DNA from: a virus
Lineage: Duplodnaviria > Heunggongvirae > Uroviricota > Caudoviricetes
Reading direction: 5' to 3' (one strand)
Length of the DNA: 9,660 bases
Virus record (IMG/VR): IMGVR_UViG_2706794688_000013
Part shown: positions 1-9,660 of the stretch, one piece after another
Layout of the letters: every line of letters begins with the position of its first letter
Position numbering within the stretch: the stretch's first letter is position 1
Translations under genes and position numbers: made by a program
The notes under the pieces: generated by a model
The model's database searches: none
What the model was told of the DNA's origin: nothing
What the model saw: the letters and a program-made list of their open reading frames with translations, nothing else

Positions 1-90
1 GAACAGGAGGGACAGCTGATAGAAACAGAAGCCACTGGAGCACCTCAAAAACACCATCATACACTAAATCAGTAAGTTGGCAGCATCACC
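1..90 (-). mobile_element. IS1 left end (terminal inverted repeat plus the first codons of insA), truncated by the window edge
   Basis: The reverse complement of 1..90 reads GGTGATGCTGCCAACTTACTGATTTAGTGTATGATGGTG...GCTTCTGTTTCTATCAGCTGTCCCTCCTGTTC, which I recognise from memory as the IS1 left terminus running into insA (MASVSISCPSCS...). The element boundary is at position 90; unrelated sequence starts at 91. Confidence 0.85.
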
Positions 91-242
91 CCGCCACAGA
101 ACAATTATTGCTTTTGCCGTTGATGACAATAAAGTTTTTATCGCAGGCGTATACCACGGTGGGCAAATCTATGAAACCGATTTTTTATCCAGTGCACCGT
201 AAAACCCCCATCCTTCAGGGCGTGGCGGATATCAAACTTTGG

Positions 243-1325
243 TCATTTTCTCTGGCTGATCTTTACCGGATAACCATCCCGAAGATCAATTAAGTGCTCC
301 GGTTCAGAAGCAAACCATGCATAAGATCCCCACGCCAATTCTGGTATTGCCTTTTTAAAAGGCAGAGCACTTCTGTCCATAAATGCCGTAAGGAATGCAA
401 GATTTTTCTCGCTGAACCCAGCGTCAATAGCCAAATGAGTGAGAGTAACTTTTCGTTCCCTGTTTATAGGCCCATCTGTCGCAACTACTTCAGTGAAAAC
501 TACAAGCATGTCCGAACCCGTTCGGTCCTCTCCCAAATCAATCAAAATAATATCTGGAAGTGCTTTTGAGGCATCAATATTCAGCCCCAATGCTTTTGCC
601 AATACATCATCCTGAGCAACAACTTTATTCCCGGATTCAGACAACCAGAGCACAGTTGGATTCTTAAGAAAATTAGGAGCAAAAACTTCGATGACGGCCT
701 TAGCTATTGTACTTGACGGGCCCGGAGCTAAAGTTCTCTTCTCTCCATTTGGGAAAGTGACGACTACGGCATCAGCAGCAATCACTGCCCCTGATTTCAA
801 TAAACGCAACCTAGCAAGAGCGGCTTTGTTCAAATGATTTTCTTGCCAGGAACTTATTGCACTCAGCAGCGAATCTCCTTCAAGCCCGGCATCAAAGAGT
901 GCTGCAAAAGAGCGATTCAAACTGTAACGAGGACGAGAGGATGTGGTGGGTATACCTTTACGCTCAACAATTGCATTGCAAGGTATTAGGCCATTTTTTA
1001 TAGTTTCATCACGTATTGGCTCACGCGTATTTTCCGCATACCATGCATCAGCAGGCCTTATCTTTTGTTTAGAGAAAGTCATCTTTACCCAGCTTTCTCT
1101 GGACGCATCATCAGTAAGAGCAGCCTGCGAATCTCCCATACTTACAACCTGGCTGGGCCTTATCCATCGCCCCAGCCCCTCAACCGCACCAGCATAAAAC
1201 ATGACAAAAATTGTTTTTGCAGCTATTTCCCGAATTAAATATCCACGATTCTCAGTCCCTTCAGGGAAAATTAATTGTAATCTTTCCCGGATAACATTCA
1301 ATGGGGGAACAACAGGCAGATTCAT
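243..1325 (-). CDS. Putative Type II restriction endonuclease (BsuBI/PstI-like, tentative)
   Basis: 360-aa ORF whose ATG (1325..1323) overlaps the TGA of the upstream methyltransferase in an ATGA arrangement, indicating translational coupling. Stop TGA at 245..243. The family assignment rests on operon context and my recollection of BsuBI/PstI-family sequences; no catalytic motif was verified. Confidence 0.55.
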   Translation of the reverse strand: MNLPVVPPLNVIRERLQLIFPEGTENRGYLIREIAAKTIFVMFYAGAVEGLGRWIRPSQVVSMGDSQAALTDDASRESWVKMTFSKQKIRPADAWYAENTREPIRDETIKNGLIPCNAIVERKGIPTTSSRPRYSLNRSFAALFDAGLEGDSLLSAISSWQENHLNKAALARLRLLKSGAVIAADAVVVTFPNGEKRTLAPGPSSTIAKAVIEVFAPNFLKNPTVLWLSESGNKVVAQDDVLAKALGLNIDASKALPDIILIDLGEDRTGSDMLVVFTEVVATDGPINRERKVTLTHLAIDAGFSEKNLAFLTAFMDRSALPFKKAIPELAWGSYAWFASEPEHLIDLRDGYPVKISQRK

Positions 1326-3154
1326 GCAATCATCACTCCATAGAAACCAGCGATAGTTCTCTCAATAATCCGTCTGTGGACGCCAGCATCAATTAACGAT
1401 TGAATCTCCATCACCTGCTCCAGAGAAGGCAACGGGATTGAATTCAATTCATAGGCCGAAACAGCAACACTTCCGCTTATACACCTGAACGCCCGATCGA
1501 CAACATGCGAATTAAGTAGCATATCAATAACATCAGGGCGAACCGCAGAGAACAATCCGTTTGAATATACAATATTAATATGGTTTTCAACTACTACGCC
1601 ACCAGTTTCATCTATAAATCCCTGAGGTAAAATTGCCGCTAAAATCCTTCTGTCCTGTTCCTTCGATGTTGTCCGCTGAACAAGCACACATTCAGATTTT
1701 GTCACAAGGAAACCCTGTTGTGGGGTTATATCGATATAGGGAACATGATTTTTTCTGTCTGCACTAAAACGAAAACCAGCTGAAGTTATTGATTCCGCCC
1801 AGACTAATGGGTAGCTATTTTTTCCTTTCGTCGTACGCAACTGCGACTTAAATCGATTCCAGACTAACTGACCTGTAGAGACTGAGTATCCCAGATCAGC
1901 TAAACGCGTAGACATCTGTTTTAATACATTAAGAAAACAGGCATCATCTTTAACGCGTGGCAAAAGCCACGTTGCTCCACCTTTTTCTATATCAACATTA
2001 CCTATTTTCTCAATTTTTGCTTTGTTCAACCCCTTAGGGACAAGTGAGGATACCTGGGCCCGAACTTTATGTTCTCCCGCCTTGAATGCTGTCAACATTG
2101 TTTCCTGGAGAACATCGTCAAAGACCCCATCCCTGTCAGTGACGAAATCAAGGGCATACGGAGTAGTTTTTTCGGTCAAAAGGGTTCGCAGCGCGGTGAA
2201 ATACTGCCCACCAAGAAAAGAAGTTGGCGTAAGAAATGCAATAACTCCTGTTTTCTCTTTAACCATGCGAACAGCTAAGTCGGTGAACAATCCATATAGA
2301 TTTGCATGACCAAATAACGAACGAGAATATTTTTCTCTCGTTTTAATATCGAGAGTGACACGTCCGTAAGGCGGATTCCCTACCACAAGATCATAACCAG
2401 AAAATTTATCTTGCTGAAGCGCATCAGCAACAATAATTGTATCTTCAGGCAATCTACGTTTTACCTTTACACATAGTGGCATTAGTACAGATTCGAGCAA
2501 TACCAAACTCATCCAAGCCGCAAATGGATCGATCTCTATCCCCTTTAAACGACGACTGATTCTCCTCAACATCCATTCAGGGGAAGACCCCTTGTCTTTT
2601 TTTAACATTCGAATGGCTACTGGTGCCAAAAATGCACCGCCACCACACGCAGGATCAATAACCGATGCATGAGAAAAATCAACACCAGACTTTTCAGCCA
2701 GGTCCAAGAGACGCGCTACCAAAGGTGGGGGGGTATAGTAAGCCCCCAATTCCGAACGGTAAGCGGATGGCAGCATTACCGTATAAATTGACCCAATCAG
2801 ATATCCAGCGTCCTCCGCCGGAAATTGAGCAATAAGCTCACCTGTTCGTTCAGCGAGCTCGCGTGCATCACATGGAATGTCTTCTATGTAAACAGTGTGC
2901 GGTACTGCCCTCATTTTAATGCTGCTTTTTTGCTTTTTTGCAAGGGTATCCCAATATGCAGCTACGATGCTGAAGCAGTATGAGCGGGCATGCATCAACC
3001 TTGACTGCCCGGTTTTGTAATTGCCCGCATAACCTTTGGCCATGGCTTTACAAGTTTGATATCTTTCCAGATTAGAAAACTCATTATCTGTAAAAAAATC
3101 AAAATGTTGCACATTCATAATGTAAAATCCTAATGTATCAAACATGCGGGCCAT
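1322..3154 (-). CDS. N6-adenine DNA methyltransferase (gamma-class amino-methyltransferase)
   Basis: 610-aa ORF with motif order X (ELGAYYTPPPLV), I (VIDPACGGGAFLAP, the AdoMet-binding loop) and IV (VVGNPPYGRV, the NPPY catalytic motif), followed by a long C-terminal region consistent with a target-recognition domain. The start could be 3154, 3145 or 3118; the ATG at 3118 has the best Shine-Dalgarno (TAGGAT). Confidence 0.85.
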   Translation of the reverse strand: MARMFDTLGFYIMNVQHFDFFTDNEFSNLERYQTCKAMAKGYAGNYKTGQSRLMHARSYCFSIVAAYWDTLAKKQKSSIKMRAVPHTVYIEDIPCDARELAERTGELIAQFPAEDAGYLIGSIYTVMLPSAYRSELGAYYTPPPLVARLLDLAEKSGVDFSHASVIDPACGGGAFLAPVAIRMLKKDKGSSPEWMLRRISRRLKGIEIDPFAAWMSLVLLESVLMPLCVKVKRRLPEDTIIVADALQQDKFSGYDLVVGNPPYGRVTLDIKTREKYSRSLFGHANLYGLFTDLAVRMVKEKTGVIAFLTPTSFLGGQYFTALRTLLTEKTTPYALDFVTDRDGVFDDVLQETMLTAFKAGEHKVRAQVSSLVPKGLNKAKIEKIGNVDIEKGGATWLLPRVKDDACFLNVLKQMSTRLADLGYSVSTGQLVWNRFKSQLRTTKGKNSYPLVWAESITSAGFRFSADRKNHVPYIDITPQQGFLVTKSECVLVQRTTSKEQDRRILAAILPQGFIDETGGVVVENHINIVYSNGLFSAVRPDVIDMLLNSHVVDRAFRCISGSVAVSAYELNSIPLPSLEQVMEIQSLIDAGVHRRIIERTIAGFYGVMIA

Positions 3155-3368
3155 AACATCTCATGGTGGCGCATAGCAAACTGGCCCGAAGAATATCACG
3201 CACCAAGTCGATCTCATAACCCGTTATGACAATAAATCTTTGTAGCTGAACTCACTTGGTGATTTGTCAATCATTCCTGGCCTCCAGTTCGTCCTGAATC
3301 TCTTTATCGAGTTCACCGTATTTGTTAGTCCTCATCACTCACGACTTGACTTCCAGAAATAACCTTGA

Positions 3369-3725
3369 TTATTCGGGGCTATATTTTGTCACCCTGCGTA
3401 TCCGCGCTTTCGCATTACGCTCAATCTGGATTAGCTTTTCTATATTTTTTCGCCTTTCCCGCTCCTCCTGGCGCAAGAGCCTTACATCATCTGCCAGTCT
3501 GGTTTCTCTTTTCGCCACAGAGAGCATCCAGTCAAATGGCTCCACAACTGCACCGCAAATTTTACAGCGGACCTGACGCTCTTTTTCGTCAACCCGGACA
3601 GAAGCGTGATGGCAATATGGTCTTTCCGATGGCTCATAAAGAAAATTAACCTGATTACGAGGGTTATCCTCTTTTACCGGAAATAAAACAATATTGCTTA
3701 ACTCATCTTCTGGTTTTATTTCCAT
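3369..3725 (-). CDS. Hypothetical phage protein with a Cys/His cluster (zinc-ribbon-like) and a charged C-terminal helix
   Basis: The ORF track starts at a GTG at 3782. The ATG at 3725 is preferred because it is preceded by AAAGGAGAGGAGC. Contains YCHH...x16...CKIC followed by an Arg/Glu-rich segment. Function unknown. Confidence 0.5.
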   Translation of the reverse strand: MEIKPEDELSNIVLFPVKEDNPRNQVNFLYEPSERPYCHHASVRVDEKERQVRCKICGAVVEPFDWMLSVAKRETRLADDVRLLRQEERERRKNIEKLIQIERNAKARIRRVTKYSPE

Positions 3726-3782
3726 GCTCCTCTCCTTTGATGCGAATGCCAGCGGTAATTGAAGCCTGATAGCTAATTTCAC

Positions 3783-4205
3783 TCACAGTACCGCCTCCTG
3801 AAAATCACCCTGATAGAAAGCCGGTACACGCTGCATAACTTCACTCTTCCGGCACTCGCGACAGATTATGTTCTGATGTCTGTCGTAGCGGCGTATTTCT
3901 CCGTCCGGTAATGACCAGATAAGGTCCGGATCAACCACAGATGGTTTCTTCAGCTTTGCCCTCGAGAGTTTTTTGCGGGCGTTTTGCCAGTCCTTACGAG
4001 CCTGTTCAGACGGGAATAACCCGTAGCCAGAGTTGTATACATCCCCACTGGCAACCAGCTCTCTGGCGAGAACGCTTATTAAATATCTTGTCGCCCCGGT
4101 TTTAGCTTCCAGTTGTCGTAACGTCTCGCGCCCACTCTGGCGTACGAGTTCAACAACCTGCCCCTTAATTTTTTCCCGCTCTTCCTGTGTAAATACTTTT
4201 GCCAT
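3783..4205 (-). CDS. Hypothetical phage protein
   Basis: The ORF track starts at a TTG at 4220. The ATG at 4205 is preferred (upstream CGGGGGCGCTT; 15-nt gap after the stop of the upstream gene). Has a C-terminal CRECRK motif. Same strand and tightly packed with its neighbours. Confidence 0.5.
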   Translation of the reverse strand: MAKVFTQEEREKIKGQVVELVRQSGRETLRQLEAKTGATRYLISVLARELVASGDVYNSGYGLFPSEQARKDWQNARKKLSRAKLKKPSVVDPDLIWSLPDGEIRRYDRHQNIICRECRKSEVMQRVPAFYQGDFQEAVL

Positions 4206-4220
4206 AAGCGCCCCCGGCAA

Positions 4221-4946
4221 TCACTTTTCCGACACAATACGACCGGAGGAATCGACAATCTGTCGAACAATATCCCGGTGCTTGTTCAGCTCCCGCAACG
4301 CGGCGCAGACACGCTCCCACTTCTGGACATGACTTTTCGCCCGACGCAGTTCGCGGTTTGCCATATGCAGCGATGGTAAAACCAGGTCATCCGCTTGCGT
4401 TTCGGTGAACGATGGCAACGACTGCACAATGTCCGCCACAGTTTCTGTTTTAATTTCTTCCTGTGTTGCAGCTTCCTGTACCGGTAACGCAACACCTGCT
4501 GGCTGAGGAAAGACTTTACCATCCGTTTCCGCTATGGATGCGGCTTTCGGCTCTGCCGGTAAATCAGCGCCCGGTATGCAGTACCGAAATTTACCGCCCT
4601 GATTCACGCGAATCAGACGCCCTTTGCTGATTGCCATGGCCAGCGATGAATTCGCCCGGCGGGAGGTAATCCCGAACATCAGTGCCAGCTCATCCGCCGT
4701 TTGTGGGCCATGTTGTTCAATCGCCTCAGTCAGCATTTGCGCTGTCACTTTCGGTACCGGTGACACTGGTTCACTTTCACCAGCCTGAATCAGCCACCAC
4801 ATCGAACCCTTGTTATCCGCTTCACCACGGCGCTTCAGTTTCCACAGTTCGTTGACCGCATCTTCACGGCTGATTCCAAGGCGGGACGCCACCACATGTG
4901 AAGAGGCTCTTTTCAGTGCTTTCAGTGCGTCAAATACAGTTTCCAT
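4221..4946 (-). CDS. Hypothetical phage protein with two winged-helix-like segments
   Basis: ATG at 4946 is preceded by GGAGGA with a 7-nt spacer; the ORF track's TTG start at 4964 is less likely. Two similar segments ([25 protein letters not shown] and [27 protein letters not shown]) suggest a tandem HTH or winged-helix fold. Lies immediately downstream of the DnaC-like gene (stop 4968..4970). Confidence 0.55.
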
Positions 4947-4967
4947 TAAAACATCCTCCAACAAAAA

Positions 4968-5479
4968 TTACTTCACAACTCCCGGAAAGCTGACATTTGA
5001 ACGCCAGCTATCCCAGTTAAACGTCACCCACCGACAACCGTTCATGGTCATGCGGTCCATAATCCTCTCACCAAGAAGCGTGCTCATTGCGGCATGATTC
5101 AGGTTTGTTAACATCCCGACACTGCACAGTGATGCTGTCCGGCGATCAATTATCTGGTGCAATACCACCTGCTCGTTTTTCGTCTCCCGCTGAATGCCTA
5201 TTTCATCCAGGACCAGCAAATCAACCCCGCAAAGCTCCTGTAAAAATTTTTCACCGGATTTGCCGTTGTCGTAGCTGTCATGCAACACGCTCATGACATC
5301 AGACTCGGTGACGATAATCACGCTGCGCCCCTTCGCCATCAGCCGGTTACCCATCGCCGCTGCAAGGTGATTTTTCCCGGTGCCGGTTTTACCGCTGAAC
5401 ACAAAATTCGTGCACCCGGTCATCAGTTCGTCAGCTATGGATTTGGCCTGGCTCAGCGCGTATTTTTGCCCGTCGTTCT
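4968..5479 (-). CDS. DnaC-like helicase loader (AAA+ ATPase); 5' end lost in the N gap
   Basis: Walker A FSGKTGTGKNHLAAA and Walker B LLVLDEIG motifs in the expected order and spacing for DnaC/IstB-type loaders. Only the C-terminal part is visible; the N-terminal part lies within or beyond the N run. Confidence 0.85.
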
Positions 5480-5732
5480 NNNNNNNNNNNNNNNNNNNNN
5501 NNNNNNNNNNNNNNNNNNNNNNNNNNNNNNNNNNNNNNNNNNNNNNNNNNNNNNNNNNNNNNNNNNNNNNNNNNNNNNNNNNNNNNNNNNNNNNNNNNNN
5601 NNNNNNNNNNNNNNNNNNNNNNNNNNNNNNNNNNNNNNNNNNNNNNNNNNNNNNNNNNNNNNNNNNNNNNNNNNNNNNNNNNNNNNNNNNNNNNNNNNNN
5701 NNNNNNNNNNNNNNNNNNNNNNNNNNNNNNNN
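5480..5732. other. Assembly gap (253 N)
   Basis: Uninterrupted run of n. The X-containing ORFs reported across it are reading artefacts. Confidence 0.99.
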
Positions 5733-6742
5733 CAACGCTGGTTGTTCGTGCCGCTTACCGGGAGCAACCAGGGGTTTTCAAAATTCCGGTCCGGCCCAAA
5801 AAACGTCGTCGCTCGCTGAACAAATTCCGTTCCCGCTTTCCCGGTCGCCGCCAGGTATCTCGCGTAACGCCTCACACCATCCAGCATGGTCTCTGGTGGC
5901 ACCCCCTCGCGCAATCTGGCCTTCCAGGCACTGAATGCGGATTTCTTCGGGTTTGCCCCGGCACGCAACGGGTATTCCCGCCAGACCTGTTCGAACACAT
6001 CCGGATAATCCACTCGTCCCACAGGCTGCCCGGTGTTTTCCGGGGCTACCCGATCGGCTTCCCGCTGAATGGCGGAATCGGCTTCAGGCTGCTGCAGTTG
6101 GAGTGATTGCTCCGGCCTTGCGGTCATCACCTGCTGCACAGCGCCCGAATCGGCTTTCAGCGCATACGCTGAATCGGCTTCCGGTGTCGAGCCTGCTGGC
6201 TGACCAGGATTGACGGTCTGAACATCCCCTGCCTGGTTCGTGGCGTTTTTTACGCCATGGACCATAGTGTTTTGATCTTCTTTATCTGTATCTTTATCTG
6301 TATCTGTCGTGACTCGTCGTGACATGTGCGTGACATTTCGTGACGCGCCGTGACAATCGCCATTTTGTTCCCGCTTTCTTTCCCTCTCTCGCTGCGCCCT
6401 CTTGCGCTCTGCAGGAGATTTTGCGGTTTGCGAAATATTGCCGTTGTCCTCTTTAAGCACCTGGCGTTTTTCCCATCCAGTGATTAAATCACCATCAAGT
6501 ACCCGCCCCTGCATCGTCTGCAAAATTGAATCAATTACCTCTTCTGTCACGTCGAGCGCACTTGCCAAATCTTCTGTCGTGACATCAATGTGACCTCGCG
6601 TGACATTTCGTGACGCGCTCACCAGGAGGTGGATATACACTGCCATCACTGTTGCAATTGGCTGCCCTGACACCCTGGCAATTGTTCGCCACTTAGGGTC
6701 ATTTGGCATGTCATGCCATAATCTGAGCCAGGCGTTAGCCAT
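5733..6742 (-). CDS. Phage replication initiator / replisome organiser (lambda O-like); 3' end lost in the N gap
   Basis: ATG at 6742 is preceded by GAGGTGA. The C-terminal visible part has the W..YP.....K..A...W motif (VWREYPLRAGANPKKSAFSAWKARL) that I associate with phage replication proteins. The gene contains the iteron arrays. Gene order (Cro-like, YdaT-like, this gene, DnaC-like) matches Rac-type early-right operons. Confidence 0.7.
6280..6303. repeat. Perfect 12-bp tandem duplication (CTTTATCTGTAT x2) in an AT-rich stretch
   Basis: Read directly: 6280..6291 equals 6292..6303. It lies inside the O-like gene, where it encodes a TDKDTDKED repeat, immediately next to iteron cluster 1. Confidence 0.8.
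6308..6354. repeat. Iteron cluster 1: five CGTGAC hexamers phased at 10-11 bp
   Basis: CGTGAC at 6308, 6318, 6329, 6339 and 6349, about one per helical turn. Confidence 0.65.
6578..6614. repeat. Iteron cluster 2: four (C/T)GTGAC hexamers phased at 10-11 bp
   Basis: Hexamers at 6578, 6589, 6599 and 6609, plus an inverted copy GTCACG at 6546..6551. A 21-bp stretch (6598..6618) is identical to 6328..6348 in cluster 1. Confidence 0.65.
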
Positions 6743-6813
6743 ACTCACCTCTTCTGATACCGAATCTTTTTACTCACGAGTTGCCGGGAGCGATTCGATA
6801 TGGCTATTGTCAG

Positions 6814-7239
6814 TCAATGTACTGCCACAGCATTTCCTGCCGGGCCACCACGGTTCATCTGATTGAAACCGGCGATTGCCACTGCGACAAAATCATCAGC
6901 GTCTCTCACCAGTCGTTCATGCGTCTCCACCAGTTCCCGAAAATAAGCTGAACTGTGGCTGCGCATTCGAGCCACCAGCGGAGGTGGCATTGCCCTTTCG
7001 ATCGCAGGTAACAACGCCTGAATTTTTTCAACAGCGTCAGGGGTGTCTTTATCCAGCCAACGGAAAATCTTTTGGGTGTTGAGATAAAGCGTGTTGTGCT
7101 TGCTGTCGTTATGCAGAACCGGAAACGTCATTCCCAGTTCGAAATAAACCCTGGTTATTTCAGCTGCCGGAACTTTTTCACCGTCCGGATGCGCCCAGGC
7201 TTTCATCGCCATGCGGATGTGTTCATGCTTGATTTTCAT
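6814..7239 (-). CDS. YdaT-like protein (Rac-prophage family; proposed CII-like regulator)
   Basis: 141 aa beginning MKIKHEHI, which I recall as the N-terminus of E. coli Rac YdaT. Its ATG (7239..7237) overlaps the TGA of the upstream Cro-like gene (ATGA), and GGGGG lies upstream. Confidence 0.65.
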   Translation of the reverse strand: MKIKHEHIRMAMKAWAHPDGEKVPAAEITRVYFELGMTFPVLHNDSKHNTLYLNTQKIFRWLDKDTPDAVEKIQALLPAIERAMPPPLVARMRSHSSAYFRELVETHERLVRDADDFVAVAIAGFNQMNRGGPAGNAVAVH

Positions 7240-7499
7240 GAATCAACCCCCGCCGATGGTTGTGTGTTAGCCTGAAACTCAGCAGGCAAGCCGTCAGTTG
7301 GGTTGGGGTAGGTTTTACTGTCAATCTCATGTGGGGTCACCACCCATCCCGTTGCTTCACACCAACGTAATATTTTTTCTCCTGTAAGTTTTGCACGCCC
7401 CGTTATAACGTGGCTGACCATCCCTTGGGATGCGCCAACAATCTCAGCAAATGAACTCTGGGTTATATGAAAATGATGCAAATATTCTCCAAGATTCAT
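7236..7499 (-). CDS. Cro/YdaS-like HTH regulator
   Basis: ATG at 7499 is preferred over the ORF track's TTG at 7526. HTH-like segment QSSFAEIVGASQGMVSHVITGRAKLTGEKI. Transcribed divergently from the repressor gene and first in the replication operon. Confidence 0.6.
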   Translation of the reverse strand: MNLGEYLHHFHITQSSFAEIVGASQGMVSHVITGRAKLTGEKILRWCEATGWVVTPHEIDSKTYPNPTDGLPAEFQANTQPSAGVDS

Positions 7500-7535
7500 A
7501 ATCCGCCCTATGTGATGTGTTACCAATGCATAATT

Positions 7536-7575
7536 AATAGCACTGTTATTTTTAAAAGTAAATAGTGATACTATT
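7536..7575. promoter_or_regulatory. Two operator-like 15-bp palindromes in the divergent promoter region
   Basis: 7536..7550 AATAGCactGTTATT and 7561..7575 AATAGTgatACTATT, 25 bp centre to centre. On the minus strand a TTTACT-17-TATTAA promoter-like pair (plus coordinates 7557..7562 and 7534..7539) overlaps them, so repressor binding would occlude the Cro-like promoter. Confidence 0.45.
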
Positions 7576-7610
7576 TCAAAGTGATTAGCAATCTTATTAG
7601 AATTGGATGT

Positions 7611-8111
7611 ATGAAAAGAAAATCATTGTCAGACACCGACCTCAACGCCGCCAGAAGACTGAAAGAAATCTGGATGGCAAAGAAATCTCAGTTGGGATTG
7701 ACTCAGGAACGTGCGGCGGAAATTATGGGGTTTTCAACACAAGGGGCGGTAAGTCACTACCTAAATGGTCAAACCCCACTAAACCTTGAGGCTGTTCTAA
7801 AGTTTGCTGGCTTACTGAAAGTTCCCCCTGAGTCAATCAGGCCAGACATGGTAGATTTGCTGCAAATTGCAAGGATGTATTGTCGAGAACCACAGCAAGA
7901 TAACATAGTCGCATTACCAGCAGACACAGAACAAACAGAGGATGAACTACCGTTTGCCGTAGAGCCGATGGAACGAGATTTAATCCATACGTTCAGAGCT
8001 TTTCCGAAAGAAGATCAAGAACACATGCTTCAGGAGATGAAAGATAAAAAAGAATCAATGGATCGTACGGTTGCGCGGTGGTTAGCTGCACAAAAAGGCC
8101 GTCGCGCCTAA
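7611..8111 (+). CDS. HTH (XRE-family) repressor; candidate immunity repressor and/or PaaR-like regulator of the downstream toxin-antitoxin pair
   Basis: ATG at 7611 is preferred over the ORF track's start at 7581. N-terminal HTH (LTQERAAEIMGFSTQGAVSHYLNG). No Ser-Lys peptidase (LexA/S24-like) C-terminal domain is recognisable. Divergent from the Cro-like gene. Confidence 0.7.
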   Translation: MKRKSLSDTDLNAARRLKEIWMAKKSQLGLTQERAAEIMGFSTQGAVSHYLNGQTPLNLEAVLKFAGLLKVPPESIRPDMVDLLQIARMYCREPQQDNIVALPADTEQTEDELPFAVEPMERDLIHTFRAFPKEDQEHMLQEMKDKKESMDRTVARWLAAQKGRRA

Positions 8112-8130
8112 ATCAGAGGAGATATGTAAA

Positions 8131-8325
8131 ATGAGTACAGTCCTTTCCCCAATGGTTTCAGAATTTGAGACAGTTGAGCAAGAAAATAGTTACAACGAAT
8201 GGCTGCGGGCCAAAGTAGCAGCAAGCCTCGCGGATCCCCGCCCGGCGATTCCGCATGATGAGGTAATGGCGGAAATGGAACAAATTATTGCCCAAATTGC
8301 TGCTGCAACTCACAGAGGTGAATAA
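8131..8325 (+). CDS. Small antitoxin (PaaA/ParD-like)
   Basis: 64-aa acidic protein directly upstream of a ParE-like toxin, with a 1-nt stop/start overlap (TAATG). Shine-Dalgarno GAGGA lies 10 nt upstream. Confidence 0.65.
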   Translation: MSTVLSPMVSEFETVEQENSYNEWLRAKVAASLADPRPAIPHDEVMAEMEQIIAQIAAATHRGE

Positions 8326-8615
8326 TGTTACCCGTTTTATGGCTACCATCTGCTCGTGATGATTTGCGCCAGATCGTAGCCTACATAGCTAAAGAAAATC
8401 CCGCGGCAGCACGCAGAATGAAAATTCGAATTGAAACATCCGTTTTGCCGCTCACAGAGCATCCTTACCTGTATCCTCCAAGCGAGCGAGTTCTTGGTCT
8501 TCGTGAAATTGTAACTCATCCTAACTACATCATCCTTTACCGAGTAACAGCATCAAGCATAGAAGTAGTAAATATTGTGCATTCTCGAAGACAGTATCCA
8601 GGCAAAAACAGTTAA
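8325..8615 (+). CDS. ParE/RelE-superfamily toxin
   Basis: 96 aa with the ParE-like pattern: N-terminal W..SARDDLRQIVAYI, then PYLYP...GLREIVTHPNYIILYRV, then VVNIVHSRRQYP at the C-terminus. Coupled to the antitoxin. Confidence 0.75.
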   Translation: MLPVLWLPSARDDLRQIVAYIAKENPAAARRMKIRIETSVLPLTEHPYLYPPSERVLGLREIVTHPNYIILYRVTASSIEVVNIVHSRRQYPGKNS

Positions 8616-8631
8616 TTATTCCCGCCGACAG

Positions 8632-8656
8632 AACCACCTTAGGGTGGTTTTTTCTT
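8632..8656 (+). terminator. Rho-independent terminator after the toxin gene
   Basis: Stem AACCACC (8632..8638), loop TTAG, stem GGTGGTT (8643..8649), running into TTTTTTCTT. Confidence 0.6.
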
Positions 8657-8671
8657 GCCCCAACAAAAAAC

Positions 8672-8714
8672 AATAGCGATGCTATTTACATCAAAAAAAA
8701 ATAATGATGCTATT
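8672..8714. promoter_or_regulatory. Second pair of operator-like palindromes (same consensus as 7536..7575)
   Basis: 8672..8686 AATAGCgatGCTATT (perfect 6-3-6 inverted repeat) and 8700..8714 AATAATgatGCTATT, 28 bp centre to centre. TTTACA at 8685..8690 could serve as a -35 for a rightward promoter. Confidence 0.4.
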
Positions 8715-8895
8715 GTTTCAGGCGTCAACCCACCCCGCCCCACAGAATGCAGGGCAATACTTCGAGTTACCAGACAGTGGTCAGGGGTTAAGTAGCCAGC
8801 CCGAGGCGTAAGAACATGACGGCAGGGTTCAATCTTTAACTATGCAGCAGGTTTTTTGTTCCGCCACCCCGGCGTTAAGGGGAAATGAGGTCAGC

Positions 8896-9048
8896 ATGGA
8901 TACTATCGATCTTGGCAACAACGAATCTCTGGTGTGCGGCGTGTTCCCTAACCAGGATGGAACGTTTACCGCCATGACGTATACCAAAAGCAAAACGTTT
9001 AAAACCGAATCTGGCGCGCGTTGCTGGTTAGCCAGAAACACTGACTGA
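8896..9048 (+). CDS. Small hypothetical prophage protein (50 aa)
   Basis: ATG at 8896 with GAGG 5 nt upstream; the ORF track's upstream extension has no ribosome-binding site. The sequence MDTIDLGNNESLV... resembles small proteins I associate with Rac-type prophages (YdaF-like), but that is from memory only. Confidence 0.5.
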   Translation: MDTIDLGNNESLVCGVFPNQDGTFTAMTYTKSKTFKTESGARCWLARNTD

Positions 9049-9059
9049 TGAGGCTGACG

Positions 9060-9425
9060 ATGGAATTTAAAGATTTACCGTCTGATGTACAGAAAACAGC
9101 AGCTCATACATTGCATTCTGTGCTGCGAGAAATCGGGAAAGATATTGCAAGCGAGCCAGCAAAAGATCTGGCCCGGAAAATCAAGACCGCTTTCGTTGAG
9201 CTTTATAATGTTGGCACTGACTCTGAAACTGTCGAGACCAAGACCGTAAGTTCACCAATATTCTCACTTGAGCCAAGCGTATTATCAGGTGAAATATGCA
9301 CCGAGATTTCCAGCGAACTGCTTCCGGTAATACGAGAAGCAATTCGCCGTCGCGGTTTGGATGGAAGTTATGATCATGACGTTCTGCAAGTTCTCAGGAC
9401 AATGGTGACTTCACTGGGGATTTGA
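9060..9425 (+). CDS. Hypothetical protein (about 121 aa)
   Basis: ATG at 9060 is preceded by GAGG with a 6-nt spacer; it follows the upstream gene's stop (9046..9048) by 11 nt. No recognisable motif. Confidence 0.5.
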   Translation: MEFKDLPSDVQKTAAHTLHSVLREIGKDIASEPAKDLARKIKTAFVELYNVGTDSETVETKTVSSPIFSLEPSVLSGEICTEISSELLPVIREAIRRRGLDGSYDHDVLQVLRTMVTSLGI

Positions 9426-9557
9426 TCCCTGCGTCCTCTAAGCTTTTGATATAGCGGTCCTCCAAGAAGCGGTAAATTTTGTCGAAATCATCTTTTCCCT
9501 CTGGTTTATTCAGAGGATTACAGGACCCGTAAGTAGCGGCATACATTTCAACCGTTT

Positions 9558-9660
9558 GGTAATGACTCCAACTTATTGATAGTGTTTTATGTTCAGATAA
9601 TGCCCGATGACTTTGTCATGCAGCTCCACCGATTTTGAGAACGACAGCGACTTCCGTCCC
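9558..9660 (-). mobile_element. IS1 right end (terminal inverted repeat plus the 3' end of insB), truncated by the window edge
   Basis: 9558 onward reads GGTAATGACTCCAACTTATTGATAGTGTTTTATGTTCAGATAATGCCCGATGACTTTGTCATGCAGCTCCACCGATTTTGAGAACGACAGCGACTTCCGTCCC, the complement of the IS1 right terminus and insB C-terminus (…SFSKSVELHDKVIGHYLNIKHYQ*) as I recall it. The insB stop corresponds to plus-strand 9574..9576. Confidence 0.85.

What the first reader, a model, noticed from the sequence alone, without database searches (positions are those of the whole stretch)
1..9660. Whole module is bracketed by two IS1 ends in direct orientation
Positions 1..90 are the IS1 left end and 9558..9660 the IS1 right end, both on the same strand relative to the window. 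The 9.47-kb segment 91..9557 therefore lies between two IS1 copies in direct orientation, or the window wraps around a single IS1 on a circular replicon of roughly 10.2 kb. Either way an IS1-bounded unit carries a phage-type replicon, a toxin-antitoxin pair and an R-M system. This is the makeup of a mobilisable addiction and defence island, and IS1-mediated recombination could excise or move it.
Basis: partly seen in the sequence, partly recalled or inferred. Interest (0 to 1): 0.55.

Follow-up and report, generated by a model that had tools for sequence, protein, structure and literature searches.

The report
IS1-trimmed prophage remnant in Shigella sonnei
The window is a well-known kind of thing: a leftover piece of a lambda-like prophage in the Shigella sonnei chromosome, cut down on both sides by copies of the insertion sequence IS1. 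It is not a small plasmid or a mobile island built by IS1.

Summary
Window 1-90 and 9558-9660 are the two different ends of IS1, in the same orientation. They are identical to complete 768-bp IS1 copies at this locus in finished chromosomes.

The 9.47-kb interior is 99.9-100% identical to a chromosomal segment of Shigella sonnei (FORC_011 and UKMCC1015 verified by accession). It lies between ydfI and ynfE/ynfF, the locus of the K-12 cryptic prophage Qin.

The gene order is that of a lambdoid prophage:
- a ParE remnant
- a PstI/BsuBI-type R-M pair
- nin-region genes
- DnaC-like and O-like replication genes
- YdaT and YdaS
- paaR2-like, paaA2 and parE2 genes

IS1-free E. coli prophages carry the same modules in the same order, so IS1 did not assemble them.

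The right IS1 is a simple insertion. It has a 9-bp target duplication (CAACCGTTT) and empty sites exist in relatives. The left IS1 has no duplication. It joins the ydfI-ydfJ spacer to the last 36 codons of a parE gene, so it is a deletion junction.

The outer flanks of the pair do not match. The unit is absent from 72,556 plasmid records, and its junctions are absent from 5,426 complete E. coli genomes. Composite-transposon and 10.2-kb replicon readings are therefore not supported. IS1 x IS1 deletion is plausible and is seen right next door. This is ordinary IS-driven genome decay.

The parts
1..90 (-). IS1 copy 'L': terminal 90 nt at the IRL end. The element continues to the left of the window.
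   Evidence: Identical to the end of complete 768-bp IS1 copies at this position in L002-L017. IRL is the complement of 68-90.
92..202 (+). Remnant of a ParE/RelE-family toxin gene: the last 36 codons plus the stop. The 5' two thirds and the parD antitoxin gene are missing.
   Evidence: The translation RHRTIIAFAVDDNKVFIAGVYHGGQIYETDFLSSAP* is identical to the C-terminus of the intact 103-aa ParE (WP_197939990.1) next to ParD in the E. coli FDAARGOS_943 prophage.
243..1325 (-). Type II restriction endonuclease of the BsuBI/PstI family, 360 aa, intact.
   Evidence: Pfam PF06616 (9e-45) and PF17728 (1e-30). PADLOC REase_II 2.8e-128 over the full length. RefSeq annotation in L001.
1322..3154 (-). 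Cognate N6-adenine DNA methyltransferase, 610 aa, intact. It overlaps the endonuclease gene by 4 nt.
   Evidence: Pfam Eco57I and N6_Mtase. PADLOC MTase_II 1.8e-300 over the full length.
3369..3725 (-). Hypothetical nin-region protein (118 aa; 137 aa from an upstream GTG).
   Evidence: Gene calls in relatives. Only a weak sub-threshold zinc-ribbon hit.
3783..4205 (-). DUF977 prophage protein.
   Evidence: Pfam PF06163 2.6e-30.
4221..4946 (-). DUF1627 (YdaW-like) prophage protein.
   Evidence: Pfam PF07789 3.9e-93.
4968..5714 (-). DnaC/IstB-like ATPase, in the position of lambda P. Its 5' part lies under the N mask.
   Evidence: Precomputed Pfam IstB_IS21 and Bac_DnaA on the identical gene in relatives. 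Full sequence read from L017.
5480..5732 (.). Run of 253 N (masked). Relatives have 296 bp here, spanning the O stop codon and the DnaC-like start codon.
5678..6742 (-). Phage replisome organizer, in the position of lambda O. Its 3' end lies under the N mask.
   Evidence: RefSeq name in L001. A 354-aa gene in relatives. Matches 'DNA replication protein O' of Escherichia phages.
6814..7239 (-). YdaT, a functional analogue of CII.
   Evidence: Pfam PF06254. Role as described in PMC8630535 and PMC9986795.
7236..7499 (-). YdaS/Cro-like HTH regulator, 87 aa.
   Evidence: Position and divergent orientation. Weak HTH_3 hit. Gene calls.
7611..8111 (+). CI-like repressor without an S24 peptidase domain, in the paaR2 position, 166 aa.
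   Evidence: Pfam HTH_3 only. The best PDB matches are the N-terminal domain of lambda CI, 2.5e-9. It lies directly upstream of paaA2-parE2, as in CP-933P.
8131..8325 (+). PaaA2 antitoxin.
   Evidence: Pfam PF21217 3e-23. PDB 3zbe PaaA2 1.4e-23.
8325..8615 (+). ParE2-type toxin.
   Evidence: Pfam PF05016 1.8e-17. PDB 5cw7_B ParE 6.7e-37.
8896..9048 (+). DUF1391 (YdfA-like) small protein. This is the only stretch about 90% identical to K-12 Qin.
9048..9425 (+). 125-aa hypothetical early-left prophage protein.
   Evidence: No Pfam family on record for the identical product and no PADLOC family. Found in prophages upstream of rha and dicB.
9549..9557 (.). CAACCGTTT, the left copy of the 9-bp target-site duplication of IS1 copy 'R'.
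   Evidence: The same 9 bp follow the IS1 in L005, L008, L009, L012 and L016. A single copy is present at the empty site in L014 and L018.
9558..9660 (-). IS1 copy 'R': terminal 103 nt at the IRR end. The element continues to the right of the window.
   Evidence: Identical to the start of complete 768-bp IS1 copies at this position.

Best explanation
The window is a chromosomal remnant of a lambdoid prophage at the Qin locus (ydfI ... ynfE/ynfF) of Shigella sonnei. What survives is the immunity, replication and nin-region part. Two independent IS1 events bound it. The right IS1 transposed into the early-left region of the prophage as a simple insertion and duplicated 9 bp. The left IS1 marks a deletion that fused the ydfI-ydfJ spacer to the 3' third of a prophage parE gene. 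That deletion removed ydfJ, parD and the whole late half of the prophage (Q, lysis, head and tail genes). It arose either by IS1 adjacent deletion or by recombination between two earlier IS1 copies. The R-M pair, the paaR2-paaA2-parE2 module and the O/DnaC-like genes are cargo and core genes inherited from the phage. The two identical direct IS1 copies make the segment a substrate for RecA-dependent loop-out deletion, but nothing shows that it moves as a unit. Shown: the identity, orientation and completeness of the IS1 copies, the chromosomal context, the target duplication and empty sites, and synteny with IS1-free prophages. Inferred: the order of events, the mechanism of the left deletion, and the identification of the window's own strain as S. 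sonnei, which rests on near-identity.
For: (1) Window 1-5479 is 100% identical, and 5733-9660 identical apart from a 1-nt poly-A length difference, to several 4.8-5.0 Mb chromosomes. CP010829.1 is S. sonnei FORC_011 and CP060117 is S. sonnei UKMCC1015. (2) The outer flanks are collinear with K-12. On the left they run up to 1,630,961, in the ydfI-ydfJ spacer. On the right they resume in ynfE or ynfF, followed by ynfG, ynfH, dmsD and clcB. (3) The right IS1 has the 9-bp duplication CAACCGTTT in 5 strains, and empty sites with one copy exist in L014 and L018. (4) The left IS1 has flanks TGTTATATG | CCGCCACAG with no duplication. The two flanks come from non-contiguous DNA, and the parE reading frame is cut after its first 67 codons. 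(5) IS1-free prophages (E. coli FDAARGOS_943, L006, L018) carry ParD-ParE, R, M, hypothetical, DUF977, DnaC-like, O, YdaT, Cro and repressor genes in the same order. They then continue into Q, lysis and structural genes on one side and dicB, exonuclease, xis and int on the other. (6) Phage database hits are to lambdoid/Rac-like Escherichia phages with cI, cro, cII and O annotations. (7) In most public assemblies the contigs carrying these genes are 2-10 kb long, and several end within 5 nt of the IS1 junctions, as expected for repeat-broken short-read contigs. (8) IS expansion with IS1 as the main contributor, and IS-mediated gene loss, are documented for S. sonnei (PMC7373316).
Against: The window itself shows only the IS1 ends, so its own outer flanks are inferred from near-identical genomes. 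Which of the three right-flank configurations it has is unknown. The prophage integrase and att sites are gone, so the original integration site cannot be proven, and close relatives of this phage sit at potC in E. coli. Only two of the matching accessions were tied to an organism name through the literature.
Confidence: 0.9

Rival explanations
1. The unit is a Tn9-like composite transposon. Two direct IS1 copies mobilised the 9.47-kb cargo into this site as one piece, and it can move on as a defence and addiction island.
For: There are two complete IS1 copies in direct orientation, identical or differing by 1 nt, around a cargo of selfish modules. Tn9 has this architecture (own knowledge).
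Against: No common target duplication flanks the pair. The right copy has its own private 9-bp duplication and empty sites inside prophage DNA that continues beyond it. The cargo is collinear with IS1-free prophages past both boundaries. The unit is seen in a single context, in no plasmid record, and its junctions are in no complete E. coli genome.
Confidence: 0.03
2. The window wraps around one IS1 on a circular replicon of about 10.2 kb, a lambda-dv-like plasmid with TA and R-M.
For: The ends are complementary parts of one IS1 in the same orientation. The interior holds cro/cII-like, O-like and P-like genes, the set that lambda-dv plasmids use (own knowledge).
Against: At least 12 finished chromosomes hold two separate IS1 copies with different outer flanks. 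None of 72,556 plasmid records covers 80% or more of the window. A CI-like repressor gene is intact, which would be expected to keep the replication operon silent (inference from PMC8630535).
Confidence: 0.02
3. This is an add-on hypothesis that is compatible with the best explanation. The segment persists between two recombinogenic IS1 copies because losing it is penalised by post-segregational killing from PaaA2-ParE2 and from the R-M pair. It would then be the part of the prophage that is hard to delete.
For: DNA on both sides has been deleted, in several different ways on the right, while the interior is 99.9-100% conserved among strains. paaR2-paaA2-parE2 was shown to be addictive and was proposed to limit rearrangements in the CP-933P immunity region (PMC8630535).
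Against: All genomes examined were retrieved through proteins of the segment, so genomes that lost it could not be seen. S. sonnei is clonal, so conservation may only reflect recent ancestry. Strain UKMCC1015 has lost 1.85 kb, including the 5' end of the methyltransferase gene, while keeping the endonuclease gene. This argues against strong R-M addiction.
Confidence: 0.3

Closest known systems
IS-eroded cryptic prophages of Shigella (IS1-driven genome reduction; Hawkey et al. 2020, PMC7373316)
   Same: There are multiple IS1 copies in one orientation within 20 kb. Some have target duplications and others sit at deletion junctions. The arrangement varies from strain to strain through IS1 x IS1 recombination.
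   Different: Nothing essential differs. I did not find this particular locus described in the papers I read.
Cryptic prophage Qin of E. coli K-12 (ydfJ ... rspB)
   Same: It has the same chromosomal locus and orientation, with the late side towards ydfI/ydfJ and the dicB/ydfE side towards ynf. The ydfA-like stretch is about 90% identical. In the least-deleted strain, dicB-ydfD-ydfE are 92% identical.
   Different: The immunity, replication and nin regions are not homologous at DNA level to K-12 Qin. Here paaR2-paaA2-parE2, YdaS/YdaT, O/DnaC-like genes and an R-M pair take the place of dicA/dicC, relBE and hokD.
Immunity region of CP-933P/Sp12 of E. coli O157:H7 (paaR2-paaA2-parE2 facing ydaS-ydaT; Jurenas et al. 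2021, PMC8630535)
   Same: It has the same module order and orientation: a CI-like regulator lacking the peptidase domain, PaaA2 and ParE2, divergent from the Cro-like and YdaT genes, and next to an O homologue.
   Different: Homology was tested against PDB chains and Pfam only. No PaaR2 reference sequence was available, so the 166-aa repressor is called PaaR2-like from its position and domain content.
Tn9-type IS1 composite transposon
   Same: Two direct IS1 copies flank a cargo.
   Different: There is no shared target duplication. One IS1 has its own duplication. The cargo continues into the same prophage beyond the right IS1. There is a single genomic context.
PstI/BsuBI type II restriction-modification systems
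   Same: Both endonuclease domains and an adjacent, overlapping gamma-type N6-adenine methyltransferase gene are present.
   Different: Specificity and activity are unknown. The nearest endonuclease relatives outside Escherichia/Shigella are at most 68% identical, in Paraburkholderia, Burkholderia and Candidatus Erwinia dacicola.

Membership tests
IS1 (IS1 family insertion sequence) | Element of about 768 bp with imperfect terminal inverted repeats of about 23 bp | tested here: met
   The window ends are identical to the termini of complete 768-bp copies at the same positions. The inverted repeats match at 18 of 23 positions.
IS1 (IS1 family insertion sequence) | Encodes InsA and InsB (InsAB' DDE transposase) | tested here: met
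   Pfam Zn_ribbon_InsA, HTH_Tnp_IS1 and DDE_Tnp_IS1 on the products of the complete copies in relatives. RefSeq 'IS1-like element IS1A/IS1B family transposase' lies under matches to both ends. The genes themselves lie outside the window.
IS1 (IS1 family insertion sequence) | Target-site duplication of 8-9 bp on simple insertion | tested here: met
   The right copy has CAACCGTTT on both sides in 5 strains, with empty sites in L014 and L018. The left copy has none, as expected for a deletion junction.
IS1 composite transposon (Tn9-like) | Two IS1 copies flanking a cargo | tested here: met
IS1 composite transposon (Tn9-like) | Target-site duplication outside the pair, with no private duplication of one copy | tested here: not met
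   The outer flanks are TGTTATATG versus CAACCGTTT, TTTCCGGTT or CGACCCGTG. The right copy has its own duplication.
IS1 composite transposon (Tn9-like) | Same unit found in more than one genomic context | tested here: not met
   It occurs in one chromosomal context only. No plasmid record has 80% or more of it. The junctions are absent from 5,426 E. coli genomes. Shigella genomes other than those retrieved could not be screened.
Small circular replicon (about 10.2 kb plasmid, lambda-dv-like) | Closed circle: both window ends joined through one IS1, with no chromosomal flanks | tested here: not met
   There are two separate IS1 copies with distinct chromosomal flanks in at least 12 chromosomes, and no plasmid match. 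A transient excised circle cannot be excluded with these tools.
Lambdoid prophage (cryptic remnant) | Lambda-like order: repressor, then divergent cro and cII analogues, then O, P and the nin region, collinear with complete prophages | tested here: met
Lambdoid prophage (cryptic remnant) | Integrase, att sites and late genes | tested here: not met
   They are absent from the window and from the S. sonnei locus. They are present in IS1-free relatives. This is why it is a remnant and not a prophage.
paaR2-paaA2-parE2 three-component TA | PaaA2 antitoxin directly followed by a ParE2-type toxin | tested here: met
   PF21217 and PF05016. PDB 3zbe and 5cw7 at 1e-23 and 7e-37. The genes abut at 8325.
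paaR2-paaA2-parE2 three-component TA | Upstream CI-like HTH regulator lacking the peptidase domain, divergent from ydaS-ydaT | tested here: met
   HTH_3 only, a match to the N-terminal domain of lambda CI, and YdaT on the opposite strand. Compared with the description in PMC8630535. There was no direct alignment to PaaR2.
paaR2-paaA2-parE2 three-component TA | Toxicity, neutralisation and addiction | not testable with these tools
   Needs experiments.
Type II R-M, BsuBI/PstI family | BsuBI_PstI endonuclease N- and C-terminal domains plus an adjacent N6-adenine methyltransferase | tested here: met
Type II R-M, BsuBI/PstI family | CTGCAG specificity, and active restriction and modification | not testable with these tools
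   Needs methylome data or enzyme assays.

The most novel reading that the evidence does not exclude
The 9.47-kb remnant might not be merely passive. IS1 x IS1 recombination could release a 10.2-kb circle carrying cro/cII-like, O-like and P-like replication genes, PaaA2-ParE2 and a PstI-type R-M. Such a circle could replicate like lambda-dv and behave as a prophage-derived addictive plasmid. In a milder form, the two addiction modules could be the reason this piece alone survived IS1 erosion.
Probability: 0.05. Interest if true: 0.45.

Novelty: already known. Interest (0 to 1): 0.1.

Why it matters
It matters little beyond correct annotation. The case shows that a contig ending in matching IS1 halves should not be read as a plasmid or a transposon. 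Here it is a repeat-broken piece of the S. sonnei chromosome. The locus is a tidy worked example of IS1-driven decay of a prophage: one insertion with a target duplication, one deletion junction, and strain-to-strain IS1 x IS1 deletions. It also lies next to the deletion that removed speG, a loss regarded as pathoadaptive in Shigella (PMC3213128). If the addiction modules really protect the remnant from deletion, that would be a modest illustration of how TA and R-M genes shape which prophage parts survive.

Tried and rejected
(1) A scan of genome contigs with the endonuclease was meant to find the source contig and its title. No Escherichia or Shigella locus came back. Relatives were at most 68% identical in Burkholderiaceae, Erwinia dacicola, sphingomonads and others, so the species-representative collection does not hold this segment.

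(2) I tried an unbiased search for strains that lost the segment. I searched YdfI, intending to look up its encoding contigs. All genomes examined therefore carry the segment by construction.

(3) Junction searches in 5,426 complete E. coli genomes found no true match. No intermediate was found that would tell whether the left junction arose by adjacent deletion or by recombination between two IS1 copies.

(4) Rfam found nothing at gathering thresholds.

(5) I considered that S. sonnei and K-12 share the IS2 insertion in ydfE, because homology to K-12 stops exactly at the K-12 IS2E. I rejected this. The S. sonnei IS there gave no BLAST match to K-12 IS2E, so the shared end point only reflects the K-12 insertion.

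(6) The plasmid reading and the composite-transposon reading were rejected as set out above.

Full report
**Observation.** The left 90 nt of the window are the reverse complement of the IRL end of IS1, and the last 103 nt are the reverse complement of its IRR end. Both stretches are identical to the corresponding termini of complete 768-bp IS1 copies found at exactly these positions in finished chromosomes. The terminal repeats (complement of 68-90, and 9558-9580) match each other at 18 of 23 positions. The complete copies encode InsA-type and IS1 DDE-type proteins. Both ends hit features annotated as IS1A/IS1B-family transposases in about 4,960-4,990 of 5,426 complete E. coli genomes. The two partial copies point the same way.

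**What lies between.** Window 91-9557 reads, from left to right:
- the last 36 codons of a ParE-family toxin gene (92-202)
- a BsuBI/PstI-family type II endonuclease (243-1325, minus strand)
- its overlapping N6-adenine methyltransferase (1322-3154, minus strand)
- a hypothetical gene, then DUF977 and DUF1627 genes
- a DnaC/IstB-like ATPase and a phage replisome organizer (lambda P and O positions)
- YdaT and a Cro-like gene
- then, on the plus strand, a CI-like HTH repressor without a peptidase domain (7611-8111)
- PaaA2 (8131-8325) and ParE2 (8325-8615)
- a DUF1391 gene and a 125-aa hypothetical gene

A run of 253 N masks 5480-5732. The best phage matches are lambdoid/Rac-like Escherichia phages with cI, cro, cII and O annotations. 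The repressor-PaaA2-ParE2 operon facing YdaS-YdaT next to an O homologue is the arrangement described for the immunity region of the cryptic prophage CP-933P of E. coli O157:H7. There PaaR2, YdaS and YdaT act like CI, Cro and CII, and the TA was shown to be addictive (PMC8630535).

**The gene set comes from a phage, not from IS1.** The chromosome of E. coli FDAARGOS_943 has no IS1 here. It carries ParD-ParE, R, M, hypothetical, DUF977, DnaC-like, O, YdaT, Cro and repressor genes in the same order. Window 91-4058 is 99.1% identical to it. That prophage continues into RusA, Q, tRNAs, lysis, terminase, portal and capsid genes on one side, and into dicB, exonuclease, xis and int on the other. Other IS1-free relatives show the same (L006, L018). 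The replicon, the TA and the R-M system are therefore the ordinary replication module and moron cargo of a lambdoid prophage.

**Where it sits.** Look-ups of two window proteins returned at least 12 chromosomes of 4.8-5.0 Mb. In these, window 1-5479 is 99.96-100% identical, and 5733-9660 differs only by a poly-A length at about 8693 and 0-2 substitutions. Two of them are named in papers: CP010829.1 is S. sonnei FORC_011 and CP060117 is S. sonnei UKMCC1015. Both IS1 copies are complete and separate there. Left of the left IS1 the DNA is collinear with K-12 (ydfG, rspR, ydfZ, ydfI) up to 1,630,961, in the ydfI-ydfJ spacer. Right of the right IS1 the K-12 map resumes in ynfE or ynfF, followed by ynfG, ynfH, dmsD and clcB. 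This is the locus of the K-12 cryptic prophage Qin, in the same orientation. No plasmid record covers 80% or more of the window. A scan of one genome per species found no Escherichia or Shigella copy, and endonuclease relatives elsewhere were at most 68% identical.

**How the two IS1 copies got there.** The right copy is a simple insertion. In five strains it is flanked on both sides by CAACCGTTT (left copy at window 9549-9557). L014 and L018 have the empty site with a single CAACCGTTT and the same sequence on both sides.

In the least-deleted strain (UKMCC1015), 1.24 kb of prophage follows the right IS1. Next comes a third IS1 with its own duplication, TTTCCGGTT, whose empty site is present in L018. 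Then come dicB, ydfD and part of ydfE, then an IS3-family element, and then the 3' part of ynfE.

Other strains show three further arrangements:
- The third IS1 is followed directly by the middle of ynfF.
- A single IS1 has the left flank of the right copy and the right flank of the third copy. This is a clean IS1 x IS1 recombinant.
- A single IS1 is followed by the ynfF fragment.

Recombination between direct IS1 copies thus demonstrably happens at this locus.

The left copy has no duplication (TGTTATATG | CCGCCACAG). It joins the chromosomal ydfI-ydfJ spacer to the inside of a prophage parE gene, so it is a deletion junction. The deletion removed ydfJ, parD, two thirds of parE and the late half of the prophage. 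Whether it arose by IS1 adjacent deletion or by recombination between two earlier IS1 copies cannot be decided, because no intermediate was found. Neither junction exists in 5,426 complete E. coli genomes.

A composite transposon that inserted as a unit should have one duplication outside the pair. The outer flanks differ, the right copy has a private duplication, and the prophage continues beyond it. The unit was found in a single context. A 10.2-kb circle with one IS1 is contradicted by the finished chromosomes and by the plasmid search.

The window has the form expected of a short-read contig that runs into a repeat at both ends. Among assemblies that carry the endonuclease, the longest carrying contig is 2-10 kb in 3,819 of 4,192 data blocks. 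Several contigs stop within 5 nt of the IS1 boundaries (L011, L018, L019, L020, L021).

They are direct repeats, so RecA-dependent loop-out of the segment is mechanistically plausible.

**Secondary hypothesis.** DNA on both sides has been eroded repeatedly while the interior is nearly invariant. The interior also holds two potentially addictive modules. The remnant may therefore be protected against deletion, as proposed for paaA2-parE2 in CP-933P. Against this, S. sonnei is clonal. In addition, UKMCC1015 has lost window 2734-4580, including the 5' end of the methyltransferase gene, while keeping an intact endonuclease gene. I rate this hypothesis at about 0.3.

**Comparison and verdict.** This is IS1-driven decay of a cryptic lambdoid prophage, in a species where IS1 is the main contributor to a documented IS expansion and to gene loss (PMC7373316). 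The sequence is present, essentially identical, in many public genomes. It is not a member of the Tn9-type composite transposons, because the defining duplication and multi-context tests fail. It is not a plasmid. Its TA module belongs to the PaaA2-ParE2 family by sequence, and its R-M to the BsuBI/PstI type II family by domain content. The activity of either was not testable here. Novelty: already known. Interest: low.

Noticed in passing
window 5480-5732: A run of 253 N covers the end of the O-like gene and the start of the DnaC-like gene. All near-identical relatives have 296 bp here with nothing unusual in it. Either the mask does not preserve length or the source has a 43-bp difference.
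   Followed up: partly
L016 (S. sonnei UKMCC1015, CP060117), corresponding to window 2734-4580: A 1.85-kb internal deletion removes the first 140 or so codons of the methyltransferase, the hypothetical gene, DUF977 and the 3' part of DUF1627. The endonuclease gene stays intact at 360 aa. The endonuclease may be inactive or silent, or the shortened methylase may still work.
   Followed up: no
Right of the window: L016 13372-16190, L012 and L017 right flanks: The deletions to the right of the remnant remove intQ, rspBA, ynfA-D, speG and part of ynfE/ynfF relative to K-12. This agrees with the report that the ynfB-speG locus is completely lost in S. sonnei, a loss regarded as pathoadaptive (PMC3213128). 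In UKMCC1015 the junction is at an IS3-family element, not at IS1.
   Followed up: partly
L019 9640-9772, joined to window 8819: In one assembly a Mu-like transposable prophage (sheath, baseplate and tail-fibre-chaperone genes) abuts window 8819. It has repeated CCAGTGCAAAAAATACCGCC motifs and an end reading …GCTACA. This looks like a transposable-phage insertion into the remnant.
   Followed up: partly
L020, at window 6948/6949 (ydaT): One assembly has a 1.69-kb insertion encoding an IS91-family Y2 transposase inside ydaT.
   Followed up: no
L011 (contig AAWETE010000076.1): This contig is 100% identical to window 95-5479 (R-M, nin and DnaC-like genes). It then has a different O gene, a 79%-identical ydaT, a different cro/repressor pair and no PaaA2-ParE2. 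This is lambdoid module exchange at the replication/immunity boundary. The contig starts 4 nt from the left IS1 junction.
   Followed up: no
L002-L010, about 9 kb left of the window (locus coordinates 90-858 in window orientation): A further IS1 in the same orientation lies between a glycosyl-hydrolase-family-1 gene and mgtT. It has no target duplication (…TTCCGCCTG | TGAACGGAG…). This is another IS1-associated rearrangement junction, so three to four direct IS1 copies lie within about 22 kb.
   Followed up: no
window about 8693: An intergenic poly-A tract downstream of parE2 varies by 1-3 nt among otherwise identical strains. The window has the longest version.
   Followed up: no
window 243-3154: Outside Escherichia and Shigella, the closest endonuclease relatives in one-genome-per-species data are only 62-68% identical. 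They occur in Paraburkholderia, leaf-nodule Candidatus Burkholderia, Candidatus Erwinia dacicola, Hahella and Pseudomonas. The R-M pair was therefore probably acquired by the phage through horizontal transfer from a distant donor.
   Followed up: no

Follow-up and report, generated by a model that had tools for sequence, protein, structure and literature searches.

A Two-Gene Type II Restriction-Modification Cassette of the BsuBI/PstI/SdaI Endonuclease Family in a Lambdoid Prophage of Shigella sonnei

Introduction

Pairs of a BsuBI/PstI-family restriction endonuclease (R) and an adenine methyltransferase (M) have been described as cargo of mobile elements. The EcoGIII-type system, which is carried by Stx2a-converting lambdoid prophages of Escherichia coli O104:H4, O145:H28 and O103, was demonstrated to be specific for CTGCAG and to be active in lysogens (PMC3893438). 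It comprises an M of 489 aa and an R of 317 aa, and its genes follow cI directly, on the repressor side of the immunity region. In SGI1-related islands, A025/A026 of AGI1 form a two-gene cargo of a BsuBI/PstI endonuclease and an N-6 methylase (PMC9035990). As regards the species considered here, a PADLOC survey counted 982 Type II systems in 994 Shigella sonnei genomes and found the restriction-modification (R-M) content of the species to be highly uniform (PMC13293514).

We analyzed a stretch of 9,660 nucleotides of prophage DNA (IMG/VR record IMGVR_UViG_2706794688_000013), hereafter the window. An earlier sequence-only reading had proposed that positions 243-3154 hold an R-M operon carried as prophage cargo. 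Our analysis indicates that this locus is very probably a complete two-gene Type II R-M system of the BsuBI/PstI/SdaI endonuclease family, which forms a cargo of ~3.1 kb in a lambdoid prophage of S. sonnei. The pair is an ordinary Type II system and has been annotated already, both proteins being classified by RefSeq and PADLOC; a search of the open literature for an enzymatic or methylome characterization of the S. sonnei system found nothing.

Gene Organization and the M-R Junction

The genes and their parts are as follows, all on the minus strand:

1322..3154: N6-adenine DNA methyltransferase gene M, longest open reading frame (ORF) 610 aa
2774..3109: extra four-helix bundle at the N terminus of M, residues 16-127
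2366..2740: catalytic core motifs of M, by residue position
2726-2740: motif X of M, YYTPP, from residue 139
2636-2656: motif I of M, DPACGGG, from residue 167
2366-2377: motif IV of M, NPPY, from residue 260
1322..1325: ATGA overlap of the M stop and the R start
243..1325: restriction endonuclease gene R, 360 aa, BsuBI/PstI/SdaI family
1002..1043: helix motif W95-T108 of R (WYAENTREPIRDET), conserved in homologues and in pairwise alignments, candidate DNA-recognition helix
489..626: putative catalytic codons of R (K234 at 624-626, P257-D258 at 552-557, E279 at 489-491)

The ORF list returned both genes exactly where the sequence-only reading had placed them, and direct reading of the junction bore out the overlapping layout in which M precedes R. 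The minus strand runs ...GGAGTGATGATTGCATGAATC at this point, with the M stop codon TGA (1324-1322) overlapping the R start codon ATG (1325-1323), and GGAG is found at 1336-1339, 10 nt upstream of the R ATG; the overlap together with the upstream GGAG fits translational coupling. The arrangement is widespread: M and R overlap by 4 nt in 47 of 71 homologous loci and by 1 nt in a further 12 (59/71 together), and among 80 loci of beta-, gamma- and alpha-proteobacterial or other origin, 78 have an M homologue directly upstream of R. Separate, adjacent M and R genes that are inherited together are a hallmark of an orthodox two-gene Type II system; a further one is an endonuclease that cleaves at a fixed position within or close to a short site unless its partner has methylated that site. 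A fused Type IIG or YenI-like enzyme was ruled out by the stop codon separating the two ORFs. The PADLOC model PDLC03359 (840 positions) is matched by M over model positions 28-257, in its N-terminal part, and by R over positions 595-831, in its C-terminal part, which shows that fused relatives exist.

Control by a C protein was ruled out as well, there being neither a controller gene nor an inverted-repeat operator. On the coding strand of the cassette, the ORF list contains no ORF of at least 50 aa besides M and R, hence no C gene, and a search of the 214-bp leader upstream of M found no inverted repeat. Without a C gene, a delay of R upon entry into a new host would be left to translational coupling.

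The Endonuclease

A Pfam search of the kind that the sequence-only reading had suggested recovered both domains of the BsuBI/PstI family in R and an Eco57I-type domain in M. In R, the family's N-terminal domain (PF17728; 1.2e-30, 106.6 bits, residues 10-172) is followed by its nuclease domain (PF06616; 9.3e-45, 152.2 bits, residues 188-349), both above the Pfam gathering score of 27. The protein thus consists of an N-terminal domain of the winged helix-turn-helix (wHTH) type (residues ~10-172) and a C-terminal PD-(D/E)XK-type nuclease domain (~188-349). R also matched the PADLOC REase_II model PDLC03589 at residues 3-351 (2.8e-128). Among solved structures, only that of SdaI (CCTGCAGG; PDB 2IXS), an enzyme with an 8-bp recognition site, matches R by sequence (1.8e-16, residues 96-349); as in SdaI, Pfam assigns to R an HTH-type N domain and a nuclease C domain, but the two are distant, and SdaI has 323 aa against 360 in R. 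The sequence-only reading had conceded that a 360-aa protein unlike any endonuclease family, and not toxic when expressed without M, would leave a solitary methyltransferase; that outcome is countered by the Pfam, PADLOC and SdaI matches, because these make R a BsuBI/PstI-family protein.

Residues K234, P257, D258, E279, G285 and P286, which make up the nuclease core pattern PD...E.V..GP with an upstream Lys, are all present, are invariant or nearly so and align with SdaI and the Stx2a-phage enzyme. Among these, K234, P257-D258 and E279 are invariant among 23 diverse homologues and align with the GxxxxK, PD and E of SdaI and of the Stx2a-phage CTGCAG enzyme; by this conservation they are putative catalytic residues. 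The Lys of a canonical (D/E)XK motif is missing right after E279, where R reads E-V-V-A and the EcoGIII type E-S-V-T, against E-A-V-K in SdaI; SdaI has Lys at E+3 and E+5, positions that in the R subfamily hold A/H and D. Given this lack of the canonical Lys in the family, K234 can be named as the catalytic Lys only as a guess. In the N-terminal domain, W95, Y96, A97, R101, E102, R105, D106 and T108 are invariant in the 23 homologues, and the W95-T108 motif is common to SdaI (YATGSREDFRKKT) and the EcoGIII-type enzyme (YAPNTRETFRRQS). By comparison with the SdaI structure, this motif is a candidate for the DNA-recognition helix.

The Methyltransferase

M is a gamma-class N6-adenine methyltransferase of the Eco57I/N6_Mtase type, with the motif order X-I-IV followed by a C-terminal target-recognition domain. 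The three motifs had been named by the sequence-only reading and were found again, invariant in 37 homologues. M exceeded the Pfam cut-off for both Eco57I (PF07669; 1.7e-13, 51.4 bits) and N6_Mtase (PF02384; 2.1e-09, 37.6 bits), matched the PADLOC MTase_II model PDLC03338 end to end (1.8e-300) and was matched in NCBIfam also. Its AF2 model (pLDDT 87, pTM 0.85; residues 1-15 below 50) was used in a Foldseek search, in which the best structural matches were the monomeric gamma-class enzymes CamA, M.BseCI and M.TaqI (E 1e-19 to 1e-17, probability 1.00); like M, these have a Rossmann catalytic domain with NPPY and then a C-terminal target-recognition domain. The true start of M is probably the ATG at 3118 (M13), giving a protein of 598 aa, as it is preceded by AGGA 9 nt before and most homologues have 598 aa.

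The larger size of M relative to the PstI/BsuBI methyltransferases, and the extra N-terminal domain postulated from it, were both corroborated: the Stx2a-phage M has 489 aa, and a PADLOC methyltransferase model of 494 positions covers M residues 131-602 only. The extra part measures ~110 aa, not the 150 aa first supposed, and forms a conserved four-helix bundle that is missing in the 489-507-aa PstI/BsuBI-type methyltransferases. This helical domain is real and conserved in a large known subfamily, rather than peculiar to this gene. The subfamily with a 598-aa M and a 360-aa R is widespread in Enterobacteriaceae, Burkholderiaceae and Alphaproteobacteria, and a 609-aa methyltransferase of Vibrio mimicus is 60% identical to M.

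Cassette Limits, Leader and Prophage Context

The surroundings of the two genes contain the following features:

1..90: terminal 90 bp of an IS1 copy
92..202, plus strand: 3' remnant of a ParE-family toxin gene, last 36 codons and stop
203..3364 (approximate), minus strand: inserted R-M cassette (leader, M and R), from alignments to prophages without the cassette and from the ParE end
3155..3225, minus strand: conserved upstream leader, from a three-way alignment
3198-3190, minus strand: candidate extended -10 element TGATATTCT

The IS1 end matches the IS1 copies of phage P1, of SfIV and of thousands of E. coli records at 100% identity and stops at the inverted repeat (...GGCAGCATCACC) at position 90. 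The remnant beside it, translated as RHRTIIAFAVDDNKVFIAGVYHGGQIYETDFLSSAP and a stop, is identical to residues 68-103 of an intact ParE that adjoins ParD in E. coli FDAARGOS_943. The IS1 end was thus recognized correctly from the letters, but it is not the direct neighbor of the block: between R and IS1 lies parE, which was cut by the IS1 insertion and converges on R. A second ParE-type toxin-antitoxin module, PaaA2/ParE, is located beside the repressor in the same prophage.

The left limit of the cassette was set by the ParE homology, which ends at or before 202, and the right limit by alignments to cassette-less E. coli prophages, which begin at query positions 252-266 (window 3351-3365). 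The slot so defined in the lambdoid prophage has the replication genes on one side and DUF968/RusA/Q on the other. Among 5426 complete E. coli genomes, the cassette was present in only 2, each time in a lambdoid prophage and flanked by DUF977/hypothetical and ParDE-DUF968-RusA-Q, and prophages of Citrobacter sedlakii and Kluyvera huaxiensis carry it in the same slot at 86-89% identity. Related E. coli prophages without the cassette have hokD or ParDE in the slot, in agreement with the earlier view that this is a position of variable cargo in lambdoid phages. M and R correspond to the protein records WP_000113425.1 and WP_001053102.1; their exact sequences were found on at least 1000 contigs each, mostly of S. 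sonnei, and the records of the R contigs are named BsuBI/PstI family type II restriction endonuclease.

In a three-way alignment with the C. sedlakii and K. huaxiensis prophages, the sequence from ~3225 to the M ATG is nearly invariant, so that three different phage backgrounds share, along with the cassette, ~70-100 bp of conserved sequence upstream of M; 3' of the R stop, no conservation was found between phage backgrounds. A leader that moves with the cassette from one phage background to another suggests that the cassette has its own promoter, and a candidate extended -10 element was found by hand in the conserved part. A consensus scan of the 214-bp leader called no sigma-70 promoter, and the same kind of scan found no terminator after R. 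The block lies downstream of the replication genes, as had been proposed, but it may not be part of their operon, the leader suggesting a separate promoter.

The R-M block has a GC content of 43.6% (GC3 0.36-0.37), against 51.5% in the replication block at 3369-7499, where GC3 is ~0.51-0.53 for DUF977, DUF1627 and YdaT. The block is more AT-rich, as had been claimed, but by ~8 points and not 20; the 63% GC ascribed to the replication genes corresponds to a local peak at ~5800-6200 (61.5% in a 400-nt window). The prophage region at 7500-9660 has 44.9% GC and is AT-rich like the R-M block. Presence or absence between syntenic phage genes, together with an atypical composition, is as expected of a moron, an independently expressed cargo block of a prophage; a moron would further have its own promoter and terminator, and here the leader is conserved but the consensus scan called neither.

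Comparison with Known Systems and the Recognition Site

The cassette resembles the EcoGIII type in that M is followed by R with a 4-nt overlap as cargo of a lambdoid prophage in E. coli/Shigella, and in the Pfam family of the endonuclease and the class of the methyltransferase. The two also have in common the YAxNTRExxR motif in the region of the recognition helix, the PD...E.V..GP nuclease core and motifs in the target-recognition domain of M. In contrast, the proteins are only 26-27% (R) and 25% (M) identical, the EcoGIII-type M is devoid of the N-terminal helical domain, and the present cassette occupies a nin-like slot downstream of the replication genes. Orthology with EcoGIII was ruled out by these identities, the other size of M and the other prophage slot. 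At the level of protein families, AGI1 A025/A026 are likewise a pair of genes that mobile elements of Gammaproteobacteria carry as cargo, but their carrier is an integrative mobilizable island and not a prophage.

By analogy, our leading guess for the recognition site is CTGCAG or a close relative, since EcoGIII and the other characterized members of the BsuBI/PstI/SdaI family have a CTGCAG core; the conserved YAxNTRExxR helix motif of R also speaks for this core. The low identity of R to the Stx2a-phage CTGCAG enzyme and its distance from SdaI imply that the specificity may have changed. Palindrome avoidance was evaluated across 1.34 Mb in 81 loci that surround homologous cassettes, with no cassette-free control set. 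CTGCAG was not notably avoided around the homologous cassettes (observed/expected, O/E, 0.89). The most depleted hexamer was CTCGAG, with an O/E of 0.42 and counts below expectation in 71 of 74 loci, again with no cassette-free control, and GGATCC and GAGCTC were depleted nearly as consistently in the same loci. Derivation of the site from palindrome avoidance was set aside in view of the similar behavior of GGATCC and GAGCTC, the missing control set and the small size of the enteric prophage loci.

Proposed Function and Alternative Explanations

In the reading that we prefer, M would act as a monomeric gamma-class enzyme (598-610 aa) that flips out adenine and N6-methylates a short site on both strands, in host and prophage DNA alike. 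R would bind the same site via its N-terminal winged-helix domain and cut it with the C-terminal PD-(D/E)XK-type domain if unmethylated, so that incoming phage or plasmid DNA would be destroyed; as a side effect, cells losing the prophage would be penalized. Translation of R would be coupled to the end of M by the ATGA overlap, and without M there would thus be no R. Expression in the lysogen would most likely start from a promoter in the conserved leader of 70-100 bp, and read-through from the early-right operon would add to it upon induction.

Type II systems generally act in both addiction and defense, and the pair might be kept chiefly as an addiction (post-segregational killing) module that stabilizes a decaying prophage, with anti-phage defense secondary. 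After loss of the cassette, M would be diluted faster than R activity, and unmethylated chromosomal sites would be cut. This explanation agrees with the IS1-cut ParDE adjoining R, with PaaA2/ParE beside the repressor, with hokD or ParDE occupying the slot in related prophages, and with the near-universal, sequence-identical presence of the cassette in S. sonnei despite IS1 erosion of the element. However, addiction is compatible with defense and does not exclude it, and near-universality in S. sonnei could reflect mere clonal descent; we hold a chiefly addictive role to be possible but rather doubtful. A different proposal concerns expression: the cassette may lack its own promoter and stay silent in the lysogen, being expressed only after induction, at the distal end of the early-right (replication) operon, to methylate progeny phage DNA and/or degrade host DNA. 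In each of the four phage backgrounds, the cassette indeed follows the replication genes directly and in the same orientation, and the scan revealed no consensus promoter or intervening terminator. Yet the leader accompanies the cassette even where the genes upstream are unrelated, homologous M-R pairs function in many settings outside phages, and the M and R genes are intact in S. sonnei although the prophage is disrupted by IS elements; moreover, if R were first made in a cell whose chromosome and phage genome carry no methylation, it would cut the DNA of the phage itself. Expression by the operon alone is accordingly judged improbable.

That R is inactive or otherwise employed, which would in effect leave a lone methyltransferase beside an unrelated or decayed gene, could be argued from the absence of the canonical (D/E)XK Lys at its usual position. 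The biochemically active EcoGIII-type enzyme has the same non-canonical motif (PMC3893438), every family-invariant residue is present in R, and S. sonnei and E. coli FDAARGOS_943 have the same full-length R ORF, at 100% identity. Hundreds of full-length homologues, 63-89% identical to R, also neighbor M, and we consider an inactive R highly improbable.

Significance

Nearly all S. sonnei genomes appear to have this cassette as their single Type II R-M system. The recognition site of the cassette, once identified, would be useful for the transformation of clinical S. sonnei, for the choice or engineering of therapeutic phages and for the reading of methylomes, although the practical value is modest. 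The cassette leaves the current understanding of R-M systems and prophage cargo unchallenged; it illustrates cleanly how an R-M cassette moves between lambdoid prophages of Shigella/E. coli, Citrobacter and Kluyvera at one and the same cargo slot, beside toxin-antitoxin modules.

A further, rather unlikely proposal by analogy is that the subfamily of 598-aa M and 360-aa R has diverged from CTGCAG to another site, with the N-terminal four-helix domain as a timing regulator, and forms a species-wide barrier. If true, an uncharacterized barrier would shape the entry of phages and plasmids into S. sonnei throughout the species, because essentially every S. sonnei carries the cassette. The regulatory role envisaged for the four-helix domain is that of a C protein or of an N-terminal HTH, such as the regulatory N-terminal HTH of M.SsoII.

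Identity of the restriction-modification system

The restriction-modification finding is real, and the sequence-only reading of it was right apart from minor corrections. The block contains two genes:

1322..3154, minus strand: N6-adenine methyltransferase M, 610 aa in its longest reading
243..1325, minus strand: endonuclease R, 360 aa

R had been proposed to be a BsuBI/PstI endonuclease, and a domain search returned PF17728 (1.2e-30) and PF06616 (9.3e-45), both far over their gathering scores. R also matched the 364-position PADLOC Type II REase model over its whole length (2.8e-128) and the sequence of the SdaI crystal structure (1.8e-16). Across 23 aligned homologues, with identities as low as 52%, residues K234, P257-D258, E279, and G285-P286 were invariant or nearly so, and they have aligned counterparts in SdaI and in the Stx2a-phage CTGCAG enzyme (EcoGIII type). 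Directly after E279, the R subfamily lacks the canonical Lys of (D/E)XK, as does the EcoGIII-type enzyme; because the latter is reported to be biochemically active (PMC3893438), the missing Lys is not a mark of decay.

M carries YYTPP at residue 139, DPACGGG at 167, and NPPY at 260, the gamma-class order, as had been noted for motifs X, I, and IV. The expected Eco57I-type domain was obtained (Pfam Eco57I and N6_Mtase), together with the 604-position PADLOC Type II MTase model (1.8e-300). A confident AlphaFold2 model built with 37 homologues as input (pLDDT 87, pTM 0.85) retrieved CamA, M.BseCI, and M.TaqI in Foldseek (E 1e-19 to 1e-17). Most homologues are 598 aa long, pLDDT falls below 50 over residues 1-15 of the 610-aa reading, and AGGA lies 9 nt 5' of ATG 3118; the true product is therefore probably 598 aa, starting at ATG 3118. 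The suspected extra N-terminal domain was borne out: a 494-position PADLOC model covers only residues 131-602, the Stx2a-phage CTGCAG methyltransferase has 489 aa, and residues 16-127 form a four-helix bundle (pLDDT 86-97) with residues conserved across the subfamily. We read this bundle as an HsdM-like N-terminal helical domain; no support was found for an HTH regulator fold in it.

Gene pairing and composition

The ORF list and the junction sequence (minus strand, TATGGAGTGATGATTGCATGAATCTG) confirmed the overlap of the two ORFs: ATGA (1325-1322) is common to the M stop TGA and the R start ATG, and GGAG lies 10 nt 5' of the latter. Among 80 loci encoding R relatives (one genome per species), an M homologue was directly upstream on the same strand in 78. 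The 71 resolvable junctions comprised 4-nt overlaps (47), 1-nt overlaps (12), gaps of 0-8 nt (9), and three others (two longer overlaps, of 11 and 56 nt, and a single gap of 2307 nt). Hosts include Enterobacterales, Burkholderiales, Pseudomonadales, many Alphaproteobacteria, and a few other phyla. Judged from these comparisons, M-R is a two-gene unit that has been widely transferred and is selected as such.

The block was correctly described as lower in GC (43.6%, with GC3 0.36-0.37) than 3369-7499 (51.5%, with GC3 ~0.51-0.53 in the DUF977, DUF1627, and YdaT genes), but the 63% quoted for the replication genes is a local peak near 5800-6200. The low GC is compatible with foreign origin, though not peculiar to the block, since the immunity-side part (7500-9660) is also at 44.9%.

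Prophage slot and neighbors

Exact M and exact R each occur on at least 1000 contigs, most named Shigella sonnei, which identifies the window as S. sonnei DNA; among complete E. coli genomes, the cassette is present in only 2 of 5426. The copy in E. coli FDAARGOS_943 is part of a lambdoid prophage integrated beside potC, in the order Cro-like, YdaT, replisome organizer, ATPase, DUF977, hypothetical, M, and R, followed by a convergent ParD-ParE pair, DUF968, RusA, Q, tRNAs, and lysis genes. Placement between the last phage-like gene and an IS1 end held for the IS1, although a cut parE intervenes:

1-90: IS1 end, inserted in a second ParE toxin gene, the counterpart of the parE in the FDAARGOS_943 pair
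92-202: ParE remnant, last 36 codons, exact match to FDAARGOS_943 ParE

ParD and the first 67 ParE codons must be lost or beyond IS1; ParD loss before the ParE cut would have been lethal, which makes the sequence in which these events took place of some interest.

Prophages with related flanks lack the cassette, with homology restarting at 3351-3365; their slot holds hokD plus small ORFs, or ParDE. In other lambdoid prophages, from Citrobacter sedlakii and Kluyvera huaxiensis, this slot is taken up by cassettes that are 86-89% identical. Since contents vary and cassettes recur there, the suggested variable-cargo position is supported. In C. sedlakii (locus L085, 9451-10560), the genes after the cassette encode a phage RecA-like protein (369 aa) and a protein with a LexA DNA-binding domain; in Kluyvera, a DinI homologue comes next. 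These phages thus group SOS-related cargo beside the cassette.

Just upstream of the cassette, ORF 3369-3782 (minus strand; 137 aa in the longest reading, 118 aa in RefSeq) is ~94% identical at the DNA level among hundreds of lambdoid prophages of E. coli, where it adjoins DUF977; it gave zero NCBIfam matches and, in Pfam, only a TFIIB zinc-ribbon under cut-off (2.2e-4). A run of 253 N (5480-5732) masks the junction of the O-like replisome-organizer ORF (5453-6748) and the IstB/DnaC-like ATPase ORF (4968-5735), and the ends of both are unreliable because they cross it.

Expression

Upstream of M, the sequence from ~3225 to the start codon is nearly invariant in three backgrounds and unrelated farther upstream; nothing after the R stop is conserved among them. 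This leader moves with the cassette, and a promoter for the latter probably lies within it. By eye, we found an extended -10-like TGATATTCT at 3198-3190; a consensus scan called neither promoter nor terminator. The cassette has no C-protein gene, and no inverted repeat resembling an operator was found. Membership of the replication operon is plausible but unproven, and the cassette may also be read through from the early-right operon.

Known systems and possible recognition site

The families are well known, the system is already annotated under them by RefSeq and PADLOC, and prophage-borne relatives are published. The precedent is the EcoGIII-type system of Stx2a prophages, in which 98.8% of CTGCAG sites are methylated in the lysogen (PMC3893438). 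At 26% (R) and 25% (M) identity, the cassette belongs to a different lineage; the EcoGIII-type proteins have 489 aa (M) and 317 aa (R), and their genes lie directly downstream of cI, whereas the S. sonnei cassette is downstream of replication genes. SGI1-type islands, too, are known to carry pairs of a BsuBI/PstI enzyme and an N-6 methylase (PMC9035990). Among 994 S. sonnei genomes, a PADLOC survey counted 982 Type II systems and remarked on the uniform restriction-modification content of the species (PMC13293514); these figures fit the cassette being the standard Type II system of S. sonnei, although the survey does not mention it by name.

For the recognition sequence, a literature search found no methylome or enzymology of the S. 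sonnei system. The helix motif YAxNTRExxR is common to R, SdaI, and the EcoGIII type. The known sites of characterized family members (PstI, BsuBI, YenI, and EcoGIII, and SdaI, SbfI, and Sse8387I with CCTGCAGG) have a CTGCAG core in common. EcoGIII specificity is CTGCAG (PMC3893438). CTGCAG or a relative is our leading guess, at roughly even odds. An analysis of palindrome avoidance gave neither confirmation of this guess nor another site in its place. Across the 80 loci (L002-L081), all around homologous cassettes, the palindromic hexamer with the strongest depletion was CTCGAG, at O/E 0.42 and under expectation in 71 of 74 loci, followed by GGATCC, GGGCCC, and GAGCTC; as a cassette-free control is absent, this depletion cannot be linked to the family.

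Immunity-region toxin-antitoxin genes

7581-8615, plus strand: three co-oriented immunity-region genes

These encode a 176-aa HTH repressor (HTH_3) with a weakly DicA-like C-terminus, a 64-aa PaaA2/RelB-type antitoxin (PF21217, 3e-23), and a 96-aa ParE toxin (PF05016, 1.8e-17) starting at the antitoxin stop. The group looks like a PaaR2-PaaA2-ParE2-type three-component module, and it lies beside the repressor in the slot that holds the CTGCAG system in Stx2a phages.

Follow-up and report, generated by a model that had tools for sequence, protein, structure and literature searches.

In phage lambda, the gene order O-P-ren places ren first after the replication genes of the rightward early operon. 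Mutants in ren were reportedly found by Toothman and Herskowitz in 1980 to be sensitive to Rex exclusion. The gene is transcribed from pR together with O and P and is described as 'likely involved in DNA replication', and in two-hybrid assays both Ren and O were seen to interact with Rex proteins (bioRxiv 10.1101/2021.04.19.439022). It is non-essential (PMC10695390), and the N-terminal part of its product has been described as a winged helix. The second described relative of the genes studied here is YdaW (b1361) of the Rac prophage of E. coli K-12, a DUF1627 protein whose gene is placed after ydaV. In an overexpression screen, ydaW was found among the prophage genes that block RcaT, the toxin of retron-Sen2 (bioRxiv 10.1101/2020.06.22.160242); this is the result of one screen, obtained with the truncated K-12 YdaW rather than with the allele described below. 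Our literature search on LygF, DUF977, DUF1627, YdaW and Ren returned no functional study besides those cited, which agrees with the original prediction that genes of this kind have no experimentally characterised function.

The DNA analyzed here, a stretch of 9,660 nucleotides (the window), contains three genes between a gene for a DnaC/IstB-like helicase loader and a PstI-type restriction-modification (R-M) pair, and the surrounding DNA is a lambdoid prophage of the Rac/Qin type from E. coli or Shigella. The genes are ORF1 (4221-4946, 241 aa), ORF2 (3783-4205, 140 aa) and ORF3 (3369-3725, 118 aa), all on the minus strand, as are the domains and motifs located below. That they form a close-set, same-strand group with ribosome-binding sites was confirmed by the list of open reading frames and by the sequence: ORF1 starts at an ATG with GGAGG 8 nt 5' of it, ORF2 is preceded by GGGGG and ORF3 by AAGGAGAGGAG, while 15 nt separate the stop of ORF1 from the start of ORF2 and 57 nt the stop of ORF2 from the start of ORF3. 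The preferred starts likewise match both the positions at which homologues begin in alignments and the RefSeq annotation of the closest genome. Judged by their Pfam and PHROGs scores, ORF1-3 are real genes and no chance reading frames. Between positions 3000 and 5100, neither strand has a promoter-like site, and the coding (minus) strand is also free of terminator-like sites. An Rfam scan of the region gave no match and a repeat scan nothing notable; NCBIfam holds no family for the three proteins, and sequence searches of the PDB with each of them gave no match.

The original prediction held that the three genes could not be assigned to any characterised family from sequence alone. However, Pfam and PHROGs place them in DUF1627/YdaW, DUF977/LygF and phrog_1621, respectively. 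ORF1 matches Pfam DUF1627 (PF07789) with an E-value of 3.9e-93 and 309.8 bits, compared to a gathering cut-off of 28.1, as well as phrog_630 (1.8e-121), and it shares 99% identity with a Shigella sonnei 'DUF1627 domain-containing protein'. Its identity to K-12 YdaW is 57% over residues 1-139, where the alignment ends, and like ydaW it is located after ydaV, here directly 3' of the loader gene. An AlphaFold2 model (mdc0b13e08098), built on a shallow alignment and with a pLDDT of 64, predicts two winged-helix domains, both covered by the identity to YdaW. The first comprises residues 1-52 (4791-4946) with helices at 4-11, 16-23 and 27-39 and a pLDDT of 70-81 in this block; it also gives weak matches to MarR/Crp helix-turn-helix (HTH) profiles. 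The second comprises residues 68-124 (4575-4745) with helices at 69-79, 84-91 and 95-107 and a beta hairpin at 112-123 (pLDDT ~80-85). Foldseek searches with the model returned MarR/ArsR winged helices and the tandem winged-helix proteins ScpB and DIP2311 with a best E-value of 1e-3, and nothing beyond generic winged helices. Thus the duplicated winged-helix segments proposed from the sequence are supported by both model and structure search. The domains are followed by an acidic linker that is predicted to be disordered (residues 125-183, 4398-4574; pLDDT 31-49, calculated pI 4.05) and by a long, predicted basic C-terminal helix (residues 184-240, 4227-4397; pI 9.8). K-12 YdaW, in contrast, is truncated and lacks both linker and helix. 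We also considered ORF1 as a paralogue of Ren, which was rejected given an hhalign E-value of 0.013 at 3% probability and a negative BLASTP comparison; any kinship to Ren beyond the winged-helix fold is not significant at the sequence level.

ORF2 in turn matches Pfam DUF977 (PF06163) over the entire profile (1-134 of 134; 2.6e-30, 105.7 bits, gathering cut-off 22.1). It further matches phrog_142, 'Ren-like exclusion protein', with 2.3e-46, a match that covers residues 6-144 of the 145-aa version starting at TTG and positions 1-115 of 116 of the profile. Lambda Ren itself matches the same profile (1.6e-41), but goes undetected by Pfam DUF977. Since it falls into the PHROG of lambda Ren, ORF2 is, as far as profile matches can define it, a Ren-family protein, and its relatives in phages are annotated either as LygF or as Ren-like exclusion protein. 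Taken together, the labels used by RefSeq and in phage records are DUF1627, DUF977, LygF and Ren-like exclusion protein. The N-terminal regions of both proteins can be aligned, and close to the C-terminus they share the motif N-[IL]-[IV]-x-x-E-C-R-x-S-x-x-M-x-R-[VI], which in ORF2 (residues 112-133, 3807-3872) reads N-I-I-C-R-E-C-R-K-S-E-V-M-Q-R-V...G and was found by BLASTP with 10 of 20 residues identical (E-value 1e-5). Invariant across the alignment of ORF2 and Ren sequences are N112, E117, C118, R119, S121, M124, R126 and G133. The C-terminal CxxC noticed earlier is thus present in ORF2 as C115-x-x-C118, but only C118 is conserved throughout the family while lambda Ren lacks C115, which excludes a family-wide metal site. 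Other aspects differ as well: ORF2 comprises 140 aa, lambda Ren 96 aa, the overall identity is ~27%, and ORF2 is extended by 10 residues at its N-terminus and has ~27 additional, basic residues inserted between the Ren-like N-terminal region and the motif. The designation 'lygF' is a mere locus name in Salmonella genome announcements and derives from the Sdf region of Salmonella Enteritidis.

ORF3 belongs to phrog_1621 (1.8e-54). Its homologues form 150 clusters from Enterobacterales, every one of them annotated as 'hypothetical', and a profile search at E<=1e-3 extends the family to 1,656 representatives, mostly small stand-alone proteins. The Cys/His cluster followed by a charged helix that had been recognized in the sequence is borne out by alignment and AlphaFold2 model. 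A putative zinc ribbon, C38-x-H40 ... C54-x-x-C57 (3555-3614), has its four ligands invariant among 32 homologues down to 43% identity, and two beta hairpins are predicted at 43-46 and 51-54. In ligand pattern and predicted hairpins it resembles a zinc ribbon. The match to the Pfam TFIIB zinc ribbon (PF08271) reaches 21.1 bits, which is below the gathering cut-off of 29 bits, and a Foldseek search of the model against the PDB gave nothing significant, only zinc-ribbon fragments with a TFIIB ribbon as best match (E-value 0.38). Residues 63-115 (3381-3539) are modelled as a single basic helix of 53 residues (pLDDT 86-94, pI 10.9) with the near-invariant stretch LRxEExxRRxNIEKLIQIERNAKARIRR; its invariant positions are L84, R85, E87, E88, R91, R92, I95, K97, L98, I101, E102, N104, K106, R108, I109 and R110. 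We describe ORF3 as a small putative zinc-ribbon protein with a basic, coiled-coil-like helix, from a large unnamed phage family. Lambda NinH and Rac YdaE were considered as relatives of ORF3, and sequence comparison was negative for both.

To place the three genes in context, their nearest relatives in IMG/VR were surveyed, 80 for each gene; since these relatives were not dereplicated and neighbors were called by tblastn, the locus frequencies given here are rough. The gene directly 5' of ORF1 codes for a helicase loader in 64 of 65 loci, namely DnaC-like YdaV in 30 and a lambda-P-family protein in 34. In all 76 loci anchored on ORF2, the gene directly 5' of it is either ORF1 (36) or a replication gene (40), just as ren follows the replication genes of lambda. 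The proposed location, in the 'ren/nin' slot of the early-right operon of a lambdoid prophage, is therefore borne out by synteny with the replication genes. Homology to nin-region or replication-accessory proteins in conserved synteny, which the original prediction had named as evidence against a new accessory module, was for the most part found, at the frequencies given above for ORF1 and ORF2. Taken together, we hold it to be probable that ORF1-3 are independent delayed-early genes of a rightward (pR-type) operon that occupy the variable 'ren/nin' slot after the replication genes.

If so, the three proteins would be made only upon prophage induction or phage infection, alongside the replication proteins. 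ORF1 and ORF2 would be non-essential helpers that bind DNA or proteins at the phage replication complex or in its vicinity. Most likely they would serve to keep abortive-infection systems of the host or of resident prophages from firing on phage replication, as lambda Ren does against RexAB and as K-12 YdaW reportedly did against RcaT in one screen. ORF3 would work apart from them and would probably be a dimer that binds nucleic acid or a host protein through its helix. By analogy, non-essential helper proteins of the lytic cycle, possibly with an anti-exclusion function, are the most likely role; an anti-defence role of ORF1 and ORF2 is what we infer from lambda Ren and from the one YdaW screen match.

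A more far-reaching scenario could be envisioned, which we regard as possible, yet rather unlikely: the slot behind the loader gene might be a hot-spot of alternative small winged-helix or HTH anti-defence proteins, with ORF3 as founding member of a family of host-takeover proteins. Interchangeable occupants of the slot may then be Ren, DUF977, DUF1627 and a protein of ~120 aa with two HTH motifs, and each may hide the phage during its replication from another abortive-infection sensor, such as RexAB, retron toxins or others. ORF1 and ORF2 may accordingly both be anti-defence proteins, and the ORF3 family with its >1,600 clusters may comprise zinc-ribbon/helix host-takeover factors of phages.

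Still less probable, in our view, is that ORF1 and ORF2 are replication accessory factors which tune initiation by binding to the origin or to the loader-helicase complex, without any role against host immunity. Their invariant place after the last replication gene, irrespective of two unrelated loader types, fits this idea, as do the winged-helix DNA-binding folds predicted for ORF1 and described for Ren (PMC2686095) and the wording on ren quoted above (bioRxiv 10.1101/2021.04.19.439022). However, in many related prophages ORF1 or ORF2 is missing or the slot is occupied by another small HTH protein, and lambda ren is dispensable (PMC10695390). Furthermore, the sole recorded phenotypes are anti-exclusion for Ren and toxin blocking for YdaW.

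The trio had originally been described as a three-gene cassette, and one might speculate that it constitutes a single defence or anti-defence operon whose products cooperate, perhaps together with the adjacent R-M system. The genes are indeed closely packed on one strand, with no promoter-like site and no minus-strand terminator-like site between them, and in 45 of 70 loci a close relative of ORF3 has ORF2 immediately 5' of it. However, every combination was seen, and single genes as well as pairs are common: loci anchored on ORF1 contain ORF1 alone (17), ORF1 and ORF2 (13), ORF1 and ORF3 (9) or all three (7), and those anchored on ORF2 contain ORF2 and ORF3 (21), ORF2 alone (12), ORF1 and ORF2 (12) or all three (10). 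In other genera ORF3 occurs without a DUF977 or DUF1627 neighbor. There, its homologues are nin-region genes, comparable to those for lambda NinB to NinH, and overlap the stop codon of NinG, RusA, YbcO or NinH (Erwinia, Yersinia, Phytobacter, Enterobacter, Leclercia and others), with a Q gene following directly in two such loci (L091 and L102). The homologues in other Enterobacterales are translationally coupled to NinG, RusA, YbcO or NinH. In addition, the Stx phage ArgO145 carries a 95%-identical copy of ORF3 in the opposite, early-left operon, after ead/Ea22. ORF3 is thus a gene that recombines into several places. A few database proteins fuse parts of ORF3 with DUF977, DUF1627, Ea22 or Q, which at first sight argues for a functional link. 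However, such fusions form rare clusters of one to few sequences in inverted or truncated order; hence they are apparently recombination scars, and we rejected them as evidence for functional linkage. A search for fused domains in longer members of the ORF3 family gave only Ea22 and weak DUF6118 matches.

The defence-related evidence points in the same direction. Against PADLOC-DB 2.0, ORF2 and ORF3 gave no match at E<=1 and ORF1 one weak match (SWIM_XIII, E-value 0.0032, 14 bits), while the neighboring methylase and endonuclease matched strongly; none of the three genes fits a PADLOC defence model. The adjacency to the R-M system, noted at first, turned out to be incidental. The pair lies 3' of ORF3 in 4 of 80 ORF3 loci, and it begins beyond a break in homology: in blastn comparisons of window positions 1-3800, similarity starts at 3354, 3365 and 3369 in three relatives without the pair (L003, L261 and L264), which sets a module boundary at 3354-3368, just past the stop of ORF3. 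Only one relative, L001, continues in similarity past this boundary, and it carries the same R-M pair. The R-M pair is thus rare cargo, the three genes assort independently of one another and of this pair, and we consider a cooperating operon very improbable. That ORF3 or ORF2 is a C-protein-like controller of the downstream R-M operon is the least credible idea: the methylase gene does lie immediately 3' on the same strand and ORF3 resembles a small nucleic-acid-binding protein, but the distribution already contradicts it, with no R-M pair downstream in 76 of 80 close ORF3 loci, the small gene HP1 as the usual next gene (53 of 70 loci), the homology break at the ORF3 stop and a family of 1,656 representative clusters that are mostly stand-alone.

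We conclude that the three genes are common, separately shuffled prophage accessory genes of already known families and no new defence cassette. As a discovery they carry little weight, as the annotations of thousands of E. coli and Shigella genomes already include near-identical proteins and the genes are arranged in the mosaic that is standard for Rac/Qin-like prophages. Their families rank among the commonest prophage genes of E. coli, at roughly 31-75% of complete genomes: among 5,426 such genomes, similar DNA was found for ORF1 in 2,396 (44%), for ORF2 in 4,051 (75%) and for ORF3 in 1,679 (31%). Both existing hints on function, Ren against Rex and YdaW against RcaT, point to counter-defence during phage replication.

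ORF1 (4221-4946, 241 aa), ORF2 (3783-4205, 140 aa) and ORF3 (3369-3725, 118 aa) are consecutive minus-strand genes that belong to families already known, and it is well supported that they do not form a cassette. They lie in a Rac/Qin-type lambdoid prophage, of which the window covers the immunity and early-right region as judged from the ORF list and Pfam, NCBIfam and PADLOC scans. On the minus strand they are preceded by a Cro/DicC-like gene (7236-7526), a YdaT-family gene (6814-7239), a YdaU-like replisome organiser (to 6748) and a DnaC/IstB-like helicase loader (4968-5735). Between 5480 and 5732 the sequence consists of 253 N, which cover the organiser/loader junction and mask part of the loader, so both ORFs are readable only in part. 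Downstream follow a 214-nt gap (3155-3368) and the minus-strand genes of a type II methylase (1322-3154) and a BsuBI/PstI-family endonuclease (243-1325), the R-M pair. The plus strand carries the repressor gene (7581-8111), directly followed by a RelB antitoxin (NF050103, 3.3e-27) and a RelE/StbE toxin (8131-8615), an order also found in related prophages. Beyond these, 8842-9425 encodes a DUF1391 protein (PF07151, 3.3e-28), followed by a 125-aa ORF without a family match. FDAARGOS_943 was the closest complete E. coli genome (96.8% identity), with the same layout but without ORF1. Across these genes, contigs in IMG/VR are identical to the window, and a Shigella sonnei record contains the ORF1 protein at 99% identity.

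The three ORFs are separated by 15 nt (ORF1-ORF2) and 57 nt (ORF2-ORF3). A purine-rich ribosome-binding site precedes each ATG, and these starts coincide with the points where homologue alignments begin. The tight same-strand packing first read from the sequence is confirmed. In 3000-5100, neither strand showed a sigma-70-like promoter, and the coding strand showed no terminator-like site; three weak stem-loop matches on the plus strand were within chance expectation, and Rfam gave no match in the ORF1-ORF3 region. The missing promoter and terminator sites fit read-through transcription from the early-right promoter.

By its sequence, ORF2 is a Ren-family protein. It covers the entire Pfam DUF977 profile (2.6e-30) and matches PHROG 142, 'Ren-like exclusion protein' (2.3e-46), the same PHROG that was retrieved by lambda Ren, encoded directly after P, when scanned likewise (1.6e-41). 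Both proteins share a C-terminal motif, NIICRECRKSEVMQRVPAFY in ORF2 and NLVFKECRQSAAMKRVLAVY in Ren (pairwise BLASTP, E 1e-5), while N112, E117, C118, R119, S121, M124, R126 and G133 are invariant in a seven-sequence Ren/DUF977 alignment. In this alignment, DUF977 proteins read as Ren plus a few extra N-terminal residues and a basic insertion ~27 residues long. The C-terminal CxxC of ORF2 is present as predicted, but as a metal site it is unlikely because its first cysteine is not conserved in Ren. LygF and 'Ren-like exclusion protein' are its names in phage records, and profile methods gave DUF977 a winged-helix fold (PMC2686095).

Matches to Pfam PF07789 (3.9e-93) and phrog_630 (1.8e-121) identify ORF1 as a full-length YdaW/DUF1627 protein; YdaW of the Rac prophage in E. 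coli K-12 is 57% identical across residues 1-139 but lacks the remainder. With a shallow alignment behind it, the AlphaFold model (mean pLDDT 64, domains 70-85) predicts winged helices at residues 1-52 and 68-124, an acidic disordered linker (125-183) and a C-terminal basic helix of 57 residues. Foldseek hits to this model were winged helices of the MarR/ArsR type and proteins with tandem winged helices, among them ScpB (best E 1e-3), and the suspected duplication of winged-helix-like segments is thus borne out. ORF1 was rejected as a Ren paralogue, since profile-profile comparison with the Ren family was not significant.

ORF3, judged by homology, is a member of an unnamed family. It matches phrog_1621 (1.8e-54), and the 150 homologue clusters found are all 'hypothetical' proteins from Enterobacterales. 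Homologues down to 43% identity all keep C38, H40, C54 and C57, and the helix stretch LRxEExxRRxNIEKLIQIERNAKARIRR is near-invariant in them; the predicted structure (pLDDT 77) shows a small ribbon and then a single helix (63-115), in agreement with the zinc-ribbon-like Cys/His cluster and charged helix proposed initially. Comparison with the PDB, by fold and by sequence, gave nothing significant, and NinH and YdaE proved unrelated. Searching 1.84 billion representatives with a profile gave 1,656 relatives at E<=1e-3, mostly stand-alone proteins of 100-190 aa that share the (N/D)-V-V-x-F-P motif at the N-terminus as well as the ribbon and the helix; longer members contained no informative domain.

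The identities of all three proteins are well supported. The observation behind the original prediction was confirmed and its interpretation supported in part: families exist for all three genes (DUF977/Ren, DUF1627/YdaW, phrog_1621). Megablast against 5,426 complete E. coli genomes found similar DNA in 2,396 (ORF1), 4,051 (ORF2) and 1,679 (ORF3), often multicopy per genome. ORF3 copies 93-94% identical to the E. coli gene in a MAG labelled Collinsella (L089) and a 233-nt Ursidibacter contig (L096) are most likely contaminating E. coli prophage DNA in these assemblies.

The idea of a three-gene cassette did not survive a survey of the 80 closest IMG/VR loci per gene (not dereplicated, neighbours located with tblastn), in which every combination was seen, neighbour calls being dependent on a small reference set. 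Within 2.5 kb, ORF2 occurred with ORF3 in 21 loci, with ORF1 in 12, with both in 10 and alone in 12; ORF1 was alone in 17, with ORF2 in 13, with ORF3 in 9 and with both in 7. Directly upstream of ORF2 lay ORF1 (36) or a replication gene (40) in all 76 loci, and directly upstream of ORF1, among 65 loci, a DnaC-like YdaV (30) or a 221-aa protein (34) of the lambda-P family according to Pfam. In many prophages (L113, L120 and others) DUF977 is replaced in the slot downstream of DUF1627 by a ~120-134-aa protein with two HTH-like repeats, containing …GRSEAAVRTKARELGI… and …RREIARKFGMPLRTVNNYV….

ORF3 occurs elsewhere as well. In a cross-species sample (one genome per species, 20 loci), its homologue overlaps the stop codon of NinG, RusA, YbcO or NinH in Erwinia, Yersinia, Symbiopectobacterium, Phytobacter, Enterobacter, Entomohabitans and Leclercia; none of these loci has DUF977 or DUF1627 beside it, and in two (L091, L102) a Q gene follows directly. 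Stx phage ArgO145 has a 95% identical copy in its early-left operon, placed after an ead/Ea22 gene and followed by HP1 and HP2, the small genes usually found 3' of ORF3 in the right operon. ORF3 travels with this block of very small genes (HP1 183 nt, HP2 177 nt; ArgO145 locus L264 3501-4505, L002/L003), which, being sited after either DUF977 or ead/Ea22, therefore moves between the two early operons. Rare database proteins, in clusters of one to few sequences, fuse ORF3 with DUF977, DUF1627, Ea22 or Q in inverted or truncated order. Such chimeras (P0039, P0041, P0061, P0006, P0013, P0036), which pair the N-terminus of ORF3 with the C-terminus of a DUF977 protein, couple Ea22 or DUF1627 with ORF3, or give ORF3 a DUF1133 Q-like tail, are probably scars of illegitimate recombination between prophage modules.

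The R-M pair lies 3' of ORF3 in only 4 of 80 loci, and the match to prophages without it ends at 3354-3369, just beyond the ORF3 stop. This PstI/BsuBI-family pair (243-3353, minus strand) represents a rare cargo insertion; a simple scan found no consensus promoter in the gap upstream of the methylase gene. A ParE/RelE-type toxin gene, present with its 3' end (77-202, plus strand), faces the endonuclease gene as in FDAARGOS_943, in which ParD/ParE comes after the R-M pair; DNA at the ArgO145 toxin gene shows 83% identity to window 91-188. A defence module, the other option raised, is disfavoured: no PADLOC defence model matched ORF1, ORF2 or ORF3, and the lack of a consensus promoter argues against the lysogen expression that a defence gene would need.

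Mutants in ren are reportedly sensitive to Rex exclusion, as described by Toothman and Herskowitz in 1980. Lambda ren lies on the pR transcript with O and P and was called likely replication-involved, and in two-hybrid tests Ren and O interact with Rex proteins (bioRxiv 10.1101/2021.04.19.439022); ren is dispensable (PMC10695390). K-12 ydaW was among the prophage genes that block the retron-Sen2 toxin RcaT in a TIC/TAC screen (bioRxiv 10.1101/2020.06.22.160242). Our reading, whose mechanistic part is an inference, is that the three proteins are separate, non-essential helpers of the lytic cycle. Most likely, ORF1 and ORF2 would act at the phage replication complex or close to it and keep abortive-infection systems from firing, and ORF3 would work independently through its conserved basic helix.

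Follow-up and report, generated by a model that had tools for sequence, protein, structure and literature searches.

Does the initiator gene of this prophage carry, within its own coding sequence, the origin at which the prophage starts replication? The question is raised by short direct repeats in the window, that is, the whole 9,660-nucleotide stretch of DNA analysed here. An original prediction described these repeats as nine direct hexamers in two clusters, spaced at one helical turn inside an initiator gene and accompanied by a single inverted copy. The clusters and their coordinates stand, as do the spacing, the inverted copy and the location within the gene. The count needs correction, to eight exact copies and one variant that matches at 5/6 positions.

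On the plus strand, CGTGAC matches exactly at 6308, 6318, 6329, 6339 and 6349, and again at 6578, 6599 and 6609 (n = 8); the 5/6 variant, TGTGAC, lies at 6589-6594 within the 6578-6614 cluster. The steps between units are 10, 11, 10 and 10 nt over 6308-6354 and 11, 10 and 10 nt over 6578-6614, and Tandem Repeats Finder reports a period-10 array at 6306-6355. The inverted copy is a single minus-strand match at 6546-6551, reading GTCACG on the plus strand. The nine matches in the window compare with 2.97 expected, and nine or more were reached in none of 200 dinucleotide-preserving shuffles. No other stretch of the window holds at least three GTGAC or GTCAC in 100 nt.

Two arrays inside an initiator gene

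The gene that bears the arrays lies on the minus strand, where the word reads GTCACG, and extends from an ATG at 6742 to 5680, with 5733-6742 visible. The 5680 end is approximate because the last ~18 codons and the stop fall under an N mask (5480-5732); we inferred it from the E. coli F8704-2 locus (97.7% identical). The minus-strand orientation had been missed by the original prediction, as had an A+T-rich tract (6265-6307) and an imperfect palindrome (6234-6264).

The encoded protein matches PHROG 3729, 'replication initiation protein', at E 2e-235 (residues 3-338 on profile positions 1-338 of 356), and NCBI names the clusters of its relatives 'phage replisome organizer'. Its N-terminal domain (aa 1-95, encoded by 6458-6742 on the minus strand) is modelled as a winged helix resembling the N-terminal domain of DnaD and is the presumed origin-binding domain. 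The Pfam family Phage_rep_org_N matches at E 0.1 only, below the cut-off, which weighs against reading the locus as an origin. NCBIfam gave no match for the window protein, and a relative has a 24-residue DnaT-like tail.

We call the two clusters array A and array B in gene order, which reverses the numbering of the original prediction (its clusters 2 and 1, respectively). Array A (6578-6614, minus strand) has units at gene nt 129, 139, 149 and 160, reading GTCACG, GTCACG, GTCACA and GTCACG. It encodes aa 43-56 (ASRNVTRGHIDVTT), which structural mapping places at a helix end, a loop and the strand preceding the helix-turn-helix. Array B (6308-6354, minus strand) is made of five GTCACG at gene nt 389, 399, 409, 420 and 430, and we propose it as the core iteron array of the origin. 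Its product, aa 130-146 (CHGASRNVTHMSRRVTT), belongs to a disordered linker after the N-terminal domain, the pLDDT being below 50 for aa 131-161. Both arrays sit where the protein tolerates them, in a loop (A) and in a disordered linker (B). The inverted copy (6546-6551, plus strand) reads GAC GTG ACA on the coding strand, for Asp64-Val65-Thr66. The Val65 codon is GTG in 17/17 homologues, keeping the GTGAC core; the copy, at gene nt 192, recurs in many loci of the GTCACG type, whereas those of the CGAACG type have none.

Immediately downstream of the initiator gene is a gene for a DnaC-like helicase loader (4968-5714, minus strand), with its 5' part under the N mask and its start at 5714 inferred. 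It matches the IstB_IS21 and Bac_DnaA ATPase families and PHROG 50, 'DnaC-like helicase loader'; the full-length loader of a relative matches NF009043 at 1.5e-153 and the DnaC model NF005931 at 2.4e-89. Upstream in the same early operon (6814-7526, minus strand) are a YdaT/cII-like gene (6814-7239) and a Cro-like helix-turn-helix gene (7236-7526), with matches to Pfam YdaT_toxin and HTH_3, to PHROG 163, 'CII-like transcriptional activator', and to PHROG 35. Transcription from the promoter of these two genes passes through the arrays. A scan for internal promoters and terminators gave no more than shuffled sequences did; one promoter-like match at 6330-6357 consists of the repeats themselves, and a 'terminator' at 6234-6264 is the palindrome. 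No Rfam family of structured RNA was found in the window.

Conservation of the repeats as DNA

The repeats might simply follow from the protein that they encode. Several observations speak to this. The GTCACG units are read in all three frames (2,0,0 in array A and 1,2,0,2,0 in array B), and are translated as Cys-His, Ser-Arg, Val-Thr or Gly-His. When the same protein was recoded by synonymous-codon resampling, the mean was 0.63 copies with a maximum of 4 in 5000, compared with the 8 observed.

Codons were then compared across 20 homologues that are ~61-77% identical outside the repeat-encoded segments, with one exception at 96%. Those under array A are frozen: Ser44 is TCA in 18/19, while Val47 GTC, Thr48 ACG, Gly50 GGT, His51 CAC, Val54 GTC and Thr55 ACG are each found in 19/19. 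The same is seen under array B, at His138 (CAC, 17/17), Ser141 (TCA, 19/19) and Val144 (GTC, 19/19). Control codons, for the same amino acids at other positions of the domain, are scrambled in the homologues, e.g. Val81 (GTA 4, GTC 3, GTT 8, GTG 4) and Thr20 (5/5/4/5), and likewise Val32 (5/6/7/1), Ser25 (3/6/4/5) and Gly79 (5/10/4). The original prediction had itself named the finding that would count against it, namely homologues that keep the peptide and lose the hexamer phasing through synonymous changes. The comparison gave the opposite result, the synonymous positions under the hexamers being fixed across the 20 homologues despite their divergence. Selection acts on the repeats as DNA, independently of the protein. 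Such conservation of DNA sites proves a function; it does not prove which function.

The layout of the arrays is conserved as well. In most of 40 homologous loci, which come from gamma- and beta-proteobacteria, the two arrays occupy matching positions in the gene, array A at gene nt ~129/139/149/160 and array B at ~380-430. Across these loci the steps between units are of 10 nt (92 cases) or 11 nt (28 cases), and the gap between the arrays is 211-247 nt in 21/22 loci. The word covaries, in that a given locus has one of GTCACG, GTAACG and CGAACG in both arrays, and a de novo test recovered the same phased word in both regions for 26/40 loci, compared with 0 in 200 shuffles. By host, Enterobacter and Pantoea have GTAACG, Erwinia CGTCACG and Escherichia GTCACG. 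Copy number changes by 21 nt, i.e. two units or seven codons, as seen in array A of two loci (L004 and P0021) and in array B when the window is compared with most homologues.

Three observations from the same comparison weigh against the origin reading. Clear arrays are absent from 5/40 homologous loci (L029, L031, L038, L039 and L041). Only an asymmetric 6-bp core is conserved, the flanks hardly at all, and this is very short for a specific initiator site. Finally, no residues of the recognition helix or wing were seen to track the iteron word across the GTCACG-, GTAACG- and CGAACG-type proteins.

Across the gamma- and beta-proteobacteria the arrays stay linked to the initiator's N-terminal domain, whereas C-terminal domains and adjacent genes vary. 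The initiator has more than 1200 homologues. DNA like window positions 5733-7300, which span most of the initiator gene and the YdaT-like gene, is found in 3069/5426 complete E. coli genomes, and relatives occur in prophages of Pseudomonas, Bordetella, Serratia, Aeromonas and others. Viral contigs were also scanned but yielded only near-identical copies from E. coli prophages and no further diversity. The complete genome of the related phage Tritos has no second array elsewhere of the oriR kind, and 8/17 of its coding-strand GTCACG copies lie within the initiator gene.

A candidate origin and its rivals

Directly after array B comes an A+T-rich tract of 43 bp (6265-6307, 28% G+C). It contains 12-nt tandem repeats, TCTTTATCTGTA (6279-6305), and a GATC (6274-6277), and encodes a TDTDKDTDKEDQ linker; the lowest G+C of the initiator gene region, 0.30, is found at 6260-6299. 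A tract follows array B in 32/32 loci tested (72% A+T vs 44% in the rest of the gene, p 5e-10) and is present even where the host G+C is ~66-70%. We propose that 6265-6307 is a DNA-unwinding element. On the far side of the tract lies the imperfect palindrome (6234-6264), with 13-nt arms that are 85% complementary and a 5-nt spacer. A palindrome occupies the equivalent place in lambda ori. Among the homologues there is a weak tendency towards a hairpin at +25 to +70 after array B, with 10/35 having one that at most 7/100 shuffles reach, and we include the palindrome as a part of the origin tentatively.

From the sequence, we consider it probable that the two arrays and the A+T-rich tract next to them, perhaps together with the palindrome, make up the origin of a lambdoid-type prophage inside its own initiator gene, as was originally predicted. 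This interpretation is supported by the frozen codons, by the conserved phasing, two-array layout and tract, by the winged-helix 'replisome organizer' and by the DnaC-like neighbour. It is from these features that we infer the initiator to be the protein bound at the repeats, the tract to be where the DNA opens and the locus to be where replication begins. The literature that we searched contains no binding, unwinding or origin-activity data for this initiator family and no description of its origin; the Eru-type paper on the replication regions of Stx phages does not discuss origins.

The origin would work as follows. Derepression would give an early rightward-type transcript (cro-like, cII/YdaT-like, initiator, DnaC-like), from which the replisome organizer is made. 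Its N-terminal winged-helix domain would bind the 6-bp GTCACG cores, which lie on one face of the helix because they recur every 10-11 bp, and may build a cooperative filament or a wrapped complex comparable to the lambda O-some. Array B, with its five sites, abuts the 43-bp tract, which would then melt, and the C-terminal domain together with the DnaC-like protein could load the host DnaB onto the opened DNA. Array A, ~230 bp upstream in the winged-helix coding part, would be a second initiator-binding block. Most likely it joins the same nucleoprotein complex by looping; alternatively, it may titrate or handcuff the initiator, or block transcription of the gene.

Three other explanations of the arrays have to be weighed. 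It is very improbable that a conserved or repeated peptide (SRNVT...VT), chance or slippage accounts for the hexamers and that these have no DNA-level function. The conservation of the peptides ASRNVTRGH..VT and CH.ESRNVT in homologues speaks for it, but the units fall in three frames and exceed the resampled number, and synonymous positions are frozen only under the hexamers. The encoded peptides also lie in a loop and a disordered segment, and in other subfamilies the words differ and therefore so do the peptides at both sites. The conserved peptides are more readily understood as resulting from the constraint on the DNA. On the frozen codons, the codon resampling and the three frames, the peptide-repeat or chance reading was rejected. 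It is also improbable that the initiator gene merely happens to contain binding sites for a different protein, such as a host factor or another phage protein concerned with partition or packaging. Plasmid R1 parC has two blocks of helically phased repeats, and the phased 10-11-bp direct repeats here, again in two blocks, resemble this ParR-type centromere. Against this, the arrays follow the N-terminal domain of the initiator while C-terminal domains and neighbours change, and no partition or terminase gene adjoins the initiator gene. Phages whose hosts are close relatives have different words, and this speaks against a conserved host factor; DnaA boxes with up to two mismatches are not enriched in or near the region (29 vs 28.9 expected).

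A role in control only has somewhat more in its favour. The arrays would then be binding sites of a regulator or of the initiator, acting in roadblock autorepression or in titration and handcuffing, with the origin elsewhere. Sites inside a transcribed gene could block RNA polymerase, and there are two separate arrays, of which one is distant from the A+T-rich tract; copy number in P1 and F is governed by auxiliary iteron arrays (incA/incC). We nevertheless regard this as unlikely, because a pure control locus would not need the tract that follows array B in every locus tested, because complete Tritos holds no other array, and because the layout equals that of the proven SPP1 and lambda origins (PMC5737612; PMC7466680). 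The locus could be the origin even if array A by itself had a control role.

Known origins and the evolution of specificity

The original prediction had compared the gene to lambda O, with ori inside it. This is apt as an analogy, but the protein is no O homologue (no Phage_rep_O match, even at E up to 10), and SPP1 G38P with oriL is the closer analogue. Gene 38 of SPP1 contains oriL, made up of repeats and an A+T-rich unwinding element, which is sufficient in vitro for replication that depends on G38P (PMC5737612, PMC6316719). In gene 38, which we inspected, direct repeats with an 11-nt period occupy gene nt ~357-410 and are followed by an A+T-rich linker. The locus described here likewise has repeats at the end of the N-domain coding part, then a low-complexity A+T-rich linker and helicase-loading genes after it. 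G38P and the C-terminal part of the window protein each match PHROG 1701, in the C-terminal part of that family, and PHROG 1163, but the window protein has no Pfam Phg_2220_C match. Homology between the N-terminal domains is undetectable (hhalign probability 0.1%), which weighs against the origin reading; both domains may be winged helices, that of the window protein being the one modelled. SPP1 also differs in having a second origin, oriR, 13 kb away, whereas the two arrays of this locus share one gene and lie 230 bp apart, and in having its own DnaB-type helicase, G40P, where here there is a DnaC-like loader only. The repeat words differ too.

Lambda iterons are ~19 bp long and internally symmetric, and four of them make up one block. 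In the present locus, by contrast, an asymmetric 6-bp core recurs every 10-11 bp in two blocks, and the loader is DnaC-like rather than P; the earlier remark that two arrays are unusual compared with lambda was a fair one. The likeness is in the layout. Lambda ori sits in the middle of gene O (PMC7466680), and in both cases iterons and an A+T-rich tract lie mid-gene, encoding the link from the N-terminal domain, which binds the origin, to the C-terminal domain, which binds the loader, with the same polarity along transcription, iterons then tract, and possibly a palindrome beyond. In the six-iteron variants of Stx phages, the two extra iterons add 13 in-frame amino acids (PMC7466680). Extra units are carried in the same manner here, at seven amino acids per two units.

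Separate blocks of direct repeats for one initiator are also known from P1 (incC/incA) and F (incB/incC), where blocks of 19-bp iterons flank the rep gene, and SaPI origins have two sets of short hexamer-like iterons flanking an A+T-rich region. Unlike these, the present locus has both blocks within coding sequence and an A+T-rich tract after the second block only, and the initiators are unrelated. In particular, the window protein has no match to Rep_3, the initiator type of the RepA/RepE/Pi iteron plasmids, in which 17-22-bp iterons flank rep.

The Rac prophage shares the operon context (ydaS-like, ydaT-like, initiator, DnaC-like ydaV). Its ydaU contains, at gene nt 385-460, repeated words resembling GATGTTCAA, after which comes the same ATAAAGATACAGATAAAGATCT linker, and Rac has an active origin, oriJ (PMC3945230). 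Unlike the window protein, YdaU has a DUF1376 N-terminal domain, and its repeat word is different and more loosely spaced. A link between oriJ and ydaU is only a lead.

The computational evidence supports an origin of the lambda/SPP1 kind in an uncharacterised initiator family; what is new is the 6-bp core and the presence of a second array within the sequence that codes for the winged helix. The initiator module is a very common one, and a defined origin would be a handle for prophage-derived replicons. It would also help to predict replication incompatibility between co-resident prophages, and to read prophage induction data, e.g. marker-frequency peaks. The strong conservation of the N-terminal half of the gene may reflect a need for the origin to stay with the domain that binds it, C-terminal domains being exchanged.

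Sites of 6 bp, one per turn, raise the question of how a winged helix gains specificity through cooperative, phased binding, and GTCACG, GTAACG and CGAACG form a natural series for studying how the specificity of initiator and origin evolves. The word in array A sets a surface segment of 12-14 residues, RNVTRGH..VT with GTCACG and NATERGRTQNV with CGAACG. Nowhere else in the domain is there a systematic difference between iteron classes; the helix-turn-helix and the wing are the same. It is conceivable, though unlikely, that the segment helps to read the iteron, and that a change of word alters the site and its reader in one step. Origin and reader would in that case be coupled more closely than in any system described so far. 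If true, new origin specificities could arise by a self-referential route, which would also account for how both arrays come to switch their word together.

Two phased hexamer arrays in an initiator gene

The hexamer CGTGAC has nine matches in the window against 2.97 expected, and 0 of 200 shuffles reached nine. On the plus strand, exact copies start at 6578, 6599 and 6609 (array A, the first in gene order) and at 6308, 6318, 6329, 6339 and 6349 (array B), while a single copy on the minus strand lies at 6546-6551. The original prediction described nine direct copies in two clusters at helical-turn spacing, together with this inverted copy. The clusters, the spacing and the inverted copy are as described, with steps of 11, 10 and 10 nt in array A and 10, 11, 10 and 10 nt in array B, but only eight of the direct copies are exact; the ninth is TGTGAC at 6589, a 5/6 variant in register with array A. 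Tandem Repeats Finder also reports array B as a period-10 array. Outside the arrays, no further stretch of the window holds at least three GTGAC or GTCAC per 100 nt. On the coding strand, where the word reads GTCACG, the units fall at gene nt 129, 139, 149 and 160 (array A) and 389, 399, 409, 420 and 430 (array B). Between the arrays, just upstream of array B, window 6360-6400 (plus strand; gene nt ~343-383) has a strong pyrimidine/purine strand bias (GC skew -0.57, AT skew -0.88) and codes for a conserved basic helix, ERKRAQRERERKRE.

As predicted, both arrays lie within an initiator gene. Its protein is not a homologue of the lambda O protein. The ORF, on the minus strand, begins at ATG 6742 and extends into a mask of 253 N (5480-5732). 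Throughout its visible length the protein aligns with PHROG 3729 'replication initiation protein' (E 2e-235), and it has weaker matches to 'replisome organizer' families; from Pfam, only Phage_rep_org_N matches, full-length but sub-threshold (E 0.1). Close relatives carry the NCBI name 'phage replisome organizer', and the N-terminal domain (aa 1-95) has a DNA-binding, winged-helix fold. The downstream gene encodes a DnaC-like ATPase (IstB_IS21 and DnaA ATPase domains, PHROG 50), and the full loader protein of a 97.7%-identical E. coli locus (L126) matches NF009043 and DnaC. This locus has ~296 nt at the mask position, comprising the initiator end (...NNQRCVNHISEPDTEIPPGFRG*) and the start of an ATP-binding protein; by this alignment the mask conceals the last ~18 initiator codons and the loader gene start. 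Genes for a YdaT/cII-like protein, a Cro-like protein and, divergently oriented, a CI-like repressor lie upstream of the initiator. The region represents the early replication operon of a lambdoid-type prophage. Of 5426 complete E. coli genomes, 3069 contain DNA similar to 5733-7300, which covers most of the initiator gene and the YdaT-like gene; similar DNA is also present in induced phages, Tritos and Evi among them.

Conservation of the arrays and constraint on the DNA

We compared 40 homologous loci, from one-genome-per-species contigs of Enterobacterales, Pseudomonas, Bordetella, Acidovorax, Chromobacterium and others. In nearly all of them array A is found at gene nt ~129-165 and array B at ~380-430. 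A de novo search of each region separately recovered the same phased word in both for 26 of the 40 loci (0/200 shuffled sets), and most of the others agree under looser criteria; clear arrays are absent from five (L029, L031, L038, L039 and L041). The word varies by subfamily, and switches jointly in both arrays of a locus. It is GTCACG in the majority, GTAACG in L022, L025, L033 and L036, CGAACG in L030, L032, L034, L035 and L037 (with a looser form in L040), and CGTCACG with some 5-nt steps in L026. No difference among the word classes was seen in the helix-turn-helix and wing, outside the array-encoded loop. The conserved core is GTCACG itself, with weak flanks; successive units are 10 nt apart in 92 cases and 11 nt apart in 28, and 21 of 22 loci have 211-247 nt from the last A unit to the first B unit. 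Among GTCACG-type loci, array A mostly has four copies and array B three to five.

Copy number changes by indels of 21 nt, i.e. two units or seven codons. For example, array A has six copies rather than four in L004 (Escherichia albertii; gene nt 129-190) and in the homologous protein P0021, where the extra units add seven residues, TCHGVSL, to a protein loop. Likewise, array B of the window has two units more than most homologues, encoding HMSRRVT. Array A codes for the end of helix 29-45 and the loop and strand 46-55, and array B for a disordered linker; the DNA elements therefore sit in the most change-tolerant segments of the protein.

Could the repeats be a by-product of the peptide, or of chance? 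The hexamers occupy several reading frames (2, 0, (1), 0 in array A; 1, 2, 0, 2, 0 in array B) and translate as Ser-Arg, Val-Thr, Gly-His and Cys-His. When synonymous codons were redrawn from the window's own codon usage with the protein fixed, the mean was 0.63 GTCACG and the maximum 4 in 5000 trials, against the 8 observed. This rules out a peptide repeat, and the by-product explanation, rejected by the redraw and by the fixed codons described below, is highly improbable.

The codons were aligned for 20 GTCACG-type genes, which share 63-77% identity with the window in the N-terminal domain outside the repeat-encoded segments, with one exception at 96%. Under the repeats, a single codon is used in 19/19 genes at Val47 and Val54 (GTC), Thr48 and Thr55 (ACG), Gly50 (GGT), His51 (CAC), Ser141 (TCA) and Val144 (GTC), in 17/17 at His138 (CAC), in 18/19 at Ser44 (TCA) and in 17/19 at Ala43 (GCG). 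At invariant residues of the N-terminal domain off the repeats, synonymous sites are saturated: Val32 is GTG5/GTC6/GTT7/GTA1, and the codon counts are 4/3/8/4 at Val81, 5/5/4/5 at Thr20, 3/6/4/5 at Ser25, 5/10/4 at Gly79 and 7/7/4/1 at Gly89. The single odd codon in every column arises because one alignment row is shifted by one codon. With codons fixed under the repeats and saturated elsewhere, homologues do not drop hexamers by synonymous change; such a loss is what the original prediction had named as evidence against itself. Selection thus acts at the DNA level: it is the hexamers that constrain the gene, and the conservation of the peptides ASRNVTRGH..VT and CH.ESRNVT follows from them.

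Two kinds of divergent homologue were also seen. L039 and L041 (Serratia, Pantoea) join the conserved N-terminal domain to another C-terminal part, which is longer and has a YVYYV...GISRNPWAR motif, possibly a GIY-YIG/T5orf172-like domain; neither hexamer arrays nor the DKD linker were seen in these two. P0002, a 310-aa initiator variant from Shigella/E. coli contigs (also L047-L050), has an identical N-terminal half; 32 nt appear to have been lost after ...AIQR, putting the C-terminal domain out of frame, as judged from a comparison of the translations by eye. Probably it is a decayed copy in which the arrays have survived.

The A+T-rich tract and likeness to known origins

Directly after array B lies a tract (6265-6307) that, at 28% G+C, is the compositional minimum of the region. 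It is made of TCTTTATCTGTA repeats and codes for a TDTDKDTDKEDQ linker. All 32 loci tested have an A+T-rich stretch in the 36 nt that follow array B, averaging 72% A+T where the remainder of the gene averages 44% (paired p 5e-10); hosts of ~66-70% G+C are no exception (72% against 33% in L014, 72% against 29% in L021). Most tracts share AGATAAAGATAAAGA, and the Asp codons of the linker are GAT (18/18, 15/16), whereas GAC dominates elsewhere. Beyond the tract is an imperfect palindrome (6234-6264, 13-nt arms), for which homologues show a weak tendency. A GATC (Dam site) lies in the linker at 6274-6277, and GATC is found in or beside the linker (AAAGATCTAAAA, coding KDL) in further enterobacterial members as well, namely L008, L016, L023, L036 and ydaU of the Rac prophage. 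Control of the candidate origin by Dam/SeqA through this site is possible.

An origin inside the initiator gene is a textbook principle. The oriL of SPP1 is embedded in gene 38 and combines G38P-bound repeats (AB boxes) with an adjacent A+T-rich unwinding element; a 356-bp fragment is sufficient for reconstituted replication (PMC5737612, PMC6316719). We find 11-nt-period repeats in SPP1 at nt 357-410 of gene 38, followed by an A+T-rich Asn/Asp linker, matching array B and its tract in position and polarity. The C-terminal parts of both initiators match PHROG 1701 and PHROG 1163, but the N-terminal domain of the window initiator has no detectable similarity to G38P. The complete Tritos genome holds no second array, so it lacks an equivalent of oriR. 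Lambda ori, which has four iterons and an A+T-rich tract, occupies the middle of O (PMC7466680), and the window initiator is not homologous to the O protein. Stx phages with two additional iterons have an O protein that is 13 residues longer (PMC7466680), much as the 21-nt indels lengthen the initiator here. In the E. coli K-12 Rac prophage, ydaU (L127:4120-4977) has GATGTTCAA-like repeats at gene nt 385-460, with copies at 147 and 232, and then the same ATAAAGATACAGATAAAGATCT linker. The operon context is shared too, although YdaU has an unrelated N-terminal domain (DUF1376) and a swapped C-terminal domain. Rac has a known active origin, oriJ (PMC3945230), whose mapped position was not found in the literature searched; it may lie at the ydaU repeats.

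Interpretation and neighbouring genes

The best-supported reading, and one we consider likely, is that the arrays and the tract form the replication origin of this phage. We infer binding by the initiator, unwinding and initiation as follows. The winged-helix domain would bind the one-per-turn GTCACG cores cooperatively, array B would nucleate opening of the adjoining tract, and the C-terminal domain with the DnaC-like protein would load host DnaB. Array A could serve as an auxiliary binding block, acting by looping into the same complex, by titration or handcuffing, or as a transcriptional roadblock. That the arrays have a role in control only seems unlikely, and that they are sites for another protein slightly more so.

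In the literature searched we found no origin description for this initiator family, although coverage of subscription journals was incomplete and an earlier mention is possible; relatives in the phage collection include no classical model phage. What looks new is that a 6-bp core recurs at every turn, that there are two arrays, one of them within the part coding for the DNA-binding domain, and that the word switches across a whole initiator family.

The loader gene is followed by small conserved prophage genes of unknown function, encoding DUF1627 (4221-4964), DUF977 (3783-4220) and a zinc-ribbon protein (3369-3782). In Tritos and UPEC 26-1, relatives without the DnaC-like gene, DUF977 immediately follows the initiator. 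Further downstream on the same strand, the early region carries restriction-modification cargo (243-3154), namely a BsuBI/PstI-type restriction endonuclease (243-1325) and an Eco57I/N6-adenine-type methyltransferase (1322-3154). After the CI-like HTH repressor (7581-8111) come a PaaA2 'stability determinant' (8131-8325) and a ParE-family toxin (8325-8615). Together, at 7581-8615, they resemble the paaR2-paaA2-parE2 toxin-antitoxin and immunity module, reportedly described by Jurenas et al. in 2021 (cited in PMC11014345) for a cryptic O157:H7 prophage.

Follow-up and report, generated by a model that had tools for sequence, protein, structure and literature searches.

A probable PaaR-PaaA-ParE toxin-antitoxin operon at the repressor of a decayed lambda-like prophage in Shigella sonnei

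In the cryptic prophage CP-933P of Escherichia coli O157:H7, PaaR2 is the analogue of CI: it represses PR and PL and autoregulates the paaR2-paaA2-parE2 operon, with YdaS acting as Cro and YdaT as CII in a bistable switch (PMC8630535). The paaR2 mRNA is leaderless, its transcription start site (TSS) having been mapped to the start codon, and OL/PL elements exist (PMC8630535). ParE2 induces SOS, PaaA2 is broken down by ClpAP/ClpXP, and the locus shows addiction and can stabilise a mini-F plasmid (PMC8630535). Jurenas et al. saw ParE2 activated in neither state of the switch. For CP-933P it has been shown experimentally that the immunity repressor is also the regulator of a toxin-antitoxin (TA) module and that this module occupies the rex position (Jurenas 2021), and the same was stated outright by Prolic-Kalinsek 2023. 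A paaR2-paaA2-parE2 locus of identical type is present in Escherichia phage Evi (LR597642).

The locus analysed here is an S. sonnei copy of this three-gene operon and sits behind the repressor of a lambda-like prophage that has decayed; it lies in a stretch of 9,660 nucleotides (IMG/VR record IMGVR_UViG_2706794688_000013), hereafter the window. Its architecture, its regulatory logic and the analogy of its position to that of rex have been published for the known system and leave little matter for discovery. What is new is the DNA-binding half of the repressor, which by its sequence resembles that of lambda CI, and the locus is predicted to be a heteroimmune member. The variant thereby provides a sequence-level link between PaaR-type regulators and lambda CI, for which the CP-933P work had analogy alone.

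Operon layout, antitoxin and toxin

The regulator gene (7611–8111, 166 aa), the antitoxin gene (8131–8325, 64 aa) and the toxin gene (8325–8615, 96 aa) all lie on the + strand. Direct reading of the sequence gave a 19-bp gap at the first junction, with AGAGGAG 9 nt 5' of the antitoxin ATG, and a 1-nt overlap (TAATG) at the second. The operon is closed by an intrinsic terminator (8630–8657, + strand) consisting of a 9-bp stem (AGAACCACC/GGUGGUUUU, 8630–8638/8643–8651) followed by UUCUU (8652–8656); the RNA fold has −15.1 kcal/mol (z = −3.8, equally stable folds in 0 of 200 shuffles), and the stem is kept in the O145 and RMDEC465 loci. A simple consensus terminator scan did not return this hairpin, probably because the stem runs into the T-tract. 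Coordinates, junctions and terminator agree with an earlier note on this DNA, which had described a helix-turn-helix (HTH) repressor, an antitoxin and a toxin, co-oriented with short or overlapping junctions and followed by a terminator. Co-directional genes with a single terminator 3' of the toxin gene point to the one-operon layout of PaaR-PaaA-ParE systems.

In comparison with an 80%-identical E. coli O145 homologue, dN/dS was 0.084 for the regulator and 0.054 for both the antitoxin and the toxin, and the three genes are thus under strong purifying selection. Judged from the sequence, the operon is real and functional-looking (dN/dS 0.05–0.09). Two further features of the regulator gene were discarded: an internal promoter (TTGACT-17-AATTAT, 7698–7726) is at chance level, with 3 such matches in the consensus scan vs 3.8 expected, and a perfect 12-nt inverted repeat (7696–7707/7827–7838) is absent from the O145 homologue and was attributed to chance. 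An Rfam search of the whole window gave no match.

The antitoxin belongs to the PaaA family (Pfam PaaA2 PF21217, 3e-23; PaaA2 structure PDB 3zbe, 1.4e-23), with PF21217 as its sole Pfam domain and no DNA-binding domain. It shares 67% of its residues with PaaA2, 78% with the other O157 copy and 86% with the O145 protein, 37 columns are invariant in an alignment of four Paa antitoxins, and its C-terminal tail is PaaA1-like, not PaaA2-like. The toxin is of the ParE1/ParE2-like type (ParE_toxin PF05016, 1.8e-17; ParE2 structure PDB 5cw7_B, 6.7e-37, with residues 1–93 aligned); identities are 67% to ParE2, 83–86% to the other O157:H7 copy and 88% to the O145 protein, and the Paa toxin alignment contains 55 invariant columns. 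Both assignments, which like the HTH_3 match of the regulator exceed chance by far, match those of the earlier note, a 64-aa antitoxin and a 96-aa ParE-family toxin. In RefSeq the three proteins are named 'helix-turn-helix domain-containing protein', 'RelB family antitoxin' and 'RelE/ParE family toxin'. We rejected the RelBE assignment, as RelE_StbE is a marginal match to the toxin (29.3 bits vs a cut-off of 27.9) and ParE_toxin and ParE2 score 64 and 128 bits, respectively; the NCBIfam 'RelB antitoxin' model spans antitoxin residues 5–49 and so takes in the Pfam PaaA2 region (16–48). A better annotation would be heteroimmune PaaR-type repressor, PaaA and ParE.

Domains and relatives of the regulator

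The regulator has a CI-type N-terminal HTH domain, which matched lambda cI (PDB 1lmb) at 2.9e-9 with 32 of 80 residues identical (40%). The PDB search returned lambda CI N-terminal domains alone and no PaaR2 entry, and full-length CI chains aligned with regulator residues 2–90 only. Pfam gave HTH_3 (8e-9) and HTH_31 only, with no S24 peptidase domain of the kind that undergoes RecA-stimulated autocleavage. After a linker, the C-terminal region matched the DicA model (7e-8, positions 74–130 of 135), the whole protein scoring 32 bits against the DicA family, far under the cut-off of 101 bits. Over the final 64 aa the identity to an O157 PaaR1-type protein is 56%, and this stretch can also be aligned with PaaR2, whose sequence was taken from phage Evi, where it was recognised by the published N-terminus MQKKE. 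Overall identity to PaaR1 and PaaR2 is 37% and 31%, respectively, with the C-terminal ~60 aa alone aligning, and by this comparison the regulator is a domain-swapped PaaR relative, not an orthologue. The resemblance to PaaR-PaaA-ParE pointed out in the earlier note therefore holds for the antitoxin, the toxin, the layout and the position in the immunity region, and for the regulator it is confined to those C-terminal residues; the comparison which the note had proposed bore out PaaA2 and ParE2 (67% each) and failed for the N-terminal domain of PaaR2.

Relatives with the same N-terminal domain fill the cI slot with no TA downstream (P0020), and PaaR1-type repressors with a near-identical C-terminal end are followed by PaaA/ParE (P0043); the TA is therefore optional cargo on an immunity repressor. 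The last 22 residues of P0031 are identical to those of the regulator, P0043 differing in the final three only. Tandem-HTH relatives measure 240–255 aa.

Divergent genes, promoters and candidate operators

Divergently from the repressor, as the earlier note had described, a cro-like gene (7236–7499, − strand, 87 aa) starts 111 bp from the regulator ATG and encodes a Cro/YdaS-like HTH regulator (HTH_3 in Pfam; PHROG 35, transcriptional repressor, 8e-17), which shares 36% identity with the O157:H7 YdaS-like protein and 100% with a RefSeq 87-aa protein of E. coli RMDEC465. The adjoining gene (6814–7239, − strand, 141 aa) encodes a YdaT-family transcription factor, functionally the counterpart of lambda CII, according to Pfam (YdaT_toxin PF06254, 5e-9) and PHROG (163, 'CII-like transcriptional activator', 3e-40); the product is 81% identical to the O157:H7 YdaT beside the other Paa locus. 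The junction of the two genes contains, in a PRE/OM-like position, a predicted YdaT recognition site (TTGATTTTCATGAATCAA, TTGATT-N6-AATCAA, 7229–7246), the sole zero-mismatch match to the motif in the window. Motif and position agree with the footprint obtained at the ydaS-ydaT junction of CP-933P (PMC9986795). Divergent ydaS-ydaT-like genes with this site at their junction suggest a lambdoid immunity region. A reading of YdaS/YdaT as a second TA pair, after the Pfam names ('toxin'), was rejected, the two being published Cro and CII analogues (PMC8630535, PMC9986795).

Candidate operators of the pattern AATAG-N5-CTATT flank the operon on both sides; 7 matches to the pattern occurred in 0 of 200 shuffles. 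Upstream, pattern searches returned an OR1-like site (AATAGCACTGTTATT, 7536–7550), whose half-sites are kept in the O145 homologue with a variable centre, and an OR2-like site (AATAGTGATACTATT, 7561–7575), a zero-mismatch match with perfectly palindromic half-sites that are kept in the O145 and RMDEC465 loci. The OR2-like centre lies 43 bp 5' of the regulator ATG, which is also the predicted TSS, and the site abuts the −35 element of a PRM-like promoter (TTCAAA-17-TAGAAT, 7575–7603, + strand) found by the consensus scan and kept in the O145 locus. A weak OR3-like site (ATTAGCAATCTTATT, 7584–7598) overlaps the spacer and −10 element of this promoter. It is a two-mismatch match, by sequence no better than chance at a stringency for which ~3.8 matches are expected per window, and its position and 23-bp spacing from the OR2-like site point to a possible operator. 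On the far side, between the terminator and the ydfA-like gene, lies an OL-like pair (AATAGCGATGCTATT, 8672–8686, and AATAATGATGCTATT, 8700–8714) of zero- and one-mismatch matches, which form a direct-repeat family with an OR site and have half-sites kept in O145. The pair is analogous to PL933P/OL of CP-933P (PMC8630535). A conserved non-coding block further on (8735–8830) folds no more stably than its shuffles (z = +0.5).

The cro-like and ydaT genes may be transcribed from a PR-like promoter (7534–7562, − strand: TTTACT, a 17-nt spacer and the extended −10 element TGC-TATTAA), which the candidate operators at 7536–7550 and 7561–7575 overlap. It was read by eye and not returned by the consensus scan because the scan demands T at −10 position 6. 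The PRM-like −10 element TAGAAT ends 7 nt 5' of the regulator ATG with no Shine-Dalgarno sequence upstream, and a leaderless repressor mRNA is predicted from this distance; the geometry is like that of paaR2 in phage Evi, where GATAAT ends 6 nt 5' of the ATG. From palindromes and geometry we infer that these sites serve as operators and that the regulator controls its own transcription.

Probable roles in the prophage remnant and relation to known systems

An IS1-bounded prophage remnant of ~9.5 kb in S. sonnei matches the window at 100% identity, and the index of the collection has the exact repressor sequence in 6004 blocks. Compared with two related E. coli prophages, the element is missing the late-gene region and the greater part of the left arm, and it carries a PstI/BsuBI-type restriction-modification (R-M) system. 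Sibling loci of S. sonnei and E. coli have a ydfA homologue behind the repressor and dicB at a greater distance, with ydfB and ydfC annotated in the E. coli loci only. A PaaA homologue is encoded in 1 of 50,697 phage-collection records (Evi); in other phages, similarity at the DNA level is limited to the ydaT/cro flank or the ydfA side.

We consider it probable that a decayed lambdoid prophage of S. sonnei, Qin/CP-933P-like in type, has its immunity region here and that PaaA-ParE travels as cargo immediately after the repressor in one operon; the mechanism that follows is drawn from homology to CP-933P and from sequence anatomy. The 166-aa repressor would be made from a leaderless mRNA started at the PRM-like promoter, would bind AATAG-N5-CTATT at OR (7536–7598) and OL (8672–8714) through its lambda-CI-like N-terminal domain and would oligomerise through its PaaR/DicA-type C-terminal domain. 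Binding would switch off the cro-like/ydaT/replication operon and the PL-side genes from ydfA to dicB and set the level of its own and of TA transcription; the Cro/YdaS-like protein would compete for the same operators, and YdaT, bound at 7229–7246, may offer a CII-like alternative route to operon transcription. As PaaA is without a DNA-binding domain, TA transcription would depend on the prophage switch, and as the repressor has no LexA/S24 autocleavage domain, induction of the switch through RecA is not expected. PaaA would neutralise ParE by direct binding. By analogy with PaaA2/ParE2, for which alone these properties were shown, PaaA would be protease-labile and ParE stable, SOS-inducing and probably topoisomerase-targeting, so that a cell which lost or exchanged the immunity segment would die; the module would thus act as an addiction/stabilisation device for that segment. 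S. sonnei would be a natural setting for the proposal that, in decaying prophages, a TA keeps the immunity segment stable. Two suggestions of the earlier note, that one protein is both immunity repressor and TA regulator and that the TA sits in a rex-like position, fit the cI/dicA slot found here and were already in print, the former established for the homologous CP-933P (PMC8630535) and expected here by analogy, the latter as an analogy (PMC9986795). Its suggestion that lysogeny maintenance is tied to addiction shrinks to the silencing of replication and PL-side genes, because the element is a remnant bounded by IS1 and reduced as described above.

The module might alternatively be a Rex-like abortive-infection or superinfection-exclusion system in which an infecting phage triggers the TA and the killed or arrested cell protects the population; many type II TAs act as abortive-infection systems, and the R-M system of the remnant adds a flavour of defence. 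The position behind cI is that of rexAB, an analogy also made in PMC9986795, and the layout implies co-transcription with a repressor that is on in lysogeny. However, none of the three proteins has a PADLOC match or RexA/RexB homology, Pfam assigning them to other families, the homologue has post-segregational killing as its one demonstrated phenotype, and for 12 of the 21 papers mentioning paaA, parE and abortive infection, going by title and opening of the abstract, phage defence by PaaA-ParE is not a stated topic. We regard this role, which the earlier note had suggested and which finds no support here, as quite improbable. Less credible still is a split-antitoxin TA, in which the HTH protein would be the detached DNA-binding half of a ParD/RelB-like antitoxin and the cro-like neighbours incidental. 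It would account for the missing DNA-binding domain of PaaA and for the NCBIfam label 'RelB family', and Jurenas et al. raised and then rejected the possibility; yet the regulator combines lambda CI N-terminal and DicA/PaaR C-terminal domains, stands exactly in the cI/dicA position, has candidate operators at both OR and OL around the promoters of other operons, and has same-domain relatives that fill the cI slot with no TA behind them.

The reduction of the prophage to ~9.5 kb between IS1 copies, an IS1-truncated neighbouring parE and the split methyltransferase and DnaC-like genes of some S. sonnei genomes (L009, L010) would suit an inert relic with no current function. We give this reading very little weight, since the three open reading frames are intact in every S. 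sonnei locus shown, dN/dS is low, and promoter, operators, ribosome-binding site, overlap and terminator all look intact. A broader joint reading goes beyond the addiction model and is, taken as a whole, unlikely. According to it, the repressor may be a natural chimera of a lambda-CI N-terminal domain and a PaaR/DicA oligomerisation domain; the arm, the acidic activation patch and the OR2-like site at −43 may be genuine CI features; PaaA-ParE, the PstI-type R-M system and a repressor of replication and DicB-type division inhibitors may together have preserved the 9.5-kb piece; and the TA might in addition be a Rex-like anti-phage system. If true, the chimera and the 240–255-aa tandem-HTH relatives would make PaaR-type 'TA regulators' bona fide CI-lineage repressors that exchange DNA-binding modules.

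Our preferred reading, an immunity region with addictive cargo, is closest to CP-933P. Both have a regulator-antitoxin-toxin operon in the cI slot divergent from ydaS-ydaT, with conserved PaaA and ParE (67% each) and regulator C-terminal ~60 aa, a −10 element 6–7 nt before the ATG, an OL-like operator set beyond the TA, a YdaT site at the ydaS/ydaT junction and no S24 autocleavage domain. Unlike PaaR2 (123 aa, no Pfam match), the regulator has 166 aa and a lambda-CI-like N-terminal domain (40%) unrelated by sequence to that of PaaR2; the antitoxin tail is PaaA1-like; and the candidate operators are 15-bp AATAG-N5-CTATT sites in place of 18-bp GTTTAGTAA-type repeats, a difference from which heteroimmunity is predicted. 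A second O157:H7 Paa locus, which we take to be the CP-933M copy because PMC8630535 places a homologue there, and PaaR1-like loci (P0043) are the closest TA relatives of a characterised family (antitoxin 78%, toxin 83–86%). The second locus shares the regulator C-terminal domain (56%), the ydaT flank (81%) and DUF1391/ydfA downstream; it differs in the N-terminal HTH domain, where BLASTP detects no similarity, and in a Cro-like partner of only 36% identity.

As in lambda cI, the homologous N-terminal domain has a basic arm (KRK vs KKK) and acidic residues aligned with cI E34 and D38, and the OR2-like centre would lie at about −43 from the predicted leaderless start. Operator spacings are 25 and 23 bp, compared with 24 and 23 bp in lambda, and the cargo genes behind the repressor appear to be bracketed by OR and OL, as in cI-rexA-rexB. 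Unlike in lambda, the repressor lacks an S24/RecA-cleavable C-terminal domain, a ParE TA with no homology to RexAB forms the cargo, and proteins of other families (YdaS-like and YdaT) stand in for Cro and CII. The Qin DicA/DicC region of E. coli K-12 shares the chromosomal neighbourhood with ydfZ and a mannitol-dehydrogenase-family gene, which we take to be that of the K-12 Qin map, the order ydfA homologue then dicB 3' of the repressor in sibling loci, and the regulator C-terminal domain, which matches the DicA model; to our knowledge, no TA lies behind DicA. Finally, the module resembles canonical parDE in its ParE-fold toxin (PF05016) and in a small, by analogy labile, antitoxin that lies immediately upstream and is translationally coupled, but unlike in parDE the antitoxin has no ribbon-helix-helix or other DNA-binding domain and no autoregulation, regulation being left to a separate prophage repressor (PMC8630535).

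Operon structure and identity of the toxin-antitoxin pair

ORF calls and sequence reading placed three co-oriented genes on the plus strand exactly as the earlier note had them, coding for an HTH regulator of 166 aa (7611–8111), an antitoxin of 64 aa (8131–8325) and a toxin of 96 aa (8325–8615). The regulator and antitoxin genes are separated by a gap of 19 bp containing AGAGGAG, and the antitoxin and toxin genes share the stop/start overlap TAATG. The operon ends with a terminator hairpin (8630–8657) consisting of a 9-bp G+C-rich stem and a U-run (−15.1 kcal/mol, z = −3.8; equally stable folds in 0 of 200 shuffles); despite this folding result, it was absent from the output of a simple consensus scan, probably because the stem reaches into the T-tract. 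A Cro-like HTH gene (7236–7499) and a YdaT-family gene (6814–7239) are divergent from the repressor gene, at a distance of 111 bp from its ATG.

The antitoxin matched Pfam PaaA2 (3e-23) and the solved PaaA2 chain (1.4e-23), and the toxin matched Pfam ParE_toxin (1.8e-17) and the solved ParE2 chain (6.7e-37, residues 1–93 aligned), which, with the operon layout, bears out the PaaR-PaaA-ParE resemblance and the structural description given in the earlier note. The RefSeq naming 'RelB/RelE' is an artefact, the RelE_StbE match being marginal (29.3 bits versus a cut-off of 27.9). Three reference loci were used: that of Escherichia phage Evi, taken as PaaR2-PaaA2-ParE2 type because its regulator starts with MQKKE, the determined PaaR2 N-terminus; the other O157:H7 copy (L003), which we infer to be the CP-933M paralogue since a homologue has been placed there (PMC8630535); and an O145:H28 locus (L002) with the same 166-aa regulator type. 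Antitoxin identity was 67% to PaaA2, 78% to the other O157 copy and 86% to O145, and toxin identity 67%, 83–86% and 88%, respectively. Relative to the O145 homologues, dS was saturated (about 1.2–1.4 for regulator, antitoxin and toxin) and dN/dS was low (0.084, 0.054 and 0.054, respectively), indicating that all three are maintained as proteins. The locus is real and intact, and apparently functional. Of 5426 complete E. coli genomes, 842 had a DNA match to the toxin-antitoxin pair, and a single one of 50,697 phage records has the pair; the exact repressor sequence was indexed in 6004 collection blocks.

An apparently chimeric repressor and its candidate operators

The regulator could be aligned to PaaR1-type and PaaR2 proteins only over its last ~60 residues (56% identity to the PaaR1 type), a region with the conserved motif ...F-AFP-ED....KKESM...ARWLAAQK-RRA for which the DicA model also gave a match, in its C-terminal part (7e-8). 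Its N-terminal 80 residues align with the lambda CI N-terminal domain (40% identity, 2.9e-9), with the basic arm kept (KRK versus KKK in lambda) and acidic residues at the positions equivalent to cI E34 and D38; the recognition helix differs from that of CI. Judged from these alignments, the regulator is a domain-swapped PaaR relative, and this apparent fusion of a lambda-CI N-terminal domain to a PaaR C-terminal domain is of modest interest. Comparison with Pfam and PDB sequences found no S24 peptidase domain, so RecA-mediated induction is not expected, as reported for PaaR2. PaaR2 itself had no Pfam match whatsoever, in line with its authors' description of it as similar to CI 'despite lacking sequence similarity' (PMC8630535).

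Relatives of the N-terminal domain include tandem-HTH repressors of 240–255 aa (P0013, P0020 and P0022; loci L014-L016 2501-3268), in which a lambda-CI-like N-terminal domain, 65–75% identical to that of the regulator, precedes another HTH domain, of PaaR1-like type, and then the C-terminal domain of PaaR. The 166-aa regulator thus looks like such a protein minus its middle domain. The longer repressors, P0020 included, occupy the cI slot facing cro/ydaT and have no toxin-antitoxin genes downstream; PaaA/ParE do follow PaaR1-type regulators whose C-terminal end is nearly identical, and in a sibling E. coli prophage with matching flanks the repressor belongs to the LexA family and has no toxin-antitoxin pair with it. 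This distribution argues that the regulator is primarily an immunity repressor and that the toxin-antitoxin pair is optional cargo.

Candidate operators, 15-bp AATAG-N5-CTATT palindromes, flank the operon in the manner of lambda OR and OL: OR1-like (7536–7550) and OR2-like (7561–7575) sites upstream, and OL-like sites (8672–8686 and 8700–8714) downstream. The refined motif gave 7 strand-matches in the window, a number reached in 0 of 200 shuffles; a weaker third OR candidate (7584–7598) is plausible by position only. The repressor of the O145 locus is 80% identical, and the operators there have the half-sites preserved and the central bases changed. A consensus scan identified a PRM-like promoter on the plus strand (TTCAAA-17-TAGAAT, 7575–7603), the −10 element of which ends 7 nt before the repressor ATG (6 nt in phage Evi). 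Sequence reading found no Shine-Dalgarno sequence upstream of this ATG; a leaderless arrangement has been demonstrated for paaR2 and is known for cI (PMC8630535). The OR2-like site abuts the −35 element, its centre 43 bp upstream of the predicted leaderless start. Reading by eye suggested a PR-like promoter on the minus strand (TTTACT-17-TGC-TATTAA) under the OR1/OR2-like sites. The single exact YdaT motif in the window (TTGATT-N6-AATCAA, 7229–7246) lies at the cro-like/ydaT junction, and in CP-933P the motif was footprinted at the same ydaS-ydaT junction (PMC9986795). Unlike the AATAG-N5-CTATT palindromes, the PaaR2 operators are GTTTAGTAA-type repeats, and the element is therefore heteroimmune.

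A non-coding block of ~100 nt (8735–8830), located after the OL-like operators and before the ydfA-like gene, hardly varies among loci in which the adjacent genes differ by ~20%. It had no Rfam match and its fold was not unusual (z = +0.5); it may represent an element of nutL or 5'-UTR type. A perfect 12-nt inverted repeat inside the repressor gene (7696–7707, GATTGACTCAGG; 7827–7838, CCTGAGTCAATC) is probably due to chance, as its conservation does not extend to the O145 homologue.

An IS1-bounded prophage remnant

The window is 100% identical to the Shigella sonnei chromosome CP151357.1, has IS1 termini at both ends (1–91 and 9558–9660; the two flanking copies share orientation in CP151357.1), and is a ~9.5-kb IS1-bounded remnant of a Qin-like lambdoid prophage adjoining ydfZ and a mannitol-dehydrogenase-family gene. 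It carries, in order, a PstI/BsuBI-type R-M pair, genes of the DUF977 and DUF1627 families, replication genes for a DnaC-like loader and an O-like replisome organiser, the YdaT and Cro-like genes, the repressor operon, and ydfA-like genes. At the left end, IS1 cuts off a second RelE/ParE-family toxin, leaving a plus-strand stub of 36 C-terminal codons (92–202, RHRTIIAFAVDDNKVFIAGVYHGGQIYETDFLSSAP and stop); E. coli FDAARGOS_943 has an intact parD-parE pair at this position, adjoining the R-M genes. The intact, overlapping R-M genes (243–3154, minus strand) encode a BsuBI/PstI-family type II endonuclease (360 aa; PADLOC REase_II, 2.8e-128) and an N6-adenine methyltransferase (610 aa; MTase_II, 1.8e-300), the latter split in some S. 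sonnei genomes (L009, L010), and form a second addictive module on the remnant. A run of 253 Ns (5480–5732) at the O-like/DnaC-like junction does not represent the true length, since the gap corresponds to 296 bases in the identical S. sonnei genome.

Relative to the O145 locus, dS was 0.39 for ydaT (6814–7239) versus 1.2–1.4 for the repressor operon (7611–8615), pointing to a recombination boundary between them, typical of lambdoid mosaicism. Downstream of the OL-like region lie, on the plus strand, a DUF1391/ydfA-like gene (8842–9045; RefSeq homologues are 50 aa and start internally) and a 125-aa ORF without assigned function (9048–9422; PHROG 33007, 5e-80); the genes that come next, which in sibling loci continue towards dicB, are interrupted by IS1 in S. 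sonnei. As the late genes and most of the left arm of related E. coli prophages fall outside the S. sonnei segment, the lysogeny maintenance proposed in the earlier note is reduced there to silencing of replication and PL-side genes.

Proposed mechanism and comparison with CP-933P

The best-supported reading is the CP-933P model as published, applied to a heteroimmune variant. The repressor, as CI, would bind OR and OL, silence the cro-like/ydaT/replication operon and the PL side, and set its own transcription and that of paaA-parE. The Cro-like protein would compete for the repressor's sites, and YdaT, as CII, may give an alternative transcription start. PaaA, which is without a DNA-binding domain, would neutralise ParE through binding; upon loss of the segment, stable ParE would be unopposed, resulting in addiction. 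The further proposal of abortive-infection defence found no support: PADLOC had no match for regulator, antitoxin or toxin, and PaaA-ParE phage defence was not a stated topic in the titles and abstract openings of the matches listed for paaA, parE and abortive infection.

Gene identities, anatomy, operator and promoter sequences, purifying selection and modular distribution were established in this analysis. Binding, leaderless start, bistability, SOS induction, Clp-dependent PaaA2 decay and plasmid stabilisation were reported for the CP-933P homologue only (PMC8630535; PMC9986795) and presumably also hold for the variant in the window. A single protein acting as immunity repressor and toxin-antitoxin regulator, with the pair in the rex position, was proposed in the earlier note and was already in print, having been demonstrated for CP-933P by Jurenas et al. 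2021 (PMC8630535) and stated also by Prolic-Kalinsek et al. 2023. The locus is thus a heteroimmune variant, itself new, of the already known PaaR-PaaA-ParE system.

Follow-up and report, generated by a model that had tools for sequence, protein, structure and literature searches.

One of the closest described systems is the immunity region of the prophage CP-933P of E. coli O157:H7, in which the promoter PL933P and the operators OL1-3 lie beyond parE2 (Jurenas et al., 2021; PMC8630535). There, PaaR2 binding was shown at OR and repression at PL: in gfp fusions, PL933P is repressed about 100-fold by PaaR2 and likewise by YdaS (PMC8630535). PaaR2 is octameric, and looping between OR and OL has been raised for it; paaR2, together with cI, provides a precedent for a leaderless mRNA (PMC8630535), and a CII-like role has been demonstrated for YdaT (PMC8630535, PMC9986795). 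The second system is the cryptic prophage Qin with its dicC-dicA and dicBp regions (Ragunathan et al., 2023; Bejar et al., 1988, as cited in PMC10448788): dicBp is a lambda-PL-like promoter with three operators, is repressed by DicA and becomes 22-fold derepressed upon deletion of dicA (PMC10448788). DicA and PaaR2 also exemplify lambdoid repressors that lack an S24 domain (PMC10448788, PMC8630535). The OL/PL arrangement is already published for CP-933P and Qin, and the idea that it embodies is not new.

The locus described here lies in a window, meaning the whole stretch of 9,660 nucleotides that was analyzed, which comprises the immunity and replication region of a lambdoid prophage. Two palindromes in this window, at 8672-8686 and 8700-8714, very probably constitute OL of the immunity region. 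Its elements, in the order of their coordinates, are as follows.

6814 to 7239, minus strand: ydaT-like gene, functional analogue of cII (Pfam YdaT_toxin, E = 5e-9; "toxin YdaT family protein" in relatives)
7236 to 7499, minus strand: ydaS/cro-like HTH gene, transcribed from PR (open reading frame list; weak Pfam HTH_3 match below the curated cut-off)
7534 to 7562, minus strand: PR-like promoter, -35 TTTACT (7562-7557), 17-bp spacer, TGc and -10 TATTAA (7542-7534)
7536 to 7550, no strand: OR1-like operator AATAGCACTGTTATT, overlapping the PR -10
7561 to 7575, no strand: OR2-like operator AATAGTGATACTATT, lying across the PR -35 and directly next to the PRM -35
7575 to 7603, plus strand: PRM-like promoter, TTCAAA (7575-7580), 17-bp spacer, TAGAAT (7598-7603), found by the consensus scan here and in the E. 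coli relative L001
7584 to 7598, no strand: putative weak OR3-like site ATTAGCAATCTTATT inside PRM, with two mismatches to the 10 conserved positions
7611 to 8111, plus strand: repressor of 166 aa, with a lambda-cI-like N-terminal HTH and a PaaR-type C-terminal module
8131 to 8325, plus strand: PaaA2-family antitoxin (Pfam PaaA2, E = 3e-23; PDB 3ZBE PaaA2, E = 1e-23)
8325 to 8615, plus strand: ParE2-type toxin (Pfam ParE_toxin, E = 2e-17; PDB 5CW7 ParE2, E = 7e-37)
8630 to 8656, plus strand: intrinsic terminator of the repressor-toxin-antitoxin operon, AACCACC-ttag-GGTGGTT followed by a T-run (fold -15.1 kcal/mol, z = -3.8)
8672 to 8686, no strand: promoter-distal OL operator AATAGCGATGCTATT, the final two T's of which open the PL -35
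8685 to 8716, plus strand: PL-like promoter, -35 TTTACA (8685-8690), TGc and -10 TATTGT (8708-8716)
8693 to 8701, no strand: A9 homopolymer between the OL sites, polymorphic in length (A5, A6, A8, A9)
8700 to 8714, no strand: promoter-proximal OL operator AATAATGATGCTATT, overlapping the extended -10 of PL
8729 to 8895, plus strand: conserved leader of the PL operon, about 170 nt, delimited by an alignment of five immunity types and starting at the cassette boundary
8896 to 9048, plus strand: ydfA (DUF1391), the first gene past PL (Pfam DUF1391, E = 1e-28; ydfA in relatives and Qin)
9048 to 9425, plus strand: open reading frame of 125 aa, the second gene past PL, with a start possibly at 9060 (open reading frame list; no Pfam match)

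The locus follows CP-933P in the order of its elements: ydaT, ydaS, OR, regulator, PaaA, ParE, OL/PL and conserved leader. Toxin and antitoxin are close homologues of their CP-933P counterparts, PL is located directly upstream of the same leader, and the hexamers of PL and PR mirror each other. The differences are in the DNA-binding domain, which is lambda-cI-like in the window, in contrast to the N-terminal domain of PaaR2 (PDB 7NKV); in the operator, AATAG-N5-CTATT, which is unrelated to the GTTTAGTAA-type repeats of CP-933P; and in OL itself, which has three sites in CP-933P but two recognisable ones in the window, where the PL spacer measures 20 bp.

The resemblance to lambda lies in divergent repressor and cro-like genes around a tripartite OR, the -35-proximal site of which abuts the PRM -35, in an OL/PL that is placed beyond the repressor operon and faces in the same direction, in an accessory module in the place of rexAB, and in a repressor N-terminal domain homologous to that of cI. 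The OR centres are 25 and 23 bp apart (24 and 23 bp in lambda), and about 1.1 kb separates the centres of OR and OL in the window and similarly in all relatives (about 2.3-2.4 kb in lambda). Unlike lambda, the window encodes a repressor without the S24 autocleavage domain and a toxin-antitoxin pair instead of rexAB; OL has two sites as opposed to three, and neither an N gene nor nutL was recognised downstream. In lambda, binding of the repressor to both operator clusters, repression of PL and OR-OL looping have been demonstrated. Qin shares with the window a PL-like promoter with operators directly upstream of ydfA, repression, predicted for the window, by a non-cleavable cI analogue, and a single palindrome family present both at the divergent promoter region and ahead of ydfA, represented in K-12 by the DicA sites at dicC-dicA and ahead of ydfA. 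It differs in its DicA operator, which is TTAGYYATRRCTAA-like, and in that its repressor gene and promoter are not separated by a toxin-antitoxin pair. Most of the long leader is missing from K-12, and the dicF-dicB part of the operon is missing from the window.

The repressor that would act at these sites combines parts of two families. Residues 2-81 are related to the N-terminal DNA-binding domain of lambda cI (PDB 1LMB, E = 3e-9). Pfam matched only HTH_3/HTH_31, and an S24 peptidase domain was not found in the repressor, so that induction cannot proceed via RecA-stimulated self-cleavage. PaaR2, the sequence of which was taken from an O157:H7 genome (L057, 2110-2481) and starts with MQKKE, the published N-terminus (PMC8630535), matches the window repressor only in the last 44 residues (52% identity, E = 5e-15), and in an alignment of seven regulators one C-terminal module is joined to at least three different N-terminal domains. 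Judged by its sequence, the window repressor is a domain-swapped member of the PaaR group and not an orthologue of PaaR2. As in the three-component paaR-paaA-parE module, or RAE locus, a PaaA2 antitoxin gene is followed by a ParE2 toxin gene, and the PaaR-type regulator of such a locus is matched in position, orientation and the C-terminal 44 residues, but the N-terminal DNA-binding domain is of another type. No publication that characterises this regulator type or its operator specificity came up in a literature search directed at PaaR1/paaA1, and a protein search of the genome contig collection with the repressor returned no match. Elsewhere, in the related viral contig L051 (2321-3125), two tandem PaaR-type regulators (123 aa and about 132-157 aa) stand ahead of paaA-parE; their N-terminal domains differ and their C-terminal module is the same.

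The ydaS/cro-like gene is divergent from the repressor gene, as it is in CP-933P (PMC8630535). The 111 bp between the two genes hold two strong sites and one weak site together with a minus-strand PR and a plus-strand PRM, and thereby present the divergent repressor and cro-like genes, multiple operators and face-to-face promoters of a lambdoid immunity region. Along the minus strand, the operator AATAGTATCACTATT (7575-7561) leads into PR, its last two T's starting the -35 TTTACT, and the TGc and -10 of PR (7542-7534) lie inside the second operator (7550-7536). PR is absent from the list of the consensus promoter scan of the region because its -10 is without the final T. The PRM -10 ends 7 nt ahead of the ATG at 7611, and a clear Shine-Dalgarno sequence is not seen there; the predicted repressor start is compatible with a leaderless mRNA such as those of cI and of paaR2 in CP-933P (PMC8630535). 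The OR3-like site taken by itself is not above chance (7 matches against 3.8 expected at up to two mismatches), and what speaks for it is its place, 23 bp from OR2, and its conservation. At 7229-7246, the YdaT operator TTGATTN6AATCAA known from the literature has an exact counterpart, TTGATTTTCATGAATCAA, which straddles the ydaS stop and the ydaT start; there is one exact match, with 0.9 expected at up to two mismatches, and by analogy with CP-933P its place is that expected of a PRE-like, YdaT-activated promoter (PMC9986795, PMC8630535).

The two palindromes at 8672-8686 and 8700-8714 had been pointed out by the initial annotation, and their sequences are exactly as it gave them. It had also assigned them a consensus shared with the pair at 7536-7575 and had proposed a search for further copies. 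The shared consensus holds: one degenerate pattern, AATARYNNNRYTATT, matches on both strands of the 9660 bp at four places only (starts 7536, 7561, 8672 and 8700), compared to 0.01 matches expected by chance, and four or more matches occurred in 0 of 200 dinucleotide-preserving shuffles. One refinement concerns the half-sites and the 3-bp spacer proposed with them (6+3+6). Among 23 distinct 15-mers collected from relatives at the four strong positions, bases 1-4 (AATA) and 12-15 (TATT) are invariant, G predominates at base 5 and C at base 11, and the centre is variable; this pattern gives a half-site of about 5 bp and a 5-bp centre (AATAG-N5-CTATT). An operator of this form does not appear to have been described before. 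The centres of the paired sites are 25 bp apart at OR and 28 bp apart at OL of the window. The looser AATA-N7-TATT is confined to OR and OL within the window, and in related contigs of up to 14 kb it has one extra match on each of three contigs.

Guided by protein sequence, a scan of viral contigs yielded 51 loci, and 48 loci, annotated E. coli relatives included, encode a repressor 77-100% identical to that of the window. In all 48, the motif is found at positions -75 and -50 relative to the repressor ATG, and it recurs some 1050-1090 bp downstream. The OR1-like site, fixed at -75, retains its outer bases in 47 of the 48; at the OR2-like site the central 5 bp are hypervariable in the related loci and the outer bases are invariant. 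In the OR core, which spans 84 columns, variation is seen in 8 of the 15 columns of the centres and in 2 of the 30 outer ones (Fisher p = 0.0009). Conservation at OR is not specific to the operators, the whole OR region being kept across subtypes, and only at OL do the sites stand out clearly from variable flanks: there, the sequence from the terminator to the first site and that past the second one change from subtype to subtype, and the sites are retained. The three subtypes being related, their sites are non-independent observations. The operator centres 7541-7545, 7566-7570 and 8677-8681 are the most variable positions of a near-invariant control region, with 10 alleles at the middle OR site and 6 at the first OL site. 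This variability may reflect tuning of affinity via non-contacted bases, or the centres may simply be unconstrained.

The OL sites are placed over a promoter. In the closest relatives they are 25 bp apart and cover the -35 and the extended -10 of TTTACA-17-TGcTATTGT on the plus strand, and in L001, the closest E. coli relative, with a 99% identical repressor, the consensus scan scores TTTACA-17-TATTGT with an upstream TG over both sites. PR and PL, each read along its own strand (minus and plus, respectively), can be aligned collinearly and base by base in the window and three relatives. A second cluster with the consensus of the first overlaps an outward promoter in the orientation of the repressor gene, with a spacer of 20 bp in the window versus 17 bp in relatives. 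Because of the 20-bp spacer, no plus-strand promoter at OL of the window passes the consensus scan. A third OL site was not found within two mismatches near 8640-8740, which leaves two recognisable sites only. Just upstream, the terminator hairpin is kept in all relatives, with changes in the loop only, and a permissive Rfam search, run over the entire window, gave no match at or around 8616-8900 that would explain the sites or the leader.

The boundary of the immunity cassette lies immediately past these sites. From about 8726-8729 onward, some dozen bases past the second OL site, the sequence is homologous to many other prophages, and phage matches to a query made of 7200-9450 begin at its position 1527, which is 8726 of the window. 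Of 5426 complete E. coli genomes, about 70 carry the immunity type, its subtypes included, whereas 4406 match part of the same query, mostly the conserved leader. This leader is common to five immunity types (the window, CP-933P, phage Tritos, phage vB_EcoS-640R1 and L055), which are unalignable upstream of it, and across these heteroimmune prophages it is near-invariant, far above the adjacent immunity genes. Each of the three relatives inspected on this point has repeats of its own both at OR and just upstream of the leader: GTAC-rich in Tritos, of the TGTTTT/AAAACA type in 640R1 and of the GTTTAGT type in CP-933P. Since heteroimmune relatives carry their own palindromes at OR and at the leader, the OL sites travel with the repressor gene, and operators and repressor gene move together as an exchangeable cassette. 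The lambda OR/OL reading offered by the initial annotation is thus upheld by the cI-like repressor encoded between the two clusters, the cassette boundary, the palindromes of heteroimmune prophages and the precedents of CP-933P and Qin (PMC8630535, PMC10448788); the outward promoter that it predicted is borne out in the closest relatives, where it is scored and collinear with PR, and not by the scan of the window with its 20-bp spacer.

A structured antitermination RNA in the leader was considered and dropped, 8722-8900 being no more structured than its shuffles (z = +1.4), although a leader so close to invariant offers no covariation to go by. Downstream, ydfA is followed by the 125-aa open reading frame and by IS1 at 9558, and ydfB, ydfC, dicF and dicB, which come after ydfA in the dicBp operon of Qin, are all missing from the window; dicB is present downstream in L001-L003. 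At the DNA level, the 125-aa frame shares 97.5% identity with part of phage mEp460, and L055 has a 106-aa frame that shares its N-terminus, MEFKDLP.

The 20-bp spacer results from the homopolymer between the OL sites, the length of which varies among 12 loci with 99-100% identical repressors, and with it the promoter spacer and the helical phasing of the two operators:

A5: 1 locus (L012); promoter spacer 16 bp, operator spacing 24 bp
A6: 6 loci (L001, L068, L008, L009, L013, L014); promoter spacer 17 bp, operator spacing 25 bp
A8: 3 loci (L006, L007, L010); promoter spacer 19 bp, operator spacing 27 bp
A9: 2 loci (L011 and the window); promoter spacer 20 bp, operator spacing 28 bp

Other subtypes are without a homopolymer at this place and keep 25 bp, with a single exception at 26 bp. 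The A8 and A9 alleles occur only in the lineage in which the contigs reach an IS1 at 9558. The last bases of the window (9558-9660) are a terminal portion of this IS1, and several related contigs end inside IS1; L008 and L014, which are 99.2-99.8% identical to the window over 5733-9557 and IS1-free, diverge from it exactly at 9557 and are both A6. Three independent assemblies carry A8, and a sequencing artefact is therefore unlikely. With the 20-bp spacer that it creates, the expansion from A6 to A9 probably weakens or inactivates PL in the window copy, to judge by promoter sequence. The simplest reading of this is decay of PL in a cryptic prophage, the left operon of which is already interrupted. 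It is quite unlikely that the run instead serves as a slippage-prone tract inside the PL spacer that tunes or switches PL; if it did, it would confer heritable, reversible and repressor-independent silencing of a toxic early-left operon. In exact-pattern scans, the OL pair with a variable gap had no match in the genome or metagenome contig collections and, in the viral contigs, none beyond the nine contigs already in the set, and the sample of A-runs stays at n = 12. The A5, A6, A8 and A9 alleles form a natural series for the effects of spacer length and operator phasing on a PL-type promoter.

The state of the A-run bears on the most serious alternative to a functional OL, namely that the sites of this copy are a decaying remnant that may still bind the repressor but controls no working promoter; the only role left to them, if any, would be that of auxiliary sites aiding repression of PR/PRM via long-range repressor contacts. 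Such long-range contacts would find a parallel in PaaR2, which has the same C-terminal module, was reported to be octameric and for which looping was proposed (PMC8630535). The remnant also agrees with the A9 run, the 20-bp spacer and the failure to score a plus-strand promoter in the window, as well as with the restriction of A8/A9 to the lineage with IS1 at 9558, the IS1-free prophages of 99.2-99.8% identity being A6. Yet both operators and the promoter hexamers are otherwise intact and identical to those of the A6 alleles. At sigma-70 promoters, an extended -10 (TGn) partly compensates for a poor -35 or poor spacing, and the one present here may partly offset the long spacer. This explanation, which overall is unlikely, concerns the state of the present copy and does not offer another identity for the element.

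Two further explanations would change that identity. The sites could regulate a leftward promoter, TTGACG-16-CATTAT (8728-8701, minus strand), antisense to the parE/toxin-antitoxin operon; it matches the consensus at 9 of 12 positions in both the window and L001, and its -10 overlaps the 8700-8714 site. Promoter-like matches in the region are, however, at the level of shuffles (3 versus 3.6), and the -35 is degraded in other subtypes (TTGATG with a 15-bp spacer; GTGATG) while the plus-strand PL elements are intact. Transcription from it would moreover meet a bidirectional-looking terminator hairpin at once, and no precedent is reported from CP-933P or Qin. Highly improbable as a target of the sites, this minus-strand promoter was rejected as not conserved in other subtypes and probably a chance match. 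Chance has also been considered for the sites themselves, as fortuitous matches or as a non-functional local duplication of OR to which no protein binds. The AT-rich composition and simplicity of the motif are all that can be said in favor of this barely credible account; against it stand the expectation of 0.01 matches per window, the fixation of the sites in 48 loci of three subtypes while flanks and centres change, and the analogous pairs of sites in four other immunity types. The preferred reading remains that the two palindromes are OL.

At an OL of this kind, dimers of the repressor (7611-8111) would bind the two sites through the outer AATAG/CTATT bases, and the precedent of CP-933P makes it probable that the Cro-like YdaS homologue does so too. 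In the presumed ancestral state, with the sites 25 bp apart over the -35 and the extended -10, occupancy would shut off the early-left operon, which under PL would comprise the conserved leader, ydfA and the downstream genes. The terminator at 8630-8656 would insulate PL from the PRM-driven repressor-PaaA-ParE operon, and the same repressor bound at OR (7536-7598) would repress PR and autoregulate PRM. The analysis consists of motif statistics, the conservation pattern, promoter geometry, and positional and protein homologies, and on these grounds we infer repressor binding, repression, cooperativity and OR-OL looping at these sites. Since the C-terminal module is shared with octameric PaaR2, higher-order assembly of the repressor is plausible, and, by the same analogy, so is looping between OR and OL. 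The three subtypes, at repressor identities of 100%, 80% and 78%, do not differ in the recognition-helix region, in keeping with the half-site that they share, and are predicted to be homoimmune.

These findings assign a motif and a PR/PRM/PL geometry to an uncharacterised immunity type, which carries little weight beyond annotation. They also show that PaaR-type regulators are modular, with one C-terminal module combined with at least three DNA-binding domains and with operators that match at OR and OL. The result favors the published view that paaA-parE are passengers of lambdoid immunity regions in the position of rexAB over that of an autonomous three-component toxin-antitoxin system.

The rest of the window, to the left of ydaT on the minus strand, holds replication genes (among them one for a DnaC/IstB-like ATPase) and DUF1627 and DUF977 genes. 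The replication genes are interrupted by a masked stretch at 5480-5732 (N's, translated as X), in which 253 masked bases stand against about 296 bp in L006 and L007. Further to the left, a BsuBI/PstI-family restriction endonuclease (243-1325, minus strand) is adjoined by an Eco57I/N6-methylase-like protein (1322-3154, minus strand), and 243-3154 looks like a restriction-modification cargo module of the prophage.
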